A stretch of 64,000 bases of DNA from Acidimicrobiales bacterium (GTDB lineage Bacteria > Actinomycetota > Acidimicrobiia > Acidimicrobiales > SZUA-35). Below, one piece after another: positions 1 through 64,000 of this stretch. Location: positions 38,374 to 102,373 of the forward strand of contig JBHJNQ010000024.1 of assembly GCA_050330635.1 (NCBI GenBank), in the 5' to 3' direction. Each line of letters begins with the position of its first letter. Within the stretch, counting starts at the first letter, position 1. The notes under the pieces are model-generated. The model saw nothing but the letters and a program-made list of their open reading frames with translations, did not search any database and was not told the DNA's origin. A program made the position numbers and the translations under genes.

Positions 1-408
1 ACCCGGTTCACCGTCGACGCCGGGAGGATCGATTGGGCGCCGGTCCTCCGGGCGATCGTGTCCGCTCGCCGGGCCGGGACGGCGGGCCCCGACCTGGCGT
101 ACTCCTTCCACCTGGCGGTCGCCGAGCTCGTGGTCGAGCTCGCCGCCGAGGCGCGTGCCGACCGGGGCATCGAGCATGTCGTGCTCGCCGGCGGCGTGTT
201 CCAGAACGCCCTGCTAATGTCGATGTGCGTCGATCGGCTGTCGCAGGTGGGTCTCGTCCCGTTGACCCACCGCCTCGTCCCGCCCAACGACGGCGGCCTG
301 GCGCTCGGTCAGGCGTACGTGGCTGCGCATCGCCCGATCGCCGATCCCTCCATTGACCCCGTCGATCGGGGCGCCACCGACCCCATCCCCGCAGAAAGGC
401 CGATCTGA
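1..408 (+). CDS. hypF: Carbamoyltransferase HypF, C-terminal fragment (5' end lies outside the window)
   Basis: The frame is open from base 1. The tail ...AYSFHLAVAE...VVLAGGVFQNALL...NDGGLALGQA matches the HypF C-terminal Kae1-like domain as I recall it, and hypCDE follow directly. Confidence 0.75.
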   Translation, partial: TRFTVDAGRIDWAPVLRAIVSARRAGTAGPDLAYSFHLAVAELVVELAAEARADRGIEHVVLAGGVFQNALLMSMCVDRLSQVGLVPLTHRLVPPNDGGLALGQAYVAAHRPIADPSIDPVDRGATDPIPAERPI

Positions 409-409
409 C

Positions 410-670
410 ATGTGCCTGGCAGTCCCCGGCAGGATCGTCGACGTTCGCGACGAGCGCGGCACTCGCATGGCCACCATCGACTTCGACGGGATCCGGAAGG
501 AGATCTGCCTCGCCTACCTGCCCGACATCGAGGTCGGCGACTACGCCATCGTCCACGTCGGTTTCGCCATCTCCCGGGTCGACGAGGCCTCGGCGCTCGA
601 GACGCTTGCCCTGTTCCGCGAGCTCGGGATCCTCGACGAGGAGCTCGGGGTCACCGGAGGGACGCCATGA
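410..670 (+). CDS. hypC: Hydrogenase maturation chaperone HypC
   Basis: Starts [10 protein letters not shown], the hallmark N-terminal Cys2 motif. About 86 aa. Its stop overlaps the hypD ATG (ATGA). Confidence 0.9.
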
Positions 671-1782
671 GGTACCTCGACGAGTTCCGTGACCCGGAGC
701 TGGCACAGCGCCTGTTCGCCGAGATCGGGCGCGTCACCACCAGGTCGTGGGCGATCATGGAGGTGTGCGGGGGGCAGACGCATTCGATCATCCGCAATGG
801 GATCGACCAGCTCCTCCCGGACCGGATCGAGCTGATCCACGGGCCCGGTTGTCCCGTGTGCGTCACGCCGCTGGGCATGATCGACAAGGCGCTCGAGATC
901 GCCTCGAGGCCGGGGGTGATCTTCTGTTCGTTCGGCGACATGCTTCGCGTGCCCGGGAGCGAGCGGGACCTGTTCCAGGTCAAGAGCCTCGGCGGCGACG
1001 TGCGCGTCGTCTACTCACCCCTCGACGCGGTGGCGCTCGCCGAACAGCATCCCGATCGGCAGGTGGTGTTCTTCGCCATCGGTTTCGAGACCACTGCGCC
1101 GGCCAACGCCATGGCCGTGCACCTGGCCGCCCGGCGTGGCCTCGCCAACTTCTCCGTGCTCGTCAGCCAGGTGCTGGTGCCACCGGCGATCGCCGCCATC
1201 GCCCGGTCGCCCCTCAGCCGGGTCGACGGGTTCCTCGCCGCCGGTCACGTCTGCTCGGTGATGGGCACGTGGCAGTACGAGCCGCTCGTCGAGGAGTTCG
1301 GACTGCCGATCGTGGTGACCGGATTCGAACCGCTCGACGTGCTCGACGGGATCCGGCGTGTGGTGGTGCAACTCGAAGCCGGCGAGGCGAGGCTCGACAA
1401 CGCCTACCGGCGGGTCGTCAGTGACGAGGGCAACGTGGCGGCCCAGCGCATGATCGAAGATGTGTTCGAGACCTGCGATCGCCAGTGGCGCGGCATCGGC
1501 GAGATCGCCGCCAGCGGCTGGCGGCTCTCCGCCCGCTACGCCGCGTTCGACGCCGAACGACGGTTCGAGGTCGGCGAGCTCCATACCCCGGAGTCGGCCC
1601 TGTGTCGCAGCGGCGAGGTGCTGCAGGGGCTGATCAGGCCGAACCACTGCGCCGCGTTCGGGATCGAGTGCACGCCTCGCACCCCACTCGGGGCCACGAT
1701 GGTGTCGAGCGAGGGGGCGTGCGCCGCCTACTTCCAGTACCGCCGACTCGCCCCGTTGCCGGTGCGGATCGACGCTGGTTGA
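667..1782 (+). CDS. hypD: Hydrogenase maturation protein HypD
   Basis: [11 protein letters not shown]..., plus the motifs CGGQTH and [10 protein letters not shown] typical of HypD. Sits between hypC and hypE. Confidence 0.92.
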
Positions 1783-1785
1783 CCG

Positions 1786-2859
1786 TTGGCCGAGCCCGCT
1801 TCCCACCCTGACTTCGAGAACTGGTCGTGCCCGCTGCCCCTGCGCGACCACGATCGGGTGGTGATCGGGCACGGCGGCGGCGGCAAGCTGTCGGCCGAGC
1901 TCGTCGAGCACCTCTTCCTCCCGGCGTTCGGCGGCGACGAAGCGACCGAGCTGCACGATGCGGCCACGCTCCAGGTCGGGTCCGGGGGCGGGCGGTTGGC
2001 GTTCTCGACCGACTCCTACGTCGTGCGACCCCTGTTCTTCCCCGGTGGCTGCATCGGTGATCTGGCGGTTCACGGCACCATCAACGACGTCTCGATGAGC
2101 GGTGCGGTACCGATCGCGCTGAGCGCCGGTTTCATCATCGAGGAGGGGCTCGAGCTGGCCGTGCTCGGGGCGATCGCCGAGCGGATGGGCGCCGCGGCAC
2201 GCGTCGCCGGGGTTCCGATCGTCACGGGTGACACCAAGGTCGTCGATGCGGGGCAGGCCGACGGCCTGTACGTGAACACGGCCGGCGTCGGCGTCATACC
2301 GGACGGTGTCGACATCAGGCCGTCGCGGGCCACTCCCGGCGATGTGGTGATCGTGTCGGGCCCGATCGGGATGCACGCTGTCGCCGTCATGTCGCGGCGC
2401 GAGGGTCTCGAGTTCGGCACCGAGATCCTCAGCGATTCGGCCCCGCTCAACGGCCTGGTGGCGGCGATGGTGGCGGCGTGTCCCGACCTCCACGTGCTGC
2501 GCGATCCCACCCGGGGTGGCCTCGCCGCATCACTGTGCGAGATCGCGGCGTGCGCCCAGGTCGGCGTCGATTTCGAGGAGGCGTCGCTCCCGGTACCACC
2601 GGAGGTGGCGGCGGCATGCTCGTTCCTGGGCCTCGAGGTGATCAACATCGCCAACGAGGGCAAGCTCGTGGCCTTCGTGGCGGCGTCGGACGTGGATGAC
2701 GTGATGACGGCGATGCAACGCCACGAGCACGGGCGGGAGGCACGGGTGATCGGCCGGGTGGTGGACGCCCACCCGGGCGTGGTGGTGGCGCGCACACCGC
2801 TCGGCACGAACCGGGTGGTCGACCTGCCGCTGGGTGAACAGCTACCGAGGATCTGCTGA
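1786..2859 (+). CDS. hypE: Hydrogenase maturation protein HypE (TTG start assumed)
   Basis: AIR-synthase-like body and the characteristic C-terminal ...GEQLPRIC ending (PRIC motif). Confidence 0.92.
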   Translation: MAEPASHPDFENWSCPLPLRDHDRVVIGHGGGGKLSAELVEHLFLPAFGGDEATELHDAATLQVGSGGGRLAFSTDSYVVRPLFFPGGCIGDLAVHGTINDVSMSGAVPIALSAGFIIEEGLELAVLGAIAERMGAAARVAGVPIVTGDTKVVDAGQADGLYVNTAGVGVIPDGVDIRPSRATPGDVVIVSGPIGMHAVAVMSRREGLEFGTEILSDSAPLNGLVAAMVAACPDLHVLRDPTRGGLAASLCEIAACAQVGVDFEEASLPVPPEVAAACSFLGLEVINIANEGKLVAFVAASDVDDVMTAMQRHEHGREARVIGRVVDAHPGVVVARTPLGTNRVVDLPLGEQLPRIC

Positions 2860-3064
2860 GGTCACCGATGAGCCGGCCGCGGATCCGAGGTTGCCCGAGA
2901 CCGAAGGACTACGGGTCGACGTCCTCGAACGGATCCTCGGCGAGAACGAGCGGACCGCCAAGGCCAACCGACACGACTTCCGCGCTGTCGGGGTACGTGT
3001 CGTCAACGCGATGTCGTCGCCCGGCGCGGGCAGGACGACCCTGCTGGGAGGAATCAGCCGGTGA
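2834..3064 (+). pseudogene. hypB: Truncated hypB remnant (N-terminal 76 codons only; P-loop Lys replaced by Arg)
   Basis: VLERILGENERTAKANR...VVNAMSSPGAGRTTLL resembles the HypB N-terminus and Walker A (normally GxGKTTLL). The ORF stops 8 codons later, where the convergent SDR gene ends. Confidence 0.6.
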
Positions 3065-3890
3065 ACCAGCCACCGTCGGGGTGGATCAGCTCGCCCGTCA
3101 CATAGCTGGCCTCGTCGCTGGCCAGGAACAGGGCCACGTTGGCGATCTCGGCCGGCGTGCCCTTACGGCCCATCGGGGTGTTGCCGAGGATCAACTGGTT
3201 GTACTCGTCGATCTGATCGAGCACGGCCGTCATGTTGGTCTCGATGAAGCCGGGGCCGATGGCGTTGACCCGGATCCCGAGGGGGGCCAGCGTGCGGGAG
3301 GCGTTCTTGGTCAGCATCCACACCCCGGCCTTCGACACGGGGTAGCTGGGTGAGCCCCACAGGGGATCGACGGCGGCGATGGAGGCGATGGTGACGATCG
3401 AACCCGGCCGGTCCTGCGCCAGCATGACCGAAGCCGTGGCCTGGATGGCGAGGAGGGTGCCGGTGAGGTTGACGTCGAGGACGCGGCGCCAGTCGTCGAG
3501 ATCGAGCTCGGTAAGCGCGGCCGCCGGGTTGACCGCGCTGGCCTCGGCGGCCTGCTGGAACCGCTTGAGCCCCCCCTCGAGGTCGCCCGAGGTGTAGTCG
3601 CCGCTGCTGACCCCGGCCGCCGTGACCACCACGTCGATGGTGCCGTAGCGCTCGACGGCGGCGTCGGCCATGGCCCGGTTCGCCTCCTGGCTGGCCGCCT
3701 CGAGCTCGACGTAGCAGGCGTCGCCGCCGGCCTCGTTGATGGCGTCGACCGCGGCCTGGCCCGGCTCGGCCAGCAGGTCGGCGATCACGATCATGGCCCC
3801 TTCGGCCGAGAACCGCTCGGCGCACGCCCGCCCGATGCCGTTGCTGCCCCCGGTGACCACGGCCACCTTCCCGTCGAGTCGTCCACCCAT
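3054..3890 (-). CDS. SDR family oxidoreductase
   Basis: KVAVVTGGSNGIGRA Rossmann motif, the YxxxK region (YPVSKAG) and an IRVNAIGPG segment. Start taken at MGGRLDGK. Confidence 0.85.
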   Translation of the reverse strand: MGGRLDGKVAVVTGGSNGIGRACAERFSAEGAMIVIADLLAEPGQAAVDAINEAGGDACYVELEAASQEANRAMADAAVERYGTIDVVVTAAGVSSGDYTSGDLEGGLKRFQQAAEASAVNPAAALTELDLDDWRRVLDVNLTGTLLAIQATASVMLAQDRPGSIVTIASIAAVDPLWGSPSYPVSKAGVWMLTKNASRTLAPLGIRVNAIGPGFIETNMTAVLDQIDEYNQLILGNTPMGRKGTPAEIANVALFLASDEASYVTGELIHPDGGWFTG

Positions 3891-4271
3891 CGATCCATCC
3901 TCCTCATCGGCCCGACGGCCATCTCGACCGGTCCGCCGTCGACGTCCGGACCATCTCCAGCGGAGAGTCTCGCCGCCGAGGGCGATGGGCGCCACCGGAG
4001 ACCGACTCGAGGGGTCTGCTGCAGATGCTCCTGTACCGGACCGTGCTCGATCGGCTCGCCCCCGATGCGGTCGTGACCGGGGCCGCCGGTCCCCCCACCA
4101 TCGCCCCCGGCACCCTGCGCTCGTGGGTGAGACGGCTCATCGGCGCCGCCGACTTCGACGCTGCGACACAAATCGACTACCCGGCACCGGGCAAGGCTGA
4201 CGACGAGCCGGGCCGGCGCGCCACACGTCACCGCTCGACGACACCGGGTCGGTTCGGTTGGGCGTTCGTGG

Positions 4272-6068
4272 TCACCGGCGGCGGAGATCGGCGCTGCGGT
4301 CGACCACCCGACCCCGCGTCATCAGGGTCGCCACCCGATCGTCGGCGGCCAGCACGGCCCGGGTCTGCTGGTAGCCGGCCTCGATGGCGGGCCGGGCCCG
4401 GGCGAAGTCGAACATGCCGACGCCTTCGAGCTCGTGACACACATGGATGTCGCCCTCGACAAGGTCAGCGGCTCCACCGCCGAGGGCGGTGAGGCGATAC
4501 AGGAGCTTGACCAGCGTCGGTGTCTGACGTCGTCGCCCGACGCGGTGCCACAGCGACCGCCAGCCGCTGACGATGCCGTCGGGCGGGAGCTCGACGGTCA
4601 TCATCGGCTCGTTGCGGCGACCGACGTCGGAGCTGATGATCGTGGCCCCGGGATAGAGGAGGCGGGCGGGGGTCACCGGCAGATTGTCGACGACACCCCC
4701 GTCGACGAGGACCGCCTCCCCCTCGATCAGCGGGGGGAACACCCCGGGAACCGCAACCGAGGCCCGCAGGGCCCGCCACAGCGGTCCACGGCGGTGGTAG
4801 CGGACGGTGAGGGTGGTGAGGTCGGCCGACAGGCACATGAGGGGCCGCCACAGGTCCTCGAGGTCGACGTCGATCCCGAACCCGTTCTGGATGGCCTCGG
4901 TGACCCGCCGACCGGAGCTGAGGGCCACGAGGGGGGCGGTGAAGTCGACCAGGCGACCGGCGTCGATCAGGATGGCCGAGCTTCGCTCCACCGCCTCCTC
5001 GGGCGACCAGTCGAGGGCGATGCAGGCGGCGAAGATGGCGCCCGCCGACACCCCGACCACGGCGTCGAGCTCGATCCCCGCCTCGTGGACGGCCCGGTAG
5101 GCGCCCAGGTGGGCCATGCCCCGGGCGCCGCCGCCACCCAGCACCAGCACCCGTTCCCGACCCAGGAGCCGTCGGGCCAGGCGGGCGGCGTCGACCGTCG
5201 ATCCGAGCCGGAGGTGGTGATGGGCGAGCGGGTCGGCGTCGAGCGGTGTCGGGGCCAGGGCCGGGCGGAGGAGGCGACGGGTTCCGGCGGGAACGACGGT
5301 CCGATCGGGGTGCACCACGATCAGGTCGGTGAGGCCGTCGGGGAGGTGGGCCGGGGCGGCACCGATCCGGGCCACCGCCACCACCCGGTCGAACAGGGGG
5401 ACGAGGGTTGCCACGTCGGCCCGGGGAACGGCGACGACCACCACGTCGTGGTCGACCTCGAGACCGGCCAGCTCGTCGAGGCGGTCGGCGCCGAGTCGGG
5501 CCACGTCGGCCCCGCCGTCGGCCAGGGCCGAGACGAGCACGTCGACCACGGGGACGACCGCCGGATCGTCACCGCCGACCACGGCCATCACCGCGGCGTG
5601 ACCGGCGGCGTCGCCCCGTCCCCGCAGGGTGTTGTCGAGGCGGGCCACCAGTTGGCGGGTCAGCGACCGGTGGGCCTCGGGGTGGTCGGCCAGCACGGCG
5701 GCGAAGTCGGCGGAACGGACGACGAGCACGACCGACGGGCGGCGGGCGGTGACGGTGGCGGATCGGGGGGCGCCGGTGATGAGCGACATTTCCCCCACCG
5801 TCTCGTCCCGCCCGATCGTGCCCACCGCCCGCCCCCCGACCGACGCCGTCAACCGACCCGTCACGATCAGGAAGGCGGCGTCGCCCGGGGAGCCCTCCTC
5901 CACGAGGACCTCGCCCGGGGCCAGGGCCCGCATTCTGGCCCCGACGGCCAGGCGGGCCCGGACCTCCAACGGCAACGAGGCCGTGAGGGGATGTCCGGCC
6001 AGCACCTCCGCCGGATCGGGAAGGGCCGGGGCGTCGTCGGCGGCGGCGTCGGGGCGCTCGCTGGTCAT
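4272..6068 (-). CDS. Cyclic-nucleotide-binding domain / patatin-like phospholipase fusion (NTE-like)
   Basis: N-terminal cNMP-binding fold (GEVLVEEGSPGDAAFLIVTGRL...GEMSLITGAPRSATV). C-terminal patatin motifs GGGGARG and GVSAGA. ATG at 6068 (MTSERPD). Confidence 0.85.
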   Translation of the reverse strand: MTSERPDAAADDAPALPDPAEVLAGHPLTASLPLEVRARLAVGARMRALAPGEVLVEEGSPGDAAFLIVTGRLTASVGGRAVGTIGRDETVGEMSLITGAPRSATVTARRPSVVLVVRSADFAAVLADHPEAHRSLTRQLVARLDNTLRGRGDAAGHAAVMAVVGGDDPAVVPVVDVLVSALADGGADVARLGADRLDELAGLEVDHDVVVVAVPRADVATLVPLFDRVVAVARIGAAPAHLPDGLTDLIVVHPDRTVVPAGTRRLLRPALAPTPLDADPLAHHHLRLGSTVDAARLARRLLGRERVLVLGGGGARGMAHLGAYRAVHEAGIELDAVVGVSAGAIFAACIALDWSPEEAVERSSAILIDAGRLVDFTAPLVALSSGRRVTEAIQNGFGIDVDLEDLWRPLMCLSADLTTLTVRYHRRGPLWRALRASVAVPGVFPPLIEGEAVLVDGGVVDNLPVTPARLLYPGATIISSDVGRRNEPMMTVELPPDGIVSGWRSLWHRVGRRRQTPTLVKLLYRLTALGGGAADLVEGDIHVCHELEGVGMFDFARARPAIEAGYQQTRAVLAADDRVATLMTRGRVVDRSADLRRR

Positions 6069-6374
6069 GGGTCGCCCCGGGCCACCGGGGTCACCCCCTG
6101 AGATCGTCGAGCAGCGACGGGTCACCGAAGGTCTGGCGTTCGCCCCGGTCGACCGGAAGACCGTTGGGACCGAGCTCGCCGAAACCCAACGCCAGGGCGG
6201 CGGCAGCTCCCGGAGCTCCAACCGCCTGTGTGGTCCGGACCCCCGGGAAACCATCCATCGACCATCGAGCGTAGACCACGGCACCGCCTGGACGACGGCC
6301 GAACATGCGGGCGACGGACCGGCGGTCACCCGGCTCCGCTCGAGCGCCGGAGGGACGCGACTGCCGACCCGACG

Positions 6375-7381
6375 GTGCGGGTCGCCGATAGCGTCGAGCG
6401 GGTGGTACCCGTCAGCCGAGTCGAGGAACCTTCGGTAGAAGAGGCGGTCGAGCGGCTGGACGACGTTGCGGTCCGGCGGTTGCTGGTGACCGCGGCGGAG
6501 GCCCACGAGGACGTCGGCCGGGCGGTTCGGCTGGCCGCCGCCGGCGACGGGGAGCGCCTCAGCGTGTTGCGGGCCGAAGTCGATCGCGGCCTGCGCCCAC
6601 GCCGGCACCTCGGGTACCGCGAGTCGTCGGCGTGGGCGCGGGAGGCCGCCCCGGTGGTGGACGCCCTCACCGAGGCGGTCGCCACCGAGCCCTCCCCCCA
6701 AGCTGGTCGTGCTGTTGGAGCGCCCCCTCGGGCACCTCGTGAAGGTGATCCTGCGGGCCGATGACTCCGACGGCATCATCGGTGATCTCGCCCGACGCGT
6801 CCTCGACCTGCACCGAATCAGCCGCGCGTCCGGTGCGGCCGACCCGGTCAAGCTGGCCCGATGGATGGTCCGCTGACGCCGACGGTGTGTTGGCTCTGCG
6901 GCGGGAGCAGCACCGGCGGACGCCGATCTTTGCGACCTACGCCTTGTTGCAGGCGGCGGCGCGTGCCCAGGACATCTGGGACGTCGAGCGCTCCGAGGCC
7001 CGCCACGTCCTCGCCTCCAGCAACCTTCGCGCCCTCATCGACGCCCTGCTCGCCGACGGGGACATCGACGAAGCCTGGTCCCTGGCGACGGCCGGGGACG
7101 GAACGCCCGATGGTTCGCAATGGAAACGCCTGGCCGAGGCGAGGGAACCCACCGACCCCTCCGGCGCACTGGATGTGTACCTTCGGCTGGCCGACGATGC
7201 GTTGGTCGTCACCGGCAAGGGTGCCTACCGCGAGGCGGTCCGACATCTCACCGCCGCCCACCGGGCCGCCACCGCAGCCGGACGCCTCGCTGATCTCGGC
7301 ACCAGGATCACGGACCTGCGCCAGCAGCACCGCCGCCGACCCACCCTCATCGCCATGCTCGACAAGGCCGGGCTCCGGTGA
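6375..7381 (+). pseudogene. Conserved actinobacterial hypothetical protein, interrupted by two +1 frameshifts
   Basis: The sensible protein runs through three frames: ...LTEAVATEPSP | KLVVLLERPLGHLVKVILRADDSDGIIGDLARRVLDLH...KLARWMVR* | ADADGVLALRREQ...RRRPTLIAMLDKAGLR. The shifts sit at the C6 run 6694-6699 and near 6874. Confidence 0.55.
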
Positions 7382-7522
7382 GCGGGTCCTCGCCCGGATA
7401 GCCCACCGCGACGGTGTGGGCGATGACGAGGTGAGGCTCAGCCGACGGCTCTGAGCGCCGGCATCCAGGATCCTTCGAATGGCGGTGCGCGAGGCCACGG
7501 ATTCGGATCTCGACAGTCACCA

Positions 7523-7542
7523 CCCCGGGCTCCCCGGGGTTT
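7523..7542 (+). terminator. GC hairpin followed by TTT (candidate intrinsic terminator)
   Basis: ccccggg-ctc-cccgggg, a 7-bp stem, followed by ttt, downstream of the 6375..7381 gene. Confidence 0.3.
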
Positions 7543-7590
7543 AGGGTCTGGGGTGCAGGTAGACGAGGATGGAGCGAAGGAGATCGCGTC

Positions 7591-8388
<798 letters not shown>

Positions 8389-8404
8389 GTCCGAGGCCGC
8401 TCAA

Positions 8405-8439
8405 TGGTCAGTGGTCAGTGGTCAGTGGTCAGTGGTCAG
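8405..8439. repeat. Heptanucleotide tandem repeat (TGGTCAG)x5 between convergent genes
   Basis: Five perfect units. The last unit contains the TCA (TGA on the minus strand) stop of the dehydrogenase gene at 8436-8438. Confidence 0.95.
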
Positions 8440-9776
8440 GCCCCGGGGAAGCCGACGCCCACGTAGTTGGCGAAGTCGCCGGGCTCGAGGAAGCGACGCC
8501 CGTCGACCACCAGCGGGGAGGTGTCGCCCAGATGTTTGGCCAGCGACCCGTACTCCGGCCATGAGGTGACGAGCACGACGGCATCGGCCCCGGCCAGGGC
8601 GATGCCGAGGTCGGCCTCGTAGCTCAGCCCGTCGCCCAGCTCGGCCCGGGCCGGGTCGAGGGCGATCGGGTCGTGGAGCACCACCTCGTAGCCGGCGTCG
8701 ACCAGGGGCGGGACGACCCGCAGCGTCGGCGACTCACGGATGTCGTCGGTGCCGGGTTTGAAGGCGGCACCGAGCACGGCGACCCGGGCCGGCGCCGCCA
8801 GGCGCGAGGTCACCATCTCCACCAGGCGTGCCGGCTGGTGCTCGTTGACCGCAAGGGCCCCCCGCAGCACGGGCATGGCCACCCCGGCCGCCTCGGCGTG
8901 GGCGGCGAGCGCCTTCACGTCCTTGGGGAAACAGCTGCCACCGAACCCACAACCGGCGTAGAGGTAGGTGAGCATGGCGGGCCGGACCCGGGCCCCGGCG
9001 GCGACCGGTTCGGCCACGAGGGGAGAGAAGCGGTGGTCGAGGTGCACGCCGGCGAGGACGTCGGTCACGTCGACCCCCACCGCCGCCGACATGTTGCCGA
9101 TCTCGTTGGAGAACGAGATCAGGGTGGCCAGCAGCGAGTTGGCCGTGTACTTGATCATCTCGGCCGTGCTCGGCGTGGTGGCGATCACGTCGGTGTCCTC
9201 GAACGGATCGTAGAGCTGGGCCATGACCCGGCGGGTGCGGTCGTCGATACCGCCGACCACGATCCGGTCGGGGTTGAGGAAGTCGGCCACCGCCACCCCC
9301 TCCCGCAGGAACTCGGGGTTCATGCCGACCCCGAAGTCGGCGCCCGCCGACTTGCCCGACGCCGCCTCGAGGATCGGTAGCACCACCGTCTCGGTCGTCC
9401 CCGGCACCACGGTGCTCTTGACCGCCACCACGTGGTAGCCGTCCTTGGTGGCGAGGGCCTCGCCGACGGCCCGGGCCGCGGCCTCGATCTGGGCCAGGTC
9501 GATGCGCTCCTCCCCGAACGGGGTGCCCACGGCGATGAGCGTCATGTCGGTGGCGTGGACGGCCGACACCAGGTCGGTCGTGGCCGAGAAGCGCGGGCCG
9601 AGTACGCCGGTCAGCAGCTCGGGGAGACGGTCCTCGTGGATGGGGCAGTGGCCACCGTTGATGCGATCGACCTTGGCGGCATCGATGTCGACGCACGACA
9701 CCTCGTGGCCCACGTGAGCCAGGCACACGCCGGACACGAGTCCGACGTAGCCGGTGCCGATGACGGAGAGCTTCAT
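8436..9776 (-). CDS. ugd: UDP-glucose/nucleotide-sugar 6-dehydrogenase
   Basis: MKLSVIGTGYVGLVSGVCLA Rossmann start, GMNPEFLREG, catalytic Cys region GFGGSCFPKD. Confidence 0.9.
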   Translation of the reverse strand: MKLSVIGTGYVGLVSGVCLAHVGHEVSCVDIDAAKVDRINGGHCPIHEDRLPELLTGVLGPRFSATTDLVSAVHATDMTLIAVGTPFGEERIDLAQIEAAARAVGEALATKDGYHVVAVKSTVVPGTTETVVLPILEAASGKSAGADFGVGMNPEFLREGVAVADFLNPDRIVVGGIDDRTRRVMAQLYDPFEDTDVIATTPSTAEMIKYTANSLLATLISFSNEIGNMSAAVGVDVTDVLAGVHLDHRFSPLVAEPVAAGARVRPAMLTYLYAGCGFGGSCFPKDVKALAAHAEAAGVAMPVLRGALAVNEHQPARLVEMVTSRLAAPARVAVLGAAFKPGTDDIRESPTLRVVPPLVDAGYEVVLHDPIALDPARAELGDGLSYEADLGIALAGADAVVLVTSWPEYGSLAKHLGDTSPLVVDGRRFLEPGDFANYVGVGFPGA

Positions 9777-10897
9777 CGTTCGTCCTGCTGTTCGTACCAG
9801 ATCAGGGCCCGTTCGAGGCCGTCGTCGATGCCGACCTCGGGCTCGTAGCCGAGGAGGGAGCGGGCCTTGTCGATGACGGGGCACCGCCGGTTGGGGTTGT
9901 CGGTGAGGTACTCGGGGTCGTCGGAGGTTTCGAGCACCACCCGACCGTCGTAGTCGAAGAGCTTGCGACCGAGTTCGGTGACCCGCTCGGCCAGCTCCCG
10001 CATCGAGATCTCCGGCCGGTCGGTGCCGACGTTGAACGACTCGCCGGGATACCGGGCGCTGTTGCCGAGGATCAGGTAGTAGCCGGTGACGGCGTCGGCC
10101 ACGTAGCAGAACGTGCGGGTGGCCGACCCGTCGCTCAGCAGCACCACGTCGCGGCCGTTGAGGACGTCACGGGCGAAGTCGGGCAGGACCCGCCCGTCGT
10201 CGATCCGCAGGCCAGGGCCGTAGTTGTTGAACGGGCGGATGATCCCGATCGGCAGGTCGTACTGGCGGGCGAAGTTGACGCACAGGGTCTCCCCGTAGCG
10301 CTTCGACTCGTCGTAGCAGGCCCGGGGGCCGGTGCAGCTGACGGAGCCCCGGTAGGTCTCGTCGGTCGGTATGCGGTCGGGGTCGGGGTCGCCGTAGATC
10401 TCGCTGGTGGAGAAGAAGGCGAATCCCTTCACCGGGTGGTCGGCGGTGGCCCGGTCCTTCAGGTGGTCGAGGAGCATGCGGAGGCCGTCGACGTTGGCGT
10501 CCATCGTCTCGATCGGGTACTGGCGGTAGTAGATGGGCGAGGCGACCGAGGCGGCATGGATGATCCAGTCGAAGCGGGGCTCCCCCTCCGGCATGGGGTC
10601 GAGCACGCTGCGGGTCACGATCCGCAGGGCCGGGTCGTCGAGTGAACCGAGCCAGTCGGGCACCCCCCGCAGGAAGTTGTCGTGGACGCTGACCCGCACC
10701 GGATCCCGGCTCGGGTTGGCGGCGTTCCACGCCAGCGGGGCCTGCACCAGGTAGTAGCCGAGGAAGCCGGCCCCGCCGGTGATGAGCAGGTCGTCGCCGC
10801 TCATGGCGGAGAAGACGGCGTCGAGACGCCTGGTCAGCGACGCCAGGTCCTCGCCGACGATGTCTCGGGGGGTGGTGGGCGCGTCGGTGGCGGTCAT
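9773..10897 (-). CDS. NAD-dependent epimerase/dehydratase (UDP-glucuronate decarboxylase-like)
   Basis: ITGGAGFLGYYL, YDESKRYGE (YxxxK). Its stop overlaps the ugd start (ATGA), so the two form an operon. Confidence 0.85.
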   Translation of the reverse strand: MTATDAPTTPRDIVGEDLASLTRRLDAVFSAMSGDDLLITGGAGFLGYYLVQAPLAWNAANPSRDPVRVSVHDNFLRGVPDWLGSLDDPALRIVTRSVLDPMPEGEPRFDWIIHAASVASPIYYRQYPIETMDANVDGLRMLLDHLKDRATADHPVKGFAFFSTSEIYGDPDPDRIPTDETYRGSVSCTGPRACYDESKRYGETLCVNFARQYDLPIGIIRPFNNYGPGLRIDDGRVLPDFARDVLNGRDVVLLSDGSATRTFCYVADAVTGYYLILGNSARYPGESFNVGTDRPEISMRELAERVTELGRKLFDYDGRVVLETSDDPEYLTDNPNRRCPVIDKARSLLGYEPEVGIDDGLERALIWYEQQDER

Positions 10898-11056
10898 CGG
10901 GTCCTTTCGGAGGGTCGTCCTCTCGATCGGCGCCGACGCCGGGCGGGTGTAGGGGCGAATGGACGACCCGTACGCCCACGGAGTGTAGGTCGATAGGCCC
11001 AACCCCGACGCTCCACCCCCGGTGGGCAACCGTGCCCGATCCTCGGGTCGGCCCGG

Positions 11057-11092
11057 ACCGCTCCCAGTTCTGGCCCGCACCGCTCCCAGTTC
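11057..11092. repeat. 14-nt direct repeat ACCGCTCCCAGTTC x2 with a 22-nt period, in a divergent promoter region
   Basis: Identical copies at 11057-11070 and 11079-11092, between the epimerase operon (-) and the acyl-CoA dehydrogenase-like gene (+). Confidence 0.8.
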
Positions 11093-11203
11093 CGGGAACA
11101 ACCCGGGCCACAACCGGCGGCGCGGGTGACCGGCGCGAGTCGCGCCGCGGTGGGACACCGCTCCATGGGGTCTGGGCCGGTGGGCGCGCCTAGGTTGGAG
11201 GCG

Positions 11204-12370
11204 ATGGGGGACGCCACCAAGCCCTGGGAACGTGATCCGATCCTCGCCGCGTCGCGCGACCTGGCTCCCGAGGTGCGGGCCGCCGCTCCCATCATCGAGC
11301 GTGACCGGTGCCTCCCCCCGGCGCTCGTCGAGTCCTTGACCGAGGCCCGGATCTTCCAGATGTTCCTACCCCGGGCCGTGGGCGGGCCGGAGGTCCATCC
11401 CCTGACCGCCTTCGCCGTGAGCGAGGAGATGGCCCGGGCCGACGGCTCCACCGGCTGGTGCATCCAGGTGTCGGCCGCCACCACCATGTTCCTCCCCTAC
11501 CTCGACCCCGTCGCCCTCGACGAGATGGCGGCCACCACCTCGGGCCCGATCCACGTGGCCGGCTCGGCCCGACCCCTCGGTGAGGCGGTACGGACCGACG
11601 ACGGCTACCGGGTCAAGGGCCACTGGAACTTCGCCAGCGGTGTCCGCCACGCCAACTGGTTCCTCGCCACCTCCTTCGTCGAGGTCGACGACGGCTCCCG
11701 AACCGCCCGCTCGATGCTGATCCCCGTGGACGAGGGCCGCATCGAGTCGAACTGGGACGTCGTCGGCATGCGGGGCACCGGCAGCGACGACTTCGTCATC
11801 GACGACGTGTTCGTGCCCCGGGGCCGGATCGGAGCCCGGCATTGGGTGGAGCGGCGACCCGAACCCCTCTACGACCCCCGGGCCATGAACGTGCTCATGT
11901 GGACCCCGACGGCCGGGGTGGCGATCGGGTTGGCCCGGGCCGCCGTCGACGCCCTCGTGGCCCTCGGCGAGCGGTCGTCGACCAGCTCGCCGACACCGCT
12001 GCGGGAGCGGACCGAGGTGCAGGACGCGGTGGCCGACGCCGAGGCCATCACCGCCGCCGCCCGGGCCTTCTGCATCGAGTCGATCGACGCCGTGTGGCGA
12101 TCCCTGTGTGGCGAGGGCGGCGACCTGCCCGAACGGGTGGCCCGGGCCCAGTTGGCCATCACCCACGCCATGCACGAAGCGGTCCGGGTGGCCGACCGCT
12201 GCTTCCACGCCGCCGGCACCAACGCCATCTCGGGAGCCAACGGCCTCGAGCGGGTGTGGCGCGATACCCACACCGCGGTCGAGCACGCCGCCGGGCGGCC
12301 CATCCACCGACGGGCCGCCGGACGGGCCCGGCTCGGCCTCGACCCCGGCGGCACCACCGCCACCTCCTGA
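11204..12370 (+). CDS. Acyl-CoA dehydrogenase family protein / flavin-dependent monooxygenase-like
   Basis: ACAD-fold signatures (SEEMARADGSTGW, GHWNFASG, GMRGTGSDDF). ATG preceded by ggttggagg. Confidence 0.85.
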   Translation: MGDATKPWERDPILAASRDLAPEVRAAAPIIERDRCLPPALVESLTEARIFQMFLPRAVGGPEVHPLTAFAVSEEMARADGSTGWCIQVSAATTMFLPYLDPVALDEMAATTSGPIHVAGSARPLGEAVRTDDGYRVKGHWNFASGVRHANWFLATSFVEVDDGSRTARSMLIPVDEGRIESNWDVVGMRGTGSDDFVIDDVFVPRGRIGARHWVERRPEPLYDPRAMNVLMWTPTAGVAIGLARAAVDALVALGERSSTSSPTPLRERTEVQDAVADAEAITAAARAFCIESIDAVWRSLCGEGGDLPERVARAQLAITHAMHEAVRVADRCFHAAGTNAISGANGLERVWRDTHTAVEHAAGRPIHRRAAGRARLGLDPGGTTATS

Positions 12371-12493
12371 GTGCCCGGGGGTCGCCCTCGGCCTCGACCC
12401 CGACGGCACACCCCGACCGTCGGCCCCGAACCCCACCCGGGGCCCGACCGCCGCCGGAATGCACCCCGCGGCGTCATGGACCAAGATGGGGCC

Positions 12494-13396
12494 ATGCGCA
12501 TCGGGCTGTTCACCTTCGTCGACTCCATCCCCCAGCTGACCGAACTGGCCACCACCGCCGAGGAGCAGGGCTTCGACAGCCTGTGGGTTCCTCAGACGTT
12601 CGGGCTCGACACCCTGACCGCCATCGCCGTCGCCGGCCAGCAGGTGAGCCGCATCACGTTCGCCACGGCCGTCGTCCCCACCTACCCCCGCCATCCCCAG
12701 ATGCTGGCCCAGCAGGCCCTCACCGTGAACGGCGCCATCGACGGCCGGCTCGTGCTCGGTATCGGCCCGTCGCACCAGCCGGTGGTCGAAGGGTCGTGGG
12801 GGCTGTCGTTCGACAAGCCGATCCGCCACCTGCGCGAGTACCTCGAGGTGCTGATGCCGCTCCTCCACGACAGGAAGGTCCGCTTCGATGGGGAGTCGAT
12901 CACGACCAGGGCCGACATCACGGTCGACGCCCCCGCCCCCAAGGTGATGATGGCCGCCCTCGGTCCGCAGCTGCTGAAGGTCACCGGCCGCCTGGCCGAC
13001 GGCACCATCCTCTGGATGACGGGGCCCCGCACGATCGAGACCCACAGCGTCCCCACCATCGCCGCCGCCGCCGCCGAGGCCGGCCGGGCCCAGCCGGAGA
13101 TCGTGGCCGGCTTCCCGGTATGCGTCACCGACGGTTCGGCCGAGGCCGACCGGGCCACGAGGGAGCGGGCGGCCAAATCGTTCGCCATCTACGGCACCCT
13201 GCCCTCCTACCGGGCCATGCTCGACCGCGAGGGGTACGAGGGCCCGGCCGACCTGGCCATCATCGGTGGGCCCGACGAGGTGGGCGAGCGGATCGCGGCC
13301 ATGGCCGGCATCGGGGTGACGACGTTCGCCGCCTCCGAGTTCGGCTCCAGCGACCAGCGGGCCGCCACCCGGGAACTGCTCGTCGGCATGCTCTGA
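12494..13396 (+). CDS. LLM-class (luciferase-like) F420/flavin-dependent oxidoreductase
   Basis: MRIGLFTF...AEEQGFDSLWVPQ...LGIGPSH... pattern typical of LLM-class oxidoreductases. Confidence 0.88.
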   Translation: MRIGLFTFVDSIPQLTELATTAEEQGFDSLWVPQTFGLDTLTAIAVAGQQVSRITFATAVVPTYPRHPQMLAQQALTVNGAIDGRLVLGIGPSHQPVVEGSWGLSFDKPIRHLREYLEVLMPLLHDRKVRFDGESITTRADITVDAPAPKVMMAALGPQLLKVTGRLADGTILWMTGPRTIETHSVPTIAAAAAEAGRAQPEIVAGFPVCVTDGSAEADRATRERAAKSFAIYGTLPSYRAMLDREGYEGPADLAIIGGPDEVGERIAAMAGIGVTTFAASEFGSSDQRAATRELLVGML

Positions 13397-13405
13397 CCCG
13401 ACGGC

Positions 13406-13465
13406 GGGACCGACTGCGGAACCGACGCCGGAACCGACTGCGGAACCGACGCCGGGACCGACGAC
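13406..13465. repeat. 12-nt tandem repeat x5 (GGRACCGACKSC), alternating as a 24-nt unit
   Basis: gggaccgactgc ggaaccgacgcc ggaaccgactgc ggaaccgacgcc gggaccgacgac, starting 10 nt after the LLM stop. Confidence 0.9.
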
Positions 13466-13758
13466 CCACCACCGGGGTGGGCCGAGTCGGCCGGCACCGT
13501 CGTTTCCCCTCTCGTTCCCTCGTGGCGGAACGGCAGCTCATCGATCGGATCGTCGGCGGCGACGCCGCCGCCCATGCCCGGGCTCTGTCCCTCTACGCCG
13601 GGGCCGAGCCGGCCGTGCGGACCGAGATGCTCAATCAGCTGGCGGGCCGCTGACGGTCACCCGGGCCACCGGCCCTGCGCTCATCGTCGGCCCGGCGTCA
13701 GTCGTCGGGCCGAACGCTCACGTCGATGGCTCGAGCCGATCCGGGGCGGTGGTGCCGG

Positions 13759-15222
13759 TCAGGCCTGGTAGCTGCTCGAGGTGGTGGCGCCGCCCGCGCC
13801 CGTCCAGTCGGTGTGGAAGTGCTCGCCCCGGGACCGGTCGACCCGTTCGTAGGTGTGGGCCCCGAAGTAGTCGCGCTGGGCCTGGATCAGGTTGGCCGGG
13901 CCCCGGCGACGGCGGATCCCGTCGTAGAAGGCAAGGGCCGACGAGCAGGCCGGCAGGGCCAGGCCGGCCGTGGCACCGGCCGCCACCACCCGCCGCAGCG
14001 AGCCCTCGGTAGCAGCGAGGGCCTCGGCGAAGAATGGGGCCAGGAGGAGGTTGGCGTCGGCCGCGCCGTCGCGGTAGGCGTCGGTGATGTCGTCGAGGAA
14101 ATCGGCCCTGATGATGCACCCGGCCCGCCACAACGACGCCACCGTGCCAAGGTCGAGGCCCCACTCGTACTCGAGTGAGGCCTCGGCCAGCAGCATGAAA
14201 CCCTGGGCGTACGACACGATCTTGGCGGCGTAGACCGCGCCCTCGATGTCGTCGGGGGAGACGGTGTCGCCGTCGAGCGTCCCGTCGGGACCGCCGAGGG
14301 TGGCCGATGCCGATGCCCGCAGGTCGATCAGGGCCGAGAGCTGGCGGGCCATCACCGCCTCGGCGATCAGGGTCAGGGGCTGGCCGAGCTCGAGCGAGTT
14401 GCCCACCGTCCACCGCCCCGTGCCCTTCTGGCCGGCGGCGTCGAGGATGAGATCGACGACGGGTCGACCGTCGCCGTCGACGGTGGTGAGGATCTCGGCC
14501 GTGATGTCGACCAGATACGACGACAACACCCCGTGACGCCACCGCTGGAACACGGCCCCCATCTCGGCATTGCTGTGGCCCAGGCCGGCCAGGAGGGCGT
14601 AGGCCTCGGCCAACACCTGCATGTCGCCGTACTCGATCCCGTTGTGCACCATCTTCACGAAGTGCCCGCTGCCGCCGGGGCCGAGCCAGGCGGCGCACGG
14701 GGCCCCGTCGTCGGCCCGGGCGGCGATCGCCTCGAGCACGGGCATGACGAGGTCACGGGCCTCCGGTGAGCCGCCGGGCATGATCGAGGGGCCGTGTCGG
14801 GCGCCCTCCTCGCCCCCCGACACGCCCGTTCCCACGTAGAGGACGCCCCGTTCGCCCAGCGTCTCGATCCTGCGGGCGGTGTCGGCGAAGTGGGAGTTGC
14901 CGCCGTCGATGATCACGTCACCCTCGTCGAGGAGGCGGGAGAGCCGGTCGACCACGGTGTCGACCACCGCTCCCGCCTTCACCATCAGGAGCACGCGCCT
15001 CGGTCGCGGGAGCCGGCTCACCAGGTCGTCCAACGACGACGTGGCGACGACACTGCCGGCAGCGGCGTGGGCCGCCCCCGGCCCCGCCACGAAGTCGGAC
15101 GTCACCTGTTCGGTGCGGTTCTGGACGGCGACCGTCAGCCCGTGGTCGGCCAGGTTGAGGGCGAGGTTCTGGCCCATGACGGCGAGTCCGACGAGCCCGA
15201 TGTCAGCAGCGGTGGAGGCCAT
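13759..15222 (-). CDS. gnd: 6-phosphogluconate dehydrogenase (decarboxylating)
   Basis: IGLVGLAVMGQNLALN, GTGVSGGEEGAR, HFVKMVHNGIEYGDMQ, AQRDYFGAHTYER are all canonical Gnd motifs. Confidence 0.95.
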   Translation of the reverse strand: MASTAADIGLVGLAVMGQNLALNLADHGLTVAVQNRTEQVTSDFVAGPGAAHAAAGSVVATSSLDDLVSRLPRPRRVLLMVKAGAVVDTVVDRLSRLLDEGDVIIDGGNSHFADTARRIETLGERGVLYVGTGVSGGEEGARHGPSIMPGGSPEARDLVMPVLEAIAARADDGAPCAAWLGPGGSGHFVKMVHNGIEYGDMQVLAEAYALLAGLGHSNAEMGAVFQRWRHGVLSSYLVDITAEILTTVDGDGRPVVDLILDAAGQKGTGRWTVGNSLELGQPLTLIAEAVMARQLSALIDLRASASATLGGPDGTLDGDTVSPDDIEGAVYAAKIVSYAQGFMLLAEASLEYEWGLDLGTVASLWRAGCIIRADFLDDITDAYRDGAADANLLLAPFFAEALAATEGSLRRVVAAGATAGLALPACSSALAFYDGIRRRRGPANLIQAQRDYFGAHTYERVDRSRGEHFHTDWTGAGGATTSSSYQA

Positions 15223-15281
15223 CGGCCAAACCTAACTGGCCCACCCCGCCCGGAACGCACCGCGAGTTTGCCCCCGGCCCG

Positions 15282-17216
15282 GTGGGGCCGATGGCCCACG
15301 GCGGTGGGCGACTCATCATCTGCGCCCGGACCGCCCCGTCGTCCGATGTTCGGGAGGTGACCGGATCCCGAACCGAGCCGGCCGCCACAGACGCCGCTCC
15401 GTCGCGGACCTGGCGGGCGACACCGACGGCGGCGACCGCCATCCGGGTGGCGGTGGCGGTCGCACCCCTGCTCTGTACCTGGCTCGCCGTCCACCTCGCC
15501 TCGCCGTGGTTCTACCGGCCGGCGGGCCGGCTCGGTCTGGCCTGGTGGGTGTTCCAGGCCGCCCCGTTGGGGCTGGTCGTGTCGGCCACCGTCGATCGGG
15601 TGGCCCGACGGCTCCTCCCCCTCGCCTTCCTCCTCGACCTGACATTGGTGTTCCCCGATCAGGCCCCGTCCCGTTTCGCCGTCGCGCTGCGCACCGGCAC
15701 CGTGTCGCGGCTGCGGGACCGGTCGGTCGACGTCCGGCGCCGCGGCCTCGACGACACCGGCGGCATCGGCGGGTCGGCCCAGCGGGCGGTCGAGCTCCTG
15801 GCCACCGTCGGGCACCACGACCGGGCCACCCGCGGCCACACCGAACGGGTCCGGGCCTACAGCGACATGATCGCAGCCGAGCTCGGTCTGGCCAACGACG
15901 AGCGGGCCAAGCTGGCCTGGGGCGCCCTCCTCCACGACGTGGGCAAGCTGACCGTGCCGGCGTCGATCCTCAACAAGGCGGGCCGACCGAGCGACGTGGA
16001 ATGGGCCATCATCGAGCAGCATCCCGCCGCCGGGGAGGAGATCATGGCCGCCCTCCAGCCGTGGCTCGGCGGGTGGACGGGGGCCGCCAGCGATCATCAT
16101 GAGCGGTGGGACGGGGCCGGGTACCCCCGTCGACTCCACGGCGCCGACATTTCACTCGCCGGTCGTATCGTAGCGGTGGCCGACGCCTACGACGTGATGA
16201 CCTCGGTCCGCTCGTACAAGCGGCCCCTCGCCCCCGCGGCGGCCCGCCGTGAACTAGTGGCGTGCGCCGGGAGCCACTTCGACCCGACGGTGGTGCGAGC
16301 GTTCGTGACCACGGCCCTCCCCCCACCCTGGCGCTGCGGCCCGTTCGGCTGGCTGCTCGAGCTGATCAGGACGTCGGGTTGGGCCTCGACCGGCGGCGGG
16401 GTGGTGTCGAGCACCGTACTCGCCATCGGGGGCACCCTGGCCCTCGGCCCGGTGACGCCCCCCACCGAGTTGTCCTTCGCCGACGTGGCGCCGGCTCTCG
16501 GCCAGCTGATCCCACCCGACCGGCCGACGCTCGACGGCGTCGGAGCGCTGCCGGCGCTGCTCTCGGACCCGGGCGCCGGCCGGGCCGCTTCCACCGGCGA
16601 CGCCACGGCGACGACGACGGCTCCGGAGCCGGGCCCGACGGACGGCGGAGACGGTGAGGCGACGGCCGGCGGTCCGCTCGCTCCCGAGCCGTCCGGAATA
16701 CCCGAGGACATCCCCGCCCCCGGAGCGCCGCCCTCCCGGCCGCCGGCGACACCACCGGTGGCGGCGCCCCCGTCGACGGTCCCCGCCACCGTCCCGACCA
16801 CGGGCGCCCCCGTTCCTCCGCCCCCCGCGGCGGCCCCCGCCGCTCCGCCCGGCACCGTGCCGCCCGGGACAACGGTGCCGGCCGGGACAACGGTGCCGGC
16901 GGCGGAGACGGCTGGGCCCGTCGCCGTCGACGACCGGGACACGGTGGTGGCGGGGCGACTCGTGGCCATCGACGTCCTGGCCAACGACCACCTCGACCGG
17001 CGGGCCGGACCCCACCGCCTGGAGATCGTGGGCGGAGGCGCCGCACGGGCCCGGACATGGATCCAGTGGGACGCCGGACGCCCGTGGCCTGGCACCTTCA
17101 AGCTGTTCTACCGGGCGGGCCCGGACCCGATCGTCGACGTGATCGTCTACCGGGTGTGCGACCGCCACGGGCGCTGCAGCGAGGCCACGGTCACGATCGA
17201 GGTGACCGACGACTGA
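15282..17216 (+). CDS. Membrane HD-GYP domain protein with a Pro-rich spacer and a C-terminal cadherin-like/Ig-like domain (start uncertain)
   Basis: N-terminal TM helices. HD-GYP core (HTERV...LLHDVGK...HHERWDGAGYP). Another TM (VVSSTVLAIGGTLALG), a Pro-rich region, then PVAVDDRDTVVAGRLVAIDVLANDH...TVTIEVTDD. Confidence 0.85.
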   Translation: MGPMAHGGGRLIICARTAPSSDVREVTGSRTEPAATDAAPSRTWRATPTAATAIRVAVAVAPLLCTWLAVHLASPWFYRPAGRLGLAWWVFQAAPLGLVVSATVDRVARRLLPLAFLLDLTLVFPDQAPSRFAVALRTGTVSRLRDRSVDVRRRGLDDTGGIGGSAQRAVELLATVGHHDRATRGHTERVRAYSDMIAAELGLANDERAKLAWGALLHDVGKLTVPASILNKAGRPSDVEWAIIEQHPAAGEEIMAALQPWLGGWTGAASDHHERWDGAGYPRRLHGADISLAGRIVAVADAYDVMTSVRSYKRPLAPAAARRELVACAGSHFDPTVVRAFVTTALPPPWRCGPFGWLLELIRTSGWASTGGGVVSSTVLAIGGTLALGPVTPPTELSFADVAPALGQLIPPDRPTLDGVGALPALLSDPGAGRAASTGDATATTTAPEPGPTDGGDGEATAGGPLAPEPSGIPEDIPAPGAPPSRPPATPPVAAPPSTVPATVPTTGAPVPPPPAAAPAAPPGTVPPGTTVPAGTTVPAAETAGPVAVDDRDTVVAGRLVAIDVLANDHLDRRAGPHRLEIVGGGAARARTWIQWDAGRPWPGTFKLFYRAGPDPIVDVIVYRVCDRHGRCSEATVTIEVTDD

Positions 17217-17283
17217 CGCGGTAGGGTGCGCCCGAGGCGGCCCCGGGAGGGCGCCCGTAACCGTTCGAAGGAGTTGCATCCCA

Positions 17284-17787
17284 ATGGCCCAGACAGCACT
17301 CGGTGGAAACACGGTCAACACCAGCGGCGATCTGCCCGCCGTCGGCTCCCAGGCACCAGCCTTCACGCTGACCGGGAGCAACCTGAGCTCGATCTCCACC
17401 ACCGACCTCGCCGGTCAGACCATCGTGCTCAACATCTTCCCCTCGATCGACACCCCCACCTGCGCCAACAGCGTCCGGGCGTTCAACGAGAAGGCGGCCG
17501 GTCTCGACGACACGACCGTGCTGTGCGTCTCGGCCGACCTGCCGTTCGCCCAGAGCCGGTTCTGCGGAGCCGAGGGCATCGAGAACGTCAAGACGGCGTC
17601 GACGTTCAAGAACCCCGAGTTCATGGTGGCCTACGGCGTCGGCCTGGTCGACGGCAAGCTCGAGGGGCTGTGCGCCCGGGCCGTCGTCGTCATCGACGGC
17701 GACAACAACGTGCGATACACCCAGCTCGTGCCGGAGATCGCCAACGAGCCCGACTACGACGCCGCCCTCGCCGCCGTCCAGTCCTGA
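17284..17787 (+). CDS. tpx: Thiol peroxidase (atypical 2-Cys peroxiredoxin Tpx)
   Basis: FPSIDTPTCA peroxidatic Cys motif, resolving Cys region SADLPFAQSRFCGAEG. 167 aa. Confidence 0.95.
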   Translation: MAQTALGGNTVNTSGDLPAVGSQAPAFTLTGSNLSSISTTDLAGQTIVLNIFPSIDTPTCANSVRAFNEKAAGLDDTTVLCVSADLPFAQSRFCGAEGIENVKTASTFKNPEFMVAYGVGLVDGKLEGLCARAVVVIDGDNNVRYTQLVPEIANEPDYDAALAAVQS

Positions 17788-17815
17788 CGGCGCCCGGCGG
17801 CTTGCCGACCGAGCG

Positions 17816-17841
17816 GGCCGGGGTGTACCCACACCCCGGCC
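17816..17841 (+). terminator. Strong hairpin downstream of tpx
   Basis: ggccggggtgt-accc-acaccccggcc: an 11-bp perfect stem with a 4-nt loop, 29 nt after the tpx stop. No T-tract. Confidence 0.5.
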
Positions 17842-18022
17842 CCGGGTACGCCGGGTCCATGGCGTCCTACCGCGTCCACGACGCCGCCGTCGGCCGGGCC
17901 TGGGAGCTGACCCGGGTCGGCCACGTGGTCGGGAACGCTCCCGCTGGCCCGTCGAGTTGAGCCCGCCCGCCTGGTCGTGGTGAGGTGAGACACCGACCGA
18001 CGACGACGACAAGGGGATCCCG

Positions 18023-18994
18023 ATGGTGGCCGAGCTCGACCTGACCAACTACCTCGACGCCGAGCACCTGTCCGTCCTGCGGGCCATGCCCGCCGACCTG
18101 TTGGACCTGCGCGACATCCCCGCGGCCCGGCAGCGCTTCGAGGCCGCCCTCGAGGCCATGCCAGCCGTGGAGCTGCCACCCGAGGTGGCTATCTCCGAGG
18201 AACTGGTGCCGGGCCACGATCCGGAGGACCCGCCGGTGCGGATCAAGATCTATCGCCCCGAGGGGCTGGCCGCCGGAGCGGCGGCCCTGTACTGGATCCA
18301 TGGCGGGGGGATGGTCATGGGCAGCGCCGACCAAGACGACTCCCGCTGCGCCGTGTGGGCCGCCGCCCTCGGTGCCCTCGTCGTCTCCGTCGACTACCGC
18401 CTCGCCCCCGAGGATCCGTACCCCGCTCCCCTCGACGACTGCTACGCCGGTTTGGTGTGGCTGGCATCGTCGTCGTCGGATCTCGGGGTCGACCCCGACC
18501 TGATCGCCATCGGCGGGGCCAGCGCCGGGGGCGGCCTGGCCGCCGGCCTCGCCCTGCGGGCCCGTGACGCCGGTGGTCCGGCGATCTGCTACCAGCATCT
18601 CGTCTATCCGATGATCGACGACCGCAACGATACCCACAGCAGCCACGCCATCACCGATCCCCGGGTGTGGAACCGGGAGGCCAACCGGCTGGGGTGGGCC
18701 GCCTATCTCGGCCAGTCCGGTCAGGGAGGCGAGGTACCGATCTACGCCGCGCCGGCGCGGGCCACCAACCTGAAGGGACTACCCCCCGCCTACCTGCCGG
18801 TGGGATCGCTCGACCTGTTCCTCGACGAGAACATCGACTACGCCCAACGAATGCTCCAGGCGGGGGTGCCGGTGGAGCTGCGGGTCTACCCCGGAGCGTT
18901 CCACGGCTCGAACGGCTTCGCCTCCCGCACCGCCATCTCCCGGCGATGGATCAAGGACGAGCTCGACGCCGCCCGTCGCGGCCTCGGCGGCTGA
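18023..18994 (+). CDS. Alpha/beta hydrolase (hormone-sensitive-lipase-like esterase)
   Basis: HGGG oxyanion motif (WIHGGGMV) and the nucleophile elbow GASAGG. Confidence 0.88.
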   Translation: MVAELDLTNYLDAEHLSVLRAMPADLLDLRDIPAARQRFEAALEAMPAVELPPEVAISEELVPGHDPEDPPVRIKIYRPEGLAAGAAALYWIHGGGMVMGSADQDDSRCAVWAAALGALVVSVDYRLAPEDPYPAPLDDCYAGLVWLASSSSDLGVDPDLIAIGGASAGGGLAAGLALRARDAGGPAICYQHLVYPMIDDRNDTHSSHAITDPRVWNREANRLGWAAYLGQSGQGGEVPIYAAPARATNLKGLPPAYLPVGSLDLFLDENIDYAQRMLQAGVPVELRVYPGAFHGSNGFASRTAISRRWIKDELDAARRGLGG

Positions 18995-19093
18995 TCCCCC
19001 GCTGACCCCGGTCGCCGTCCCAGCGGCCCGGCGGCCTCGAGCCACCGGACGCGCCGGCAGGCCCGGTGGGCGCCGGGTCTTCGGTCGGTCGGC

Positions 19094-19447
19094 TCAGAGC
19101 CGTTCGTTGAACTCGACGAGATTGCCCGAGGGGTCCTTGCAGAAAACCTGCCGGCACACGCCGGCGATCTCGCTGGCCTTCGACACCTTGTGGCCGACCC
19201 CGGCCAGCCGCTCGGTTACACCGTCGACGTTGTCGACCTCGAAGGCGTAGTGTTGTCCTGCGTTGTCGGGGACGTCCTGCACGATGAGGTGGATCTCACG
19301 ACCGTCGGGACAGCCGAGCCACACGCCATCGACCCCGAGCTCGGGACGTGGGAGCACGTCGAGGCCGAGTACGTCGGTGTAGAACGACTGCGTGGCGGGG
19401 AGATCGCTCACGTTGATGGAGACATGGTGAACGCCGCGTAATTCCAT
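19094..19447 (-). CDS. VOC family (glyoxalase/bleomycin-resistance fold) protein
   Basis: GVHHVSINVSDL...FYTDVLGL...HYAFEV...DPSGNLVEF pattern. 117 aa. Confidence 0.88.
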   Translation of the reverse strand: MELRGVHHVSINVSDLPATQSFYTDVLGLDVLPRPELGVDGVWLGCPDGREIHLIVQDVPDNAGQHYAFEVDNVDGVTERLAGVGHKVSKASEIAGVCRQVFCKDPSGNLVEFNERL

Positions 19448-19626
19448 CCCCCGACGCTACGGCACGAACGATCCGGGCCGCCAGAGCAGCGGCGGACCGT
19501 CGCGGTCGGCGGACGGCCCGAGCACCGGCACGGGGTGGCGTGACGGTGCCCGGGACGGGAGACTGAGCCGACGGGCACCGCCCGCGGTCACGACCACAGC
19601 GCACGTCATCAGGGGGACGCAACGAC

Positions 19627-20418
19627 ATGATGGATCTCGATCTCAGCGGGCGGCGGGCCATCGTCACCGGGGCCAGCGCCGGCATCGGCGCCGCCGTGGT
19701 CGCCATGCTCGCCGATCACGGGGCAGCGGTCGCCTTCTGTGCCCGCGACGCCGAGGCCGTCGAGCGCCGGGCCGCCCACCGCCCGGCGTCGGGGTCGGGG
19801 TCGGTGTGGGGCCGGGTGGCCGACATGGCCGACGGTGAGGCGGTGGACGGATTCCTGGCCGCGGCCGAGGCCGAGATCGGGGCGGCCGACATCGTCGTCA
19901 ACAACGTCGGGGCCTCCCCGTCGCGCAACTTCCTCTACATGACCGACGACGACTGGGAGTCGCTCCATCGGCTCAACCTGTTGTCGGCCGTCCGCTGCAC
20001 CCGTCACTGCCTGCCCCACATGCGCTCCCAGGGCTGGGGCCGAGTGGTGATGGTGGCCAGCGGAGCCGCCTTCTACCCGGGGGCGGCGCTCGTCGACTAC
20101 GCCGCCACCAAGGCGGCCATGGTGGCCACCGGCAAGGCGCTGGCCGGGAAGTACGGGGCCGACGGCGTGCTCGTCAACTCGGTGCTCCCGGGACTCATCC
20201 ACACCGCGATGTGGGATCGGGCGGCGGCGGAGGTGGCCGAGGCCGCCGGCACGACGGCCGAGGCCGTGATCGAGCGCAATGGCAGCACCGTGCCCGTCGG
20301 TCGCTACGGCACCGCCGAGGAGGTGGCCGCCGTCATCACCTTCCTCTGCTCGCCCGCCGCCTCCTACGTCAACGGGGCTGCCCTCGCCGTAGACGGCGGC
20401 CAGGGAGGCCACGTCTGA
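19627..20418 (+). CDS. SDR family oxidoreductase
   Basis: RAIVTGASAGIGAA, NNVG, YAATKAA (YxxxK), C-terminal YVNGAALAVDGG. Confidence 0.9.
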   Translation: MMDLDLSGRRAIVTGASAGIGAAVVAMLADHGAAVAFCARDAEAVERRAAHRPASGSGSVWGRVADMADGEAVDGFLAAAEAEIGAADIVVNNVGASPSRNFLYMTDDDWESLHRLNLLSAVRCTRHCLPHMRSQGWGRVVMVASGAAFYPGAALVDYAATKAAMVATGKALAGKYGADGVLVNSVLPGLIHTAMWDRAAAEVAEAAGTTAEAVIERNGSTVPVGRYGTAEEVAAVITFLCSPAASYVNGAALAVDGGQGGHV

Positions 20419-20455
20419 GGGCGCCAGCCGTTCACGCAACGGCTCGGCGGAGTCT

Positions 20456-20569
20456 GCTCAGTGGGCCATGCCCAGTGGGCCATGCTCAGTGGGCCATGCT
20501 CAGAGGGCCATGCTCAGTGGGCCGTGCTCAGCGGGCCGTGTGCTCAGCGGGCCGTGCTCAGCGGGCCCT
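20456..20569. repeat. 14-nt tandem repeat x8 (consensus GCTCAGTGGGCCAT; one unit is 16 nt)
   Basis: Units read directly, with progressive divergence toward the 3' end (T>C, A>G). The last unit carries the stop (TCA at 20558-20560) of the minus-strand ORF. Confidence 0.9.
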
Positions 20570-20947
20570 GACCGCGCCGTTGCCGCCGGCGGTGCTCGTC
20601 GTGGTGATGGGAACGAGCCGGGGATCGAGGCGGCGCCGCGCCATCCACCGGTAGCGGCGGCGATGGCGCGATGGCAGGGCGTGCCACTCCTCGGGGGTCA
20701 GATCGTCGGCCGTGGGGGGAACCACCGACGCCTCCTCGTCGTCGAGGGCCCGGAGGAGCTGGCGCCGAAGCTCCTCGGCGTCGGGACCCCGGACGGTGGG
20801 ACGAAGACCGTCGACCGCTGCACCGGCCGACGTCGCCGTGAGCTCGAGCCACAGATCCAAGTCGACCGGTTCGTCGCCGGTCGAGCGACCAGTGAACAGG
20901 GAAGGGGCCGGCCTCCCTGCGGCCCGGCGCCAAAGATGGAACCTCAT
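20558..20947 (-). CDS. Hypothetical protein downstream of the sigma-like gene
   Basis: ATG preceded by gagagaggtgacg. Acidic/helical composition (DLDLWLELTA...AEELRRQLLRALDDEE). I recognise no family. Confidence 0.5.
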   Translation of the reverse strand: MRFHLWRRAAGRPAPSLFTGRSTGDEPVDLDLWLELTATSAGAAVDGLRPTVRGPDAEELRRQLLRALDDEEASVVPPTADDLTPEEWHALPSRHRRRYRWMARRRLDPRLVPITTTSTAGGNGAVRAR

Positions 20948-21119
20948 CGTCACCTCTCTCAGCCAGTTCGCCACGCCTGCCGGATGGGAGCGGTCGGTCT
21001 AGCCGGATCGCTGTATCCGGGTCGACCGGCCGCTGCTGTCGTTGGCAACTCCTACGCCGCCGTTCACTGCGCTTGGCGGCCGCTGGTGGAAAAAGATTCC
21101 GATTCTGGTCGCCTGCCGT

Positions 21120-21677
21120 TCACCCGCCCTCCACCGCCGGCGACGGTCGTGGCACGAACCGGAGGTCCATGCGGCCGATCACGTCCTTCCACATCCGCCT
21201 CGACGACCGCACCTCGTGACGGGAGAGCCCGGTCTCCCGCACGATGTCGGACAGCGAGTAGCCGGCCATCAGCAGTTCGAGAATCTCGACGTCGCTGCGT
21301 CGAACCGTGATCCCATGCCGGCGGCAAGTCTCCACGATCGCCCGCATGAGCACGATCCGCTCATCGTCGACGGTGCCGAACCGGTCACCGGCCATCGGTG
21401 ACGACGGATCGGTGTGGACCGCGGTGTCTCGCGCCGTCGCCCGCTTCTCGCTCCTGAGCCACGAGTAGGCCTCACTCTTGATCACCTGTTCGATGCGGGC
21501 CACGCCCCGCTTGTGGGTTGGGATCGCCGCCCACTTCATCAACGCCCGCTGGACGACGTCTTCGGCATGGTGCTCCTTGCCCACCAGCCTCCGTCTCGCC
21601 AGGCGCAGGAGACGGCTGTACTCCTCGGCCGACGAGATGTCGATCCACCGACCGGGTAGATGCTCCTGACCAGTCAT
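21120..21677 (-). CDS. Divergent sigma-70/ECF-like factor or HTH regulator
   Basis: Region-2-like AEDVVQRALMKW and a region-4/LuxR-like HTH (ILELLMAGYSLSDIVRETGLSRHEVRSS). 185 aa. Confidence 0.6.
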   Translation of the reverse strand: MTGQEHLPGRWIDISSAEEYSRLLRLARRRLVGKEHHAEDVVQRALMKWAAIPTHKRGVARIEQVIKSEAYSWLRSEKRATARDTAVHTDPSSPMAGDRFGTVDDERIVLMRAIVETCRRHGITVRRSDVEILELLMAGYSLSDIVRETGLSRHEVRSSRRMWKDVIGRMDLRFVPRPSPAVEGG

Positions 21678-21824
21678 CCGTGTTCCCCCTTCTCGGATCC
21701 TCTGGCTGCCACTGCTCCTGTCCTCCGCTCGTAGGACCGTCGTCGCCCGCCCGACCCCACTGGTTCCAGAGTCGAACTAGTTGTCGACATAACGCTCCGT
21801 GCCACGCACTCTATTGCGCAGCTG

Positions 21825-21876
21825 TTGCGTCACGCAATGACGATTCCGAAAGTGAGTGACGCAAATGCGTGACGCA
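21825..21876. promoter_or_regulatory. Cluster of TGCGT/ACGCA palindromes (candidate operators) in a locally AT-richer divergent intergenic region
   Basis: TTGCGTcACGCAA at 21825-21837. ACGCAaaTGCGTgACGCA at 21859-21876, which contains TGCGTgACGCA. Confidence 0.45.
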
Positions 21877-21955
21877 TCGCCTAGGGTTGACCGCAATCGG
21901 GGGGATGCTGCCGTCATCGCCGATCCCTGTGAGCCGAGACCGAGAGGGGGCCGCC

Positions 21956-23740
21956 GTGCCCGTGTCGAAGCAATCACGCCTGGAGCTGGGGCGCGCCCTG
22001 GCCGCAGCCCGGGACGAGGGCGGCCTCACCGTCGTCGAGCTGGCGCAGCGGGCGACGCCGGGACGGACCGGCGGCCTCAGCCGCTACTACGACGCCGAAG
22101 CGGGCCGGAGGATGGCCACGTCGGAGACGGTGGGCCACTACGCCATGGTCCTCGACCGGCCCGATCTCCACGACCTCCGATCGAAGATCCTGAGCCGCCG
22201 CCCCCGCCCCGGCACCGCCACCCCCCTCCTCGACGCCGCGGTCGGGGTCGAGGGCGGGGTCGGGGTCGGGGTCGGCGCCGGGGTCGGGGTCGGCGCCGCG
22301 GTCGGGGGCGGGGTCGACCTCGACGGGCGGGACGCGGCGGCCATCGCCCCCATCGTCGACGTCGACGTCGACGATGGGGCCGACGATCCGGCCTACTCGC
22401 TCCCCCGACCCGAGCTGCTCCCGGCCTCGCTCGAGCAGCCGCTGACCCAGCTGTTGGCCGACGGACCCGACCTCCTCGACGGCACCGTGGTCCGCGGTCG
22501 GGTCGCCGTGCTGCGGGCGGCCTGCGCCCTGATGGAGGAGGCGATCGAGCTCAGCCGCAAGGACGGGCGGTCGGTGTCGGTGCAGGTCCTCCAGCTCAAC
22601 CCGCAACGCAGCTTCACCCGCAACCTGGTCGGCCCGCCCGACACCTACAGCCAGCTCTTCCCGTTGCAGATCCAGCGCCTGGCCGACGCCGGGGGCAGCA
22701 TTCGCCATCTCCTGGCCAACGAGATCATGTGCTCGATGGACCATTGGGTCGCCTTCGAGCGGTTCATCGCCCTGATGGAGCTGGCCGGTGACTACTCGGT
22801 CTACTGGCTGAGCGGCAGGGAGGCCCCGGCCCGGGTGCCCGACTACCTCGTCATCGAGAACATCGCCGCCCTCGAGGTGTACCCCACCGGTCCGCTGACC
22901 TGGATCGGCGACGCCGCCGTGGTCCACCGCGACCCGGGCCGGGTGCTCGGCGTCCTCCAGGACTACGGCGACAACCTGATCGCCGAGGCCGACGAGGCGT
23001 TCCATGTCACCGACCCCAGCTCGAGCCTCGCCGTCGATCAGGGGCGGGTCTGGGTCGACCAGGCGATCCTCGAAGCCGAGCAGCGCGACGGGACGAGGGT
23101 CCTGGTCAAGTACGGCCTGTCGTCGCTGTGCGCCCCCCTCAAGCCCTACGAGGCCCGGATCCTCGACAAGCACGGCCTGTCCCCGCACAGCCGTTCGACG
23201 TGGCCCAGCTGGGTCAAGCAGGATCTCCAGCTTCGACGTCGGCGCCTGGCCAACTTCCTCAAACAGATCGAGAGCCATCGCACCATCGAGATCATCCCCC
23301 GCTCGGCACTCGACCAGTACGTCGTCGACGGCCGGTGCTCCGAGGACGGCGCCATGTTCGGTGACTTCACCGTGCCGGTCGAGGAGCGCATCCAGCACCT
23401 CCGCGATCTCATCACCCTGATCTCGACCAATACGCTCTACGACGTCGTCGTCGTCGACGACGACCCCCCGTTCTCCTTCCTCGCCGGCGCCGGTCTGCTG
23501 ATGATGGGCGATCCCGCCGACCCCGACGCCGACTGGCTCGTCTTCTACCAGTCGGAGAAGCCCCGCAGCGACGGCGGGGACGGCTACATCAGCGTGGCGT
23601 TCCAGACCTCGCTGGATCTGCTCCGGGCCCCGGTCGGCCAACGCATCGGTCGCCTCACCCACCTGGCTGCCGACCGGGCGACCCAGGCCAGCCTCCGCAT
23701 CCTGCACCGCTGTCTCGACGAGCTCGAGACTCGACGGTGA
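21956..23740 (+). CDS. Large XRE-type HTH protein with a Gly/Val-rich linker and an uncharacterised ~430-aa C-terminal region (alternative ATG at 21905)
   Basis: The N-terminus LELGRALAAARDEGGLTVVELAQRA is an HTH. GTG at 21956 is preceded by gagaggggg. I do not recognise the C-terminal region. Confidence 0.7.
   Translation: MPVSKQSRLELGRALAAARDEGGLTVVELAQRATPGRTGGLSRYYDAEAGRRMATSETVGHYAMVLDRPDLHDLRSKILSRRPRPGTATPLLDAAVGVEGGVGVGVGAGVGVGAAVGGGVDLDGRDAAAIAPIVDVDVDDGADDPAYSLPRPELLPASLEQPLTQLLADGPDLLDGTVVRGRVAVLRAACALMEEAIELSRKDGRSVSVQVLQLNPQRSFTRNLVGPPDTYSQLFPLQIQRLADAGGSIRHLLANEIMCSMDHWVAFERFIALMELAGDYSVYWLSGREAPARVPDYLVIENIAALEVYPTGPLTWIGDAAVVHRDPGRVLGVLQDYGDNLIAEADEAFHVTDPSSSLAVDQGRVWVDQAILEAEQRDGTRVLVKYGLSSLCAPLKPYEARILDKHGLSPHSRSTWPSWVKQDLQLRRRRLANFLKQIESHRTIEIIPRSALDQYVVDGRCSEDGAMFGDFTVPVEERIQHLRDLITLISTNTLYDVVVVDDDPPFSFLAGAGLLMMGDPADPDADWLVFYQSEKPRSDGGDGYISVAFQTSLDLLRAPVGQRIGRLTHLAADRATQASLRILHRCLDELETRR
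22239..22320 (+). repeat. Imperfect GGGGTC-type hexamer repeat encoding a (Gly-Val/Ala)n linker
   Basis: ...gtcggggtcgagggcggggtcggggtcggggtcggcgccggggtcggggtcggcgcc... encodes VGVEGGVGVGVGAGVGVGAAVGGGV. Confidence 0.6.
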
Positions 23741-23898
23741 CCACGGCGCCCCGCGATCCGCCACGCCCCGAAGTCGACGATTCCGTGACGGGCCTCCAAC
23801 GGGATCGAGCGGCGGCCTAATCCGCATGAGAACGCACCGACGTCGATGCGTTCGAGACGGCGAGGGCACCCTGGGCGGGGGTGCCGGAGGAGGTCCCG

Positions 23899-24267
23899 AT
23901 GAGCGACATCTGGGAACACGGCCGACCTCGCAGTGGACGGGGAGGACGGCGGCCCACCGACCGGTGGACCGACCAGGGCGCCGACCCCGGCCGCGACCCT
24001 CGGCGGTGGCGTGGCCTGGCCTACCTGCTCGGCATCACCGCCGCCACGATCTCCGGCACCGCCTTCTTCATCGGCGGTCTCCTGGCCGGCGCCCACGGAC
24101 CGGTCGCCATCGCCCTGGCCGCCGCCTTTCCCCTCGCCGGGCTGCTGTGGGCCCTCACGCTCAACGCCGCCGAGCGGGCCCGCCACCCCGCACCTCCGTT
24201 CGATCCCCGTCAGGGCCGCCGGCCGGGCGGCCCCGACCAGCGTCGGACCGGGCCGAGGGCGGGCTGA
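23899..24267 (+). CDS. Small two-TM membrane protein, Arg-rich termini
   Basis: MSDIWEHG..., then LAYLLGITAATISGTAFFIGGLLAG and VAIALAAAFPLAGLLWALTL hydrophobic helices. Confidence 0.5.
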   Translation: MSDIWEHGRPRSGRGGRRPTDRWTDQGADPGRDPRRWRGLAYLLGITAATISGTAFFIGGLLAGAHGPVAIALAAAFPLAGLLWALTLNAAERARHPAPPFDPRQGRRPGGPDQRRTGPRAG

Positions 24268-24331
24268 GCCGGAGGGGACGACGCCGGCCGGGGGCGGGAA
24301 CGGTGGCGTCGATGCGGAGGGGGCGGGGCCG

Positions 24332-25879
24332 TCAGGAGCGGGCCCGCTCCTGGTCGTCGCCGCCGATGGTGGAGCTGGTGCGAAGGGGCGACTCCCGCAC
24401 CAGGGCGGCCACGAGGAACACGACGGCCATGATCGGGACGGCCCACCGGATGACCCCCACGACCGAGTCGGTCACCGCCCCGACGATCACGCTCTGGAGC
24501 TCCTCGGGTAGCCCGCGCACCACCCGGGGCGAGCGGATCAGGCCCTCCGCCCCACCCACCTCGGACAGCCGATCGGCGCCGAGTCGTTCCAGCAGGGCCT
24601 CGTCGAGCCGGGCGGTGAGAATGGCGCCGGCGGCCGCCGCCCCGAACGCCCCGCCCATGCTGCGGAAGAAGTTCGACGTCGAGGTGGCGATGCCGAGGTC
24701 GTGCACCGCAGCGGCGTTCTGGACCGACAACGTGAGGTTGGGGAACACCAGCCCCAGCCCCGCACCGAGGCAGAACAGCAGGGGGGCCAGTCCGAGGGCG
24801 CCGGTGTCGGCGTCGATGGTGGTCAGACCGACGAGCGCCACCACGGCGAGACCCGAGCCGGTCAGCATCGTCCACTTGTAGCGGCCCGTCCTCGTCACCG
24901 CCAGGCCCGAAAGGGTGGCGGCCAGGCTCACCCCGATGCTCTGGGGGGTGAGCAGCAGCCCCGAACGGGTGGCCGAGACGCCGGTCGCCACCTGGAGGAA
25001 GAACGGCATGAACGTGGTCACCGTCAGGAGGGCCGCCATGAGGGCGAAACCCATGATGAACACGGCGACGATCGTGCGGTCGGTGAACAGACGGAGGGGG
25101 ATGATCGGTTCGACCGCCCTCGCCTCCTGGGCCACGAACAGGGCGGAGCCGGCCACCCCGATCCCCGCCGTGGTGAGGAGCTGCCAGGAGCTCCACGGGT
25201 AGGTGCTCCCGCCCCAGATCGGCACGAGGATGAGCCCTGTGGCCGCCACCACCAGCAGGGCGATCCCGGCCCAGTCGATCGGACGACGGGTGGTGGCGAA
25301 GGGCAGACGCAGCCCCCGGTTGGCGACCACGAGGGCCACGGCCGAGAGTGGGACGACCGACCAGAACACCCAGCGCCACCCCGGACCGTCGACCAGGAGA
25401 CCACCCCACAGCGGCCCGGTGATCGACGACAGGGTGAACACGGTGGTGAACACCCCGATGTAGCGTCCCCGCTCCCGGGGCGAGACGACGTCGCCCACGA
25501 TGACGAAGGCCAACGACATCAGGCCGCCACCCCCCAGACCCTGCACGGCCCGGGCCGCCACCAGCTGGTTGAGTGTCGGTGCCAGGGCACACAGGACCGA
25601 CCCGACGAGGAAGACCACGATCGACGTCTGGTACACGATCCGCCGACCGAACAGGTCGGACATCTTGCCGTAGAGGGGTGTCGAGACCGTGGAGGTGAGG
25701 AGATAGGCCGAGACGACCCAGGCGATGCGGTTGGCCCCGCCCAGCTCGCCGGCCATGGTGGGCAGGGCGGTGGCGACGACGCTCTGCTCGGTGGAGGAGA
25801 GGAACAGGCCGATCAGCAGGCCGGACATCAGCCACCGGAGCTGGCTCGGGGTCAACCCGGTGGGGGCGGTCGTGGTCAC
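24332..25879 (-). CDS. MFS transporter, DHA2/EmrB-like (14-TM type)
   Basis: GKMSDLFGRRIVY, QGLGGGGLM, SPRERGRYIG motifs. GTG start at 25879. Confidence 0.9.
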   Translation of the reverse strand: MTTTAPTGLTPSQLRWLMSGLLIGLFLSSTEQSVVATALPTMAGELGGANRIAWVVSAYLLTSTVSTPLYGKMSDLFGRRIVYQTSIVVFLVGSVLCALAPTLNQLVAARAVQGLGGGGLMSLAFVIVGDVVSPRERGRYIGVFTTVFTLSSITGPLWGGLLVDGPGWRWVFWSVVPLSAVALVVANRGLRLPFATTRRPIDWAGIALLVVAATGLILVPIWGGSTYPWSSWQLLTTAGIGVAGSALFVAQEARAVEPIIPLRLFTDRTIVAVFIMGFALMAALLTVTTFMPFFLQVATGVSATRSGLLLTPQSIGVSLAATLSGLAVTRTGRYKWTMLTGSGLAVVALVGLTTIDADTGALGLAPLLFCLGAGLGLVFPNLTLSVQNAAAVHDLGIATSTSNFFRSMGGAFGAAAAGAILTARLDEALLERLGADRLSEVGGAEGLIRSPRVVRGLPEELQSVIVGAVTDSVVGVIRWAVPIMAVVFLVAALVRESPLRTSSTIGGDDQERARS

Positions 25880-25940
25880 TGCGACATCATGGCCCCGCCC
25901 CCAAGATGGTCGAAAGCCGGCGGGCTGCCACCCAGCCCGC

Positions 25941-26747
25941 TCAGCCGAGCAGCAGACCCAGCTGGCGGGTGGTGGCCAACAGATTGCCGTCGGCGTCCCA
26001 CAGCTCACCGTCCTCGTCGACGAACGATCCGTTGCGGACCGTCGTCCGGAACCGCCCCTGGACCCAGGCCGTACGAGGGCGGGCAAAGAGGTGGGTGGTC
26101 AGCTGCAGGGTCGGGACGTGGCCCACGTCACGGCCGGTGGCCTCGAAGATCGACGGGGGCATCCCGTCGGAGAACACGAGCAGGGCGGCGGGGTCGGCCG
26201 GCGAGCCGTCGGCCAGGCGGAGCCAGCCGCCGATCTCCGCCACCCCCCGGGGTGCGTCGCGCACCCAGCCGGTGTCGGGACCGAGGCGGAGGCCGATCCG
26301 CTCGTGGAGGCGGATGCGCGCACCCGCGGCCGTCGTCAGCACCGCCGGCTCGAGGCACGCCTCCGGGGGCGGAAGGACCGGGCGGCGGAGCGGTCCGGCC
26401 GGCTGCTCGGGCACCGAGTCGGGCAGGGTACCGAAGGTGGCGGTGGCCCGCACACACTCGACGCCGTCCTGGACGAGGCTGACCGAGGCGGTGCTCTGCC
26501 GCTTGCCCACCCGCACCGTCTCGACCCGCAGCTCCGCCGGGCCGAACGCCGGCACCGCCAGGTAGGAGGCGGCGATCGTCACCGGGTCGGACTGGGGCAG
26601 CACCGATGCCATCGCCTCCGCCACCAGGGCCAGCAGGTAGCCACCATGCGGCCGATCGCCCACGTCCCAACCGAGAGGGATGTCACCGGTGAGGACACCG
26701 TCGCCGACGACGGTGAGGGCCATGGCGTCGTGGAGCGCTGAGGTCAT
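25941..26747 (-). CDS. Thioesterase family protein (double hot-dog, TesB-like)
   Basis: The HGGYLLALV motif and overall length fit acyl-CoA thioesterase-like proteins. Confidence 0.8.
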   Translation of the reverse strand: MTSALHDAMALTVVGDGVLTGDIPLGWDVGDRPHGGYLLALVAEAMASVLPQSDPVTIAASYLAVPAFGPAELRVETVRVGKRQSTASVSLVQDGVECVRATATFGTLPDSVPEQPAGPLRRPVLPPPEACLEPAVLTTAAGARIRLHERIGLRLGPDTGWVRDAPRGVAEIGGWLRLADGSPADPAALLVFSDGMPPSIFEATGRDVGHVPTLQLTTHLFARPRTAWVQGRFRTTVRNGSFVDEDGELWDADGNLLATTRQLGLLLG

Positions 26748-26775
26748 CGAGCCCCGACGGTAGCCCGCCGGCCCC

Positions 26776-28188
26776 TCACAGCAGATATTGGGACAGGCCC
26801 CGTCGCAGGTAGCGACCGTGGCCGGTCGACCCGTGATAGTCGCCGTCGGCGATCAGGATCCGACCCCGGCTGATGACGGTGTCGACCCCTCCGTCGACCA
26901 CGGTGCCCTCGAAGGCCGAGTAGTCCATGTTCATGTGATGGGTGGCGGCCGAGATGGTGGTGGAGGCGGCCGTATCGTAGAGGACGATGTCGGCGTCGGC
27001 ACCGGGGGCGATGACCCCCTTGCGGCCGTACAACCCGAACATCCGGGCCGGGGTGGTGGAACACAGCTCGACCCAGCGGGGCAGTGTCAGCTCGCCGGCC
27101 ACCACCCCCTGGTACATGAGGTCCATGCGGTGCTCGACGCCGCCGATGCCGTTGGGGATGGCCCGGAAGTCGCCGATGCCGAGATCTTTCTGGCCCTTCA
27201 TGCAGAACGGGCAGTGGTCGGTGGCCACCACGCTCAGCGTGTTCATCCGCAACCCGTGCCACAGATCGCGGTGATGGTGCTCGTGCCGGGTCCGCAGCGG
27301 GGTGGAGCAGACATAGCCGGCACCGGCGAAACCTGGCGCCCCCAGATGGTCCTCGAGGTTCAGGTAGAGGTACTGGGGGCAGGTCTCGGCGAACACGTTG
27401 CGACCCCGGGACCGGGCCTGGGCCACGACCTCCAGGGCCTCGGAGCACGACAGGTGGACGATGTAGAGCGGCGCCCCCGCCACCGTGGCCAGCTGGATCG
27501 CCCGGAACGTGGCCTCGGCCTCCAGCTCGGCCCGGCGGGCGTAACCGTGGTGGACGGGGTCGGTCTCGCCCCGGGCCACCGCCTGCTCGGCCAGGACGTC
27601 GATGGCGATCCCGTTCTCGGCGTGCATCATGATCACCGCGCCGTTGCCGGCCGCCGTCTGCATGGCCTTGAGGAGCTGCCCGTCGTCGGTGTAGTAGACG
27701 CCGGGATAGGCCATGAACAGCTTGAAGCTGGTGATGCCCTCGTCGACAAGGGTGTCCATCATGGCCAGGGAGGCGTCGTCGACGTCGCCGACGATCATGT
27801 GGAAGGCGTAGTCGATGGCGCACGCCCCGTCGGCCTTGGCCAGCCAGGTGTCGAGACACGGCCGGATCTCCTGGCCCTTGGTCTGGACGGCGAAGTCGAT
27901 GATGGTGGTGGTACCACCCCAGGCCGCGGCCCGGGTGCCGGTCTCGAACGTGTCCGATGCCCGGGTCGGCCCGAACGGCACCTCCATGTGGGTGTGGGCG
28001 TCGACCCCGCCGGGAACCACCAGCATGCCGGTGGCGTCGACGATCTCGGCGTCGCCCCGCTCGACCGACGAGGCCACATCGCTGCCGGGGGCGAGGAGGG
28101 CCACGATGATCTCACCGTCGACCAGGACGTCCGCCTCGGTGGTGCCGGTGGCGCTCACGACCGTGCCACCCTTGATCAGCATCGTCAT
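26776..28188 (-). CDS. Dihydropyrimidinase / D-hydantoinase
   Basis: GGVDAHTHME metal site, SFKLFMAY (carboxylated Lys region), HAENG, ATDHCPF. Confidence 0.92.
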   Translation of the reverse strand: MTMLIKGGTVVSATGTTEADVLVDGEIIVALLAPGSDVASSVERGDAEIVDATGMLVVPGGVDAHTHMEVPFGPTRASDTFETGTRAAAWGGTTTIIDFAVQTKGQEIRPCLDTWLAKADGACAIDYAFHMIVGDVDDASLAMMDTLVDEGITSFKLFMAYPGVYYTDDGQLLKAMQTAAGNGAVIMMHAENGIAIDVLAEQAVARGETDPVHHGYARRAELEAEATFRAIQLATVAGAPLYIVHLSCSEALEVVAQARSRGRNVFAETCPQYLYLNLEDHLGAPGFAGAGYVCSTPLRTRHEHHHRDLWHGLRMNTLSVVATDHCPFCMKGQKDLGIGDFRAIPNGIGGVEHRMDLMYQGVVAGELTLPRWVELCSTTPARMFGLYGRKGVIAPGADADIVLYDTAASTTISAATHHMNMDYSAFEGTVVDGGVDTVISRGRILIADGDYHGSTGHGRYLRRGLSQYLL

Positions 28189-28266
28189 GTCAGCGGACCC
28201 TACTCACGGCGGGGCGGGCTCGACACCACCGGTGGCATCACGGCCCGGAGCTGACATCCTGACCCG

Positions 28267-28542
28267 ATGGCCGACGACCACCACACGTTCGACTCGCTGT
28301 TCGAGGTGCTGCGCCAGCGGGCGGCGGAGCGGCCCGAGGGTTCGTCGACGGTGGCCGCCCTCGACGCCGGCGTCCACTTCATCGGCAAGAAGGTGCTGGA
28401 GGAGGCGGGCGAGGTGTGGCTGGCGGCCGAGTACGGAAGCGACGAGGAATTGGCCGAGGAGATGTCCCAGCTCCTGTACTGGCTCGGTGTCGCCCTGGTC
28501 GACCGGGGCCTGTCCCCGGTCGACGTCTACCGCTACCTCTGA
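28267..28542 (+). CDS. hisE: Phosphoribosyl-ATP pyrophosphatase
   Basis: [28 protein letters not shown]...[15 protein letters not shown]...LLYW. 91 aa. Confidence 0.9.
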
Positions 28543-28581
28543 CGAGCACCGCTGATCACCCCGACCGGCGATCGGCGAGCA

Positions 28582-30444
28582 TCAGCCGAGGATCGTGATG
28601 CGGCCCTCGCCCCCGGGCGGATAGGCGGCGGCGGTCACCACGCCGCCCAGCGGTCCCTCGATGTAGTCCCGGAGGGCCTGCTGGTCGGTGACGCCCAGGT
28701 TGACGAAGGGAACGGCCGGGTAGGCATCGCCGCCTCCGAGCGAGAAGTTGAGCCCCGCCACATCGACCGTGACGTCCGCCGCCACCCCATTGTCCACCAG
28801 CACGGTGCCGTCGTCGAGCACGAGGGAACGAACCCGCTGACCCGGCGCGTTCTGCACCCCGGTGTTCTGATCGGCGTCCCGGGCCGGGAAGCTCGGGTCG
28901 ATGACCACGGTGGCCCCGGCCAGGTGGACGAATCCCCCGTCGCCGGTAGCGGGCAGGGCGATCGCCCCCTCCTCGATGATCTGGCGCAGGGTCTCGGCCG
29001 GTACGTCCTCGGCCACGGCCACGAAGTTGCCGAACGGGGCGAGACGGAAGGTGTCGGCCACGGTGATCGGGCCAACCGGCTGATCGACCTCGCCCCGGAT
29101 ACCGCCCCCGTTCTGGATGGCGACCTGGGGCGTGTCGACCCCGAAGTCGGCGGCCCGGGCCTGCGCGCTGGCGAGGAGGCCATCGGCGAGCAGGTTGCCG
29201 CAGTTGGATTCCGCGCCCCGGACCTCGGGCCGCTCGCAGTCGAGGTTGACCTCGGAGCGGCCGATGATCGTGGCCGCCAGATCGGCCACGAAGGCCGCCA
29301 CCGGCTCTTCCACCCGCCGCTTCTGGGCCCGGGTCTCACCCACGGCCTCCGGTCCGGTGTCGGTCACGAGCTTGATGCCGGAGTCGTCCTCGTCCCAGGC
29401 CAGCACCTCACCGTCGCGGTCGAAGGTGACCTGGAGGGCCCCGACGTAACGGTAGTTGCCGGGGGTGGTCACCACCGGCACCGGTTCGCCGTCGAGGTCG
29501 GTGGCGACCTGGGGGTAGGAGCCGACGATGTCGTCGGCGTGGCCGGGGAACAGCTCGTCGTCGGCGTCGGCCAGGATCTCGTCGCCTCCGCCCCCGATGA
29601 TCACGTCGACGTCGCGCAGCTCGGCCGCCAGGGCGATCTCCGAGTCGAGGCCCTGGAGGTGGGTCATGAGCACGATCTTGTTGACGCCGCGGGCCGTGAG
29701 GGCGTCGATCTCGGCCTGGGCGATCGAGGCGAGCTCGGTCCGCACCACGACCCCGCCGGGCGACGAGATCGTCGGTAGTGACGGCGTGGTCAGGCCGACG
29801 ACCCCGATCCGCTCGCCGCGCTCCCTCACGACGGCGCTGGCGACCAACGACCGGCGGGTGAGGGGGGCCAGGGTCGGCTCGCCCGAGTAGTCCAGGTTGG
29901 CCGACACGAACGGGGTGCCCCGGCCGACCGTCTCCACGAACCGGGCGAACGACGCCGGGCCGAAGTCGAACTCGTGGTTGCCGACCCCGAGGGCGTCGTA
30001 GTCCAGGAGTCGGACGGCGACCCCGTCGTAGAAGGGCGCCCCCTCCTGTTGGGATGCCTGGAGGGTGGTGCCCGGGAGGTAGTTGTCGCCCGAGTTGAAC
30101 AGGACGACCCCCCGTTTCGAGGCCTCGCCCTTGTCGCGATCGCGTAGCGCAGACCGACGCAGTTGCTGGACCTTGGCATCGAAACGGGCGATGCCGCCGT
30201 AGACCACCCCGTCGTCGCCGACCGTGGGCAAGAGGCTGGACTCACCGTCGTTGTTGTGGAGGATCGTCAGGGTGAAGGCCGGCCGCCGCTGGTCGTCGCC
30301 GCCGTGGCCACCGCCCCTGCGGTCACCATCGGCCCCGGCGCCGGCTGGGGTGGCGGCTGCGGCCAGCACGGCGGTCGCCGCCAGCAGACAGGCGGCGATC
30401 GATCGGCGCCAACCTCTCGGTCGCGATTGGTGCGTCACGTCCAT
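28582..30444 (-). CDS. Secreted bifunctional metallophosphatase / 5'-nucleotidase
   Basis: Signal with WRRSIAACLLAATAVLAAAA. LHNNDGES, GNHEFD, the C-terminal 5'-NT domain. Confidence 0.88.
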   Translation of the reverse strand: MDVTHQSRPRGWRRSIAACLLAATAVLAAAATPAGAGADGDRRGGGHGGDDQRRPAFTLTILHNNDGESSLLPTVGDDGVVYGGIARFDAKVQQLRRSALRDRDKGEASKRGVVLFNSGDNYLPGTTLQASQQEGAPFYDGVAVRLLDYDALGVGNHEFDFGPASFARFVETVGRGTPFVSANLDYSGEPTLAPLTRRSLVASAVVRERGERIGVVGLTTPSLPTISSPGGVVVRTELASIAQAEIDALTARGVNKIVLMTHLQGLDSEIALAAELRDVDVIIGGGGDEILADADDELFPGHADDIVGSYPQVATDLDGEPVPVVTTPGNYRYVGALQVTFDRDGEVLAWDEDDSGIKLVTDTGPEAVGETRAQKRRVEEPVAAFVADLAATIIGRSEVNLDCERPEVRGAESNCGNLLADGLLASAQARAADFGVDTPQVAIQNGGGIRGEVDQPVGPITVADTFRLAPFGNFVAVAEDVPAETLRQIIEEGAIALPATGDGGFVHLAGATVVIDPSFPARDADQNTGVQNAPGQRVRSLVLDDGTVLVDNGVAADVTVDVAGLNFSLGGGDAYPAVPFVNLGVTDQQALRDYIEGPLGGVVTAAAYPPGGEGRITILG

Positions 30445-30573
30445 GTTCCTCGCTCCCTCCGGGCACGGCCCCGGCGATCCGGAGCCGAAGCGGAGCCTAG
30501 ACAATCTTGGCCATGCCTGTTGCCAATCCCGACGACGAACTCGGAGCAGGGGCGGCCCCACTACGATCGGGCG

Positions 30574-30660
30574 ATGGCTTTCGGACTGCTCGCCCTGATC
30601 GTGGTGGCGCTTGCTCTGGTGGTGGGTGCGGTGATGGCCGTGGTCGCCTCCGGCCGCTGA
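30574..30660 (+). CDS. Possible 28-aa single-TM micro-protein
   Basis: MAFGLLALIVVALALVVGAVMAVVASGR, ending 13 nt before the next membrane-protein gene. No homology evidence. Confidence 0.25.
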   Translation: MAFGLLALIVVALALVVGAVMAVVASGR

Positions 30661-30673
30661 GCGGGGACGGACG

Positions 30674-31858
30674 GTGGAAGAAGGCGAGCGGAAGGCCGTC
30701 GAGCGGTGGTTCGTCCACCAGGGACTACCCCATCTCATCCACGGCTACGGCGCATCGACCGGGGTCTTCAACCGAGCCCTGCCGTTCCTGCTCGTCGTCT
30801 TCGCCTTCAACGTGGTCGGAACGTTCGGCGACCGGTTCACCGGTTGGGCCCAAGCCGCGGTGGCGGTTTCCAGCGCCGCCATCGTCGTCGCCGTGGGCAC
30901 AGGGGTCAACGTCGCCCGGGGCCGGCGAGCCCTCCAGGTGCCCGACAACGTGGGTCTGCTGGAGCTGATCACCTTCGTCGCCGCTCCCGCCATCCCCGCC
31001 CTCGTGTTCGGCCAGGGGCTGGTCACCGCCGGCGGGGTCGTGGTGGCCAACCTGGTTCTGCTGGCCGTGGTCTACGTCGTGGTCGGATTCGGCATGGTCC
31101 CGACCATGGTGTGGGCCGTGCGCCAGACGTTCCGACACCTCAGCCAGGTCGTCACCCTGCTCGGTCGGGCCCTCCCGTTCGTGTTGGTGTTCTCCGCCTT
31201 CCTGTTCCTTAACGCCGAGCTGTGGCAGGTCGCCCTCGACTTCACGGGAGTGTCGTTCGCCATCACCGTCGGCCTCCTGTTGGCGGTGGCGGTGGCCTTC
31301 CTCGCCCTCCGGGTGCCGCGGGAGATAGCCAACGTCGCCCGCTTCGAGTCGTGGGGGCAGGTCTGCGAGCTGGCCGGCCGGGCCGGCTCACCCCTCACGG
31401 TGGCCACCGCCCCCCGGGGCGACGGACACGGCCCCCACCTGTCGCGAGCCCACCGGATCAACGTGATCTCGGTGGTCCTGTTCAACCTGGCCGTACAGAT
31501 CGTGCTCGTCTCGGCACTGATCGGGCTGTTCTACGTGGTGTTCGGGATGTTCGCGGTGCGGGCCGAGACGATCGTGGCCTGGACCTCCCTCGGCGAGGTC
31601 GGCCCGACCCAGGCGCTGTGGGAGTTCGAGATCGCCGGCACGGAGGTGGTGATGAGCGTGGCGCTGCTCCGGGTCGTCGGCTTCCTCGCCGCCTTCTCCG
31701 CCCTCCAGTTCTCGGTGGCGGCGATGACCGACGCCACCTATCGGGAGGAGTTCTTCGACGAGGCCCTGGCCGAGATGCGGGGGACCCTGGCCGTCCGCTC
31801 CCTGTATCTCCATCACCTGGTCGATGGTGGCGAGGCCCAAGGGGAGCCGTCCTCGTGA
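30674..31858 (+). CDS. Polytopic integral membrane protein, function unknown
   Basis: Multiple long hydrophobic helices, with coding-like composition throughout. GTG start. Confidence 0.75.
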   Translation: MEEGERKAVERWFVHQGLPHLIHGYGASTGVFNRALPFLLVVFAFNVVGTFGDRFTGWAQAAVAVSSAAIVVAVGTGVNVARGRRALQVPDNVGLLELITFVAAPAIPALVFGQGLVTAGGVVVANLVLLAVVYVVVGFGMVPTMVWAVRQTFRHLSQVVTLLGRALPFVLVFSAFLFLNAELWQVALDFTGVSFAITVGLLLAVAVAFLALRVPREIANVARFESWGQVCELAGRAGSPLTVATAPRGDGHGPHLSRAHRINVISVVLFNLAVQIVLVSALIGLFYVVFGMFAVRAETIVAWTSLGEVGPTQALWEFEIAGTEVVMSVALLRVVGFLAAFSALQFSVAAMTDATYREEFFDEALAEMRGTLAVRSLYLHHLVDGGEAQGEPSS

Positions 31859-31895
31859 CATGACCACCGGGACGCCAGAGCCGGGACCCCGGCGT

Positions 31896-31956
31896 TCGGT
31901 GACGGCCGCCAATGTCAACGGTCGGTGACGGCCGCCGATGTCAACGGTCGGTGACC
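31896..31956. repeat. 26-nt tandem duplication x2.3 (TCGGTGACGGCCGCCRATGTCAACGG)
   Basis: Two full copies differing at one base, plus a partial third, in the intergenic region. Confidence 0.85.
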
Positions 31957-32048
31957 GATGGAGGATCGGCAGGGCGGGGGGCGCGTTGGCGCCGGGAGCG
32001 GGCTCGGGCTAAAGAGTGTTCGCCAGGAACGCTCCGGAAGGAAACGCC

Positions 32049-32816
32049 ATGAGCCGATTCGAGGACCGTACCGTCGTCGTCACCGGGGGAGGTGGCGGCA
32101 TCGGTGGGGCGGTGTGCGCCGGCTTCGCCGCCGAGGGAGCGCGGGTGGCCGTGCTCGACCGGTTGGAGGAGGCGGCCACCACGACCGCCTCGGCCCTCAC
32201 CGACGTCGGCGCCACTGCGGTTGCGGTCGCCTGCGACATCACCGAGCGAGCGAGCGTCGACGCCGCGGTGGAGCGCATCACCGCCGAGCTCGGGCCGATC
32301 GACGTGCTCGTCAACAACGCCGGCTGGGACCTCTTCGTTCCCTTCCTCGACACCGAGCCCGACGACTGGTCGCGGCTCATCGACATCAACCTCGTCGGTG
32401 CCCTCCACATGCACCACGCCGTGCTTCCGGGCATGGTCGAGCGGGGCGCCGGCCGGGTGGTGAACGTGTCGTCGGACGCGGCCCGGGTCGGGTCGTCGGG
32501 CGAGGCGGTCTACGCCGCCTGCAAGGCCGGACTCGTCGCCCTGTCGAAGACGCTCGCCCGCGAGCACTCCCGCCACGGCATCACGTTCAACGTCGTGTGC
32601 CCCGGCCCGACCGACACCGCCCTCCTGGCCACGGTAGTCGACGCGGCCGCCAACCCCGAGAAGCTGCGGGAGGCCTTCCGCCGCTCGATTCCCATGGGCC
32701 GGCTGGGCCAGCCCGACGACCTGGTGGGGGCCGTCCTCTTCTTCGCCAGCGACGCCGCCTCGTTCGTGACCGGGCAGGTACTGAGCGTGTCGGGCGGCCT
32801 GACGATGAGCGGCTGA
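32049..32816 (+). CDS. SDR family oxidoreductase
   Basis: TVVVTGGGGGIGGA, NNAG, YAACKAG, ...VTGQVLSVSGG. RBS ggaaggaaa. Confidence 0.9.
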   Translation: MSRFEDRTVVVTGGGGGIGGAVCAGFAAEGARVAVLDRLEEAATTTASALTDVGATAVAVACDITERASVDAAVERITAELGPIDVLVNNAGWDLFVPFLDTEPDDWSRLIDINLVGALHMHHAVLPGMVERGAGRVVNVSSDAARVGSSGEAVYAACKAGLVALSKTLAREHSRHGITFNVVCPGPTDTALLATVVDAAANPEKLREAFRRSIPMGRLGQPDDLVGAVLFFASDAASFVTGQVLSVSGGLTMSG

Positions 32817-32828
32817 GCGACAGGCCCG

Positions 32829-32874
32829 CCGGTAGGACGGCCGGTAGGACGGCCGATGGTCGGCCGATGGTCGG
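32829..32874. repeat. Two adjacent short tandem duplications (CCGGTAGGACGG x2, then CCGATGGTCGG x2)
   Basis: Read directly between convergent genes (the SDR stop at 32816 and the aminotransferase stop at 32884). Confidence 0.8.
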
Positions 32875-32883
32875 CCGTCGCCG

Positions 32884-34065
32884 TCAGCCCCGCCGCTCCA
32901 GACCGGCGACGAAGTCGACCAGGCGACGGCACCCCTCCCGCAGCTCGTCATCGCCGGCGGTGAAGGCGAGCCGGAGCCAACCCTCGGCCGGCCGGCCGAA
33001 CGAGCCGGCGTCGACCACCGACACCCCGGTGGCCCGGAACAGGGCCCAGGCGAACGCATCGCCGGTCATGCCGAACGACCGGACGTCGACCATCACGTAC
33101 ATGCCGGCCCGCGGTGACAGAACCGGCAGGTCATCGGCCTTGGCCAGCTCGGCCACCACGAGGTCGCGACGACGGCGGTACGTCACCCGCATGGCGTCCA
33201 GGCCCTCGTCGCCGTTGGCCAGCGCCTCGATGGCGCCCGCCTGGACGAAACCGGGGAGGCCGTAGAGCATGGCCAGGTTGAGGCGGGAGAAGTGGTCGAT
33301 CAGCTCGGCCGGGCCGATGGCCCAACCCACCCGCCACCCGGTCATGGCGTGCGACTTCGACAGGCTCGACACCGTCACCGTCCGCTCCGCCATCCCGTCG
33401 AGGGCGGCGATCGAGCGGTGCTCGCCCTCGTAGACCAACTCGGCGTACACCTCGTCGGCGATGACCCACAGATCGTGACGGCGGGCCAGGTCGGCCACCA
33501 TCTCCAACTCGTCGACCGTGGCCACGGTCCCCGTCGGGTTGTTGGGGGTGGTTATGACGACGGCCCGGGTCCGCTCGTCGACGGCGGCGGCCAGGGCGTC
33601 GGGATCGAGGGCGAAGCCTCGCGCCGGGTCGAGGGCCACACGGCACAGCTCCGCCCCGCCGGCCCGCAACGTCGACTCGTAGGTCAGGTACATCGGTTCG
33701 AGACCGATGATGCGGGTGCCGGGATCGAGCAGGCACATACCGGCCGAGAACAGGGCTCCCTGGGTGCCGGCGGTGATGGCGACGTTGTCGGCGGTCCACG
33801 TCCGCCCCGTCGACGACGAGAACCGCTCCGCCACCAGCTCCCGCAGCCGGGGGCGGCCCAGGAACTCGCTGTAGTGGGTGTCGCCGGCCCGCAGCGCCGC
33901 CACCGCAGCGTCGACGATCGGGGCCGGGGTGGCGAAATCGGGATCGCCGATGCTGAGGATGATCACGTCCTCGCCCCGGTCCCGGGCCTCCCAGGCCTCG
34001 AACAGGGTGCCCCAGCCGCCGGCGCTCTCGGCGTCGATCCGATCCACCAACGACGAGTACTCCAT
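32884..34065 (-). CDS. Pyridoxal-phosphate-dependent aminotransferase, class I/II
   Basis: TTPNNPTG, SLSKSHAMTGWRVGW (PLP Lys), ...LRLAF. Confidence 0.9.
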   Translation of the reverse strand: MEYSSLVDRIDAESAGGWGTLFEAWEARDRGEDVIILSIGDPDFATPAPIVDAAVAALRAGDTHYSEFLGRPRLRELVAERFSSSTGRTWTADNVAITAGTQGALFSAGMCLLDPGTRIIGLEPMYLTYESTLRAGGAELCRVALDPARGFALDPDALAAAVDERTRAVVITTPNNPTGTVATVDELEMVADLARRHDLWVIADEVYAELVYEGEHRSIAALDGMAERTVTVSSLSKSHAMTGWRVGWAIGPAELIDHFSRLNLAMLYGLPGFVQAGAIEALANGDEGLDAMRVTYRRRRDLVVAELAKADDLPVLSPRAGMYVMVDVRSFGMTGDAFAWALFRATGVSVVDAGSFGRPAEGWLRLAFTAGDDELREGCRRLVDFVAGLERRG

Positions 34066-34209
34066 GACCGGTCAGGGTAGGCGAGTGGCGCCGCCGACCG
34101 GGCGTGGCCGGGATCGCATCGCCGCTGATCGACGGGGTGCCCGGAGCCTCTACCCTGGGGACGGACGGGCGGCACCTTGGTACCGCTGGACACGGAGAGT
34201 GACAGGCAG

Positions 34210-35055
34210 ATGTTGCGAGTGGCAGTACCCAACAAGGGGTCCCTGGCCGAACCGGCCTCGGCCATCCTGGGCGAGGCTGGTTACCGCCAGCGCCGGGACA
34301 AGGCCGATCTGGCCCTCGTCGACGCCGACAACGAGGTCGAGTTCTTCTTCCTCCGACCCCGGGACATCGCCGTCTACGTCGGGTCGGGCCGTCTCGACGT
34401 CGGCATCACCGGCCGCGATCTCCTCCTCGACTCGGGCTCGCCGGCCGACGAGATCCTTCCCCTCGGCTTCGCCGCCTCCACGTTCCGGTTCGCCGCCAAG
34501 CCCGGCGTCGTCACCTGCGAGCATGACCTCAACGATCTCCGGGTCGCCACCTCCTACCCGATCCTGGTGGCGAAGCACTTGTCCGATCTCGGCGTCCAGG
34601 CCGAGGTGATCCGCCTGGACGGCGCGGTCGAGGTGTCGGTGCGGCTCGGCGTGGCCGACGTCGTGGCCGACGTGGTCGAGACGGGCACCACCCTCCGCCA
34701 GGCCGGGCTCGAGGTGGTGGCCGAACCCATCCTGCACTCCGAGGCGGTCCTCATTCACCGCAGCGGGGTACGTCGTGATCCCCAGGTCGACCAGCTGGTC
34801 CGCCGACTCCAGGGCGTGCTCGTGGCCCGCCGCTACGTGATGATGGACTACGACATCCGGACCGAGCACCTGGAGGCGGCGGCGAAGATCACGCCCGGGC
34901 TGGAGTCGCCCACGGTGTCACCGCTGCAGACCGAGGGCTGGGTGGCGGTCAGGGCCATGGTGCCCGCTCGGGACGCCCAACGGATCATGGACGAGCTCTG
35001 GGAACTGGGAGCCAAGGCCATCCTCACCACCACCATCCACGCCTGCCGAATCTGA
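34210..35055 (+). CDS. hisG: ATP phosphoribosyltransferase (long form)
   Basis: MLRVAVPNKGSL..., DVGITGRDLL, ADVVETGTTLRQAGL, plus the C-terminal regulatory domain. Confidence 0.93.
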   Translation: MLRVAVPNKGSLAEPASAILGEAGYRQRRDKADLALVDADNEVEFFFLRPRDIAVYVGSGRLDVGITGRDLLLDSGSPADEILPLGFAASTFRFAAKPGVVTCEHDLNDLRVATSYPILVAKHLSDLGVQAEVIRLDGAVEVSVRLGVADVVADVVETGTTLRQAGLEVVAEPILHSEAVLIHRSGVRRDPQVDQLVRRLQGVLVARRYVMMDYDIRTEHLEAAAKITPGLESPTVSPLQTEGWVAVRAMVPARDAQRIMDELWELGAKAILTTTIHACRI

Positions 35056-35089
35056 CCGGCCACGGGGCCGGGCTCGATCCGGACTCCGA

Positions 35090-35941
35090 TCAACCGAGGG
35101 GGCGGCCCAGCTCCTCCCAGGTGGAGCCGTAGGCGGCGGCCAGCAGCTCGAAGAGGTCGCGCCGCGACGAGCCGTTGGTGCCGGTGAGGGCGGCGAGGAC
35201 CTCGACCTCGTTGTCGTCGCTGAAGTTGGTCTCGATGGTGTAGACCATGTCGAAACGCCAGTCGCCGTCTTCCCGGGCAAAGCGAGCCACCTCGAGCCCG
35301 TCCAACACGCCGAAGGCCTCGTCGACATCGCCGGCGACGATCTCGTCGAAGCGGAGCGAGGCCACGTCGTCGCCGACGAGCCCGTCGTCGACGCCGCGCA
35401 CGAAGAGCTCCTCACCCGTCGAGACCTCGAGCAGATCGTCGCCGAGGTTGGCCCGCATGGCGACCACGGTGATGGCGTCACCCAGCGGGATCCGGTCGAG
35501 CAGGTCCTCCGGTTCGGCCTGGCGGGCCACGACGAGCAGCGAGTCGTACCACTCGATGGTTCCGGCGCTGGCCAGCGTCACCGCCTCGTTCCCGTCACGG
35601 TCGAGGAGGGCCCGACGGTAGCGCTCGAAGGCGCCCGAGACCTCGGCCTCCACGGTGCCGGCGGTGGTGGTGATGGTGGTGGTGGTGGCTCCGTCGGCGT
35701 CGGCCGCCCCGGCGTCATCACCGTCGTCGCCAGCGGGGGTGGCCGCCCCCTCGCCGCTGTCGCCCGAGCCACCGACGGCCCCGGAAGCGGTGGTGACCGT
35801 GGCCGTCGCCCCCGGCGTGGCGGTGTCGCCATCGTCGTCGCCGCACCCGGCGAGCAGCAGCGCCAGAGCCACCGCCACCGACTGCGCCACCGCCCGGGCC
35901 GTCGGTCGTCCCGCCGCCATCCGTCGCGTTCGCGACCCCAT
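35090..35941 (-). CDS. Lipoprotein of unknown function
   Basis: MGSRTRRMAAGRPTARAVAQSVAVALALLLAGCGDDD, with lipobox LAGC. Low-complexity acidic linker, then a globular domain. Confidence 0.7.
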   Translation of the reverse strand: MGSRTRRMAAGRPTARAVAQSVAVALALLLAGCGDDDGDTATPGATATVTTASGAVGGSGDSGEGAATPAGDDGDDAGAADADGATTTTITTTAGTVEAEVSGAFERYRRALLDRDGNEAVTLASAGTIEWYDSLLVVARQAEPEDLLDRIPLGDAITVVAMRANLGDDLLEVSTGEELFVRGVDDGLVGDDVASLRFDEIVAGDVDEAFGVLDGLEVARFAREDGDWRFDMVYTIETNFSDDNEVEVLAALTGTNGSSRRDLFELLAAAYGSTWEELGRPLG

Positions 35942-36105
35942 GCTCGTCGCCACCGTCCTTTCGCCGACGTCCAGCGCCAGAACCGTAACGGACCGCAGGG
36001 CCGAGCGGGTGGCGGACGAAGCCGGCGCCGATCCCCAATTCGCCCGCACGAGGCGGTCCGGGGCAGGCATGATGGAATGACCTCGATAGAGTCGAGGGTC
36101 GTCAC

Positions 36106-36179
36106 GCTGCCGTAGCTCAGTTGGCTAGAGCGCCAGATTGTGGATCTGGAGGTCATGGGTTCAAGCCCCATCGGCAGTA
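36106..36179 (+). tRNA. tRNA-His (anticodon GTG) with no encoded G-1, a G1:U72 pair and A73
   Basis: Manual cloverleaf: acceptor gctgccg/cggcagt; D arm gctc-agttggcta-gagc; anticodon arm ccaga-ttGTGga-tctgg; T arm atggg-ttcaagc-cccat. Base -1 is C and the discriminator is A. CCA is not encoded. Confidence 0.9.
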
Positions 36180-36225
36180 CACAATTCTTCGGGTGGTGAG
36201 CGCCCCGAGCTGGCAGGCACAGACC

Positions 36226-37740
36226 GTGAGCAAGAAACCGAACCGGCCGAAGGCCAGGCTCCCCCGGGGCTTCATCGATGTCGCCGGCGACGACGTCCTC
36301 CAGCGTCAGTCCATGATCGACACCATCCTGGCCGTCTACCGTCGCTACGGCTTCCAGCCCCTGGAGACACCGGCGATCGAGTTCGTCGACGCCCTCGGCA
36401 AGTTCCTGCCCGACATCGACGCACCGGGCGAGGGGGTGTTCGCCTTCCGTGACGACGACGACGAGTGGGTGGCGCTCCGCTACGACCTGACCGCTCCCCT
36501 CGCCCGCTTCGTGGCCCAGAATCGCAACGAGCTCCCCCTGCCCTACCGCCGCTACCAGGTGGGGGCCGTCTACCGGCAGGAGAAGCCGGGGCCCGGACGG
36601 TTCCGCCAGTTCTACCAGTGCGACTTCGACACCGTGGGCAGCCGCTCGATGGCCGTCGACGCCGAGGTGTGCGCCCTGCTGTCGGAGACGTTGGAGACCC
36701 TGGGGATCGGGGTCGGCGACTATGTCGTCAAGATCAACGACCGCAAGGTCCTCAACGGGGTGCTCGACGGGGCCGGCATCGCCGTCGTGGGCGACGACAC
36801 CGGCGCCGACGAGTCGGCGGCCGCCGCCTCCGTGCGGGCCCACGTGCTCCGCTCGATCGACAAGCTCGACCGGGTCGGCATCGACGGGGTGCGCCTGCTG
36901 CTCGGGCCGGGCCGCACCGACGAGAGCGGTGACGTCACGCCCGGTGTGGGCCTCGACGACGCCCAGATCGAGCGGGTCATCGGTTTCGTGTCGGCCGGGG
37001 GCGGGACCCGGGCCGAGGTGCTCGACCGGCTCCGGACGCTCGTCGGTGACGAGCCCGAGGGGCTGGAGGGAATCGACGAGCTGGCCACCATCGACGGGCT
37101 GCTCACCGCCATGGGTCTCGACGCCGACCGCGTCGAGATCGACCCCACGGTGGTGCGGGGCCTCGACTACTACACCGGACCGGTGTTCGAGGCCGTCCTG
37201 AAGATCGGCGGCGACGACCAGCCGACCTTCGGCTCGGTGGCCGGCGGCGGGCGCTACGACGACCTCGTCGAGCGCTTCACCGGCCAGGAGGTGGCGGCGT
37301 GCGGCGCCAGCATCGGTGTCGACCGGCTGCTGACCGCCCTGCGGGCACTGGGCAAGCTCGACCCCGGGGCGACCGGGGGCCCGATCGTCGTCACCGTCAT
37401 GGACCGGGAACGGCTGAACGACTACCAGGCGATGGTGGCCGAGCTACGCCGGGCCGACGTCGCAGCCGAGCTCTTCCTCGGCAACAAGAACCTTGGCCAC
37501 CAGCTCAGGTACGCCGACCGGCGCCGGTCGCCGGTGGCCGTGATCGCCGGCAGCGACGAGTTCGGTGCCGGCACCGTCGTCCTCAAGGACCTCCTCTATG
37601 GCAAGGAGGTGTCGCAGGGCATCGAGGATCGCGACGAGTGGCTCAACGCCGCCGACGTGCAGCACACGGTGCCCCGCCACGACCTGGTGGCCGCCGTCCG
37701 CCGGTTGCTCGATCGCCAGGGCTCCACCACCGCCGACTGA
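36226..37740 (+). CDS. hisS: Histidyl-tRNA synthetase, atypical (alphaproteobacterial/eukaryote-like) type
   Basis: [16 protein letters not shown]..., [54 protein letters not shown] insertion, [21 protein letters not shown] at 36226. The longer ORF call overlaps the tRNA. Confidence 0.9.
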
Positions 37741-37779
37741 CCGGCGAACGGGCGGCGACCGGCCTCCTTGCGGCGCGAC

Positions 37780-38235
37780 TCAAACGGTGAACCACTCGGT
37801 GACGATGTCGCCCCCCTCGACGGTGGCCACCAGACGCACCGGGCCCGACACCGGTCGGGGGAAGCGGAACTGACCCTCGCCGTCGCACGACTGGATGTCG
37901 GCCCCGCCATCGGCCCGCACCAGCCGGATCGACATGGCGGGTGGCACGACCTGACCGAGGAGGGCCTCGGGGCCGATCTCGATCTCGACCGAGGCCCCGG
38001 ACGTAGCGAACGACAGGTGGACCGACGACCCGCCGGTGCGGACGAGGACCTCGTCGGATCCGGCGAGCGAATCGAACTGGAGATGGGCCAGCTCCTCGTC
38101 GACCGTGCGCCACACGAAGGCGGCCCGGGCCGCCGCCATCAGACGGTCGGGCACGGGATCGAAGGCGTTGACCGCGGTCCGCAGCTCGTCGAGCAGGCGG
38201 TCGTCGTCGAGGTCGTCGGAGGTCTCAGCGTTCAT
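37780..38235 (-). CDS. 151-aa soluble protein coupled to the ECF sigma (candidate cytoplasmic anti-sigma/partner)
   Basis: Its ATG shares a base with the sigma stop (TGATG). Acidic helical N-terminus (DDLDDDRLLDELRTAV), beta-rich C-terminus (GQFRFPRPVSGPVRLVATVEGG). No TM segment. Confidence 0.7.
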   Translation of the reverse strand: MNAETSDDLDDDRLLDELRTAVNAFDPVPDRLMAAARAAFVWRTVDEELAHLQFDSLAGSDEVLVRTGGSSVHLSFATSGASVEIEIGPEALLGQVVPPAMSIRLVRADGGADIQSCDGEGQFRFPRPVSGPVRLVATVEGGDIVTEWFTV

Positions 38236-38846
38236 CAATCCTGTCCCAACAGGTGCATTCCCCGGGATGACCGGAGCTTGTCGAGGCATCGGGCCCGGGT
38301 GGGTCCGATGCTGCCGATCGACATGCCGAGCAGCTCGCTCACCCGCTCGTAGGAGAGGGGTGGATCGGCGATGAGGAGGCGCAGCAGACGCTGGCAGGCC
38401 TCCGAGAGGGAGCCGAAGGCCCGCCACAGGACCTCGTCACGGGCCTCGTCCATGGCGCCCTGGTCGACCCGGGCGTCATGGTCGACGAGGTCGATCTCGA
38501 AGTCGTCGCGCAGCTTCTCCCGCCCTCCCACCCTGACGGTTCGCAGGCACTCGTTGCGGGCCGTGCTGGCCAGCCACCCACCGAGGCTGTCGGGCTGACG
38601 GATCCGGTCGAGATGCTCGGCCAGGCGGAGCCACGTGGTCTGGTAGACGTCCTCGCCGACGGCGTCGGGGAGACGGAAGCCGCGGATGACGTGCCACACC
38701 AGCCCCGCGAATCTGGCCACCAACTCGTTCCACGCTCCCTCGTCGCCGTCACGCGCCGCTCCGACGAGGGTGGCCAGGTCGCTGTTCACGACGGCCATCC
38801 TAGGGGTCGCCTCCTGCGGCCTCGGCATCGACGGTGACGCGCTCAT
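38235..38846 (-). CDS. ECF-type sigma-70 family RNA polymerase sigma factor (alternative start 38798)
   Basis: Region 2 (AWNELVARFAGLVWHVIRGF...DVYQTTWLRL) and region 4 (LSYERVSELLGMSIGSIGPTRARCLDKLR). The ATG at 38846 overlaps the S8 stop (ATGA). Confidence 0.88.
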   Translation of the reverse strand: MSASPSMPRPQEATPRMAVVNSDLATLVGAARDGDEGAWNELVARFAGLVWHVIRGFRLPDAVGEDVYQTTWLRLAEHLDRIRQPDSLGGWLASTARNECLRTVRVGGREKLRDDFEIDLVDHDARVDQGAMDEARDEVLWRAFGSLSEACQRLLRLLIADPPLSYERVSELLGMSIGSIGPTRARCLDKLRSSRGMHLLGQD

Positions 38847-40207
38847 GGGTGGGCGTTCACGACGGTGCCGAGAGCGGGATGACGGTAGAGGTGGGCCTCG
38901 TCGATGATGCGGACCACGGCCTCGGCGGGGGTGCAGGCATGGCGGACGCAGCATTGGAGCAGGGCGCCGACCACGATCGGGGCGGCGAACGACGTGCCAC
39001 TCCACCGGGCCCACCCGTCGAAGTGCCCGTCCCGCCCGTCGGTCGGCAGCGTTTTGGGGTCGCCTCCGGCGGGGACGAAGAAGTTGCTGACGATGTCCAT
39101 GCCGGGGGCACAGGCCCGAACCCACGGACCGAAGTTGGTGAAGGGCGCCGGCCCGCCGGGGCCGAGGGCGCCCACCGATACGACGCCGGGCTGGGCCGCC
39201 GGCCACGACGGCCGGTAGCTGGCGCTGTTGCCGGCCGAGGCCACCACGACCGAACCACGGGCCATCACGTGTTCCAGGACCCGGGTGATCGCCATCGGGG
39301 GCCGGTCGTCCTCGGTGTAACCGCTGAACGAGAGGTTGAACACGTCGGGCAACTGGTGGGGGGCGAGGGCCGCGATCTGCTTGGCGATGTAGGCGTCGTC
39401 GCCGACCCCGAACGTGTTGAGGACGCGGTCGACCCGGATGCGGGCCCCGGGAACCATGCGGTCGATGATCCCGGCGATGAAGGTGCCATGGCCGGCCGCG
39501 GTGTCGACCTCGTCGTTGCGGTCCTCGTCGGGTCGGTCGACGTCGACCCCCTCGGCGACCGGCTGGACCCCGCCCACGAAGGCGGGGCGGAAGTCGGAGA
39601 ACGCCAGGCCGGTGTCGTACACCCGCACCTGGAGTCTGGCGTGGGCCGGTACCGGGGCGGGCAGCGGCCCCGGATGGGCGCACCCCACGGCCAGGGTCTG
39701 GGTCGGCGCCTCGGCTGGCGTGACCGGTGCCTGGTAGGTCCCGAAGCAGTCGGCGCAGCACCCGCCGGCCGTGCCCAGACCGGCATTGGCGAACGTCACC
39801 GGGTTGGCGAACGTGACCGGGTTGGCGAACGTCACGGGGTTGGCGAACGTGACCGGGTTGGCCCGGGTGAACGAGTCGAGCTTCACCGGATCGGCGAAGA
39901 AAACGTGGTTGACCTGGGCCTCCACCCCGAGCGAGCGGAGCCGGCGGGCGACCGACACCACGTCGACCCCCGAGCCGGGGGCGAACACGACGAGGAACAG
40001 CTCCTCGGGGATGATCGAGTCGTCGACCTGATAGTCCGTTCCCTCGGGCACGACCCGCCGCAGCGCCTCCAGACCGGGTGGGGTGAGGAGTAGCTCGTTC
40101 GGTTCGTAGACGAACGGCCGACCGCCACTGCCCGTCCCGAACCCGACCCGTGAGAGCCAGTTCGGGTCCCAGGGGCGATCCATTTCGACGTTCTTGTCCA
40201 CAGCCAC
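38843..40207 (-). CDS. S8 (subtilisin-like) serine peptidase without a signal peptide; N-terminal propeptide-like domain plus (ANPVTF)x4 linker
   Basis: Catalytic motifs VYDTG (Asp), AAGHGTF (His), SGTSFAAP (Ser). No hydrophobic N-terminus. GTG start with gagaggga as RBS. Confidence 0.88.
   Translation of the reverse strand: MAVDKNVEMDRPWDPNWLSRVGFGTGSGGRPFVYEPNELLLTPPGLEALRRVVPEGTDYQVDDSIIPEELFLVVFAPGSGVDVVSVARRLRSLGVEAQVNHVFFADPVKLDSFTRANPVTFANPVTFANPVTFANPVTFANAGLGTAGGCCADCFGTYQAPVTPAEAPTQTLAVGCAHPGPLPAPVPAHARLQVRVYDTGLAFSDFRPAFVGGVQPVAEGVDVDRPDEDRNDEVDTAAGHGTFIAGIIDRMVPGARIRVDRVLNTFGVGDDAYIAKQIAALAPHQLPDVFNLSFSGYTEDDRPPMAITRVLEHVMARGSVVVASAGNSASYRPSWPAAQPGVVSVGALGPGGPAPFTNFGPWVRACAPGMDIVSNFFVPAGGDPKTLPTDGRDGHFDGWARWSGTSFAAPIVVGALLQCCVRHACTPAEAVVRIIDEAHLYRHPALGTVVNAHP
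39788..39859 (-). repeat. 18-nt in-frame tandem repeat x4 encoding ANPVTF
   Basis: ggcgaacgt[c/g]ac[c/g]gggtt x4. Units differ only at synonymous positions. Confidence 0.9.
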
Positions 40208-40400
40208 CGTCAGTCGTTCCCTCTCTCGGACGGGAGTGGTGTCCTCGCTTCACTTGAGCGCAACGCCGCCCCCCTGATACGTCGACCGCGTGACACCGAC
40301 GCTGTGACGCCCGTCCCGCCTCGGGCGACGCCACGGCCGGGCGTGACACAATCGACCAACCACCGTCGCAGCGAACATAGTCGGTTCGGGAGGTCGCGCC

Positions 40401-43064
40401 GTGAACAGGGCTCGCAGCGCCCTCGACAATGTCCAGAGCACACCGACGGTCGCCATCGGCCAGGCCCGCGCCATCCTCGCCGACTCCTCGGCCACCGACG
40501 AGGAGCGGGCGACTGCGCTGTGGGCCATGGGCCGGGCCGCCAGCGAGCTCGACGACGTCGAGCGGGCGACCGCCTCGTTGGAGGACGGGCTGGCCATCGC
40601 CCTCGCCGCCGGGCTGGCGGCCCTGGCCTCCGACATCCGCGTCAGCCTCTCGGTGCTCCGCCTCACCGGAGGCGACACCGCCGGTGCCCGGGCCCTGCTG
40701 GACGAGGCCGAGGCCGACGCCAGCGCCGGCGGCCCGCGGGGCCGTCTGGTGATGCAGCGCGGGCTCGTCGACCTCCACGTCGGTGACCTCGAGGCCGCCA
40801 TCGCCCACCTCGATGCCGCGCTCCCTCACCTGGCCGATGGGGGCGACGAGATGGCCCGGGCCCGCCTCCTCATCAACCGGGGTGTGGCCCTGATCGTCTC
40901 GGGGGAGCTCGACCGGGGCGAGGCCGACTGTCTCGGGGCCCGGGAGCTGGCCGACCGGCTGGGGCAACGCATGATCAGCGCCGGCGCGGCCCAGAACCTC
41001 GGCTTCGTGGCCGATCGCAAGGGCGACCTCCCCGCCGCCCTGGCCTGGTTCGACGAGGCCCGGGCCGGCTACGCCGCCCTCGGCTCGCCCCGCCGGGTCA
41101 TGGTGACCCTCGAAACCGATCACGGGTCGGTGCTGCTCAACGGTGGCCTCTACGCCGAGGCCGCAGCGGCGGCCGAGCGGGCGGCCGCCCTGGCCGGAGC
41201 GGCCGGCAACCGGCTGGCCGAGGGCGAGGCGGTCCTCCTCCTCGCCCGGGCCCGGCTGGCCGAGGGCGACCACGCCGGAGCCGAACGCCACGCCACCGCC
41301 GCCGCCGACCACTTCGAGCACTGCGATCGACGGTCGTGGGTGGCGGCCGCCGAGTACATCGGACTCCAGGCGGCAGCGGCGCGGATCGCCACCCCCGACG
41401 AGGTGCTGCTCGACCGGGCGGTCACCATTGCCGACGCCCTCGATGCCAGCGGCCGCCGCCGGGAGGCGCTCGAGGTGAGGACGTTCGCCGGCCGGACGGC
41501 CCTCGCCCTCGGCCGGGCCGACACGGCCCGCCACCAGCTCACCCTCGCCGCCGCCGCCCGCGACTCCGGTTCGTCGTCGGTCAGGGCCGACGCCTGGCTG
41601 GCCGCCGCCTCCCTCCACCTCGTCGACGGCGACAAGCCGGCCGCGGCCCGGGCCCTGGCCCGGGGTATGGACATCGTGGAGGAACGGCGCTCGATGCTGG
41701 GCTCCACCGAGCTGCGGGCCCACGCCTCGATCAATGCCTCCGGGCTGGCCGAGCTCGGCCTCCGGCTCGCCTTCGACGACGACTCCCCGGCCGAGGTGCT
41801 GCGATGGGCCGAACGATGGCACGCCGGCGCCATCCGCCAGCCCCCGGAACAGCCCCGACCGGGCAGTCGGCTGGCCGAGGCCCTCGTCGAGCTCCGCCAG
41901 GCCCACGCCGACGCTGCCGCCGGCCCCAGCGACCCGTTCGACGACGACGGTGTCGACGGCACGATCGCCCGGCTGGAGCGCCAGATCCGTCACCTCAGCC
42001 GCCAGGTGGCCACGAACGGCGGCGGCCCCGACCATGGCGGACCGGTCGACGCGGAGGCGCTCGGTGCGCTCCTCGGCGAGGACCTTCTCGTGGAGCTCGT
42101 CGTCGTCGGGTCGGAGCTCCGGGCGGTCACGGTGACCGCCGACCGGTTGCAGACGCACCGGCTGGCCTCCACCGACCTCGTGGCCGACCTCGTCGACAAG
42201 GCGGGATCGGCCCTGGCCCGGCTGGCCTACGGCCGGAGCCCGGACCGGGTCCGCCAGGCGACGAGCCGGGCCCTGGCCGACTCGGCCTCCCGGCTCGACG
42301 AGCTGCTCCTGGCACCGCTCGACCTCCCCCCGGACGTTCGGGTGGTGGTCGTTCCCACCGGCCCTCTCCAGCGCCTCCCGTTCGCCCTCCTCCCCAGGTT
42401 GGCCGACCGGCCGGTGACGGTGACCCCGAGCGCGTCGGTGTGGGCCGCCGGTGCCGTCCCTGCGGACGGCCGACACGGGGCCCGGGCCCGGACCGTACTG
42501 GCGTGCGGGACCGCCCTGCCGGGCGGCGAGCGGGAGGTCGACGACCTGCGCTCCCTCTACCCCGATCCGACGGTGCTGGTCGGTTCGGCCGCCACCGTTC
42601 CCGCCGTGGCCGGGGCCATGGAGTGGGCCGACATCGTCCACCTGGCCGCCCACGGACGGTTCCGCCACGACAACCCCATGTTCTCCTCCCTCGCCCTGCA
42701 CGACGGACCGTTGACCGTGTACGACATCGAGTCGCTCCGGTCGGCCCCCCGAACCGTGATCCTCTCGGCCTGCGACGCCGCCCGGGCGTCGGTCCATCGG
42801 GGCGACGAGCTGCTGGGCACGGCGGCGTCGCTGCTCCAGGTCGGCGTTCGCACCGTGGTGGCCCCGATGACCGTCGTGCCGGACGCCAGGGCCGTGCCCC
42901 GCCTCATGGTCGAGCTCCACCGCCGGCTGGTGGCGGGCGACCGCCCGGACGAGGCGCTGGTGCGGGCCCGCCAGGTGCTGGTTGCCGAGTTCGACGCCCT
43001 CGACATGGCCGTGGCCGCCGCCTTCGTCGCCATCGGCACACACCTTCCCCGAGTGTCATCGTGA
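40401..43064 (+). CDS. TPR-like repeat / CHAT domain (caspase-like) protease, 887 aa
   Basis: About 600 aa of Ala/Leu-rich helical repeats, then a CHAT core with His in IVHLAAHGRF (codon 42651-42653) and Cys in VILSACDA (42771-42773). GTG start after gggagg. Confidence 0.88.
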   Translation: MNRARSALDNVQSTPTVAIGQARAILADSSATDEERATALWAMGRAASELDDVERATASLEDGLAIALAAGLAALASDIRVSLSVLRLTGGDTAGARALLDEAEADASAGGPRGRLVMQRGLVDLHVGDLEAAIAHLDAALPHLADGGDEMARARLLINRGVALIVSGELDRGEADCLGARELADRLGQRMISAGAAQNLGFVADRKGDLPAALAWFDEARAGYAALGSPRRVMVTLETDHGSVLLNGGLYAEAAAAAERAAALAGAAGNRLAEGEAVLLLARARLAEGDHAGAERHATAAADHFEHCDRRSWVAAAEYIGLQAAAARIATPDEVLLDRAVTIADALDASGRRREALEVRTFAGRTALALGRADTARHQLTLAAAARDSGSSSVRADAWLAAASLHLVDGDKPAAARALARGMDIVEERRSMLGSTELRAHASINASGLAELGLRLAFDDDSPAEVLRWAERWHAGAIRQPPEQPRPGSRLAEALVELRQAHADAAAGPSDPFDDDGVDGTIARLERQIRHLSRQVATNGGGPDHGGPVDAEALGALLGEDLLVELVVVGSELRAVTVTADRLQTHRLASTDLVADLVDKAGSALARLAYGRSPDRVRQATSRALADSASRLDELLLAPLDLPPDVRVVVVPTGPLQRLPFALLPRLADRPVTVTPSASVWAAGAVPADGRHGARARTVLACGTALPGGEREVDDLRSLYPDPTVLVGSAATVPAVAGAMEWADIVHLAAHGRFRHDNPMFSSLALHDGPLTVYDIESLRSAPRTVILSACDAARASVHRGDELLGTAASLLQVGVRTVVAPMTVVPDARAVPRLMVELHRRLVAGDRPDEALVRARQVLVAEFDALDMAVAAAFVAIGTHLPRVSS

Positions 43065-43185
43065 GGTCCGCCGGGAGCCTCCGGCACCTGACCTGGGGAC
43101 GGCGACCCACCCGCCCGGTGAGGATCTGCTCAGGCGGGCTACGCTGCCGGCTCTGTACGGTGTCGATTGTTGGGGCGACAGACGT

Positions 43186-43220
43186 CATGACGGCCGGCTG
43201 TGGGGCGGTCGGCCGTCATG
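43186..43220 (+). promoter_or_regulatory. 11-bp perfect inverted repeat (CATGACGGCCG ... CGGCCGTCATG) with a 13-nt spacer
   Basis: Lies between the CHAT stop (43064) and the pentapeptide gene ATG (43250). Could be a terminator or an operator. Confidence 0.4.
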
Positions 43221-43249
43221 CAGTCGCTCGAAAGGGAAGTGGCGGACCC

Positions 43250-44686
43250 ATGGAGTCTCCGATGTCGTCGACGTCCGAGCCGACGCCCCCGCGGCGACGG
43301 CTGGAGCCCGTCGCCCTCGCCCTGGCCGGCCTCGCCGTCGTGGTGGTGGGGCTCGCTGTCGGAGTGGCCCGCTACCGCTCGATCGGTGACGACGAGCCAC
43401 TGACGATGGTAGTGGCCGACGTCGCCGTCGTCGGATGGGTGCTGGGGGGCGGCCTGTCTGCCATCGCCCTGGCCGTGTTCTGGTCGGGCCGGCAACGGTT
43501 GGCCGTCGCCGAGCGGGGGGCGGCGGTGGCCGCGGCCCACCTGGCCGCCGTCAACGACCAGCTCGCGCTCCAACGCCAGGCCGCCGACCGCCAGCTCGTG
43601 GTAGCGGAGCAGAATCTCCGGTCGGACCGTTTCGCCCAGGCGGTGTTGCAGTCGTCGGGCCGCTCGGCGGCGCTGCGGAAGGTGGGCCTGCTGGCGATGG
43701 AGGGCCTCGCCGTCGACTTCGAGGGCCGGTTCGCCGCCTCCACCTACGAGTTCCTGGTGGCCGTCGTGCGCGAACGGTTGACCGACCTCGCCGCCGTCAC
43801 GGTGCGACCGGGAGCCGATCCCGATGTCGTGACCGCCCTCGGCATCCTGGCCCGCAACCGGGAGCTGTTCGACCGCAGCAACGAGGCCCTGGCCGCTGAC
43901 ACCGCGGCCCGGGGCGGTACCGGTGTCCACCTCCTCGATCTCGACCTGTCGGGCGCCCGCCTCCACGCCCTCGACCTGGCCGACGCCACCCTCAGCGGGG
44001 TGCGGCTGGTGGGCGCCAGCCTCGACGAGGTCACCTTGGCCGGCGCCGTGCTGAACGGCTGCAGGCTGGACGACGTCCAGTTGTCGGCGTGCGATCTCGC
44101 TCGGACCCGCCTCTACGGCTGCAACCTCGCCGACGCCGTCGTGGCCGACACCTCGTTCGAGCGGGCCACGATCCGTGGCTCCGCATTCGACCGCTCGGCC
44201 CTGACCGGCGCCAGCTTCCGTCGGGCCAACCTCACCGACGTGTCCATGGCCGACGCAGCGCTGGGGCGCGTCAGCTTCGACGACGCCCTCCTCACCGATG
44301 CCGACCTGACCGGGGTCTCGGTCGGGCCCGGCACGACCTTCACCCGGGCCACCCTGTCGTCGGTGGATCTGTCACGATCGGTCGTCGACGGGGCCAGCTT
44401 CGCCAGCGCCACCGTCAACGACACACGCCTGACGGGGGCCCGCGTCGACGACACCAGCTTCCATCGGGCCTCACTCCGCCAGTGCAACGTGGGGGCGGCC
44501 ACGTTCACCGCCGTCGATTTCACCGACGCCACGGCCAGCGACGTCGACTTCGGTTCGGCCGACCTCGTCGGCACCGACCGTCCGCCAGCACCCGCGGCCA
44601 TGACCGGCGCCCCGTCGGCCACCGCCACGACCGCGACCTCGACGACCGCCACCGCCCCCACCGCCCCGACGACACCCACCGCCTGA
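43250..44686 (+). CDS. Membrane-anchored pentapeptide-repeat protein
   Basis: Two N-terminal TM helices, then a helical region (NLRSDRFAQAVLQ...). About 200 aa of A(D/N)LxG-type pentapeptide repeats (LSGARLHALDLADATLSGVRLVGASL...). Pro/Thr/Ala tail. RBS aaagggaag. Confidence 0.85.
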   Translation: MESPMSSTSEPTPPRRRLEPVALALAGLAVVVVGLAVGVARYRSIGDDEPLTMVVADVAVVGWVLGGGLSAIALAVFWSGRQRLAVAERGAAVAAAHLAAVNDQLALQRQAADRQLVVAEQNLRSDRFAQAVLQSSGRSAALRKVGLLAMEGLAVDFEGRFAASTYEFLVAVVRERLTDLAAVTVRPGADPDVVTALGILARNRELFDRSNEALAADTAARGGTGVHLLDLDLSGARLHALDLADATLSGVRLVGASLDEVTLAGAVLNGCRLDDVQLSACDLARTRLYGCNLADAVVADTSFERATIRGSAFDRSALTGASFRRANLTDVSMADAALGRVSFDDALLTDADLTGVSVGPGTTFTRATLSSVDLSRSVVDGASFASATVNDTRLTGARVDDTSFHRASLRQCNVGAATFTAVDFTDATASDVDFGSADLVGTDRPPAPAAMTGAPSATATTATSTTATAPTAPTTPTA

Positions 44687-44744
44687 CGGCGCACCCGTCC
44701 GGGAGGCACTTCGCCGGGGAGCGGTGGATGGCTAGGGTGGTGGG

Positions 44745-45770
44745 ATGGTGCCGCTTCCCGATCCCACCGACGGCCAGGTGGTGTCCGACGCCCTCGGGGG
44801 CATGGTGCCCCACTCGTCGGTGCTGCCGGACGTCCTCCCGACCGATCGGCTCCTGGCCAACGGCAGGGCGGTTCCCCCCATCAGGGCCGAGCTGCGCCGG
44901 ATCCCCGACCGGCGCAACGCCCTCACCGTGGCCTGGCTGTGGACGGAGACGGTGGGCGTCGTCGCCCTCGCCGCCTGGTTGGCCCACCCCCTGGCCTACG
45001 TCGCCGCCTTCCTCCTCATGGGCCGGGCGATCGTGCGGTTCAACATCCTCGGCCACGAGGCCGTCCACCGCACCCTGTTCACCGACAAGCGCCTCAACGA
45101 TCTCGTCGGCCGCTACCTGCTCTCCTACCACGCCCTCGTCCCGTTCGAGCTGTACCGGCGGGGCCACCTCGACCACCACCGCGACGAGCTGGGCCCGGCC
45201 GAACCCGACACCGCCCTCTACGCCAACTTCCCGATCACCCGGTCGTCGCTGCGGCGCAAGCTCATCCGCGACGCCACCGGACAGTCGGGGTGGAAGATCC
45301 TGGCCGGTCTGCTGCGGGGGGTGCGCAACCAGCGGACGCGGCCCGTCGCCGTCCGCATCCTCGGCGCCCAGGCCGTGCTCCTCGCCGTTGCCGTCGCCGT
45401 CGGTCGGCCCGAGTTGTGGCTGTTCCTGTGGTTCCTCCCGTGGCTGACCCTGTGGCGGGTCCTCAACCGGCTGCGGGCCATCGCCGAGCACGGTGGCATG
45501 ACCCGCTCCGACGACCGCCGCATGACCACCCACCACGTGCGCCAGGGACCGCTGGCCCGGTTCTGGCTCGTTCCTTACCGGGTGGGCTGGCACCTGGCCC
45601 ACCACGTCGACATGGGGGTGCCGTGCCGGAACCTGCCGGCCCTGCACCGCGAACTCGTGGCCTCCGGTTGGGTCACCGAGGGCTACGTCTGGCCGAGCTA
45701 CCGGGCCCTGTGGTCGGCGCTCAGCTCGAGGCCCGAACCGTCGCCCCGAGCCGCCGCCGTGGCGTCCTGA
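44745..45770 (+). CDS. Membrane fatty-acid desaturase family protein
   Basis: Histidine boxes HEAVHR, HLDHHRDE and HHVDMGVP. Confidence 0.88.
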   Translation: MVPLPDPTDGQVVSDALGGMVPHSSVLPDVLPTDRLLANGRAVPPIRAELRRIPDRRNALTVAWLWTETVGVVALAAWLAHPLAYVAAFLLMGRAIVRFNILGHEAVHRTLFTDKRLNDLVGRYLLSYHALVPFELYRRGHLDHHRDELGPAEPDTALYANFPITRSSLRRKLIRDATGQSGWKILAGLLRGVRNQRTRPVAVRILGAQAVLLAVAVAVGRPELWLFLWFLPWLTLWRVLNRLRAIAEHGGMTRSDDRRMTTHHVRQGPLARFWLVPYRVGWHLAHHVDMGVPCRNLPALHRELVASGWVTEGYVWPSYRALWSALSSRPEPSPRAAAVAS

Positions 45771-45790
45771 GCCCGACCGCCGGGCTCAGG
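45766..45790. terminator. Bidirectional hairpin with both convergent stop codons inside the stem
   Basis: cctgagcccg-accgc-cgggctcagg: a 10-bp perfect stem. TGA at 45768-45770 (+ gene) and TCA at 45786-45788 (- gene). Confidence 0.5.
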
Positions 45791-46838
45791 ACGCACGCGA
45801 CGCAAGCAGGGGCATGACCCGCTCGCCGAACTCGGCGGTGGCCAACGGGTAGTCGTCGAACACGCACATCACGCCCTTCACCCCCGGGATGGCCCCCACC
45901 TCGTCGAGGCGGGCGGCCACGGTGGCGTGACTCCCGACGATGGGACCGATGTTGAGGTTGAAGGCGCCCTTCATCTCGGTGATCTTCTCCGCCGTGGCCC
46001 CCGCGGTGTCGAGGCTGGCCTGCCCGGTCATGAAGGCGATGGCCTCGAGGTCGGCCCCGTCGCGGTAGTGCTGCCACTTCTGCTCGGCCTCGGCGTCGGT
46101 CTCACCCATCGTGATCTGGAACAGCACGTAGACACCGACGTCACGCCCGGCCACCTCGGAGGCGGCCAGGAGTCGGGAGGCGTCGGATCGCACGACGTCG
46201 AAGTCGTCGGTGCCGATGATGAACTGGACGTCGCCTTGTTCGGCGCAGAACTGCATGCCACGATCCGACTGGCCGGCGCAGACGAGCGGCACCGAACCGT
46301 TGCGGGGCGGGGGCGACAAGCGACAGTCGTCCATCTGGAAGTAGTCACCCCGGTGGTTGCTGACGCCCTCGGCCCACAGCTCCCGCATGATCGACACGTA
46401 CTCGGTGGCGTAGTCGTAGCGCTTCTCGTAGTACCAGTCGCCGGGCCACAGGTTCATCTGGGCGTACTCCGACTGGTTCCAACCGGACACGATGTTGATG
46501 CCGAACCGGCCGCCGGAGATGTCGTCGATCGTGGCGGCCATGCGGGCCACCATGGCCGGGTGGAGGGTGGGCAGCGCCACCGAGGCGAACAGCTCGATCT
46601 CGGACGTGACGGCGGCGAGGCCGGCCATGAGGGTGAAGGATTCGAGGTTGTGGTCCCAGAACTGGGTGGCACCGCCGAAGCCCCGCAACTTCACCATCGA
46701 GAGCAGGAAGTCGAACCCGGCGGCCTCCGCCCGTTCGGCCACGGTGCGGTTGAGCTCGAAGCTCGGCATGTACTGCGGAGCGTTGGCTGACATCATCCAG
46801 CCGTTGTTGCCGATGGGGATGAAGATGCCGAGATCCAC
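45786..46838 (-). CDS. rutA: Pyrimidine monooxygenase RutA-like LLM flavoenzyme
   Basis: Close to E. coli RutA as I recall it: IGNNGW...APQYMP(S/T)FELN, LSM(V/I)KLRGFGG..FWDHNLESFTLMAGLAAVTS, ARMAATID.ISGGRFG.N.V.GW. Confidence 0.85.
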   Translation of the reverse strand: MDLGIFIPIGNNGWMMSANAPQYMPSFELNRTVAERAEAAGFDFLLSMVKLRGFGGATQFWDHNLESFTLMAGLAAVTSEIELFASVALPTLHPAMVARMAATIDDISGGRFGINIVSGWNQSEYAQMNLWPGDWYYEKRYDYATEYVSIMRELWAEGVSNHRGDYFQMDDCRLSPPPRNGSVPLVCAGQSDRGMQFCAEQGDVQFIIGTDDFDVVRSDASRLLAASEVAGRDVGVYVLFQITMGETDAEAEQKWQHYRDGADLEAIAFMTGQASLDTAGATAEKITEMKGAFNLNIGPIVGSHATVAARLDEVGAIPGVKGVMCVFDDYPLATAEFGERVMPLLASRAS

Positions 46839-46868
46839 GGGGGCCGCTCCTGGGTCGAGGCGGCGCCG

Positions 46869-47501
46869 TCAGCGCCGCTCGAGTCGATGGAAGCCAGACA
46901 GTACCTCGGCCCGATCGACCACGTCGGCGTACTTGGCGTCGAGGTCGAAGAGGTTGGCCCGGTGGACGTCGGGGTCGCGGTCGCCGCAGGCGTCGGCCAC
47001 CACCAGCGGCACGAAGCCGTGCTGGCAGGCGTCGACTGCGGTGGCCCGGACGCAGCCGCTGGTCGACACCCCGCACACGACGACGGTGTCGATGCTGGCG
47101 CTGGTGAGGGTGGCGGCCAACGACGTGGCGAAGAAGGCGGAGGCGTACTGTTTGGTCACCACCACCTCACCGGGGGCGGGGGTGAGGTCGGGGAGCCAGC
47201 GGCCCAGCTCGCCACCCCGATCGAACAGGGCGAGGGCGGCGACCTTGCGGTAAAAGATCCCGCCGTCACCGCCTCCCGGCTCGTACTCGACCCGGGTCCA
47301 CAGCACCGGCACCCTGCCGGCCCGGGCGGCGACGACGAGCTCACGGCAGGCGTCGGCCACGGCCGGTACCCCGGCGTACAACGGCGAGTGGGGCTCGAAG
47401 TAGGCCCGACACATGTCGACGACGACGAGGGCCGGCCGCGCCCCCATGCCCAGCCGACGGTTGAACCCGGCCCGCCGGTAGTCGTCGGCGACGTCACCCA
47501 C
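46869..47501 (-). CDS. Isochorismatase-family hydrolase (RutB-like amidohydrolase)
   Basis: ALVVVDM..., the K in TKQYASAFF, and the catalytic Cys in VVVCGVSTSGCVRATA. GTG start overlaps the upstream gene's end by 8 nt. Confidence 0.8.
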   Translation of the reverse strand: MGDVADDYRRAGFNRRLGMGARPALVVVDMCRAYFEPHSPLYAGVPAVADACRELVVAARAGRVPVLWTRVEYEPGGGDGGIFYRKVAALALFDRGGELGRWLPDLTPAPGEVVVTKQYASAFFATSLAATLTSASIDTVVVCGVSTSGCVRATAVDACQHGFVPLVVADACGDRDPDVHRANLFDLDAKYADVVDRAEVLSGFHRLERR

Positions 47502-48387
47502 GGTCGTCCCCTCCGGAGGCGGCGACCGACGGGGGGCCGGCCTCCAGGCGTTCCCGGGTCTCGGCCCGGCGGGCCGCCCCGTGCTGGTCGTCGCCCCACC
47601 GGTTCTCGATCCACCACGTCGCACCGGCCGCCGCCAACGGGGTGACCGTCTCGGTGCCGGCGGTGGCATCGTCGGCCGGTGTCTGACCCTCGCACACCAG
47701 ATCGAGGGTCCGCCCCGACGGACCATGCTCGTCGAGCCATGCCCGCATCTCGGCCACCTGCTCCCGGTCGGGCGAGCTGGGGCCGCCCCGTAGGTTCGGC
47801 AGGTAGCCGTCGCCCCTCAGCACCCGCCGCATCGATCGCGGCGCCCCCCACAGCCCCACGATCCACACCGGGGGGCGGGGGCGTTGCACCGGGTCGGCGG
47901 CCCCGGTGAGGGAGGGCCGGTCGAGGTCGACCGTGTGGTGGGTGCCGCGATGGGCCCGGTCACCGGCGAGGAGGGCGTCGATGATGGCGAGACCGTCGTC
48001 GAGCAGCTCGGCCCGATGCCTTCGATCGGTGGGCTCGCCCGTCTGGCCCAGCTCGTCGTCGACGGCGCCGAGGCCCACCGAGAGGATCGCACGCCCGTTC
48101 GAGAGCTGGTCGACGGTGGTCAACTGGCTGGCCACCTTCCAAGGCCGCCGCCACGCAAGGGGGGTGAGGAGGGTGCCGAGCCGGACCCGTTCGGTGGCCA
48201 CCGCCATCGCCGCCAGCAACGACCAGGCGTCGACCCCGAACGCCGTCTCCCACACGAAGACCCCGTCCCACCCGGCGTCTTCGGCCACCCGGGCCAGCTC
48301 GAGCTGCTGCGGCGCGGTGCCGCCGGGGAGGACGAAGCCGCAGCGCAGCGGCGGAGGCGAGGCGGGGGGCACAGTCGAATCGCTCAT
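47494..48387 (-). CDS. LLM-class flavin/F420-dependent oxidoreductase
   Basis: ...AEDAGWDGVFVWE..., LSNGRAILSVGLGA pattern. Confidence 0.8.
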   Translation of the reverse strand: MSDSTVPPASPPPLRCGFVLPGGTAPQQLELARVAEDAGWDGVFVWETAFGVDAWSLLAAMAVATERVRLGTLLTPLAWRRPWKVASQLTTVDQLSNGRAILSVGLGAVDDELGQTGEPTDRRHRAELLDDGLAIIDALLAGDRAHRGTHHTVDLDRPSLTGAADPVQRPRPPVWIVGLWGAPRSMRRVLRGDGYLPNLRGGPSSPDREQVAEMRAWLDEHGPSGRTLDLVCEGQTPADDATAGTETVTPLAAAGATWWIENRWGDDQHGAARRAETRERLEAGPPSVAASGGDDRG

Positions 48388-48525
48388 GACACCACCTTGG
48401 CACCCGGGCCGGGACCGTACCCGTCACCGGCGATCCCGCCGATCGGGCGCTCCGTCGACCCGGGCCACCCCGTCGAACCGGGCGACCCCGGCAACCCCAC
48501 GGCGGGGTCGATCTAGGGTGGGGCC

Positions 48526-49419
48526 ATGGCTGATCTCCTCCGTTCCCGGCCCCAGGGGCCGGCCGCCCTCCGGGCCCTGCTGGCCCGCCCCGAGCCGATC
48601 CTGCTGCCCGGCTGCTATGACGCACTCGGGGGCCGGCTCATCGAGCAGGTCGGCTTCGACGCCGTCTACATGACCGGGTTCGGCACCGCCGCCTCGCTCA
48701 TCGGCCGGCCCGACGTCGGCCTCCTCGGGTTGGGGGAGATGGTCGACAACGCCCGCCGCATCTGCGCCGCCGTCGACCTGCCGGTGGTGGCCGATGCCGA
48801 CACCGGCTACGGCAACCCGCTCAACGTAATCCGTACCGTGCAGGAGTACGAGCGGGCCGGCGTGGCCGGGCTCCACATCGAGGACCAGGTCATGCCCAAG
48901 CGGTGCGGCCACATGGAGGGCAAGCAGGTCGTGCCCACCGCCGAGATGGTGGCCAAGATCCGGGCCGCCGTTGCCGCCCGCCACGACCCCGACCTCGTCC
49001 TCATCGCCCGCACCGACGCCCGGGCCCCCCACGGATTCGACGACGCCCTCGACCGGGCCCGCCGTTTCGCCGAGGCCGGGGCCGACGTGCTGTTCGTGGA
49101 GGCCCTCACCGGCGAGGACGAGATCGAGCGGGTGGCCACGGAGCTCGCCGGCATCCCGCTGGTGTTCAACTGGGCCGAGGGGGGCAAGACCCCACCCCTC
49201 ACCCACGACCGGCTGGCCGAGCTGGGCTACCGGATGATCATCATGCCCATCAGCACCCTGCTGGCCGCCACCCGGGCCATGCAGGAAGTGTTGGCCACCA
49301 TCAAAGCCTGTGGCACCCCGGTGGAGGCCCTGCCCTCGCTCCCCACGTTCGGGGGATTCACCGACATCATCGGCCTCCCCGAGATCGACGAGCTCGGCAC
49401 CCGCTTCGCCGCCGGCTGA
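48526..49419 (+). CDS. Isocitrate lyase/PEP mutase family protein (methylisocitrate-lyase-like)
   Basis: PGCYDALGGRL, DADTGYGN, EDQVMPKRCGHMEGK, IARTDA. Confidence 0.88.
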   Translation: MADLLRSRPQGPAALRALLARPEPILLPGCYDALGGRLIEQVGFDAVYMTGFGTAASLIGRPDVGLLGLGEMVDNARRICAAVDLPVVADADTGYGNPLNVIRTVQEYERAGVAGLHIEDQVMPKRCGHMEGKQVVPTAEMVAKIRAAVAARHDPDLVLIARTDARAPHGFDDALDRARRFAEAGADVLFVEALTGEDEIERVATELAGIPLVFNWAEGGKTPPLTHDRLAELGYRMIIMPISTLLAATRAMQEVLATIKACGTPVEALPSLPTFGGFTDIIGLPEIDELGTRFAAG

Positions 49420-49766
49420 CCCATCGCGTCGCCGCCGGGTGCCCGCAGGTCTCGTAGCTCGGCCGGACCGATCCGGTTGGACGTGCGCCACGACGTGGTC
49501 GTCGACGCCACCGGACCGAACAGGGTCTTCGAACCTCGCAACATCGACTTGTCCGGTTCCCCGGTCGAGGCCCTCCCCACTGCCGCGTTCGGCAGCCTCA
49601 AGGACCTGATCGGCCTCGGCGGCGGCTTCACCGCCGGGTGACGAACCTTGCACCCTTGCCTCGGAGGGCGGCGGAGCGTGTTGCCACCTGGCTGGCGTCG
49701 GGCGGTGGACGATGCGTCGAACATGTGTTCGTCTCACTGTCACACCTGGTCGTCAAACTTGGGGCC

Positions 49767-51041
49767 ATGGTGATCATGGCGGCGAGCACAGCAGGACCCT
49801 CAGCGAGGCGCACGGTCGACGGCACGGTTGGTTACGGGACTGGTCGGAGGGGAGTGGGTGCGGCGGTCGGGCGGGAGTCGGTCGATGATTTGGCGTCGGC
49901 GGTGATGCGGTGGGGGGCGTGGGTTTCGGCCCGGTCGGCCGGTGGTGGGTGGTCGGCGGAGACGTTGGCCGGGGCGATGGCGGGGTGGCGGCGGCTGCAG
50001 CGATGTTGCGACGCGGTTGGGCTGGCGCTGGCCGAGGCCGCCGACGGTCTGGCAGCCGCCGGGTCGGGTCCGCCGGCCGACGTGGCGTTGGCCGCCGAGG
50101 GCTCGGTCACCGAGGCGACGGCCCGGGTCGAGGCCGAACGGGCACGAGCGGCGGCGGGGTTCCCCGTGCTTCGAGACGCGGTGGCCGCCGGCCACGTGGG
50201 CGCAGCCAACCTCGACGGGTTGGCTCGCACCCTGGAGGGCTTTACCGCCGACGAGGTGGCGGCGATGCAGGAACGAGACCACGAGATGGCCGGCGTGGTC
50301 GTCCGGCTCGGTCCGGACAGTTTCCGGCGATGGCTCCACCGGGTCAGGGACCGTATCCGAGCCGATCACGGGTCCGGGGCGGCCGAACGGGCCCGGCGTG
50401 ACGCCTTCGTGCGCATCTCCCCCGACCGGGAACGGCGGGGCTACCGGGTCTCGGGTTGGCTGCCCGCCCTCGACGGCGCTGCGGCACGAGCGGCGCTCGA
50501 CAGCGAGTATCGGCGCCTTGTCCGCCCCCATCCGGACACCGACGATCGCAGCCGCCGTGAGCATGCCGGGCGCAACGACGAGCTCGACGGGACCGACGGG
50601 GCCAGCGGGGGCGGGGGGGCGGCCGGATCGTCGTCGGTGAGGACCCCCGATGTCCTGCTCGATCCGGACAGATCGCCCCGCGAGATCCCAGGCGGCGGGC
50701 CGGAGACGGCACCGATGATCCTGGCCCGTGCGTTCACCGGGCTGTTGATTCGAGGGGCCAACACGACCCCGTCGTTCGCCAACCAGCGGGTGGGGGTCGA
50801 GGTCACCGTCCTGGCCGACGGTCGGCCGGGTGGCCGGTCAGGTCACGGCCCGAAGCATCTGCACCTTGGTGCCGCTCGGGTCGAGCACACCCCGCTCGGG
50901 TCGAGCACACCCCGCTGCCACCGGTGGGACGGCCTCGACAGCAACTTGACAACCGAACAGCCGGCCGCAGCCAGCGCCCCTCGGCTTCACCCCCCGGTAC
51001 CGGTCGGTCCCAGGCTTGCCGCCGTCGCTGGACGGGGGTGA
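49767..51041 (+). pseudogene. DUF222 / REP13E12-type HNH endonuclease family remnant (nuclease part missing)
   Basis: A DUF222-like region (...VLRDAVAAGHVGAANLDGLARTL...RRDAFVRISPDRERRGYRVSGWLPALDGAAA...) loses sense after ...VEVTVLADG (~50815). No HNH motif follows. Confidence 0.55.
50872..50916. repeat. 20-nt tandem duplication x2.25 (CCGCTCGGGTCGAGCACACC)
   Basis: Two identical copies plus a partial third, immediately after the decayed end of the DUF222 remnant. Confidence 0.85.
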
Positions 51042-51050
51042 ACTGTCGCC

Positions 51051-51752
51051 ATGACCGAGCCGCTGACCGACGCCGACCTCGACGCCCTCCGGGCCCTCGA
51101 CACCCCCACCGTGTGCAATGCGCTCGAGGTCGTCGCTCCCGACCGGCGGGGTAGCGGCTACACCGTCAACCCCTTCTTCTGCCCCCGCCCCGAGCTGGCG
51201 CCGATCGTGGGCTACGCCCGGACCGGCACGATCCGTTCGATGCAGCCCTCCGACCGCTCGCCGGCCGACGACACCGAGACCCGGCTCGCCTACTACGAGC
51301 ACATCGGCCAGGGCGAGGGGCCGACGATCACCGTCATCGAGGACCTCGACGCCGTGCCCGGCTACGGCGCCTGGTGGGGTGAGGTCAACACCAACATCCA
51401 CAAAGGACTGGGGTCGCTCGGGGTCATCACCAACGGCAGCATCCGCGACCTCGACGACGCCGCCGAAGGGTTCCAGATGCTGGCCGGCATGGCCGGGCCG
51501 TCCCACGCCTGGGTCCGCATCGTCGAGCACGCCGTCACCGTCACCGTCCATGGCATGACCGTCCGCCCCGGCGATCTGATCCACGCCGACCGTCACGGGG
51601 CGGTCATCGTCCCCGTCGACGTCGCCCGCGACGTGCCCGCCGCCGCCGCCGCCATCGCCGCCGCCGAGGGGCGCATCATCGCCGCCAGCCAGCAGCCCGG
51701 CTTCTCGGCCGCCACCCTCCGGGAGATGCTCGGCGGGCGGACCGGGCACTGA
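51051..51752 (+). CDS. RraA family protein (HMG/oxaloacetate aldolase-decarboxylase-like)
   Basis: L..LDTPTVCNALE..., WWGEVNT..., GVITNGSIRD, HADRHGAVIVP. Confidence 0.88.
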   Translation: MTEPLTDADLDALRALDTPTVCNALEVVAPDRRGSGYTVNPFFCPRPELAPIVGYARTGTIRSMQPSDRSPADDTETRLAYYEHIGQGEGPTITVIEDLDAVPGYGAWWGEVNTNIHKGLGSLGVITNGSIRDLDDAAEGFQMLAGMAGPSHAWVRIVEHAVTVTVHGMTVRPGDLIHADRHGAVIVPVDVARDVPAAAAAIAAAEGRIIAASQQPGFSAATLREMLGGRTGH

Positions 51753-53036
51753 GTGGCCCGAACCCTGACGGCCGCAGTCGAGGCGGTCAAGCGACTCCAA
51801 TCCGACGAGCGGTTGCTCGTCATCTGCGGTTCGACGGTGCTCGTCATGGCCGGTCAGGGCGTGGTGGCACCCGTCCTCCCGCTCTACGCCGACGGGTTCG
51901 GGGTGTCGACCGCAGTCGTCGGTCTCACGTTCACCTCCTTCGGGCTGGCCCGGCTGGCCCTCAACGTGCCGGCGGGGCTGTGGGCCGACCGCTACGGGCG
52001 GAGGTTGCTCCTGATCGGTGGACCGATCGTCACCGCCGTCGGCATGATCGGCTCCGGACTTGCTCCCTCGATCTGGGTGCTCCTGGCATGGCGGCTGGTG
52101 GCCGGCGCCGGGTCGGCCCTCTACATGACGGGCGCCCAGATCTACCTGATCGACATCGCCGCCGAACATCAGCGGGGCCGCTACATCGCCACCAACCAGG
52201 GGGCGCTGCTGGTCGGGGTCAGCGTCGGGCCGGCGGTCGGTGGCCTCCTCGCCGCCGCCTACGGTTTGCGGGCGCCGTTCATCGTGGTCGGCATCGGCGC
52301 CCTCCTCACCGCCGTCTACGGTGCCCTCCGGTTACCTGAGACCGGCGGCCCCGATGGCGACGACCCGGCCGATCCGATCCCGGCGTCGGAGGTGTCACGG
52401 GCCCGTCGGACGTTCCTCACGTCACCCCAGTTCGTGGCCGTCGGCCTCGTCAGCTTCGCCATCTTCGGCATAAGGGCCGGTTACCGCCAGACCCTGGTTC
52501 CGCTCGTGGGGGCCGATCGGTTCGGCTTCGACACCGGCGACCTGGGCCTGCTGTTCACCGGCCTCGGGATCGTCGGTCTCGTCCTGATCGGCCCGGCCGG
52601 CTGGGTGGCCGACCGGTTCGGCCGGAAACCGGCGATCGTGCCGCCCGGCTACGTCGCCGTGGCCGGGGTGGTGCTGACCGCCCTGTCCGGCAGCGAGCTC
52701 TGGTTCGTGTTCGGACTCGTCCTGTCCGCCGTCGGGACGGGGGTCAGCGGCCCGGCCCCGGCCGCCTTCGTGGCCGACATCGCCCCCCCGGAACTCCGGG
52801 GGTCGGCCATGGGCCTGTACCGCACGTGGGGTGACCTCGGTCTGGTGCTGTCGCCGGTGCTCAGCGGGGCGCTGGCCGACGCCACCTCGATACCCACCGC
52901 CATGATGGCCAACGCCGCCGTGCTCGCCGCCGCCGTCACCTGGTTCCTCGTCGTGGGACGGGAACCGGCACGGCTGCCGCCCCCGGCTGAGGGCGAGACT
53001 CGTGCGATCCGGGACGAGCCGTCGCCCCCCAGCTAG
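51753..53036 (+). CDS. MFS transporter (12-TM type)
   Basis: GLWADRYGRRLLLIGG (motif A) and hydrophobic helices throughout. GTG start abuts the RraA stop. Confidence 0.88.
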   Translation: MARTLTAAVEAVKRLQSDERLLVICGSTVLVMAGQGVVAPVLPLYADGFGVSTAVVGLTFTSFGLARLALNVPAGLWADRYGRRLLLIGGPIVTAVGMIGSGLAPSIWVLLAWRLVAGAGSALYMTGAQIYLIDIAAEHQRGRYIATNQGALLVGVSVGPAVGGLLAAAYGLRAPFIVVGIGALLTAVYGALRLPETGGPDGDDPADPIPASEVSRARRTFLTSPQFVAVGLVSFAIFGIRAGYRQTLVPLVGADRFGFDTGDLGLLFTGLGIVGLVLIGPAGWVADRFGRKPAIVPPGYVAVAGVVLTALSGSELWFVFGLVLSAVGTGVSGPAPAAFVADIAPPELRGSAMGLYRTWGDLGLVLSPVLSGALADATSIPTAMMANAAVLAAAVTWFLVVGREPARLPPPAEGETRAIRDEPSPPS

Positions 53037-53041
53037 GGCGT

Positions 53042-53100
53042 GGAGACCGCTCAGCCGGGGCGGGAGACCGCTCAGCCGGGCGGGAGACCGCTCAGCCGGG
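53042..53100. repeat. ~20-nt tandem repeat x3 (GGAGACCGCTCAGCCGGG[GC]) duplicating the 3' end and stop of the VanW-like gene
   Basis: Three units. Each contains TCAGCCGGG, the reverse complement of CCCGGCTGA (Pro-Gly-stop). Only the last unit (TCA at 53092-53094) terminates the gene. Confidence 0.9.
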
Positions 53101-54466
53101 ATAGCCCTCGTTGTAGCGCCAGAGGTAGGCGTCCTCGGAGCTGGTGCCGTCGGGGCGGGTGACGGTGCGCCCGCAGCGGATACTGAACGGCCCTCCGACG
53201 CCGCCGGTGTCGAAGGGCTCGCCGATCCACGAGTCGACCTCGGCCCACCGCACCCCGACCAGAGCCACGGTGACCGAGGACGACGTGTAGGACGTGTCGA
53301 TGGTGAGGTCGTAGGGGGTGTCGTTGGTGACCACCACGTCGAGCAGGTTCCAGGCCAGGGTGGCCTCACGGCACATCGGATAGCGCTCGAAGTAGATGGT
53401 GTGTTGGCGGAACTCGTCGAGCCGGAGCCCGGCCAGCCACGACGCGTTGAGGAACGTGGTGCCCATCTGGCTGACACCACCGCCGGTCACGCTGATGATG
53501 TTGCCGACCTCGTCGATGTAGCCGTTGGGGCCGAAGCCCCGGGCCTCGGTCCGCTCACCGATGCCGTCGTTCAACGAGTAGCTCCAACCGGCCGGGATCA
53601 CATCGCCGTCGATGTAGTCGGCGGCCCGGTGGATGTTGTTGTTGCGGCGCTCACCGGGCTCGAGGGGCGTGGTGAAACTGGACACCACCTGACGACGCAC
53701 CTCGAGCGTGAACTCGTAATCGGCCCGGGCCACGGTCTCGCCGTCATAGCCGAGGACGGTCACGATCACGGGGGCCGAGGTTCCTGCCGGAGCCCACGTC
53801 GGCGTCGACGCGCACCCGCACCGTGTCCACCGCGTCGACCCCGGCTCCGCCGGCCGGTGAGGCCTCGACCACCACCAGCTCCTCCCGTTGGAGCGACTCG
53901 GCCGAACGGAGCAGGGCGAGGGCGACAGCGAACCGGTCCTCTCCGTCGTCGAGCAGGCCGGTCCAGTAGCGGAGACCGTCGGGTTCCGCCTCCCGAGCCA
54001 GCAGGTCCCGGTACAGGGCCTGGACGAACCCCTCGGCGGTGCCGCTCCCGAAACGTTCGCCGTACTCCTCCGACGCCAACAGTCGGGCCTGGAGATCGGT
54101 GAGGGTGAGGGTGTCGCACAAGGCGCCGGCCCAGTGATCGAGGCCGCCGGGGTCGGGAGTCCGGCGCAGGACCTGCTCGTAGGCGCCGGAGACCGTGTGG
54201 TGGCGATACTCGGGCGAGTTGCCGATCCAGGCCAGTACGGCCCGGGGTGGCTCGCCGTCCTCCAGGAGCCCGATCCAGTACTGGCGGCCCTCGGGTTCGG
54301 GCGTCCGCCCCAACAGATCACGGTAGACGGCATCGACCGAGCCACCCGGGTTGACTTCCGCCTGGCCCTGGGCGGCGGCCGGAACGACAGCCGGCGAGCC
54401 TGCCAGCGCGAGCGTCAGAACGAGCAGGGCCGCGAAGGCCGAGACCCGGCCCCTCGCCTGGTGCAC
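53092..54466 (-). pseudogene. Secreted DUF4214-repeat / VanW-domain protein, apparently frameshifted near 53770-53800
   Basis: Frame 1 carries a signal peptide plus 2x DUF4214-like repeats (VDAVYRDLLGRTPEPEGRQYW; VQALYRDLLAREAEPDGLRYW). Frame 2 continues as ...APVIVTVLGYDG... plus the VanW core. There is a G5 run at 53770-53774. Confidence 0.6.
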
Positions 54467-54480
54467 GCGGTCGGCGGCGA

Positions 54481-55101
54481 TCAACGTTCGAGCTGGCGGA
54501 CCGTCGCCGACCCCACCGCCAGCAGCACCCGGTCTTCGCCGACATCACGGATGAAATGGGCGGGAATAGTCTGCTCGTCACGGAACCATCCCGGGTCGAC
54601 CTCGATCGCCACCATGTCCCCGGCATCGGAGACGTCGACCGCCTTCACCTTGCCGATGTCCTCCCCGTCGGTGGTGATGACCGAGGAACCGGTCGACGCC
54701 ACGGTGGAACCCTCGGGAACGTTGCGTGTGACCTCGGTGGCGGTTCCGGCCGGATAGGTGGGGTACATGGCCGGGACGCCCAAGAACGGGTAGCCCCACG
54801 CCAACGGGGCCGTCGTAGCCGTCGGGTGAGACCGCTGGGCCGATTCCTCGAGGTCGATGTAGTGCGTCTCGATGAACACGGGAAGCTCATCGAGTTGGAT
54901 CGTGGTGTTGAGTAGCACCTCGTCGGCACCGGCACTGGCCACGATGTCGACGGGGACCACCCGCTCCTCGGGGAAGAGGAACCCCTTCGAGATCACGAGG
55001 TGGGTGATGGTGTCCCGTGATGGATCCACGACCAGACGCTCGATATCGCCCAGCTTGTCGCCCGACGCCGACCGGACCTCGGTACCTTCGCGGAACTGCA
55101 T
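54481..55101 (-). CDS. Tandem PRC-barrel domain protein
   Basis: MQFREGTEVRSASGDKLGDIERLVVDP...THLVIS, plus a second copy (VITTDGEDIGKVKAVDVSD...MVAIEV). RBS gagaggagg. Confidence 0.8.
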   Translation of the reverse strand: MQFREGTEVRSASGDKLGDIERLVVDPSRDTITHLVISKGFLFPEERVVPVDIVASAGADEVLLNTTIQLDELPVFIETHYIDLEESAQRSHPTATTAPLAWGYPFLGVPAMYPTYPAGTATEVTRNVPEGSTVASTGSSVITTDGEDIGKVKAVDVSDAGDMVAIEVDPGWFRDEQTIPAHFIRDVGEDRVLLAVGSATVRQLER

Positions 55102-55275
55102 GTCGATGTCGACCTCCTCTCGCGTAGCCGTCACTACCCGCCAGAGGTGAACCGAAACCGGGGGCCCGGTGTTGCCCGGGTCGTGCAACCCGGACGCCGG
55201 TCCTGGTGCGAACGGGGCCGGGCCGCCGCCCGCCGGCGTTGGGATCTCGGCCAGCGCGGGGCGTAACGTCTGGTC

Positions 55276-56400
55276 ATGGCTGACCGCATCGACCAGGCGA
55301 AGGTATCGGCACTGATGGACCGAGCGCGACGGGAGGTCGACGAGGGCCTCCTCCCGTCGGTCCAGGTGGCGTTGGCGCTCGACGGCGAGGTGATCGCCGA
55401 GGAGGTGTTCGGCGACGCCGACCTGAACACCCGCTACTGCATCTTCTCCGCCACCAAGCCGTTCGTGGCCTCGGTGATGTGGACGCTGATGGCCGACGGG
55501 ACGATCGACCCGTCCGACCGGGTGACCGAGTACTTCCCCGAGTTCGGGGCCGAGAGCAAGGGCGACATCACCATCGAGCAGGTGATGCTCCACACCTCCG
55601 GGTTCCCCCACGCGCCGATGGGTCCGCCCACGTGGAACGAGCGGGCCAGCCGCAAGCAGAAGATGGCGTCGTGGCGGCTCAACTGGGAGCCTGGCACCCG
55701 CTACGAGTACCACCCCACGGCGGCCCACTGGGTGCTGGCCGAGATCATCGACACCGTCACCGGGCAAGACTACCGCGACGTCGTCGAGGAGCGGATCACG
55801 ACCCCGGCCGGGCTGCCCCGCATCGTCGGCATCCCCCGCGACGCCCAGGACGACATCGCCGACCTCCGGCTGGTGGGCGAACCGGCCACACCCGACGAGC
55901 TCGAGGCGGCGTTCGGGGTGCGGGAGCTGCCGTCGACCGAGGTCACCGACGATGTGGTGCTCCGTTTCAACGACCCGGAGCAACGGGAGGTCGGCGTGCC
56001 CGGCGGTGGCGGGTTCGCCCGGGCCCGTGACCTGGCCCTGTTCTACCAGCAGCTGCTCCACAACTCGGCCGGGATCTGGGACGACGCCATCCTGGCCGAC
56101 GCCACCGGCAACGTCCGCAACACCCTGCCCGACCCGTTCGGGGTGCCGGCCAACCGCTCCCTCGGTCTGATCCTGGCCGGCGACGACGGCAAGTCGAACC
56201 TGCGGGGTCTCGGCCGCACCGTGTCGCCGGGGGCGTTCGGCCACAACGGGGCCGGCGGCCAGCTGGCATGGGCCGACCCCGCCACCGGGCTGTCGCTCGG
56301 CTACGTCACCAACGGCTACGACCGCCACGAGGTCCGTCAGCCCCGGCGCGACACCTCGGTCGCCAGCATCGCCGCCGAGTGCGCCAGCCCCCTCGATTGA
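55276..56400 (+). CDS. Serine hydrolase (beta-lactamase/class C esterase family)
   Basis: SxxK motif FSATKPF, YEYH (Tyr motif), HNGAGG (KTG-like region). Confidence 0.88.
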   Translation: MADRIDQAKVSALMDRARREVDEGLLPSVQVALALDGEVIAEEVFGDADLNTRYCIFSATKPFVASVMWTLMADGTIDPSDRVTEYFPEFGAESKGDITIEQVMLHTSGFPHAPMGPPTWNERASRKQKMASWRLNWEPGTRYEYHPTAAHWVLAEIIDTVTGQDYRDVVEERITTPAGLPRIVGIPRDAQDDIADLRLVGEPATPDELEAAFGVRELPSTEVTDDVVLRFNDPEQREVGVPGGGGFARARDLALFYQQLLHNSAGIWDDAILADATGNVRNTLPDPFGVPANRSLGLILAGDDGKSNLRGLGRTVSPGAFGHNGAGGQLAWADPATGLSLGYVTNGYDRHEVRQPRRDTSVASIAAECASPLD

Positions 56401-56470
56401 GGGCAGACGACCGCGGTCGTAGCTCGGTGAGGACCCTGGGCTGCCGACGGTGTCACCGGGCCCCGGCTGG

Positions 56471-57423
56471 TCACATCTCGACGACCACCTTGCCGACGGC
56501 ACGGCCGTCGCCGACGTAGGCCAGGGCCTCGGCCACGTCGTCGAGGCCGAAGGTGCGGTCTATGTGGACGTCGAGTTCGCCGGCGACACAGAGATCGGCC
56601 ACGGGAGTGAAGTGCTCGGGCCCGGCCCGCACGGCCAGCACACCGAGGCGTCGACCGGTCAGCCGGCCGACGGCGGTGCCGATCGTGGCCACCTGGAGCA
56701 GCGTCGACACCGACCCGCCGACGCAGCGGTAGCGCCCACCGGGGGCCACGATCCGGCGGTAGGCGACGACCGATCGGTAAGCCACGAGATCGAGCACGAG
56801 GTCGTATCGCTGACCGGCGGCCGTGACGTCGGTCCGGCGGTGGTCGATCACTGCGTCGGCCCCCAGCGATGTCATGTGGGCGAGCTTGCCGGCGTTGTCG
56901 ACGCCGGTCACGTGGGCTCCCGCCCGCTTGGCCAGCTGGATGGCGAACGATCCCGAACCCCCGCCGCCCCGTTGACGAGCACCCGGTCACCGGCGGTGGC
57001 GCCTGCCGTTCCCTGGAGGGCGATCGGGCCGGCCTGGGGGATGGTCGACGCCTCGGCGAACGTCAGCTCCGCCGGTTTCGGGGCGAGCACCGTCTCCGGA
57101 GCGATGGCGTACCGGGCGAACCCGCCCTTGAGGCCGAGGTTGTCGCCGTACACCTCGTCGCCGACCCGAAAGGGGGTGACGGCCTCACCGACGGCCTCGA
57201 CCCATCCGGCGATGTCCGAACCCAACGTGGGACGGGCCGGCCTGCGCAACCCACCGATCCGGGCGTAGAGCGGCGACCCGGTGAGGCACTCCCAGTCCGA
57301 CAGGTTGACCGAAGTCGTCACCACCCGGACCAAGACCTCCCCGGAACCCGGCGACGGGACCGGCACCTCCACCGACCGCAGGACCTCCGGCCCGCCGTAG
57401 CGGTCGTGGACGATCGCCCGCAT
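56471..57423 (-). pseudogene. Zinc-type/MDR quinone oxidoreductase, frameshifted in the Gly-rich NAD(P) motif
   Basis: The N-terminal half (MRAIVHDRYGGPEVL...VLVNGAAG) and C-terminal half (GSGSFAIQLAKRAGAHVTGVD...GKVVVEM) are in different frames. The junction lies at the C runs 56958-56970. Confidence 0.65.
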
Positions 57424-57452
57424 GGCCCGCGGGACCGCCCCGGCCACGTCGC

Positions 57453-59069
57453 TCAGCCGAACGAGGGGAAGCTCACGGTAGGGTCCCGCGCCACCTGGGC
57501 CACGAGCGCCACCTCCCACGTGAGGTATTCCTGCATCCGTTGCCTCGCCACGTCGGCGTCGTGGTCGTAGGGCTTGTACCAGACGTCGTCGGCGATCGTG
57601 GTCGGCCGACCGGGGCCCTGTTCCATCTCGTAGCCGGCGTGACGCCACCCCTTGTTGCCGGCGGCCAGGGCGAACACCTCGGCGTGGGGCCACAACGCGG
57701 CGACCTCGGCCACCGCCAGCTTGGCCAGGGTGCCGTCGGTGGACGTCAGCACGATCGTCGGCTTCTCCCCGATCGTGATCCTGGCGTCGCCCAGGCGACT
57801 CCGGATCCCCCACCACGAGCCGGGGATGTGACCCCGGTTCTGGTACTTGGTGCTGGTGCCGATGTCGACCACGGCGATCGAGTCGGCGTCGGCGTCGAGG
57901 CGGGTGGCCAGCTCCGGCGGTCGCATCATGGGCGCCGTCACCCGGGCCAGGTCGTTGCGGGCCACCTTGCCCTTGGCCAGGGCGCCGGTGACGTTCGGGC
58001 CGCCGATACCCCCGGCCAGGACGACGGCGTCGGACCAGCCCAGCTGGCGGAGCCACGACGCCGTCATCGTGGCCCGCACCCCGTTGTCGTCGACGAGGAC
58101 GAGCCGGGCGTTGCGGGTGGCCACGTACTCGTCGGTGGCCTGCACGAGCTGGCCGCCCGGGGCGTGGACGCTGCCCGGCAGGTGTCCGGCCTCGAACTCG
58201 GCATCGGTCCTGACGTCGAGCAGGTAGGTGGTGCGGTGCTCGTCAGCCGACCACTCGTCGAGCGTGGCCCGATCGATCTCGACCACCCCGAACCGCTCCG
58301 CCACCCGGCGGGCCGCCGACGACGACCACGCCGCCGCCTCCGGTCCGGGGTCGGGGGCGTGGGTCTCGTCGCCCGACGCCGGCTCGAACCCGGCGAGCTG
58401 CCAGCCCATGGTGCCGTTCTCCAACGCCAGCACCCGGTTCTCGAGGCCGGCGTTGATGAGCGACTGGGCCCCGATGATGCTACGGGTGCGACCGGCGCAG
58501 TTGACGACGACCGTGGTGTCGGGGTCGGTCACCACCTCCTTGACCCGGTAGACGAGCTCGGCTCCCGGGCAGTCGATGCCGGTGGGAATGCTCTGACGGC
58601 GGAACTCGCCCATCGGTCGGGAGTCGAGCACGACGACGGGCGACCCGTCGTCGAGCAACCGTTGCAGTTCGGTGGCCGAGATGTGGGGGGTCCCGAAGGT
58701 GGTCTCGACCAGCTCGCCGAAGGCCTTGGACGGGACGTTGATCCCCGAGTACAGCTCGTAGCCGGCCCGGGCCCACGACTCGATCCCGCCCGACAGGACC
58801 CACACGTCGGTCCAGCCGAGCTCGATCGAGCGGTCGGCGGCCCGGCGGGCCAGCTCCGAGGCGCCGTCGCACCACACCAGCCGGGTCGAGCGGCGCGGCA
58901 CGAGACGATCGAGCAACAACTCGAGATGCGACAGGGGCAGCGATGCGGCGTGGAACAGGTGGGCCTCGCTGAACGAGCCCTGCTCGCGGGCGTCGAGGAG
59001 GGCGAGCTCGTCGCCGTCGGTCAGCCAGCCGGCCAGCTCGGCGGCCGTGACCGCCTTTGGCCCGGTCAA
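57453..59069 (-). CDS. Multi-rhodanese-domain sulfurtransferase (4 rhodanese-like repeats)
   Basis: Repeated rhodanese modules with an active-site loop VVVNCAGRTRS. TTG start overlaps the upstream stop (TTGA). Confidence 0.85.
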   Translation of the reverse strand: MTGPKAVTAAELAGWLTDGDELALLDAREQGSFSEAHLFHAASLPLSHLELLLDRLVPRRSTRLVWCDGASELARRAADRSIELGWTDVWVLSGGIESWARAGYELYSGINVPSKAFGELVETTFGTPHISATELQRLLDDGSPVVVLDSRPMGEFRRQSIPTGIDCPGAELVYRVKEVVTDPDTTVVVNCAGRTRSIIGAQSLINAGLENRVLALENGTMGWQLAGFEPASGDETHAPDPGPEAAAWSSSAARRVAERFGVVEIDRATLDEWSADEHRTTYLLDVRTDAEFEAGHLPGSVHAPGGQLVQATDEYVATRNARLVLVDDNGVRATMTASWLRQLGWSDAVVLAGGIGGPNVTGALAKGKVARNDLARVTAPMMRPPELATRLDADADSIAVVDIGTSTKYQNRGHIPGSWWGIRSRLGDARITIGEKPTIVLTSTDGTLAKLAVAEVAALWPHAEVFALAAGNKGWRHAGYEMEQGPGRPTTIADDVWYKPYDHDADVARQRMQEYLTWEVALVAQVARDPTVSFPSFG

Positions 59070-59647
59070 CAGGAGGCGAGGCCGGAGCGGGCCTCGCGGA
59101 TGTCGCCGTGGGCGTTGAAGACCCGCCACTCACCCCGCTTGCCGTCAAAGAACACCCGCTCGTCGAGCCGCTCGAGGGCCAGGCCGTAGCAGTGGAAGTT
59201 GAGGGCCGGCCCGTCGATGTGGATCGAGTGGAGGTCGTCGGGCAGCATCGCAACCCCGGTGCCGGCCTCGACCATGTGCTCGTGGGTCTGGGTCACCCCG
59301 TCGTCGCTGCGGCGGTAGAACCGGTTGAGCTCCTGACCCTCGAAGCCGACGACGACCGCCCACGTCGTGTGGTTGTGGGCCGGGGTGCCGACCCCGCCGC
59401 GCGAGGCGTTGGCGTAGAGGGCGAACCGGTCGTCGGGGTCCTGCGACAGCCGGTAGAGGCAGCTCTTCAGCTGGTCGTCATCACCGGGCGGGGGGTAGGC
59501 GTCGAGGGAGAACAACGACCGGTCAGCCGTCAGCTCGAGGAGGCGGTCGCGGATCCGCTCCACCGCGTCCCTGGTGACCCCATGGGTGGCTTCGATGGTC
59601 CGGATGTCGGCCATCGTCGCCTCGATCGCTTCCGCTCGTTCCGACAT
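59066..59647 (-). CDS. Cupin-fold cysteine-dioxygenase-like protein
   Basis: GTPAHNHTTWAVVVGFEG...LHSIH metal-binding His pattern typical of CDO type I-like cupins. Coupled to the rhodanese gene. Confidence 0.75.
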   Translation of the reverse strand: MSERAEAIEATMADIRTIEATHGVTRDAVERIRDRLLELTADRSLFSLDAYPPPGDDDQLKSCLYRLSQDPDDRFALYANASRGGVGTPAHNHTTWAVVVGFEGQELNRFYRRSDDGVTQTHEHMVEAGTGVAMLPDDLHSIHIDGPALNFHCYGLALERLDERVFFDGKRGEWRVFNAHGDIREARSGLASC

Positions 59648-59682
59648 GGACCAAGCCTAGGTGGCCGCCTCCACCCGGTCAC

Positions 59683-60486
59683 ATGCAGACTGTGGTCATG
59701 ACCACGACCGACGATGCCCAGGCCACCGCCAACCGGTTCCTGACCCGGCGGCCCCCGACCTTCGACTCGGTCGAGGAGGAGCGGCGGCACTCGCTGGAGC
59801 GGCTGGCGGGCGTGTGCCGGGTGTTCGGCCGCGCCGGGTTCTCCGAGGGCCTCCTCGGCCATGTGACGGTGCGCGACCCCGAGTACCACGACCGGCTGTG
59901 GGCCAACCCGCTCGGGGTCTCGTTCAATCGGATCCGGGTGTCCGACCTGGTCCAGGCCGACCACGAGGGCAACATCCTCGTCGGCGACCGCCCGGTCAAC
60001 CCCATCGGTCTCCTGCTCCACGCCGCCGTCCACCGGGCCCGGCCCGAGATCTCCGCGGTGTGCCACGCCCACTCGACGTACGGGTCGGCGTGGTCGACGT
60101 TCGGCCGCCCACTCCAGCCCCTCACCCAGGACATGTGCGTCTTCCACGAGGATCAGGCGGTGATCACCGAACCCCGGATCGCCATGAACGCCGAGCAGGC
60201 CGACCAGTTCGCCGCCGCCTTCGGCGACAAGAAGGTGGCGATCCAGACGGGTCACGGACTCTTCACCACGGGGCGGACCGTCGACGAGGCGGCCTGGTGG
60301 TTCATCGGTCTCGACAAGGCGTGCCACGTTCAGCTCCTGGCCCAGGCGGCGGGGACACCCGAAGAGTGGCCTCACGAGGCGGCCCTCGGCACCCGTCGCG
60401 GCCTCGGGAGCCCGGAGTTCGGGTGGTTGTCGTTCCAGCCGCTGTGGGACGAACTCGTCGAGTCGGACCCCGACCTGTTCGACTGA
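59683..60486 (+). CDS. Class II aldolase/adducin family protein (alternative start 59698)
   Basis: GHVTVRD..., ...AVCHAHSTYG..., GHGLFTTGRTVDEA. Confidence 0.88.
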   Translation: MQTVVMTTTDDAQATANRFLTRRPPTFDSVEEERRHSLERLAGVCRVFGRAGFSEGLLGHVTVRDPEYHDRLWANPLGVSFNRIRVSDLVQADHEGNILVGDRPVNPIGLLLHAAVHRARPEISAVCHAHSTYGSAWSTFGRPLQPLTQDMCVFHEDQAVITEPRIAMNAEQADQFAAAFGDKKVAIQTGHGLFTTGRTVDEAAWWFIGLDKACHVQLLAQAAGTPEEWPHEAALGTRRGLGSPEFGWLSFQPLWDELVESDPDLFD

Positions 60487-60532
60487 CCAGCTGCTCCCGG
60501 CCGGGGCTCGGTCCCCAGCCGGCGGCTCCGGA

Positions 60533-61672
60533 TCAGGCCGGGACGGGAAGCTTGGCCACGTCGATGTTGTAGAGGTCGACGACGTTTCCCCACACCATGC
60601 GCTCGCGTTCGGCGTCGGGCACGCCCTTCATGATCCGGTCGAGGATCGGGATCGAGTTGGGCCAGATGGCGTCGTGGTGGGGATAGTCGTTGCCCCACAC
60701 CAGGTTGCCGACGCCGATGAGCTCACGGGTGAGGATGCCGGCCTCGTCGTCCTCGAACGTGACCCAGAAGTTCCGGTCGAAGTACTCCGACGGCTTCAGG
60801 GTCAGGTAGTCGACGGCGTACTTCGGGGTGCGGTAGATGGCATGGTCGAACCGCTGCTTGAAGTGGGCCACCCATCCCGTCTCGAACTCGGCCAACACGA
60901 ACTTGAGCTTGGGGAACCGCTCCACCACCCCACCGCAGATCAGATCCATCACGGTGTTGGCCACCGTGGTGTGAGCCAGCGTGTAGCCCTTGATGGTGCC
61001 ACCGGGCGTGCCCCAGTGGGCGGGCAGGCCGCAGTCGAAGGTCGTGCCGGTGAAGATGTGCATCGTGATCGGCAGGTCCATCTCGGAGAACTCGGCCCAC
61101 AGTGGGTCGTACACCGGGTCGGCGTAGCTCTTCTCGATGGGGGCATGCGACGGGATGGCGAAGCCCCGGACACCCTTCGCACCGGCCCGGCGGATCTCCT
61201 TCACGCAGGCGTCGACGTCGGGCACGGGGAGGCAGCCGATCCCGATGAGCCGCTCGGGGGCCGGGGTGCAGTAGTCGAACACCCAGTCGTTGTGACGTTC
61301 GAAGGCCGCCGTGCGCACCTCGTCGTCGGGGAGGGCGAAGGTGAACATCGACAAGCTCGGGTACATGACCTCGCCCACGATCCCGTCGCGCTCCTGCTCG
61401 GCCAGACGCTGGTTCGAGTCGCGGACGCCGGGGTTGAGGCCCTCGTAGCCCTGGGCGATCAGCTCGTCGGTCTTCGGGTCGTCGAGCCGGTTGCCGGCGA
61501 TGCCGAGACGACCGACCGGAATGGGTCGGTTGCCGGGCATGACGAGAAAGTCGCCCCGGTGGCCGTTGATGTTGCTCTCGATGCGCGGTGCCTTGGAGCC
61601 GAAGCGCTCCTCCAAGCCCTCGAACACCTCCCGAGCCTCGACGACGTGGGAATCGCAGGAATAGTGGCGCAT
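60533..61672 (-). CDS. Amidohydrolase-2 family (ACMSD-like decarboxylase/hydrolase)
   Basis: Starts MRHYSCDSHV (HxH-type metal site), ...MHIF..., WGNDYPHHD. Confidence 0.88.
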   Translation of the reverse strand: MRHYSCDSHVVEAREVFEGLEERFGSKAPRIESNINGHRGDFLVMPGNRPIPVGRLGIAGNRLDDPKTDELIAQGYEGLNPGVRDSNQRLAEQERDGIVGEVMYPSLSMFTFALPDDEVRTAAFERHNDWVFDYCTPAPERLIGIGCLPVPDVDACVKEIRRAGAKGVRGFAIPSHAPIEKSYADPVYDPLWAEFSEMDLPITMHIFTGTTFDCGLPAHWGTPGGTIKGYTLAHTTVANTVMDLICGGVVERFPKLKFVLAEFETGWVAHFKQRFDHAIYRTPKYAVDYLTLKPSEYFDRNFWVTFEDDEAGILTRELIGVGNLVWGNDYPHHDAIWPNSIPILDRIMKGVPDAERERMVWGNVVDLYNIDVAKLPVPA

Positions 61673-61786
61673 GGCGGATCTCCAGTGGATGTGGTTTCCC
61701 TGGCGCCACGTTAGGCGCGGCATCCCTGTCCAGTGAAGCCGGGATGGGCGGCGTCACCGGGGCCGGCGCCCGGCTCATGTAAGCGC

Positions 61787-62782
61787 TCAGTAGCCGAGCT
61801 GCTTGTCGACCACGCCCTCGAACGGCTCGCCGCGTTGGGCCCGACGCAGGTTGTCGCAGAACCGGGCGACGTTGCGGGGGGCGCGGAGCTGACTGGCCCC
61901 GGCGGTGTGAGGGGTCATGGCGACATTGTCGAGGGTGAACAGGGGATGATCCCTGGGCAGCGGCTCGCCGGGGGCGACGTCGAGGGCGGCGCCCCCGAGA
62001 TGGCCCGACTCGAGCGCCCGCACCAGGGCGTCGCCGTCGATGACCTCGCCCCGGGTCACGTTGACCAGGTAGGCGCCGGGGCGCATGGCGGCCAACACGT
62101 CGTCGCCGAACAGCTGGTCGGTCTCGGGGGTAAGGGGGCAGCAGATGGCGACGACATCGGACTGGGCCAGCAGGTCGGCGAGCCGGCTGGCGGGCCACAC
62201 CTCGGCCACCCCGTGATCGCCGGGCGACGGGAACTCGTCGACGGCGATCGTGTTCATCCCGAACGCCACCGCCCGCTTGGCCATGGCCCGGCCGGTGCCG
62301 CCGAAGCCGACGACGCCCATGGTGAGCCCCTCGAGTTCGATCTCCTTCATCCGCATCTCGACCCGGTGGTCCCAGGCGTCGGGCCCGTGCTTGATGGCGC
62401 TGTGGATCTGGCGGGTCAGGGCCAGGAGCAGACCGAAACCGGTGTCGGCCAGGTGGCCGCCCACGAGCCCCTTCTCCCCGGTGAGGATCACGTCGCTGGC
62501 CACGAACTCGGGGAACATCAGCGAGTCGACGCCGGAGGCGATGGCGTGGAGCCAGCGCAGCTTCGGGGTGGCGGCGAACAGCCGCTCGTTGAGGATGCCG
62601 AGGATGATCTCGACATCAGCCGCCATCGCCGATGCCTCCTTCATGCCCTTGGCCACCTGGATGGTCGACCCGTCGGGGGCGGCGGCGGTGACGTCGGCCA
62701 GGAACTCGGGTTTGACCTCGGGCATGGTGAGACCCTCGATCAGCAGGATGTTGGTAGGGCCGTCGAGTGGGATGGTCGTCAT
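61787..62782 (-). CDS. D-isomer-specific 2-hydroxyacid dehydrogenase
   Basis: GVVGFGGTGRAMAKRA NAD motif, NVTRGEVID, the MTPHTAG catalytic His region. Confidence 0.9.
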   Translation of the reverse strand: MTTIPLDGPTNILLIEGLTMPEVKPEFLADVTAAAPDGSTIQVAKGMKEASAMAADVEIILGILNERLFAATPKLRWLHAIASGVDSLMFPEFVASDVILTGEKGLVGGHLADTGFGLLLALTRQIHSAIKHGPDAWDHRVEMRMKEIELEGLTMGVVGFGGTGRAMAKRAVAFGMNTIAVDEFPSPGDHGVAEVWPASRLADLLAQSDVVAICCPLTPETDQLFGDDVLAAMRPGAYLVNVTRGEVIDGDALVRALESGHLGGAALDVAPGEPLPRDHPLFTLDNVAMTPHTAGASQLRAPRNVARFCDNLRRAQRGEPFEGVVDKQLGY

Positions 62783-62963
62783 GGCTGCCTCCACGGGCGA
62801 GGGTCGGGTCGACGTCGGGTGGGCGGGGGCGGCGATGCAGCCTCGACTGCCGGCGCCCGTCGATCCACCCCGGCCGTGACCGTACTGTGGCCGCCGACAC
62901 AGCCGCCAATGACGATCCCGTCAGCCGGGCACCCGATCGACGGGTGGTCGTAGGCTGACGGCG

Positions 62964-64000
62964 ATGGCGGAGCACCGACGAGATTTCCTGTTGCCGGCCG
63001 AGGAGGGGATCGACGACGGTGGCGTCGTCATCCTCGAGTGGCTGGTGGCCGTCGGGGAGCGGCTGACGGTCAACCGGCCGGTGTGCACGGTCAGCGGAGG
63101 TGGGGTTGCCCGCACACTGCTGTCGCCCTGCGCCGGCACGGTAGAGGCGCTCGGCGGCGATGTCGGTGACCGACTGCCACCCCGTGCCCTCGTGATCGGT
63201 GTGGCGTCACCCGGCGGGCCCGAGCCGGAGGCCGAGGCCGAGCCCGAGGCCGAGCCGCCCAACGGACGCGGGCCCGAAGCCGAGGCCGAGCCGCCCGACG
63301 GACGCGGGCCCGAGGCCGAGGCCGACCCGCCCGGCGGGCCCGAGCCGGGCGGCGGCCGGGACGCAGACGCGTCGCCGTTGGCGCGGCGACTGGCCGGGGA
63401 GTACGGCGTCGACCTCTCGACGGTCGAAGGCACCGGCGCCGGGGGCCTCGTCACCCGGGCCGACGTCCAGCGCCACGTCTTCGGCCCCGAGCACGGGCCG
63501 CCGTCCACCGCCGAGGGCGACGACGCCGCTGGGACCGGTTCGGCTACCGGTCCCGCCCCCGTCCCGGTAGCGGAGACCACGACCGAGCCCACACCCGCCG
63601 GTGACGTCGGCGCCATTCGGACGACCGGGTCAGCCACGGCCATCGGCGCCGCCGCGACGGTGCCGAGCTACTCGGTCACGGTCGAGGTCGAGTCGGGCCA
63701 GCTCGACCGGGCCGGACAGCGGCTCGGCGGCGCCGGGGGCCGGCCCGTGTCGCGGGCCGCTCTCCTTGCCCGCCTGGTCGTACCGGCCCTGGCCGACGGC
63801 GGCGGCGGCCCCGCATCAGTCGATGGGGGCCCGGGCGCAGTGGGAACGGGCGACCTCTCGGTCAGCTCGGTCGACGCCCACGGCGCGCCGTTCACCGCGG
63901 TCGTCCGCGCCGCCCACACCCTCAGCCTCGACGAGATCCACCGGGCGCTCCTCGCAGCCCCCGCCCCCGCCGGCCCGGCGGCCGATGACCGGCCACCGCC
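62964..64000 (+). CDS. E2 (dihydrolipoamide acyltransferase)-like protein, 3' end outside the window; the lipoyl-like domain lacks the lipoyl-lysine
   Basis: Open to the window end, so absent from the ORF track. Lipoyl-fold N-terminus (VILEWLVAVGERLTVNRPVCTVSGGGVARTLLSPCAGTV), PSBD (SPLARRLAGEYGVDLSTVEGTGAGGLVTRADV), then a divergent catalytic-domain start. Confidence 0.75.
   Translation, partial: MAEHRRDFLLPAEEGIDDGGVVILEWLVAVGERLTVNRPVCTVSGGGVARTLLSPCAGTVEALGGDVGDRLPPRALVIGVASPGGPEPEAEAEPEAEPPNGRGPEAEAEPPDGRGPEAEADPPGGPEPGGGRDADASPLARRLAGEYGVDLSTVEGTGAGGLVTRADVQRHVFGPEHGPPSTAEGDDAAGTGSATGPAPVPVAETTTEPTPAGDVGAIRTTGSATAIGAAATVPSYSVTVEVESGQLDRAGQRLGGAGGRPVSRAALLARLVVPALADGGGGPASVDGGPGAVGTGDLSVSSVDAHGAPFTAVVRAAHTLSLDEIHRALLAAPAPAGPAADDRPP
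63210..63350 (+). repeat. ~36-nt in-frame repeat in the E2 linker (GPEAEAEPP[N/D]GR x2-3)
   Basis: ggcccgaagccgaggccgagccgcccgacggacgcg and close variants, read directly. Confidence 0.7.

Follow-up and report, generated by a model that had tools for sequence, protein, structure and literature searches.

The locus described here comprises a tRNA-His(GTG) gene and, directly downstream on the same strand, hisS, the gene for histidyl-tRNA synthetase (HisRS). Both lie within a 64-kb stretch of Acidimicrobiales DNA, which we refer to as the window. Coordinates for the two genes, their flanking elements, and the neighbouring genes hisG and hisE are given in Table 1. ARAGORN calls a single tRNA in the window (36106-36180, + strand), with no second tRNA-His, and the Rfam tRNA model RF00005 matches 36106-36179 over its full length at 70.7 bits (E 2e-15). 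A scan of 40 window proteins turned up neither a second canonical hisS nor a Thg1 domain. The pair is not adjoined by integrase, transposase, or plasmid genes, and its surroundings are free of genes for biosynthetic clusters or mobile elements. The gene content of the window includes three F420-type luciferase-like monooxygenases.

Table 1. Features of the tRNA-His-hisS locus and its neighbourhood, in window coordinates.
Feature	Coordinates	Strand	Basis or description
hisE, phosphoribosyl-ATP pyrophosphohydrolase	28267..28542	+	Pfam PRA-PH
hisG, long-form ATP phosphoribosyltransferase, part of the conserved neighbourhood	34177..35055	+	Pfam HisG and HisG_C
TAGAGT, -10-like hexamer of a putative tRNA-His-hisS promoter	36087..36092	+	Alignment of relatives
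tRNA-His(GTG), deltaG-1 type	36106..36179	+	ARAGORN, Rfam RF00005, cloverleaf layout, relatives
tRNA-hisS spacer, 46 nt counted from A73	36180..36225	+	Without terminator-like structure
hisS, HisRS of the G-1-independent (Caulobacter/RRCH) type	36226..37740	+	TIGR00442, Pfam, motif-2 loop, insert, tree

The tRNA-His gene folds into a cloverleaf with the layout GCTGCCG/TA/GCTC/AGTTGGCTA/GAGC/G/CCAGA/TTGTGGA/TCTGG/AGGTC/ATGGG/TTCAAGC/CCCAT/CGGCAGT/A. G36106 is position 1 of the tRNA because U8 lies at 36113. The base at position -1 is a C (36105), and the gene is therefore without a genomically encoded G-1. The discriminator is A73 (36179) rather than C73, the first acceptor pair is a G1:U72 wobble (G36106:T36178), and the second is C2:G71 (C36107:G36177). 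G37 is present in the anticodon loop, and the D-loop, AGTTGGCTA, has 9 nt with an extra U20a. The bases that follow A73 are CAC, so CCA is not encoded in the gene. No folding register pairs a G at -1 with C73. Automated folding thus agrees with an earlier reading made from the sequence only, which had folded the tRNA by hand and reported C-1, G1:U72, and A73.

These features recur in relatives. The acceptor and discriminator set (G1:U72, C2:G71, A73) is invariant in 16/16 orthologous Acidimicrobiales tRNA-His genes, the window included, while the -1 base varies freely across the same loci (c, a, c, a, t, g, t, t, t, t, t, c, c, t, c, t). A G at -1 occurs in one locus of the 16 (L005), where it stands opposite A73. 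This conservation, alongside a freely varying -1 base, excludes chance as the source of the features. The linked tRNA is nearly invariant across the clade, and the 9-nt D-loop is found in 15 of the 16 loci, the other (L009) having 8 nt; base 20a is not strictly kept, being U, or A or C in L010, L011, and L018. A73 is also present in a Polyangia tRNA-His (L012), and two alphaproteobacterial control genes (L030, L031) carry the same deltaG-1 features as the window tRNA. The canonical actinomycete tRNA-His of Nonomuraea (L032) has a g before G1:C72, C73, and an 8-nt D-loop. Over the tRNA body (positions 8-65), a comparison of 58 nucleotides with little power, the window tRNA is 85% identical to the canonical Nonomuraea tRNA, 80% to the Polyangia deltaG-1 tRNA, and 76% to the alphaproteobacterial deltaG-1 tRNA. 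The acceptor stems of the window (GCUGCCG) and Polyangia (GCAGCCG) differ by a compensatory 3:70 change, and G4-C5-C6 is common to all deltaG-1 tRNAs compared.

In 16 of 20 Acidimicrobiales loci, covering both major subclades, hisS has a tRNA-His gene 20-200 nt upstream; these relatives are mostly metagenome-assembled genomes (MAGs), with taxon labels as given in the records. The linked loci include a closed 6.3-Mb chromosome (L005) and contigs of 3.6 and 5.4 Mb. In the cultured isolate Iamia majanohamensis (CP116942.1) the tRNA stands 51 nt upstream of hisS, which overturned the view, formed from four Iamia sp. MAG loci, that Iamia is without the linkage. Far from being an isolated oddity, adjacency of tRNA-His and hisS is what a deep Acidimicrobiales clade normally has. 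It is not a general property of the deltaG-1 family, since 0/60 other deltaG-1-family metagenomic loci, mostly alphaproteobacterial, have a linked tRNA-His in their flanks. One Polyangia locus carries a tRNA-His 1.8 kb from hisS, and the two genes are separated by 0.48 Mb in the Pseudorhodobacter record and by 1.8 Mb in that of Methylobacterium. A search for a mobile carrier found no relative of the pair in IMG/VR viral contigs, and the phage tRNA-His matches were ordinary enterobacterial-phage tRNAs. A Sinorhizobium blast match to tRNA-His (H41) proved to be a tRNA-Arg and was dropped.

A generic scan for sigma-70 promoters found nothing at the locus, and the TAGAGT hexamer emerged only from aligning relatives. 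It lies 13 nt upstream of tRNA position 1. In L001-L004 and L006-L009, as in the window, GTAGAGTC stands 13-14 nt ahead of the tRNA start. Upstream of it, TTGAGG is found with a spacing of 17 nt in L003, L004, and L006-L009; the -35 element is weak in the window itself. L011 and L018 carry TTGCAA-17-TACACT in place of the GTAGAGTC motif. The element is a putative promoter of the tRNA-His-hisS unit, a function suggested by its position and conservation. The spacer between the two genes appears unstructured, with a fold energy of -12.4 kcal/mol that is no better than that of shuffled sequences (z = +0.82). There is no terminator-like site on the + strand between tRNA-His and hisS, and a T-box or other leader RNA was likewise rejected, the spacer being short and an Rfam scan of 35800-36500 having returned only the tRNA. 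The sequence-only reading had placed hisS 47 nt downstream of the tRNA; the adjacency stands, with the distance corrected by one nucleotide. It had also suggested that the pair may move or be maintained as a unit. Maintenance is borne out by the conserved adjacency and promoter-like motif, and movement as a unit is plausible only, given that the linkage is missing from the 60 other family loci and from viral contigs, and that the tRNA body resembles a canonical actinobacterial tRNA-His (85%) at least as much as alphaproteobacterial ones (76%).

The hisS reading frame opens with a GTG codon and encodes 504 residues; its GTG-AGC-AAG start is kept in relatives. The product scores 376.9 bits against the NCBIfam hisS equivalog TIGR00442 (cut-off 286.75) and contains the Pfam domains tRNA-synt_His and HGTP_anticodon. 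A HisZ identity was rejected, as the TIGR00443 score of 163.7 falls below the cut-off of 271.65, HGTP_anticodon is present, and the neighbouring HisG is a long form with HisG_C. The motif-2 loop, EKPGPGRF, is identical in Loktanella, Paracoccus, and Sinorhizobium, and its Gly replaces the canonical Gln (ERPQ[AEK]GRY). A Gly at this position, in place of the Gln that contacts G-1:C73, marks G-1-independent HisRS (PMC3937112). The Tsukamurella enzyme has the canonical motif 2 that is typical for Actinomycetes. The sequence-only reading had named three peptide signatures of this type, and all are present in the window HisRS and common to alphaproteobacterial enzymes: KARLPRGF, identical in Methylobacterium; an 11-residue segment instead of LRPEGTA; and an insertion of the DKLDRxGxDGVxLLLGxGRxDESGD type, an insertion-domain signature shared with the alphaproteobacterial members of the family. 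All family members align over an insert of about 20 residues in the anticodon-binding domain. The near outgroup P0185 lacks this insert, and the canonical enzymes used for comparison do not align across that region. The window HisRS carries the marks of a G-1-independent (deltaG-1), Caulobacter-type enzyme, and its charging rules are predicted to follow suit.

Sequence comparisons place hisS and its neighbours in different company. Within one database, HisRS is 55-59% identical to enzymes of Rhodobacterales (55-60% over all searches), 47-54% to those of Rhizobiales, and 30-32% to those of the actinobacteria Tsukamurella and Embleya. In the same database, HisG shares 56-65% identity with proteins of Nonomuraea, Microbacterium, Tsukamurella, and Nocardia, with no other protein exceeding 33%; among named matches Nonomuraea leads (64.7%), ahead of Microbacterium (59.8%) and Tsukamurella (58.4%). 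This disagreement between an alphaproteobacterial-like HisRS and an adjoining actinobacterial-like HisG leads us to infer that hisS was gained by horizontal transfer. The flanks are syntenic with MAGs labelled Acidimicrobiales at 55-81% amino-acid identity, and the host is thus not alphaproteobacterial, in keeping with the Actinomycetota-like context noted earlier; the three F420-type monooxygenases count towards the same conclusion. The hisG gene lies directly upstream of tRNA-His-hisS in L001, L002, L005, and L122, and in L003, L004, L010, L011, and L018 a hisE orthologue is the next gene upstream, ending a few hundred nucleotides before the tRNA. The GC3 of hisS (0.92) equals that of its neighbours and there is no GC composition step in the window, on which grounds a recent transfer is rejected. 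Most likely hisS is an ancient acquisition that was then vertically inherited, as suggested by the uniform GC3 and GC and by a flank identity similar to that of hisS, whose product has diverged to 56-62% identity across the Acidimicrobiales clade.

A bootstrapped neighbour-joining tree of HisRS places the window enzyme inside the deltaG-1 family (92% bootstrap). The Acidimicrobiales enzymes are monophyletic (73%, with subclades at 96% and 100%) and sit inside a larger clade, supported at 82%, that also contains Planctomycetota, Myxococcota, Acidobacteriota, and Lernaella; the link to Rhodobacterales has 56%, and the key nodes are moderately supported. The enzyme therefore falls apart from ordinary actinobacterial HisRS, as had been proposed. 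The assignment to an alphaproteobacterial type holds for the family but not for its exclusivity, since deltaG-1-type HisRS is also found in Planctomycetota, Myxococcota, Acidobacteriota, Bacteroidota (Saprospiraceae), and Ca. Lernaella. Folding, host, and HisRS clustering had been named in advance as the three points on which the proposed pair could be refuted; all three were run, and none refuted it.

The closest known counterpart is the alphaproteobacterial RRCH system, for which the deltaG-1 tRNA-His set is A73, G1-U72, C-G71, and a 9-nt D-loop with U20a (PMC3064791). It shares with the window the lack of an encoded G-1, the G1:U72 and C2:G71 pairs, A73, G37, and the D-loop form, and its HisRS has the same motif-2 loop, insertion-domain signature, and anticodon-binding-domain insert, with 47-60% identity and membership of one family in the tree. 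It differs in that the window host belongs to the Actinomycetota, and in that the window tRNA lies directly upstream of hisS behind a promoter-like motif, whereas the genes are unlinked in the alphaproteobacterial records checked. The window neighbours are the long-form hisG and hisE, in contrast to the hisS-hisZ arrangement of Ruegeria. In the Caulobacter system the anticodon and U72 are the major determinants, and adding G-1 gives no improvement (PMC3064791). Such biochemistry is confined to C. crescentus, the Acidimicrobiales pair being known here from sequence. The canonical bacterial system (E. coli, Thermus, and the actinomycete HisRS) resembles the window in its class IIa HisRS, TIGR00442 match, GUG anticodon, and cellular role. 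It has an encoded G-1:C73, atypical RNase P cleavage, and the motif-2 Gln, whereas the window is without G-1 and C73, has G1:U72 instead of G1:C72, and encodes a HisRS that is about 30% identical.

Two further systems bear comparison. The G-1-independent HisRS of the protists Acanthamoeba castellanii and Trypanosoma brucei is like that of the window in working with a tRNA-His that lacks G-1 and has A73, and in relying on the anticodon, but it has independent eukaryotic origins and is reported to depart in important ways from the C. crescentus type (PMC4338351). Nor is its sequence close to that of the window HisRS: among the best PDB matches, trypanosomatid HisRS reaches an E-value of about 1e-31, compared with 1e-59 for Nostoc 3net. 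CPR bacteria have archaeal-type TyrRS and TrpRS with matching tRNAs (PMC5370408), and thus also combine a foreign synthetase with a tRNA of matching foreign identity; the amino acids and lineages are other ones, and in the window a bacterial family is the donor, with the two genes sitting close together as a cassette.

We consider it likely that housekeeping histidine charging in this Acidimicrobiales bacterium is G-1-independent and of the Caulobacter kind, with HisRS and its cognate tRNA anciently acquired and kept as a small operon. With no G-1:C73 pair to shift cleavage, RNase P would process the precursor at the usual +1 position, and the mature tRNA-His would then start at G1. In place of G-1, HisRS would read the GUG anticodon, U72, and A73; it has a Gly where canonical enzymes use the motif-2 Gln to contact G-1:C73, and it carries the anticodon-binding-domain insert. 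The hisS gene would have entered the ancestor of the clade horizontally, from within the deltaG-1 HisRS family, and have since become fully ameliorated, the native histidine pair being replaced in that ancestor. The two genes are most likely carried on one transcript and held together by selection, because the tRNA is placed 46 nt upstream behind a conserved promoter-like motif.

How the tRNA came to the locus is a separate matter, and here we lean only slightly towards joint arrival with hisS over remodelling of a native gene. An account in which hisS alone was transferred and the native tRNA-His mutated in situ (G-1 loss, C72U, C73A, and gain of U20a), later coming to lie beside hisS by rearrangement or duplication, is a serious contender, if a somewhat improbable one. 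Several observations favour it over co-transfer: the tRNA body is closer to the canonical Nonomuraea tRNA, most potential donors are unlinked, if the 60 other family loci are a guide, and the search for a viral or mobile carrier was negative. Ardell and Andersson (2006) reportedly read the alphaproteobacterial tRNA-His likewise as remodelled in situ. In-situ divergence is also the published conclusion for that case, and so weighs against co-transfer (PMC3064791). For C. crescentus HisRS, however, E. coli tRNA-His is a 250-fold poorer substrate (PMC3064791), and with such orthogonality the transfer of either tRNA or HisRS on its own would be useless at first. A deltaG-1 HisRS arriving alone could not use the canonical tRNA-His, making the intermediate non-functional unless the native HisRS persisted. 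The adjacency is moreover present in both basal Acidimicrobiales subclades, the acceptor stem is nearly that of Polyangia with the shared G4-C5-C6, the Polyangia locus has a tRNA-His close to hisS, and the resemblance of the tRNA bodies comes from the low-powered comparison given above.

The remaining explanations fare less well. That the linked pair is an accessory copy (a back-up, stress-specific, or inhibitor-resistant version of a canonical G-1/C73 tRNA-His and HisRS encoded elsewhere) seems improbable. Actinomycetes are known to use extra aminoacyl-tRNA synthetase copies for antibiotic self-resistance, the view here is limited to 64 kb of the genome, and organisms with both modes exist, Acanthamoeba among them (PMC4338351). 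Against this, the pair occupies a conserved chromosomal position beside hisE or hisG, its tRNA has stayed nearly invariant across a clade in which HisRS has diverged widely, its GC3 is that of its neighbours with no biosynthetic-cluster or mobile-element genes nearby, and the alphaproteobacterial precedent is a single pair (PMC3064791). Post-transcriptional addition of G-1 by a Thg1-like enzyme, as in eukaryotes, with a HisRS that is still G-1-dependent, is very improbable. A73 without an encoded G-1 is indeed the eukaryotic gene pattern, and some bacteria have Thg1-like proteins (PMC3061083), but the motif-2 Gln is lost, the loop is identical to that of experimentally G-1-independent Caulobacter-type enzymes (PMC3937112), the tRNA has both U72 and U20a, which are determinants particular to the G-1-independent system, and the scanned window proteins, a weak test, contain no Thg1 domain. 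The source is probably a metagenome contig, and an alphaproteobacterial fragment could in principle have been mis-assembled or mis-binned into it. Such an artefact is effectively refuted by the junctions from hisG or hisE through tRNA-His and hisS to shared downstream genes, which recur in at least 15 independent assemblies, including the closed chromosome, the two large contigs, and the complete genome of the cultured isolate. Uniform GC and GC3 also speak against it, as does a HisRS that is at best only about 60% identical to any alphaproteobacterial enzyme.

G-1 on tRNA-His is among the most conserved tRNA identity marks. The alphaproteobacterial RRCH clade has been stated to be the only bacterial exception (PMC3064791, PMC3937112), and transfer of foreign identity rules has been argued to be rare (PMC3937112). 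Our literature searches found no report of a G-1-less tRNA-His/HisRS pair outside Alphaproteobacteria and none on tRNA-His in Acidimicrobiia. As read from the genes, the G-1-less identity rule exists beyond one alphaproteobacterial clade, with Acidimicrobiales encoding the pair side by side. More tentatively, and with rather less confidence than we give to G-1-independent charging itself, a self-sufficient tRNA-His and hisS cassette may have crossed phyla in one piece and, in the ancestor of a large Acidimicrobiales clade, taken the place of the G-1-dependent system. On that reading the G-1-less system would not be a single alphaproteobacterial synapomorphy but an alternative that spreads horizontally and occurs in six phyla or more (Alphaproteobacteria, Actinomycetota, Myxococcota, Planctomycetota, Acidobacteriota, and Bacteroidota/Saprospiraceae). 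As a clean synapomorphy of Alphaproteobacteria the trait is weakened, for example in the debate over the placement of SAR11. Iamia majanohamensis offers a cultured organism in which the rule can be tested, and the compact, naturally linked orthogonal HisRS/tRNA pair could serve genetic-code engineering. A deep actinobacterial clade with the G-1-less rule would mean that such a rule can pass between phyla and take over from the resident one, and the joining of tRNA-His and hisS into a small operon makes this more striking.

The only tRNA detected in the window by ARAGORN is a tRNA-His(GTG) at 36106-36180 of the forward strand, and the Rfam tRNA model covers 36106-36179 full length (70.7 bits, E 2e-15). 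Its cloverleaf is laid out as GCTGCCG-TA-GCTC-AGTTGGCTA-GAGC-G-CCAGA-TTGTGGA-TCTGG-AGGTC-ATGGG-TTCAAGC-CCCAT-CGGCAGT-A, without an encoded CCA. U8 falls at 36113, and G36106 is therefore position 1. As the sequence-only reading had claimed, the tRNA lacks G-1 (the base at -1 is C), pairs G:U at 1:72 and carries discriminator A73; it further has C:G at 2:71, G37 and a D-loop of 9 bases with U at 20a. The alphaproteobacterial G-1-less tRNA-His of Yuan et al. (PMC3064791) is defined by A73, G1-U72, a conserved C-G71 and invariably a 9-nt D-loop with U20a, and every one of these gene-level features is also present in the window tRNA. In that study the major determinants for Caulobacter HisRS were the anticodon and U72, an added G-1 was of no help, and E. 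coli tRNA-His was charged 250-fold worse. Our comparator tRNAs were taken from chromosomes filed in a plasmid collection, and include those of Pseudorhodobacter and Methylobacterium (t-GCCGCC...GGTGGT-A-CCA, D-loop AGTTGGTTA) and the canonical tRNA-His of the actinomycete Nonomuraea (g-GTGGGTG...CACTCAC-C-CCA, 8-nt D-loop). Many carriers of hisS, hisG or tRNA-His in PLSDB (NZ_CP104131.1, NZ_CP069303.1, NZ_LT559118.1, NZ_CP015293.1 and others) are megabase replicons filed as plasmids, such as those of Sinorhizobium (3.5 Mb), Shinella (4.6 Mb) and Nonomuraea (11.85 Mb); hisS also occurs in a Cereibacter sphaeroides 'plasmid' record of 21.9 kb. These records are useful as named controls and give no evidence for plasmid-borne hisS.

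The hisS gene does lie downstream of the tRNA as first described, although its GTG start comes 46 nt past A73 rather than 47; the opening GTG-AGC-AAG is kept among relatives. The enzyme contains the HisRS core and an HGTP anticodon-binding domain, and scores above the NCBIfam hisS equivalog cut-off and below that for HisZ. Among solved structures it matches Nostoc 3net and the human cytoplasmic enzyme best (E 1e-55 to 1e-59), with the E. coli, Thermus and Staphylococcus structures matching far worse (1e-27 to 1e-32). The motif-2 loop is the same as in Loktanella, Paracoccus and Sinorhizobium, and bears exactly the Gln-to-Gly change that covaries with loss of G-1:C73 (Amrine et al., PMC3937112); the canonical loop ERPQ[A/E/K]GRY is found in Tsukamurella, Embleya and three further bacteria. 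The signatures named in the sequence-only reading (KARLPRGF, the 11-residue stretch in place of LRPEGTA, and DKLDRxGxDGVxxLLGxGRxDxSGD) are indeed all common to alphaproteobacterial enzymes. All family members, the window enzyme included, share an insert of ~20 residues in the anticodon-binding domain, and the nearest outgroup HisRS with a canonical loop lacks it. Such an insert is the likely anticodon reader (PMC3064791).

On the following evidence, the contig is an Acidimicrobiales chromosome, and hisS is neither a recent arrival nor an assembly chimera. In a single database, the adjacent HisG shares 56-65% identity with proteins of Nonomuraea, Microbacterium, Tsukamurella and Nocardia and no more than 33% with others, and HisRS shares 55-59% with Rhodobacterales, 47-54% with Rhizobiales and only 30-32% with ordinary actinobacterial enzymes, with which it does not group. 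The flanks are common to Acidimicrobiales-labelled MAGs (55-81% identity), which together with HisG bears out the Actinomycetota-like surroundings noticed from the sequence. The GC3 of hisS (0.92) equals that of its neighbours, and no compositional step was found at the gene. Overall, the nearest HisRS relatives, at 60-78%, come from Iamia and from MAGs that carry the label Acidimicrobiales, Acidimicrobiia or Actinomycetota, with Rhodobacterales appearing from ~60% downward. Window G+C is 71.6%, and the 40 predicted proteins are ordinary chromosomal genes, among them hypF/hypE, gnd, MFS transporters, hisE, long-form hisG and three F420-type luciferase-like monooxygenases.

In relatives the gene directly upstream of tRNA-His-hisS is hisE or hisG, so that the pair has a histidine-related setting. 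Coincidence, regulatory coupling and a trace of a transferred fragment are candidate readings of the hisS-hisG proximity; in Ruegeria, hisZ directly follows hisS. Between hisG and the tRNA, and divergent from the tRNA promoter region, the window has a reading frame whose 326-aa product is rich in Ala/Gly/Asp/Thr and lacks a Pfam match; nothing matches it at that place in the closest relatives (L001, L002, L005 and L122). The cluster 3' of hisS (37780-43064) is kept in four other loci (L006-L009).

Scanning GTDB at one genome per species gave 23 loci with HisRS of the G-1-independent type; I. majanohamensis (complete genome CP116942.1) and a 5.4-Mb contig came from two further look-ups. In the relatives, hisS was read with up to 10 kb of flank on either side, and MAG taxon labels are as given. 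Of 20 Acidimicrobiales loci, the window included, 16 have a same-strand tRNA-His at a distance of 20-200 nt upstream of hisS, and all 16 linked tRNAs have G1:U72, C2:G71 and A73. The base at -1 is patternless (c, a, t or g). G occurs once, opposite A73, at 9863 of L005 on the closed Acidimicrobiales chromosome OZ244139.1; it is probably there by chance. An encoded unpaired G-1 is conceivable at L005 alone, where the promoter-like TAGAGT lies further upstream of the tRNA than elsewhere. No adjacent tRNA-His was found in four Iamia sp. MAG loci (L013-L016), which share a conserved leader before the hisS GTG start (…ggcttgccgc…caccaggatggccggcggcc…gagaggaagaccaGTG). In the isolate I. majanohamensis the tRNA lies 51 nt upstream of hisS, and linkage has therefore been lost within the genus-level group. 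Since both major Acidimicrobiales HisRS subclades contain the linked state, linkage probably goes back to the base of the clade.

Members of the window subclade have in common GTAGAGTC, whose end lies 13-14 nt upstream of tRNA position 1 and which is preceded in several of them by TTGAGG at 17-nt spacing; L011 and L018 have TTGCAA-17-TACACT. The window spacer shows no structure beyond chance (z +0.82), and no terminator was found in it. One transcript running from the tRNA into hisS would be the simplest reading; for the window pair, we infer co-transcription, the mature tRNA 5' end and the charging rules. In relatives with long spacers, the additional sequence is made up of GC-rich, near-perfect hairpins in arrays (four in a row at 9799-9900 of L003, -71.9 kcal/mol, z -9.0; 9862-9960 of L004, z -3.2; 9912-10000 of L008, z -2.5), none of which occur in the window. 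Small palindromic repeat insertions, terminators/attenuators and processing sites are all possible explanations. The hisS match has one in-frame stop in L003 (10001-11518) and two in L010, where it stretches over 1957 nt (10001-11957). These could be assembly-error frameshifts or pseudogenisation; both loci retain the upstream tRNA.

Outside Acidimicrobiales, tRNA-His and hisS lie 0.48 Mb apart in Pseudorhodobacter and 1.8 Mb apart in Methylobacterium. Searching metagenomes with a profile built from non-Acidimicrobiales members gave 80 loci, mostly Rhodobacterales- or Rhizobiales-like, and none of the 60 scanned had tRNA-His in its flanks. The only near-linkage found is in L012, a MAG labelled Polyangia, where a G-1-less tRNA-His lies 1.8 kb upstream of hisS beyond an opposite-strand 367-aa gene. 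No relative was found on viral contigs.

Features of the window and of the Polyangia-labelled locus L012 (L012 rows in locus coordinates)
Feature	Position	Strand	Remarks
hisE	28267-28542	+	histidine-themed neighbourhood
hisG, long-form	34177-35055	+	histidine-themed neighbourhood
326-aa protein	35090-36070	-	no Pfam match
tRNA-His(GTG), G-1-less type	36106-36179	+	ARAGORN, Rfam, cloverleaf
hisS	36226-37740	+	GTG start, 504 aa
215-aa protein		-	downstream cluster; no Pfam match
ECF-type sigma factor	about 38238-38840	-	Sigma70_r2
Subtilase	38843-40207	-	downstream cluster
18-bp tandem repeat in subtilase gene	39786-39862		4.3 copies, repeated ANPVTF encoded
TPR + CHAT-domain protein	40401-43064	+	887 aa; downstream cluster
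L012 tRNA-His	8126-8199		a-GCAGCCG...CGGCTGT-A, 9-nt D-loop
L012 hisS, G-1-independent type	10001-11479		

We placed the enzymes in a distance-based neighbour-joining tree (100 bootstraps) of 81 sequences, comprising the named loci and 50%-identity representatives. The family with the Gly-type loop is recovered at 92%, in keeping with the type first assigned to the window enzyme; its supposed restriction to Alphaproteobacteria does not hold, as other phyla fall within the family. Acidimicrobiales HisRS form a single clade (73%) whose subclades are supported at 96% and 100%, and sit inside an 82% clade with Adhaeretor mobilis (a Planctomycetota isolate genome), Ca. Lernaella, two Myxococcota MAGs, a Planctomycetota MAG, an Acidobacteria MAG and one MAG labelled Alphaproteobacteria. 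This clade is weakly sister to Rhodobacterales (56%). Rhizobiales, Hyphomonadaceae, Parvibaculales and Pelagibacteraceae lie elsewhere in the family, which also includes Phycisphaerales, Ca. Uabimicrobium and Saprospiraceae. Outside Alphaproteobacteria and Acidimicrobiales, the Gly loop and insert occur in L012, L019, L020, L021 and L023 and in the proteins P0121, P0124, P0127, P0131 and P0171. Their holders include Adhaeretor mobilis (complete genome), Phycisphaerales, Ca. Uabimicrobium, other Planctomycetota, Polyangia/Myxococcales MAGs, an Acidobacteria MAG, Saprospiraceae and Ca. Lernaella stagnicola, and a G-1-less tRNA-His is known for L012 only.

The simplest reading is that Acidimicrobiales would have acquired this HisRS once by horizontal transfer from within the Gly-loop family. 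The tRNA may have come with it, or the native tRNA-His may have diverged in situ. The tRNA/HisRS systems are mutually orthogonal, so that neither gene works alone, which speaks for co-transfer, as do the basal adjacency in the Acidimicrobiales clade and an acceptor stem near that of the Polyangia tRNA, G4-C5-C6 being present in all G-1-less tRNAs. Against this, the body of the window tRNA is 85% identical to the canonical Nonomuraea tRNA, 80% to Polyangia and 76% to alphaproteobacterial tRNA; most family members are unlinked; and in-situ divergence was favoured for the alphaproteobacterial tRNA (PMC3064791). Because the body comparison covers 58 comparable positions in a set without a canonical Acidimicrobiia tRNA-His, we only lean towards joint acquisition of tRNA and hisS. 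No Thg1-like enzyme or second HisRS was found among the 40 predicted proteins of the 64-kb window; either a Thg1-like enzyme or a canonical second pair may be encoded elsewhere in the genome.

The searched literature, including a 2023 tRNA identity review, confines the bacterial exception to an alphaproteobacterial clade. We found none joining tRNAHis with Acidimicrobi*, an absence that is no proof of being unpublished. Judged by gene sequences, the G-1-independent HisRS type is far more scattered than this literature states, since tree members come from several phyla. The G-1-independent mechanism itself is already known; the novelty lies in the phylum of the host, in how broad the enzyme family is and in the operon-like tRNA-synthetase cassette.

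Follow-up and report, generated by a model that had tools for sequence, protein, structure and literature searches.

A probable ECF54 sigma-factor module with two proteases and a candidate soluble anti-sigma factor in an Acidimicrobiia-like bacterium

[quoted passage not shown] The question is raised by a locus in a window of 64,000 nucleotides (the whole stretch of DNA analysed). The window stems from a stromatolite metagenome, and its host is Acidimicrobiia-like and uncultured. The initial annotation had placed five genes there and read them as a possible analogue, independent of CRISPR, of the Craspase switch. Its observation was confirmed overall, all five genes being where it had located them (Table 1). 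The TGATG overlap between the sigma and partner genes is real, with the partner sharing 1 nt with the sigma stop codon. The ATGA overlap between the S8 and sigma genes is present in the sequence, but the sigma factor more likely initiates downstream of it. The most probable start is the ATG at 38798 (product of 187 aa), because AGGAGG lies upstream, the public gene call is also of 187 aa, and the homology of the longer open reading frame begins only at residues 15-27. This start would thus leave a gap of ~44 nt between S8 and sigma.

Table 1. Features of the locus, in coordinates of the window.
Feature	Residues	Coordinates	Strand	Remarks
151-aa partner gene		37780..38235	-	ORF confirmed
Partner, C-terminal beta-sandwich (predicted)	64-151	37783-38046	-	
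Partner, most conserved stretch	36-56	38068..38130	-	ARAAFVWRTVDEELAHLQFDS
Partner, N-terminal helices (predicted)	9-24 and 30-44	38104-38211	-	
ECF sigma gene		38235..38846	-	region 2, 38529-38723; region 4, 38271-38417
S8 subtilase gene		38843..40207	-	454 aa; Pfam Peptidase_S8
S8, 18-bp tandem repeat		39786..39862	-	4.3 copies; encodes ANPVTF hexapeptide repeats of the linker
S8, disordered linker (predicted)	105-160	39728-39895	-	~55 residues
S8, I9-like propeptide	17-104	39896-40159	-	
S8, catalytic residues	D198, H240, N327, S406		-	
ECF54-type promoter (putative) of the S8-sigma-partner operon		40256..40280	-	GTATCA-N16-CTC
Promoter, -10 CTC(A)		40256-40258	-	N16 after -35
Promoter, -35 GTATCA		40275-40280	-	GTATCAG, 40274-40280
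TPR-CHAT gene		40401..43064	+	887 aa; Pfam CHAT and TPR_12
TPR-CHAT, helical-repeat region (putative sensor)	~1-480	40401-41840	+	
CHAT domain	628-862	42282-42986	+	Pfam
CHAT, catalytic His751		42651-42653	+	HLAAHG
CHAT, catalytic Cys791		42771-42773	+	LSACD
Pentapeptide-repeat gene		43250..44686	+	2-TM; Pfam Pentapeptide

In profile searches, the sigma factor matched Sigma70_r2 (E=2e-10) and TIGR02937 sigma70-ECF (69 bits, cut-off 42.9), the TPR-CHAT protein matched the Pfam profiles CHAT (E=3e-31, 109 bits) and TPR_12 (E=2e-7), the subtilase matched Pfam Peptidase_S8 (E=3e-20), and the pentapeptide-repeat protein matched Pentapeptide (E=1e-23). The last has clear TM-type segments by hydropathy; none was found by this measure in the four other proteins, which look cytoplasmic, as had been proposed. 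Alignments support the view that both proteases keep their catalytic residues. The annotated CHAT dyad is present, and at least 95% of 69 homologues keep H747, H751, G752 and C791. The S8 triad and its oxyanion Asn are conserved to the same extent in 70 sequences.

We kept 80 related loci for comparison, 54 of them with full flanks. Sigma and partner are neighbours in all 80, and the four core genes occur together in 50 of the 54 fully flanked loci, more than expected by chance. Three of the 54 have sigma and partner without the proteases. TPR-CHAT and S8 are divergently transcribed in 62 of 67 loci. The module spreads over several actinobacterial orders and classes, including Nocardioides and Nonomuraea, in at least five gene orders, and, of the 80 loci, those of ~30 Kribbella genomes carry it at near-identical within-locus positions. 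Because the four genes co-occur across these orders and classes in several arrangements, their functional linkage is supported. The neighbourhood expected from the initial annotation is thus conserved for these four genes but not for the pentapeptide-repeat gene, which has a homologue in none of the 80 loci; we rejected it as a part of the module and treat it as a neighbour only. The genes for the TPR-CHAT protease, the signal-less pro-subtilase, the ECF sigma and the 151-aa partner form the core module.

The locus is very probably a member of the ECF54 group (Huang, Pinto, Fritz & Mascher, Huang 2015; Casas-Pastor 2021), because its domain content, gene context and promoter agree with those published. 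The composition had been thought to lack a known counterpart, a claim that no longer holds. In ECF54, which is restricted to Actinobacteria, the gene at +1 encodes a CarboxypepD_reg-like protein, that at -1 or +2 a subtilase, and that at -2 or +3 a TPR-CHAT protein (bioRxiv 10.1101/2019.12.11.873521 supplement). The window, also actinobacterial, shares this context and the GTATCAG promoter, a sigma factor with regions 2 and 4 only, and the absence of a recognised anti-sigma. Region 4 has two Cys, C150 and C187; paired Cys in this region were noted for some ECF54 subgroups (same supplement). The window differs by its uncultured host, its -10 element and a +1 protein below Pfam detection. We found 132 homologues of this partner. 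PF13620 CarboxypepD_reg is matched at E<=1 by 18 of 26 family members, whereas the window protein matches nothing in Pfam or NCBIfam, PF13620 included. ECF54 is published but experimentally uncharacterised, and its control by proteolysis is a proposal (PMC8999054).

GTATCAG occurs once in the 64-kb window, upstream of the S8-sigma-partner operon, and the site there is also the only one in the window with TGTATCA (at most one mismatch) followed by N16/17-CTC. It matches the published ECF54 motif, GTATCAG...CTCC (bioRxiv 10.1101/2019.12.11.873521 supplement), and its N16-CTC spacing is that of related loci. Relatives L001-L004 have ACGTATTT-N16-CTCGTC in the corresponding intergenic region. In the related loci, 99 of the 171 GTATCA sites have a CTC at N15-17, against ~5% by chance. 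Given this promoter ahead of the operon, the sigma factor probably drives its own operon. Two observations count against an ECF54 module controlled by an anti-sigma: the window -10 is CTCA, not CTCC, and Micromonospora loci have no GTATCA motif.

The propeptide-like N-domain attributed to the subtilase is backed by its AlphaFold2 model (pTM 0.82), in which this domain has pLDDT >92 and is confidently docked, and by Foldseek, whose hits over the whole protein are pro-forms, namely PCSK9, fervidolysin (1r6v), ProN-Tk-SP (3afg) and unprocessed pro-subtilisin E (3whi). With a docked I9-like propeptide and a disordered linker in the model, the enzyme looks like a zymogen. It has in common with pro-subtilisin E, pro-Tk-subtilisin, fervidolysin and PCSK9 the propeptide, the catalytic fold and an intact Asp-His-Ser triad. 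Unlike these I9 pro-subtilases, it lacks a signal peptide and is thus presumably cytoplasmic, it shares an operon with a sigma factor, and its propeptide is parted from the catalytic domain by a repeat-bearing linker. In homologues this linker is variable and repeat-rich, and some score as Extensin_1.

The 151-aa protein at the ECF54 +1 position is a candidate soluble anti-sigma. This is suggested because its gene is always beside that of sigma, in most cases with translational coupling, because the pair persists where the proteases are missing, and because the partner has its own ECF54 promoter when it is not co-transcribed with sigma (L015, L057). It is also suggested because conservation peaks in helix 2 and the low-confidence segment after it, as expected of a binding or cleavage motif. 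In 81 sequences, conservation reaches at least 95% at A38, A39, W42, R43, D46, E48, L52, D55 and S56. The AlphaFold2 model has a mean pLDDT of 81, above 90 in the beta-sandwich and below 50 at residues 47-60, which overlap part of the conserved stretch. Alignment and model thus make residues 36-56 a candidate motif for docking or cleavage. Against an anti-sigma role, neither Pfam, NCBIfam nor fold comparison links the partner to a known anti-sigma family, and the ECF literature has identified no anti-sigma for ECF54, suggesting direct proteolysis of sigma instead (PMC8999054).

Since S8 is under an ECF54 promoter, it might be a target of sigma instead of one of its regulators. Sigma would in that case induce the proteases to carry out intracellular proteolysis in development, stress remodelling or programmed cell lysis, perhaps together with the partner as their inhibitor or chaperone. 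An ECF54-type promoter lies ahead of S8 in the window as well as in several loci, and putative ones are located before signal-less muramidases and one PG-binding protein beside the module in three unrelated loci (Phage_lysozyme in L012, GH25 in L026, PG_binding_1 in L055); the Casas-Pastor paper also notes that context alone does not separate regulators from targets. However, the motif seldom lies upstream of CHAT (4 of the 99 GTATCA-CTC sites, and no ECF54-type promoter for the gene in the window), sigma is left without a regulator, and its tight, near-universal coupling to the partner is typical of sigma/anti-sigma pairs. Taken as a whole, we regard this explanation as unlikely.

It is quite unlikely that there is no anti-sigma and that CHAT and/or S8 degrade sigma to keep it off until a signal halts the degradation. 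A review proposes this for ECF54 (PMC8999054, section 3.3), the partner has no recognised anti-sigma domain, and the long, variable linker between sigma regions 2 and 4 is a potential cleavage site. Yet this leaves no role for the ever-present +1 protein or its invariant motif, and sigma-partner pairs without proteases exist. With S8 in sigma's own operon, activation would moreover be self-extinguishing, a possible negative feedback but an unnecessary one.

Csx29 reportedly cleaves Csx30, freeing RpoE. As in type III-E Craspase, the neighbours of a TPR-CHAT protease gene include a sigma of the ECF type together with a small protein associated with it, and proteolysis may thereby be turned into transcription. 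The window differs by the extra pro-subtilase and by a chromosomal, syntenic context outside defence islands. A Craspase relative was rejected: no Cas7-11, CRISPR array or, as annotated, NTPase was found at the locus, TPR-CHAT scores 20.8 bits with the Csx29 model (cut-off 300) over the catalytic core only, and the partner matches Csx30/31 neither by sequence model nor by fold. Of the suggested Craspase-like switch, regulated proteolysis acting on an ECF sigma is reasonable, but there is no homology beyond the generic CHAT core. In type III-B CRISPR systems, a SAVED-CHAT protease is said to activate a second protease, PCaspase. This would be a precedent for the two-protease cascade inferred here, although the second protease of the window is a subtilase zymogen, not caspase-like, and the locus has neither a SAVED domain nor a CRISPR link. 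In another case, cited in a passage of PMC12642450, the protease is CalpL, of the Lon family, and its substrate the anti-sigma CalpT. By analogy from the literature, the logic proposed for the window may be that of CalpL-CalpT-CalpS, a type III CRISPR system with a Lon-SAVED protease, where a soluble protease cuts a soluble anti-sigma and frees a cytoplasmic ECF sigma; there, however, the protease is Lon rather than CHAT and S8, and the input is cyclic oligoadenylate via SAVED, whereas the window has no nucleotide sensor.

An anti-phage or abortive-infection system, in which the TPR region would recognise a phage protein, CHAT would fire and sigma would induce defence or suicide, is very doubtful. 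It would share the logic of Csx29/Csx30/RpoE and CalpL/CalpT/CalpS, lysozyme-type putative targets lie close to some modules, PADLOC gives weak matches (BovA, E=1e-4; subtilase model, E=9e-9), and a passage of PMC12642450 describes caspase-like and S8 proteases as frequent in defence modules. But no PADLOC system is matched, and nothing supports the defence-island placement that had been raised as a question. Housekeeping or metabolic genes flank the module in the window, in Nocardioides and in an Ilumatobacteraceae genome, the position is syntenic beside hisG/hisS in relatives, and the module occupies near-identical positions within the Kribbella loci. The partner has no match in 2.9 million viral contigs and none in true plasmids, its sole match in the plasmid collection being an 11.85-Mb replicon. 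Finally, it is highly improbable that protease cleavage frees the partner as a latent effector, of the Pepco kind or similar, and that sigma only controls its expression. In Actinobacteria, small beta-rich proteins beside Ser/Cys proteases can form pores once activated by proteolysis (PMC12642450, in its section 8), and the partner has N-terminal helices and a beta domain. Its predicted fold, however, is a monomeric sandwich, either Ig-like or transthyretin-like (PF13620), rather than a barrel protomer; the C-terminus is a conserved strand instead of a disordered tail, the conserved motif is N-terminal, and neither a hydrophobic surface signal nor a TM-type segment is seen.

An ECF54 module whose anti-sigma partner is removed by proteolysis is thus the best explanation as a whole, and we give it an even chance. 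The mechanism itself, removal of a soluble anti-sigma through cleavage by CHAT and/or the subtilase, is drawn from sequences and models and remains tentative, at a little under even. The N-terminal helices and invariant linker motif of the partner would hold sigma inactive. A constitutively made TPR-CHAT would sense an intracellular cue through its ~480-residue repeat array and initiate proteolysis, either by cutting the exposed conserved linker of the partner directly or by stripping the inhibitory propeptide or the linker from the pro-subtilase, which would then destroy the partner. Released sigma would amplify the operon, more sigma and S8 acting as positive feedback and more partner as a reset. 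It would also activate genome-specific targets, which near some modules may include signal-less muramidases and secreted proteins.

The five genes of the locus lie where the initial annotation had placed them, ORF positions and Pfam and NCBIfam domains being in agreement (see table), in a window with a G+C content of 70–74%. [quoted passage not shown] This composition had been thought to lack a characterised counterpart; it matches the published description of the sigma factor group ECF54. This group is entirely (100%) actinobacterial and always has a carboxypeptidase-regulatory-like domain protein at position +1 (bioRxiv 10.1101/2019.12.11.873521, supplement file 4). It is further described as having a subtilase at +2 or -1, a CHAT protein with TPRs at +3 or -2, no anti-sigma factor, and a promoter predicted to combine a -35 GTATCAG with a -10 CTCC (bioRxiv 10.1101/2019.12.11.873521). 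The window likewise has an actinobacterial sigma factor with regions 2 and 4 only, S8 at -1 and a divergent TPR-CHAT at -2, and a promoter with an exact -35 and three of four -10 positions (CTCA vs CTCC). The +1 protein is here the partner, which overlaps the sigma stop and whose family matches PF13620, a peptidase-free 'carboxypeptidase regulatory-like' beta-sandwich (18 of 26 members; the window copy falls below threshold, its sandwich being predicted). By domains, gene context and promoter, the locus is thus very probably an ECF54 module, a kind already catalogued and named. A full-text literature search for 'ECF54' found no experimental study of the group. ECF54 was reportedly defined by Huang et al. 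in 2015, whose account is said to agree with the later re-classification of ECF sigma factors.

Features of the window and of related loci (L numbers), each in the coordinates of its own sequence
Feature	Sequence	Position	Strand	Evidence or description
Partner, 151 aa	window	37780-38235	-	no match in Pfam or NCBIfam
ECF sigma	window	38235-38846	-	Sigma70_r2 (Pfam); TIGR02937 sigma70-ECF, 69 bits
S8 subtilase, 454 aa	window	38843-40207	-	Peptidase_S8, 73 bits
TPR-CHAT, 887 aa	window	40401-43064	+	CHAT (PF12770), 109 bits vs cut-off 24; TPR_12
Pentapeptide-repeat protein, 478 aa	window	43250-44686	+	Pfam Pentapeptide; clear TM-type segments by hydropathy
GTATCAG	window	40274-40280	-	sole copy in the 64-kb window
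ECF54-type promoter	window	40256-40280	-	GTATCA-N16-CTCA (= GTATCAG-N15-CTCA)
CGTGACAC, two copies	window	40289-40296; 40342-40349	+	53 bp apart
18-bp tandem repeat	window	39786-39862		encodes part of the S8 linker
Phospholipase protein, 859 aa	window	4272-6851	-	cyclic-nucleotide-binding domain and patatin-like phospholipase
(ACGGCA)n, 6-nt repeats	window	7856-7951		within predicted gene 7591-8388 (+)
Tandem array, 14-nt unit	window	20442-20570		GCTCAGTGGGCCAT-like, ~9 copies
Second ECF54-type promoter	L008	~5239	+	TGTATCA-N16/17-ACTCCGCA
Putative ECF54 promoters near module	L012; L026; L055; L068	6256; 5443; 13161; 5937	-	
Putative ECF54 promoter near module	L067	10493	+	
Putative ECF54 promoters near module	L027	three sites		
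Two partner copies	L080	10001-10429; 13187-13627	+; -	one locus
Two CHAT copies	L051	14249-16660; 17895-19214		one locus

Sigma ends and the partner begins within a shared TGATG, as described. An upstream sigma ATG does overlap the S8 stop as ATGA, and the initial annotation had taken this overlap to join these two genes. As the actual sigma start, that ATG is less likely than the one at 38798, which has an AGGAGG upstream and is favoured by the contig's publicly available gene prediction (187 aa) and by homology that begins at residues 15–27. That start leaves a gap of 44 nt after S8. Simple hydropathy revealed no TM-type segments in the sigma, partner, S8 or CHAT proteins, as had been stated for the partner. 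Scanning the locus for sigma-70 promoters and intrinsic terminators revealed none.

We scanned the alignment of partner homologues (n = 132) against 185,579 species, each represented by a single genome, found 322 relatives, kept 80 loci, and compared the window proteins with them by tblastn. The sigma gene adjoins the partner gene in 80/80 loci, and CHAT and S8 are at most 10 kb away in most of them. When the full 10-kb flanks are available (54 loci), all four core genes are present in 50, only sigma and partner in 3, and S8 alone is missing in 1. There are at least five gene orders, the commonest being S8(-) CHAT(+) sigma(+) partner(+) (29 loci), followed by CHAT(-) S8(+) sigma(+) partner(+) (24 loci, the type of the window among them); in 62 of 67 loci, S8 lies directly beside CHAT and is transcribed away from it. 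The gene set is therefore kept despite rearrangement, which is strong evidence that the core genes form one conserved functional unit and upholds the linkage proposed between them. The pentapeptide-repeat protein, which had been counted with the set, has no homologue in any of the 80 loci and was ruled out as a fifth component. Two loci carry duplications, one of the partner and one of CHAT (L080 and L051, see table). All related loci are from Actinomycetota, with hosts in Acidimicrobiia, Kribbella, Nocardioides, Micromonospora, Geodermatophilus, Cellulomonas, Labedaea, Nakamurella, Jiangellaceae, Egibacteraceae, and Nonomuraea.

The ECF54-type promoter of the window sits in the 193-bp intergenic region between S8 and CHAT and points into the S8-sigma-partner operon. 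A search of the window for TGTATCA, with no more than one mismatch, and a CTC after N16/17 found this site alone. Among the 80 loci, GTATCA is about as frequent as expected by chance (171 observed vs 163 expected), with a CTC 15–17 nt downstream in 99 of the 171 sites, where we estimate that chance would give around 5%. Most of these 99 sites lie upstream of sigma, with others upstream of S8 and only 4 in front of CHAT. From these positions, we infer that the sigma operon is positively autoregulated, that S8 is co-induced, and that CHAT is made independently. In the closest relatives (L001-L004), the corresponding intergenic region has ACGTATTT-N16-CTCGTC, which reads as a variant -35 element with unchanged spacing. 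Eight Micromonospora loci with all four genes (L018, L020, L022, L030, L040, L043, L056, and L079) have no GTATCA near the module, so this clade probably uses another -35 element. On the CHAT side of the window's intergenic region, the CGTGACAC pair might bind a further regulator; its window-wide count is at chance level.

Further ECF54-type sites occur near the module. The second promoter of L008 recurs in ~25 Kribbella loci (L009, L011, L013, L014, L016, and others). It follows the stop of a lipoprotein-like gene and faces the 3' end of S8, which is transcribed convergently. We found no convincing ORF downstream of it; it would drive an S8 antisense RNA or a small RNA. Behind the putative module-near promoters listed in the table are genes encoding signal-less muramidases (Phage_lysozyme, GH25), a PG_binding_1 protein, a secreted DUF6345 protein, a ThiF-like enzyme, a WhiB-like regulator, a large S8 protein, and an SBP_bac_11 protein with a weak vWA match. 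These sites are few and some may be due to chance, and they hint at cell-wall-directed outputs.

The AlphaFold2 model of the partner (mean pLDDT 81) has two helices (residues 9–24 and 30–44), a low-confidence segment (45–62), and a confident beta-sandwich (64–151). The N-terminal motif AAFxWRTxDxELAxLxxDS is invariant in the alignment, and the most conserved residues (W42, R43, D46, E48, L52, D55, and S56) span the transition from helix 2 to the low-confidence segment. This pattern would suit a motif that folds on a binding protein or enters a protease active site. At permissive thresholds, PF13620 was the only match in Pfam and NCBIfam, and fold and profile searches of the PDB returned only generic Ig-like sandwiches (fold-search E > 0.02). 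Searches of Pfam, NCBIfam, and the PDB gave no match to known anti-sigma domains (ASD classes, ZAS, RskA, and others), so any anti-sigma role is inferred on functional grounds only.

Both proteases are presumably active because their catalytic residues are conserved. In CHAT, H747, H751, G752, and C791 are conserved at ≥95% (69 sequences), in line with the intact His and Cys initially read; the same holds for the Asp-His-Ser triad and oxyanion Asn of S8 (D198, H240, N327, and S406; 70 sequences). The AlphaFold2 model of S8, made from a 68-sequence alignment (pTM 0.82), starts with a beta-alpha-beta-beta-alpha-beta domain (residues 17–104, pLDDT >92) docked on the catalytic domain and separated from it by a disordered linker (residues 105–160), where the 18-bp tandem repeat of the window codes for five copies of ANPVTF. 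Full-length Foldseek matches, with alignments of ~445–475 columns, are subtilase pro-forms: PCSK9, fervidolysin (1r6v), ProN-Tk-SP (3afg), unprocessed pro-subtilisin E (3whi), and pro-Tk-subtilisin. The Pfam I9 model did not match S8. Together, the model and the full-length matches bear out the propeptide-like N-domain noted before and indicate a signal-less zymogen with an I9-like propeptide predicted to be tethered by a long, variable linker.

The initial annotation had compared the locus with the Craspase-Csx30-RpoE switch of type III-E CRISPR systems. The logic may be alike, in that a TPR-CHAT and an ECF sigma are combined with a small protein linked to the sigma, but the ECF sigma is the only defining feature of those systems found here. 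They have Cas7-11 (gRAMP) and a CRISPR array, whereas a repeat scan found no CRISPR-type spaced array in the window and its other large ORFs are metabolic or transport genes, as had been anticipated. They also have Csx30 and Csx31, and the partner resembles neither by sequence or fold (NCBIfam, Pfam, and PDB). CHAT resembles Csx29 in the catalytic core only (model NF041237: 20.8 bits, cut-off 300, residues 745–825 only), and against PDB sequences it gave no Csx29 match, only TPR similarity to LGN/Pins. Caspase-like proteases have been tied to ECF sigmas outside CRISPR before, in EACC2-caspase neighbourhoods (PMC8195603). As a CRISPR-independent analogue, the switch is a fair hypothesis.

How might such a switch work? 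The partner is always beside sigma, in most cases with translational coupling, sigma and partner occur without the proteases in three loci, and the partner has its own ECF54 promoter where it is not co-transcribed with sigma (L015 and L057). These observations argue for the partner being a soluble anti-sigma factor. The TPR array of CHAT would then sense a cytoplasmic cue, and CHAT would either cut the partner linker directly or first activate pro-S8 through a cut in its propeptide or linker; sigma, once free, would amplify its own operon. According to a published suggestion, sigma itself is degraded directly, which suits a group described without an anti-sigma; the loci where sigma and partner stand alone speak against it. 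The proteases could also be outputs of sigma, a reading to which the promoters upstream of S8 lend themselves and the scarcity of such promoters upstream of CHAT does not.

A role of the module in defence, whose genes the initial annotation proposed to look for in defence islands, finds little in its surroundings. PADLOC matched no system, with nothing for sigma or partner and weak generic matches to BovA (E = 1e-4) and a subtilase model (E = 9e-9). In the window, which comes from a stromatolite metagenome, the module is flanked by hisS/hisG on one side and by desaturase and luciferase-like oxidoreductase genes on the other, and the remaining genes are metabolic or transport. The hisG/hisS neighbours are kept in L001-L005, the surroundings in Nocardioides and Ilumatobacteraceae are also metabolic, and ~30 Kribbella genomes represented in the 80 loci have the module at near-identical positions within loci. 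A scan of viral contigs found no partner, and the only match in the plasmid scan was an 11.85-Mb Nonomuraea replicon carrying the whole module. Flanks, synteny, and these scans led us to reject a defence island or mobile element; the module looks like a vertically inherited regulatory unit. Elsewhere in the window are two repeat tracts (of 14-nt and 6-nt units) and the phospholipase protein (see table), which is 33 kb from the module and shows no sign of connection with it. Finally, the partner is unlikely to be a latent, Pepco-like effector.

The anti-sigma reading can be extended to a fully cytoplasmic, CRISPR-independent cascade of two proteases, which we consider rather doubtful as a whole. 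The CHAT sensor would activate the tethered-propeptide subtilase, both would destroy a soluble anti-sigma of a new class (helical hairpin, invariant linear motif, and transthyretin-like sandwich), and the outputs of the freed sigma would include signal-less cell-wall hydrolases. The window itself adds little, being one more, metagenomic, member of ECF54. The 322 matched stretches include culturable hosts (Kribbella, Micromonospora, Nocardioides, Nonomuraea, Cellulomonas, and Geodermatophilus), and C791, S406, the partner motif (residues 36–56), the S8 linker, and a GTATCA-N16-CTC reporter promoter offer handles for tests. ECF54 belongs to those ECF sigma groups for which no regulator is known, and how it is controlled and what the cytoplasmic CHAT/subtilase pair does are real questions that are now testable. 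If the model is true, caspase-like CHAT proteases would control transcription outside CRISPR, a new kind of soluble anti-sigma would be defined, and S8 would be one of few subtilase zymogens that serve regulation inside the cytoplasm. In actinobacteria, the full cascade, if true, would link a caspase trigger through transcription to remodelling of the cell wall or to programmed lysis.
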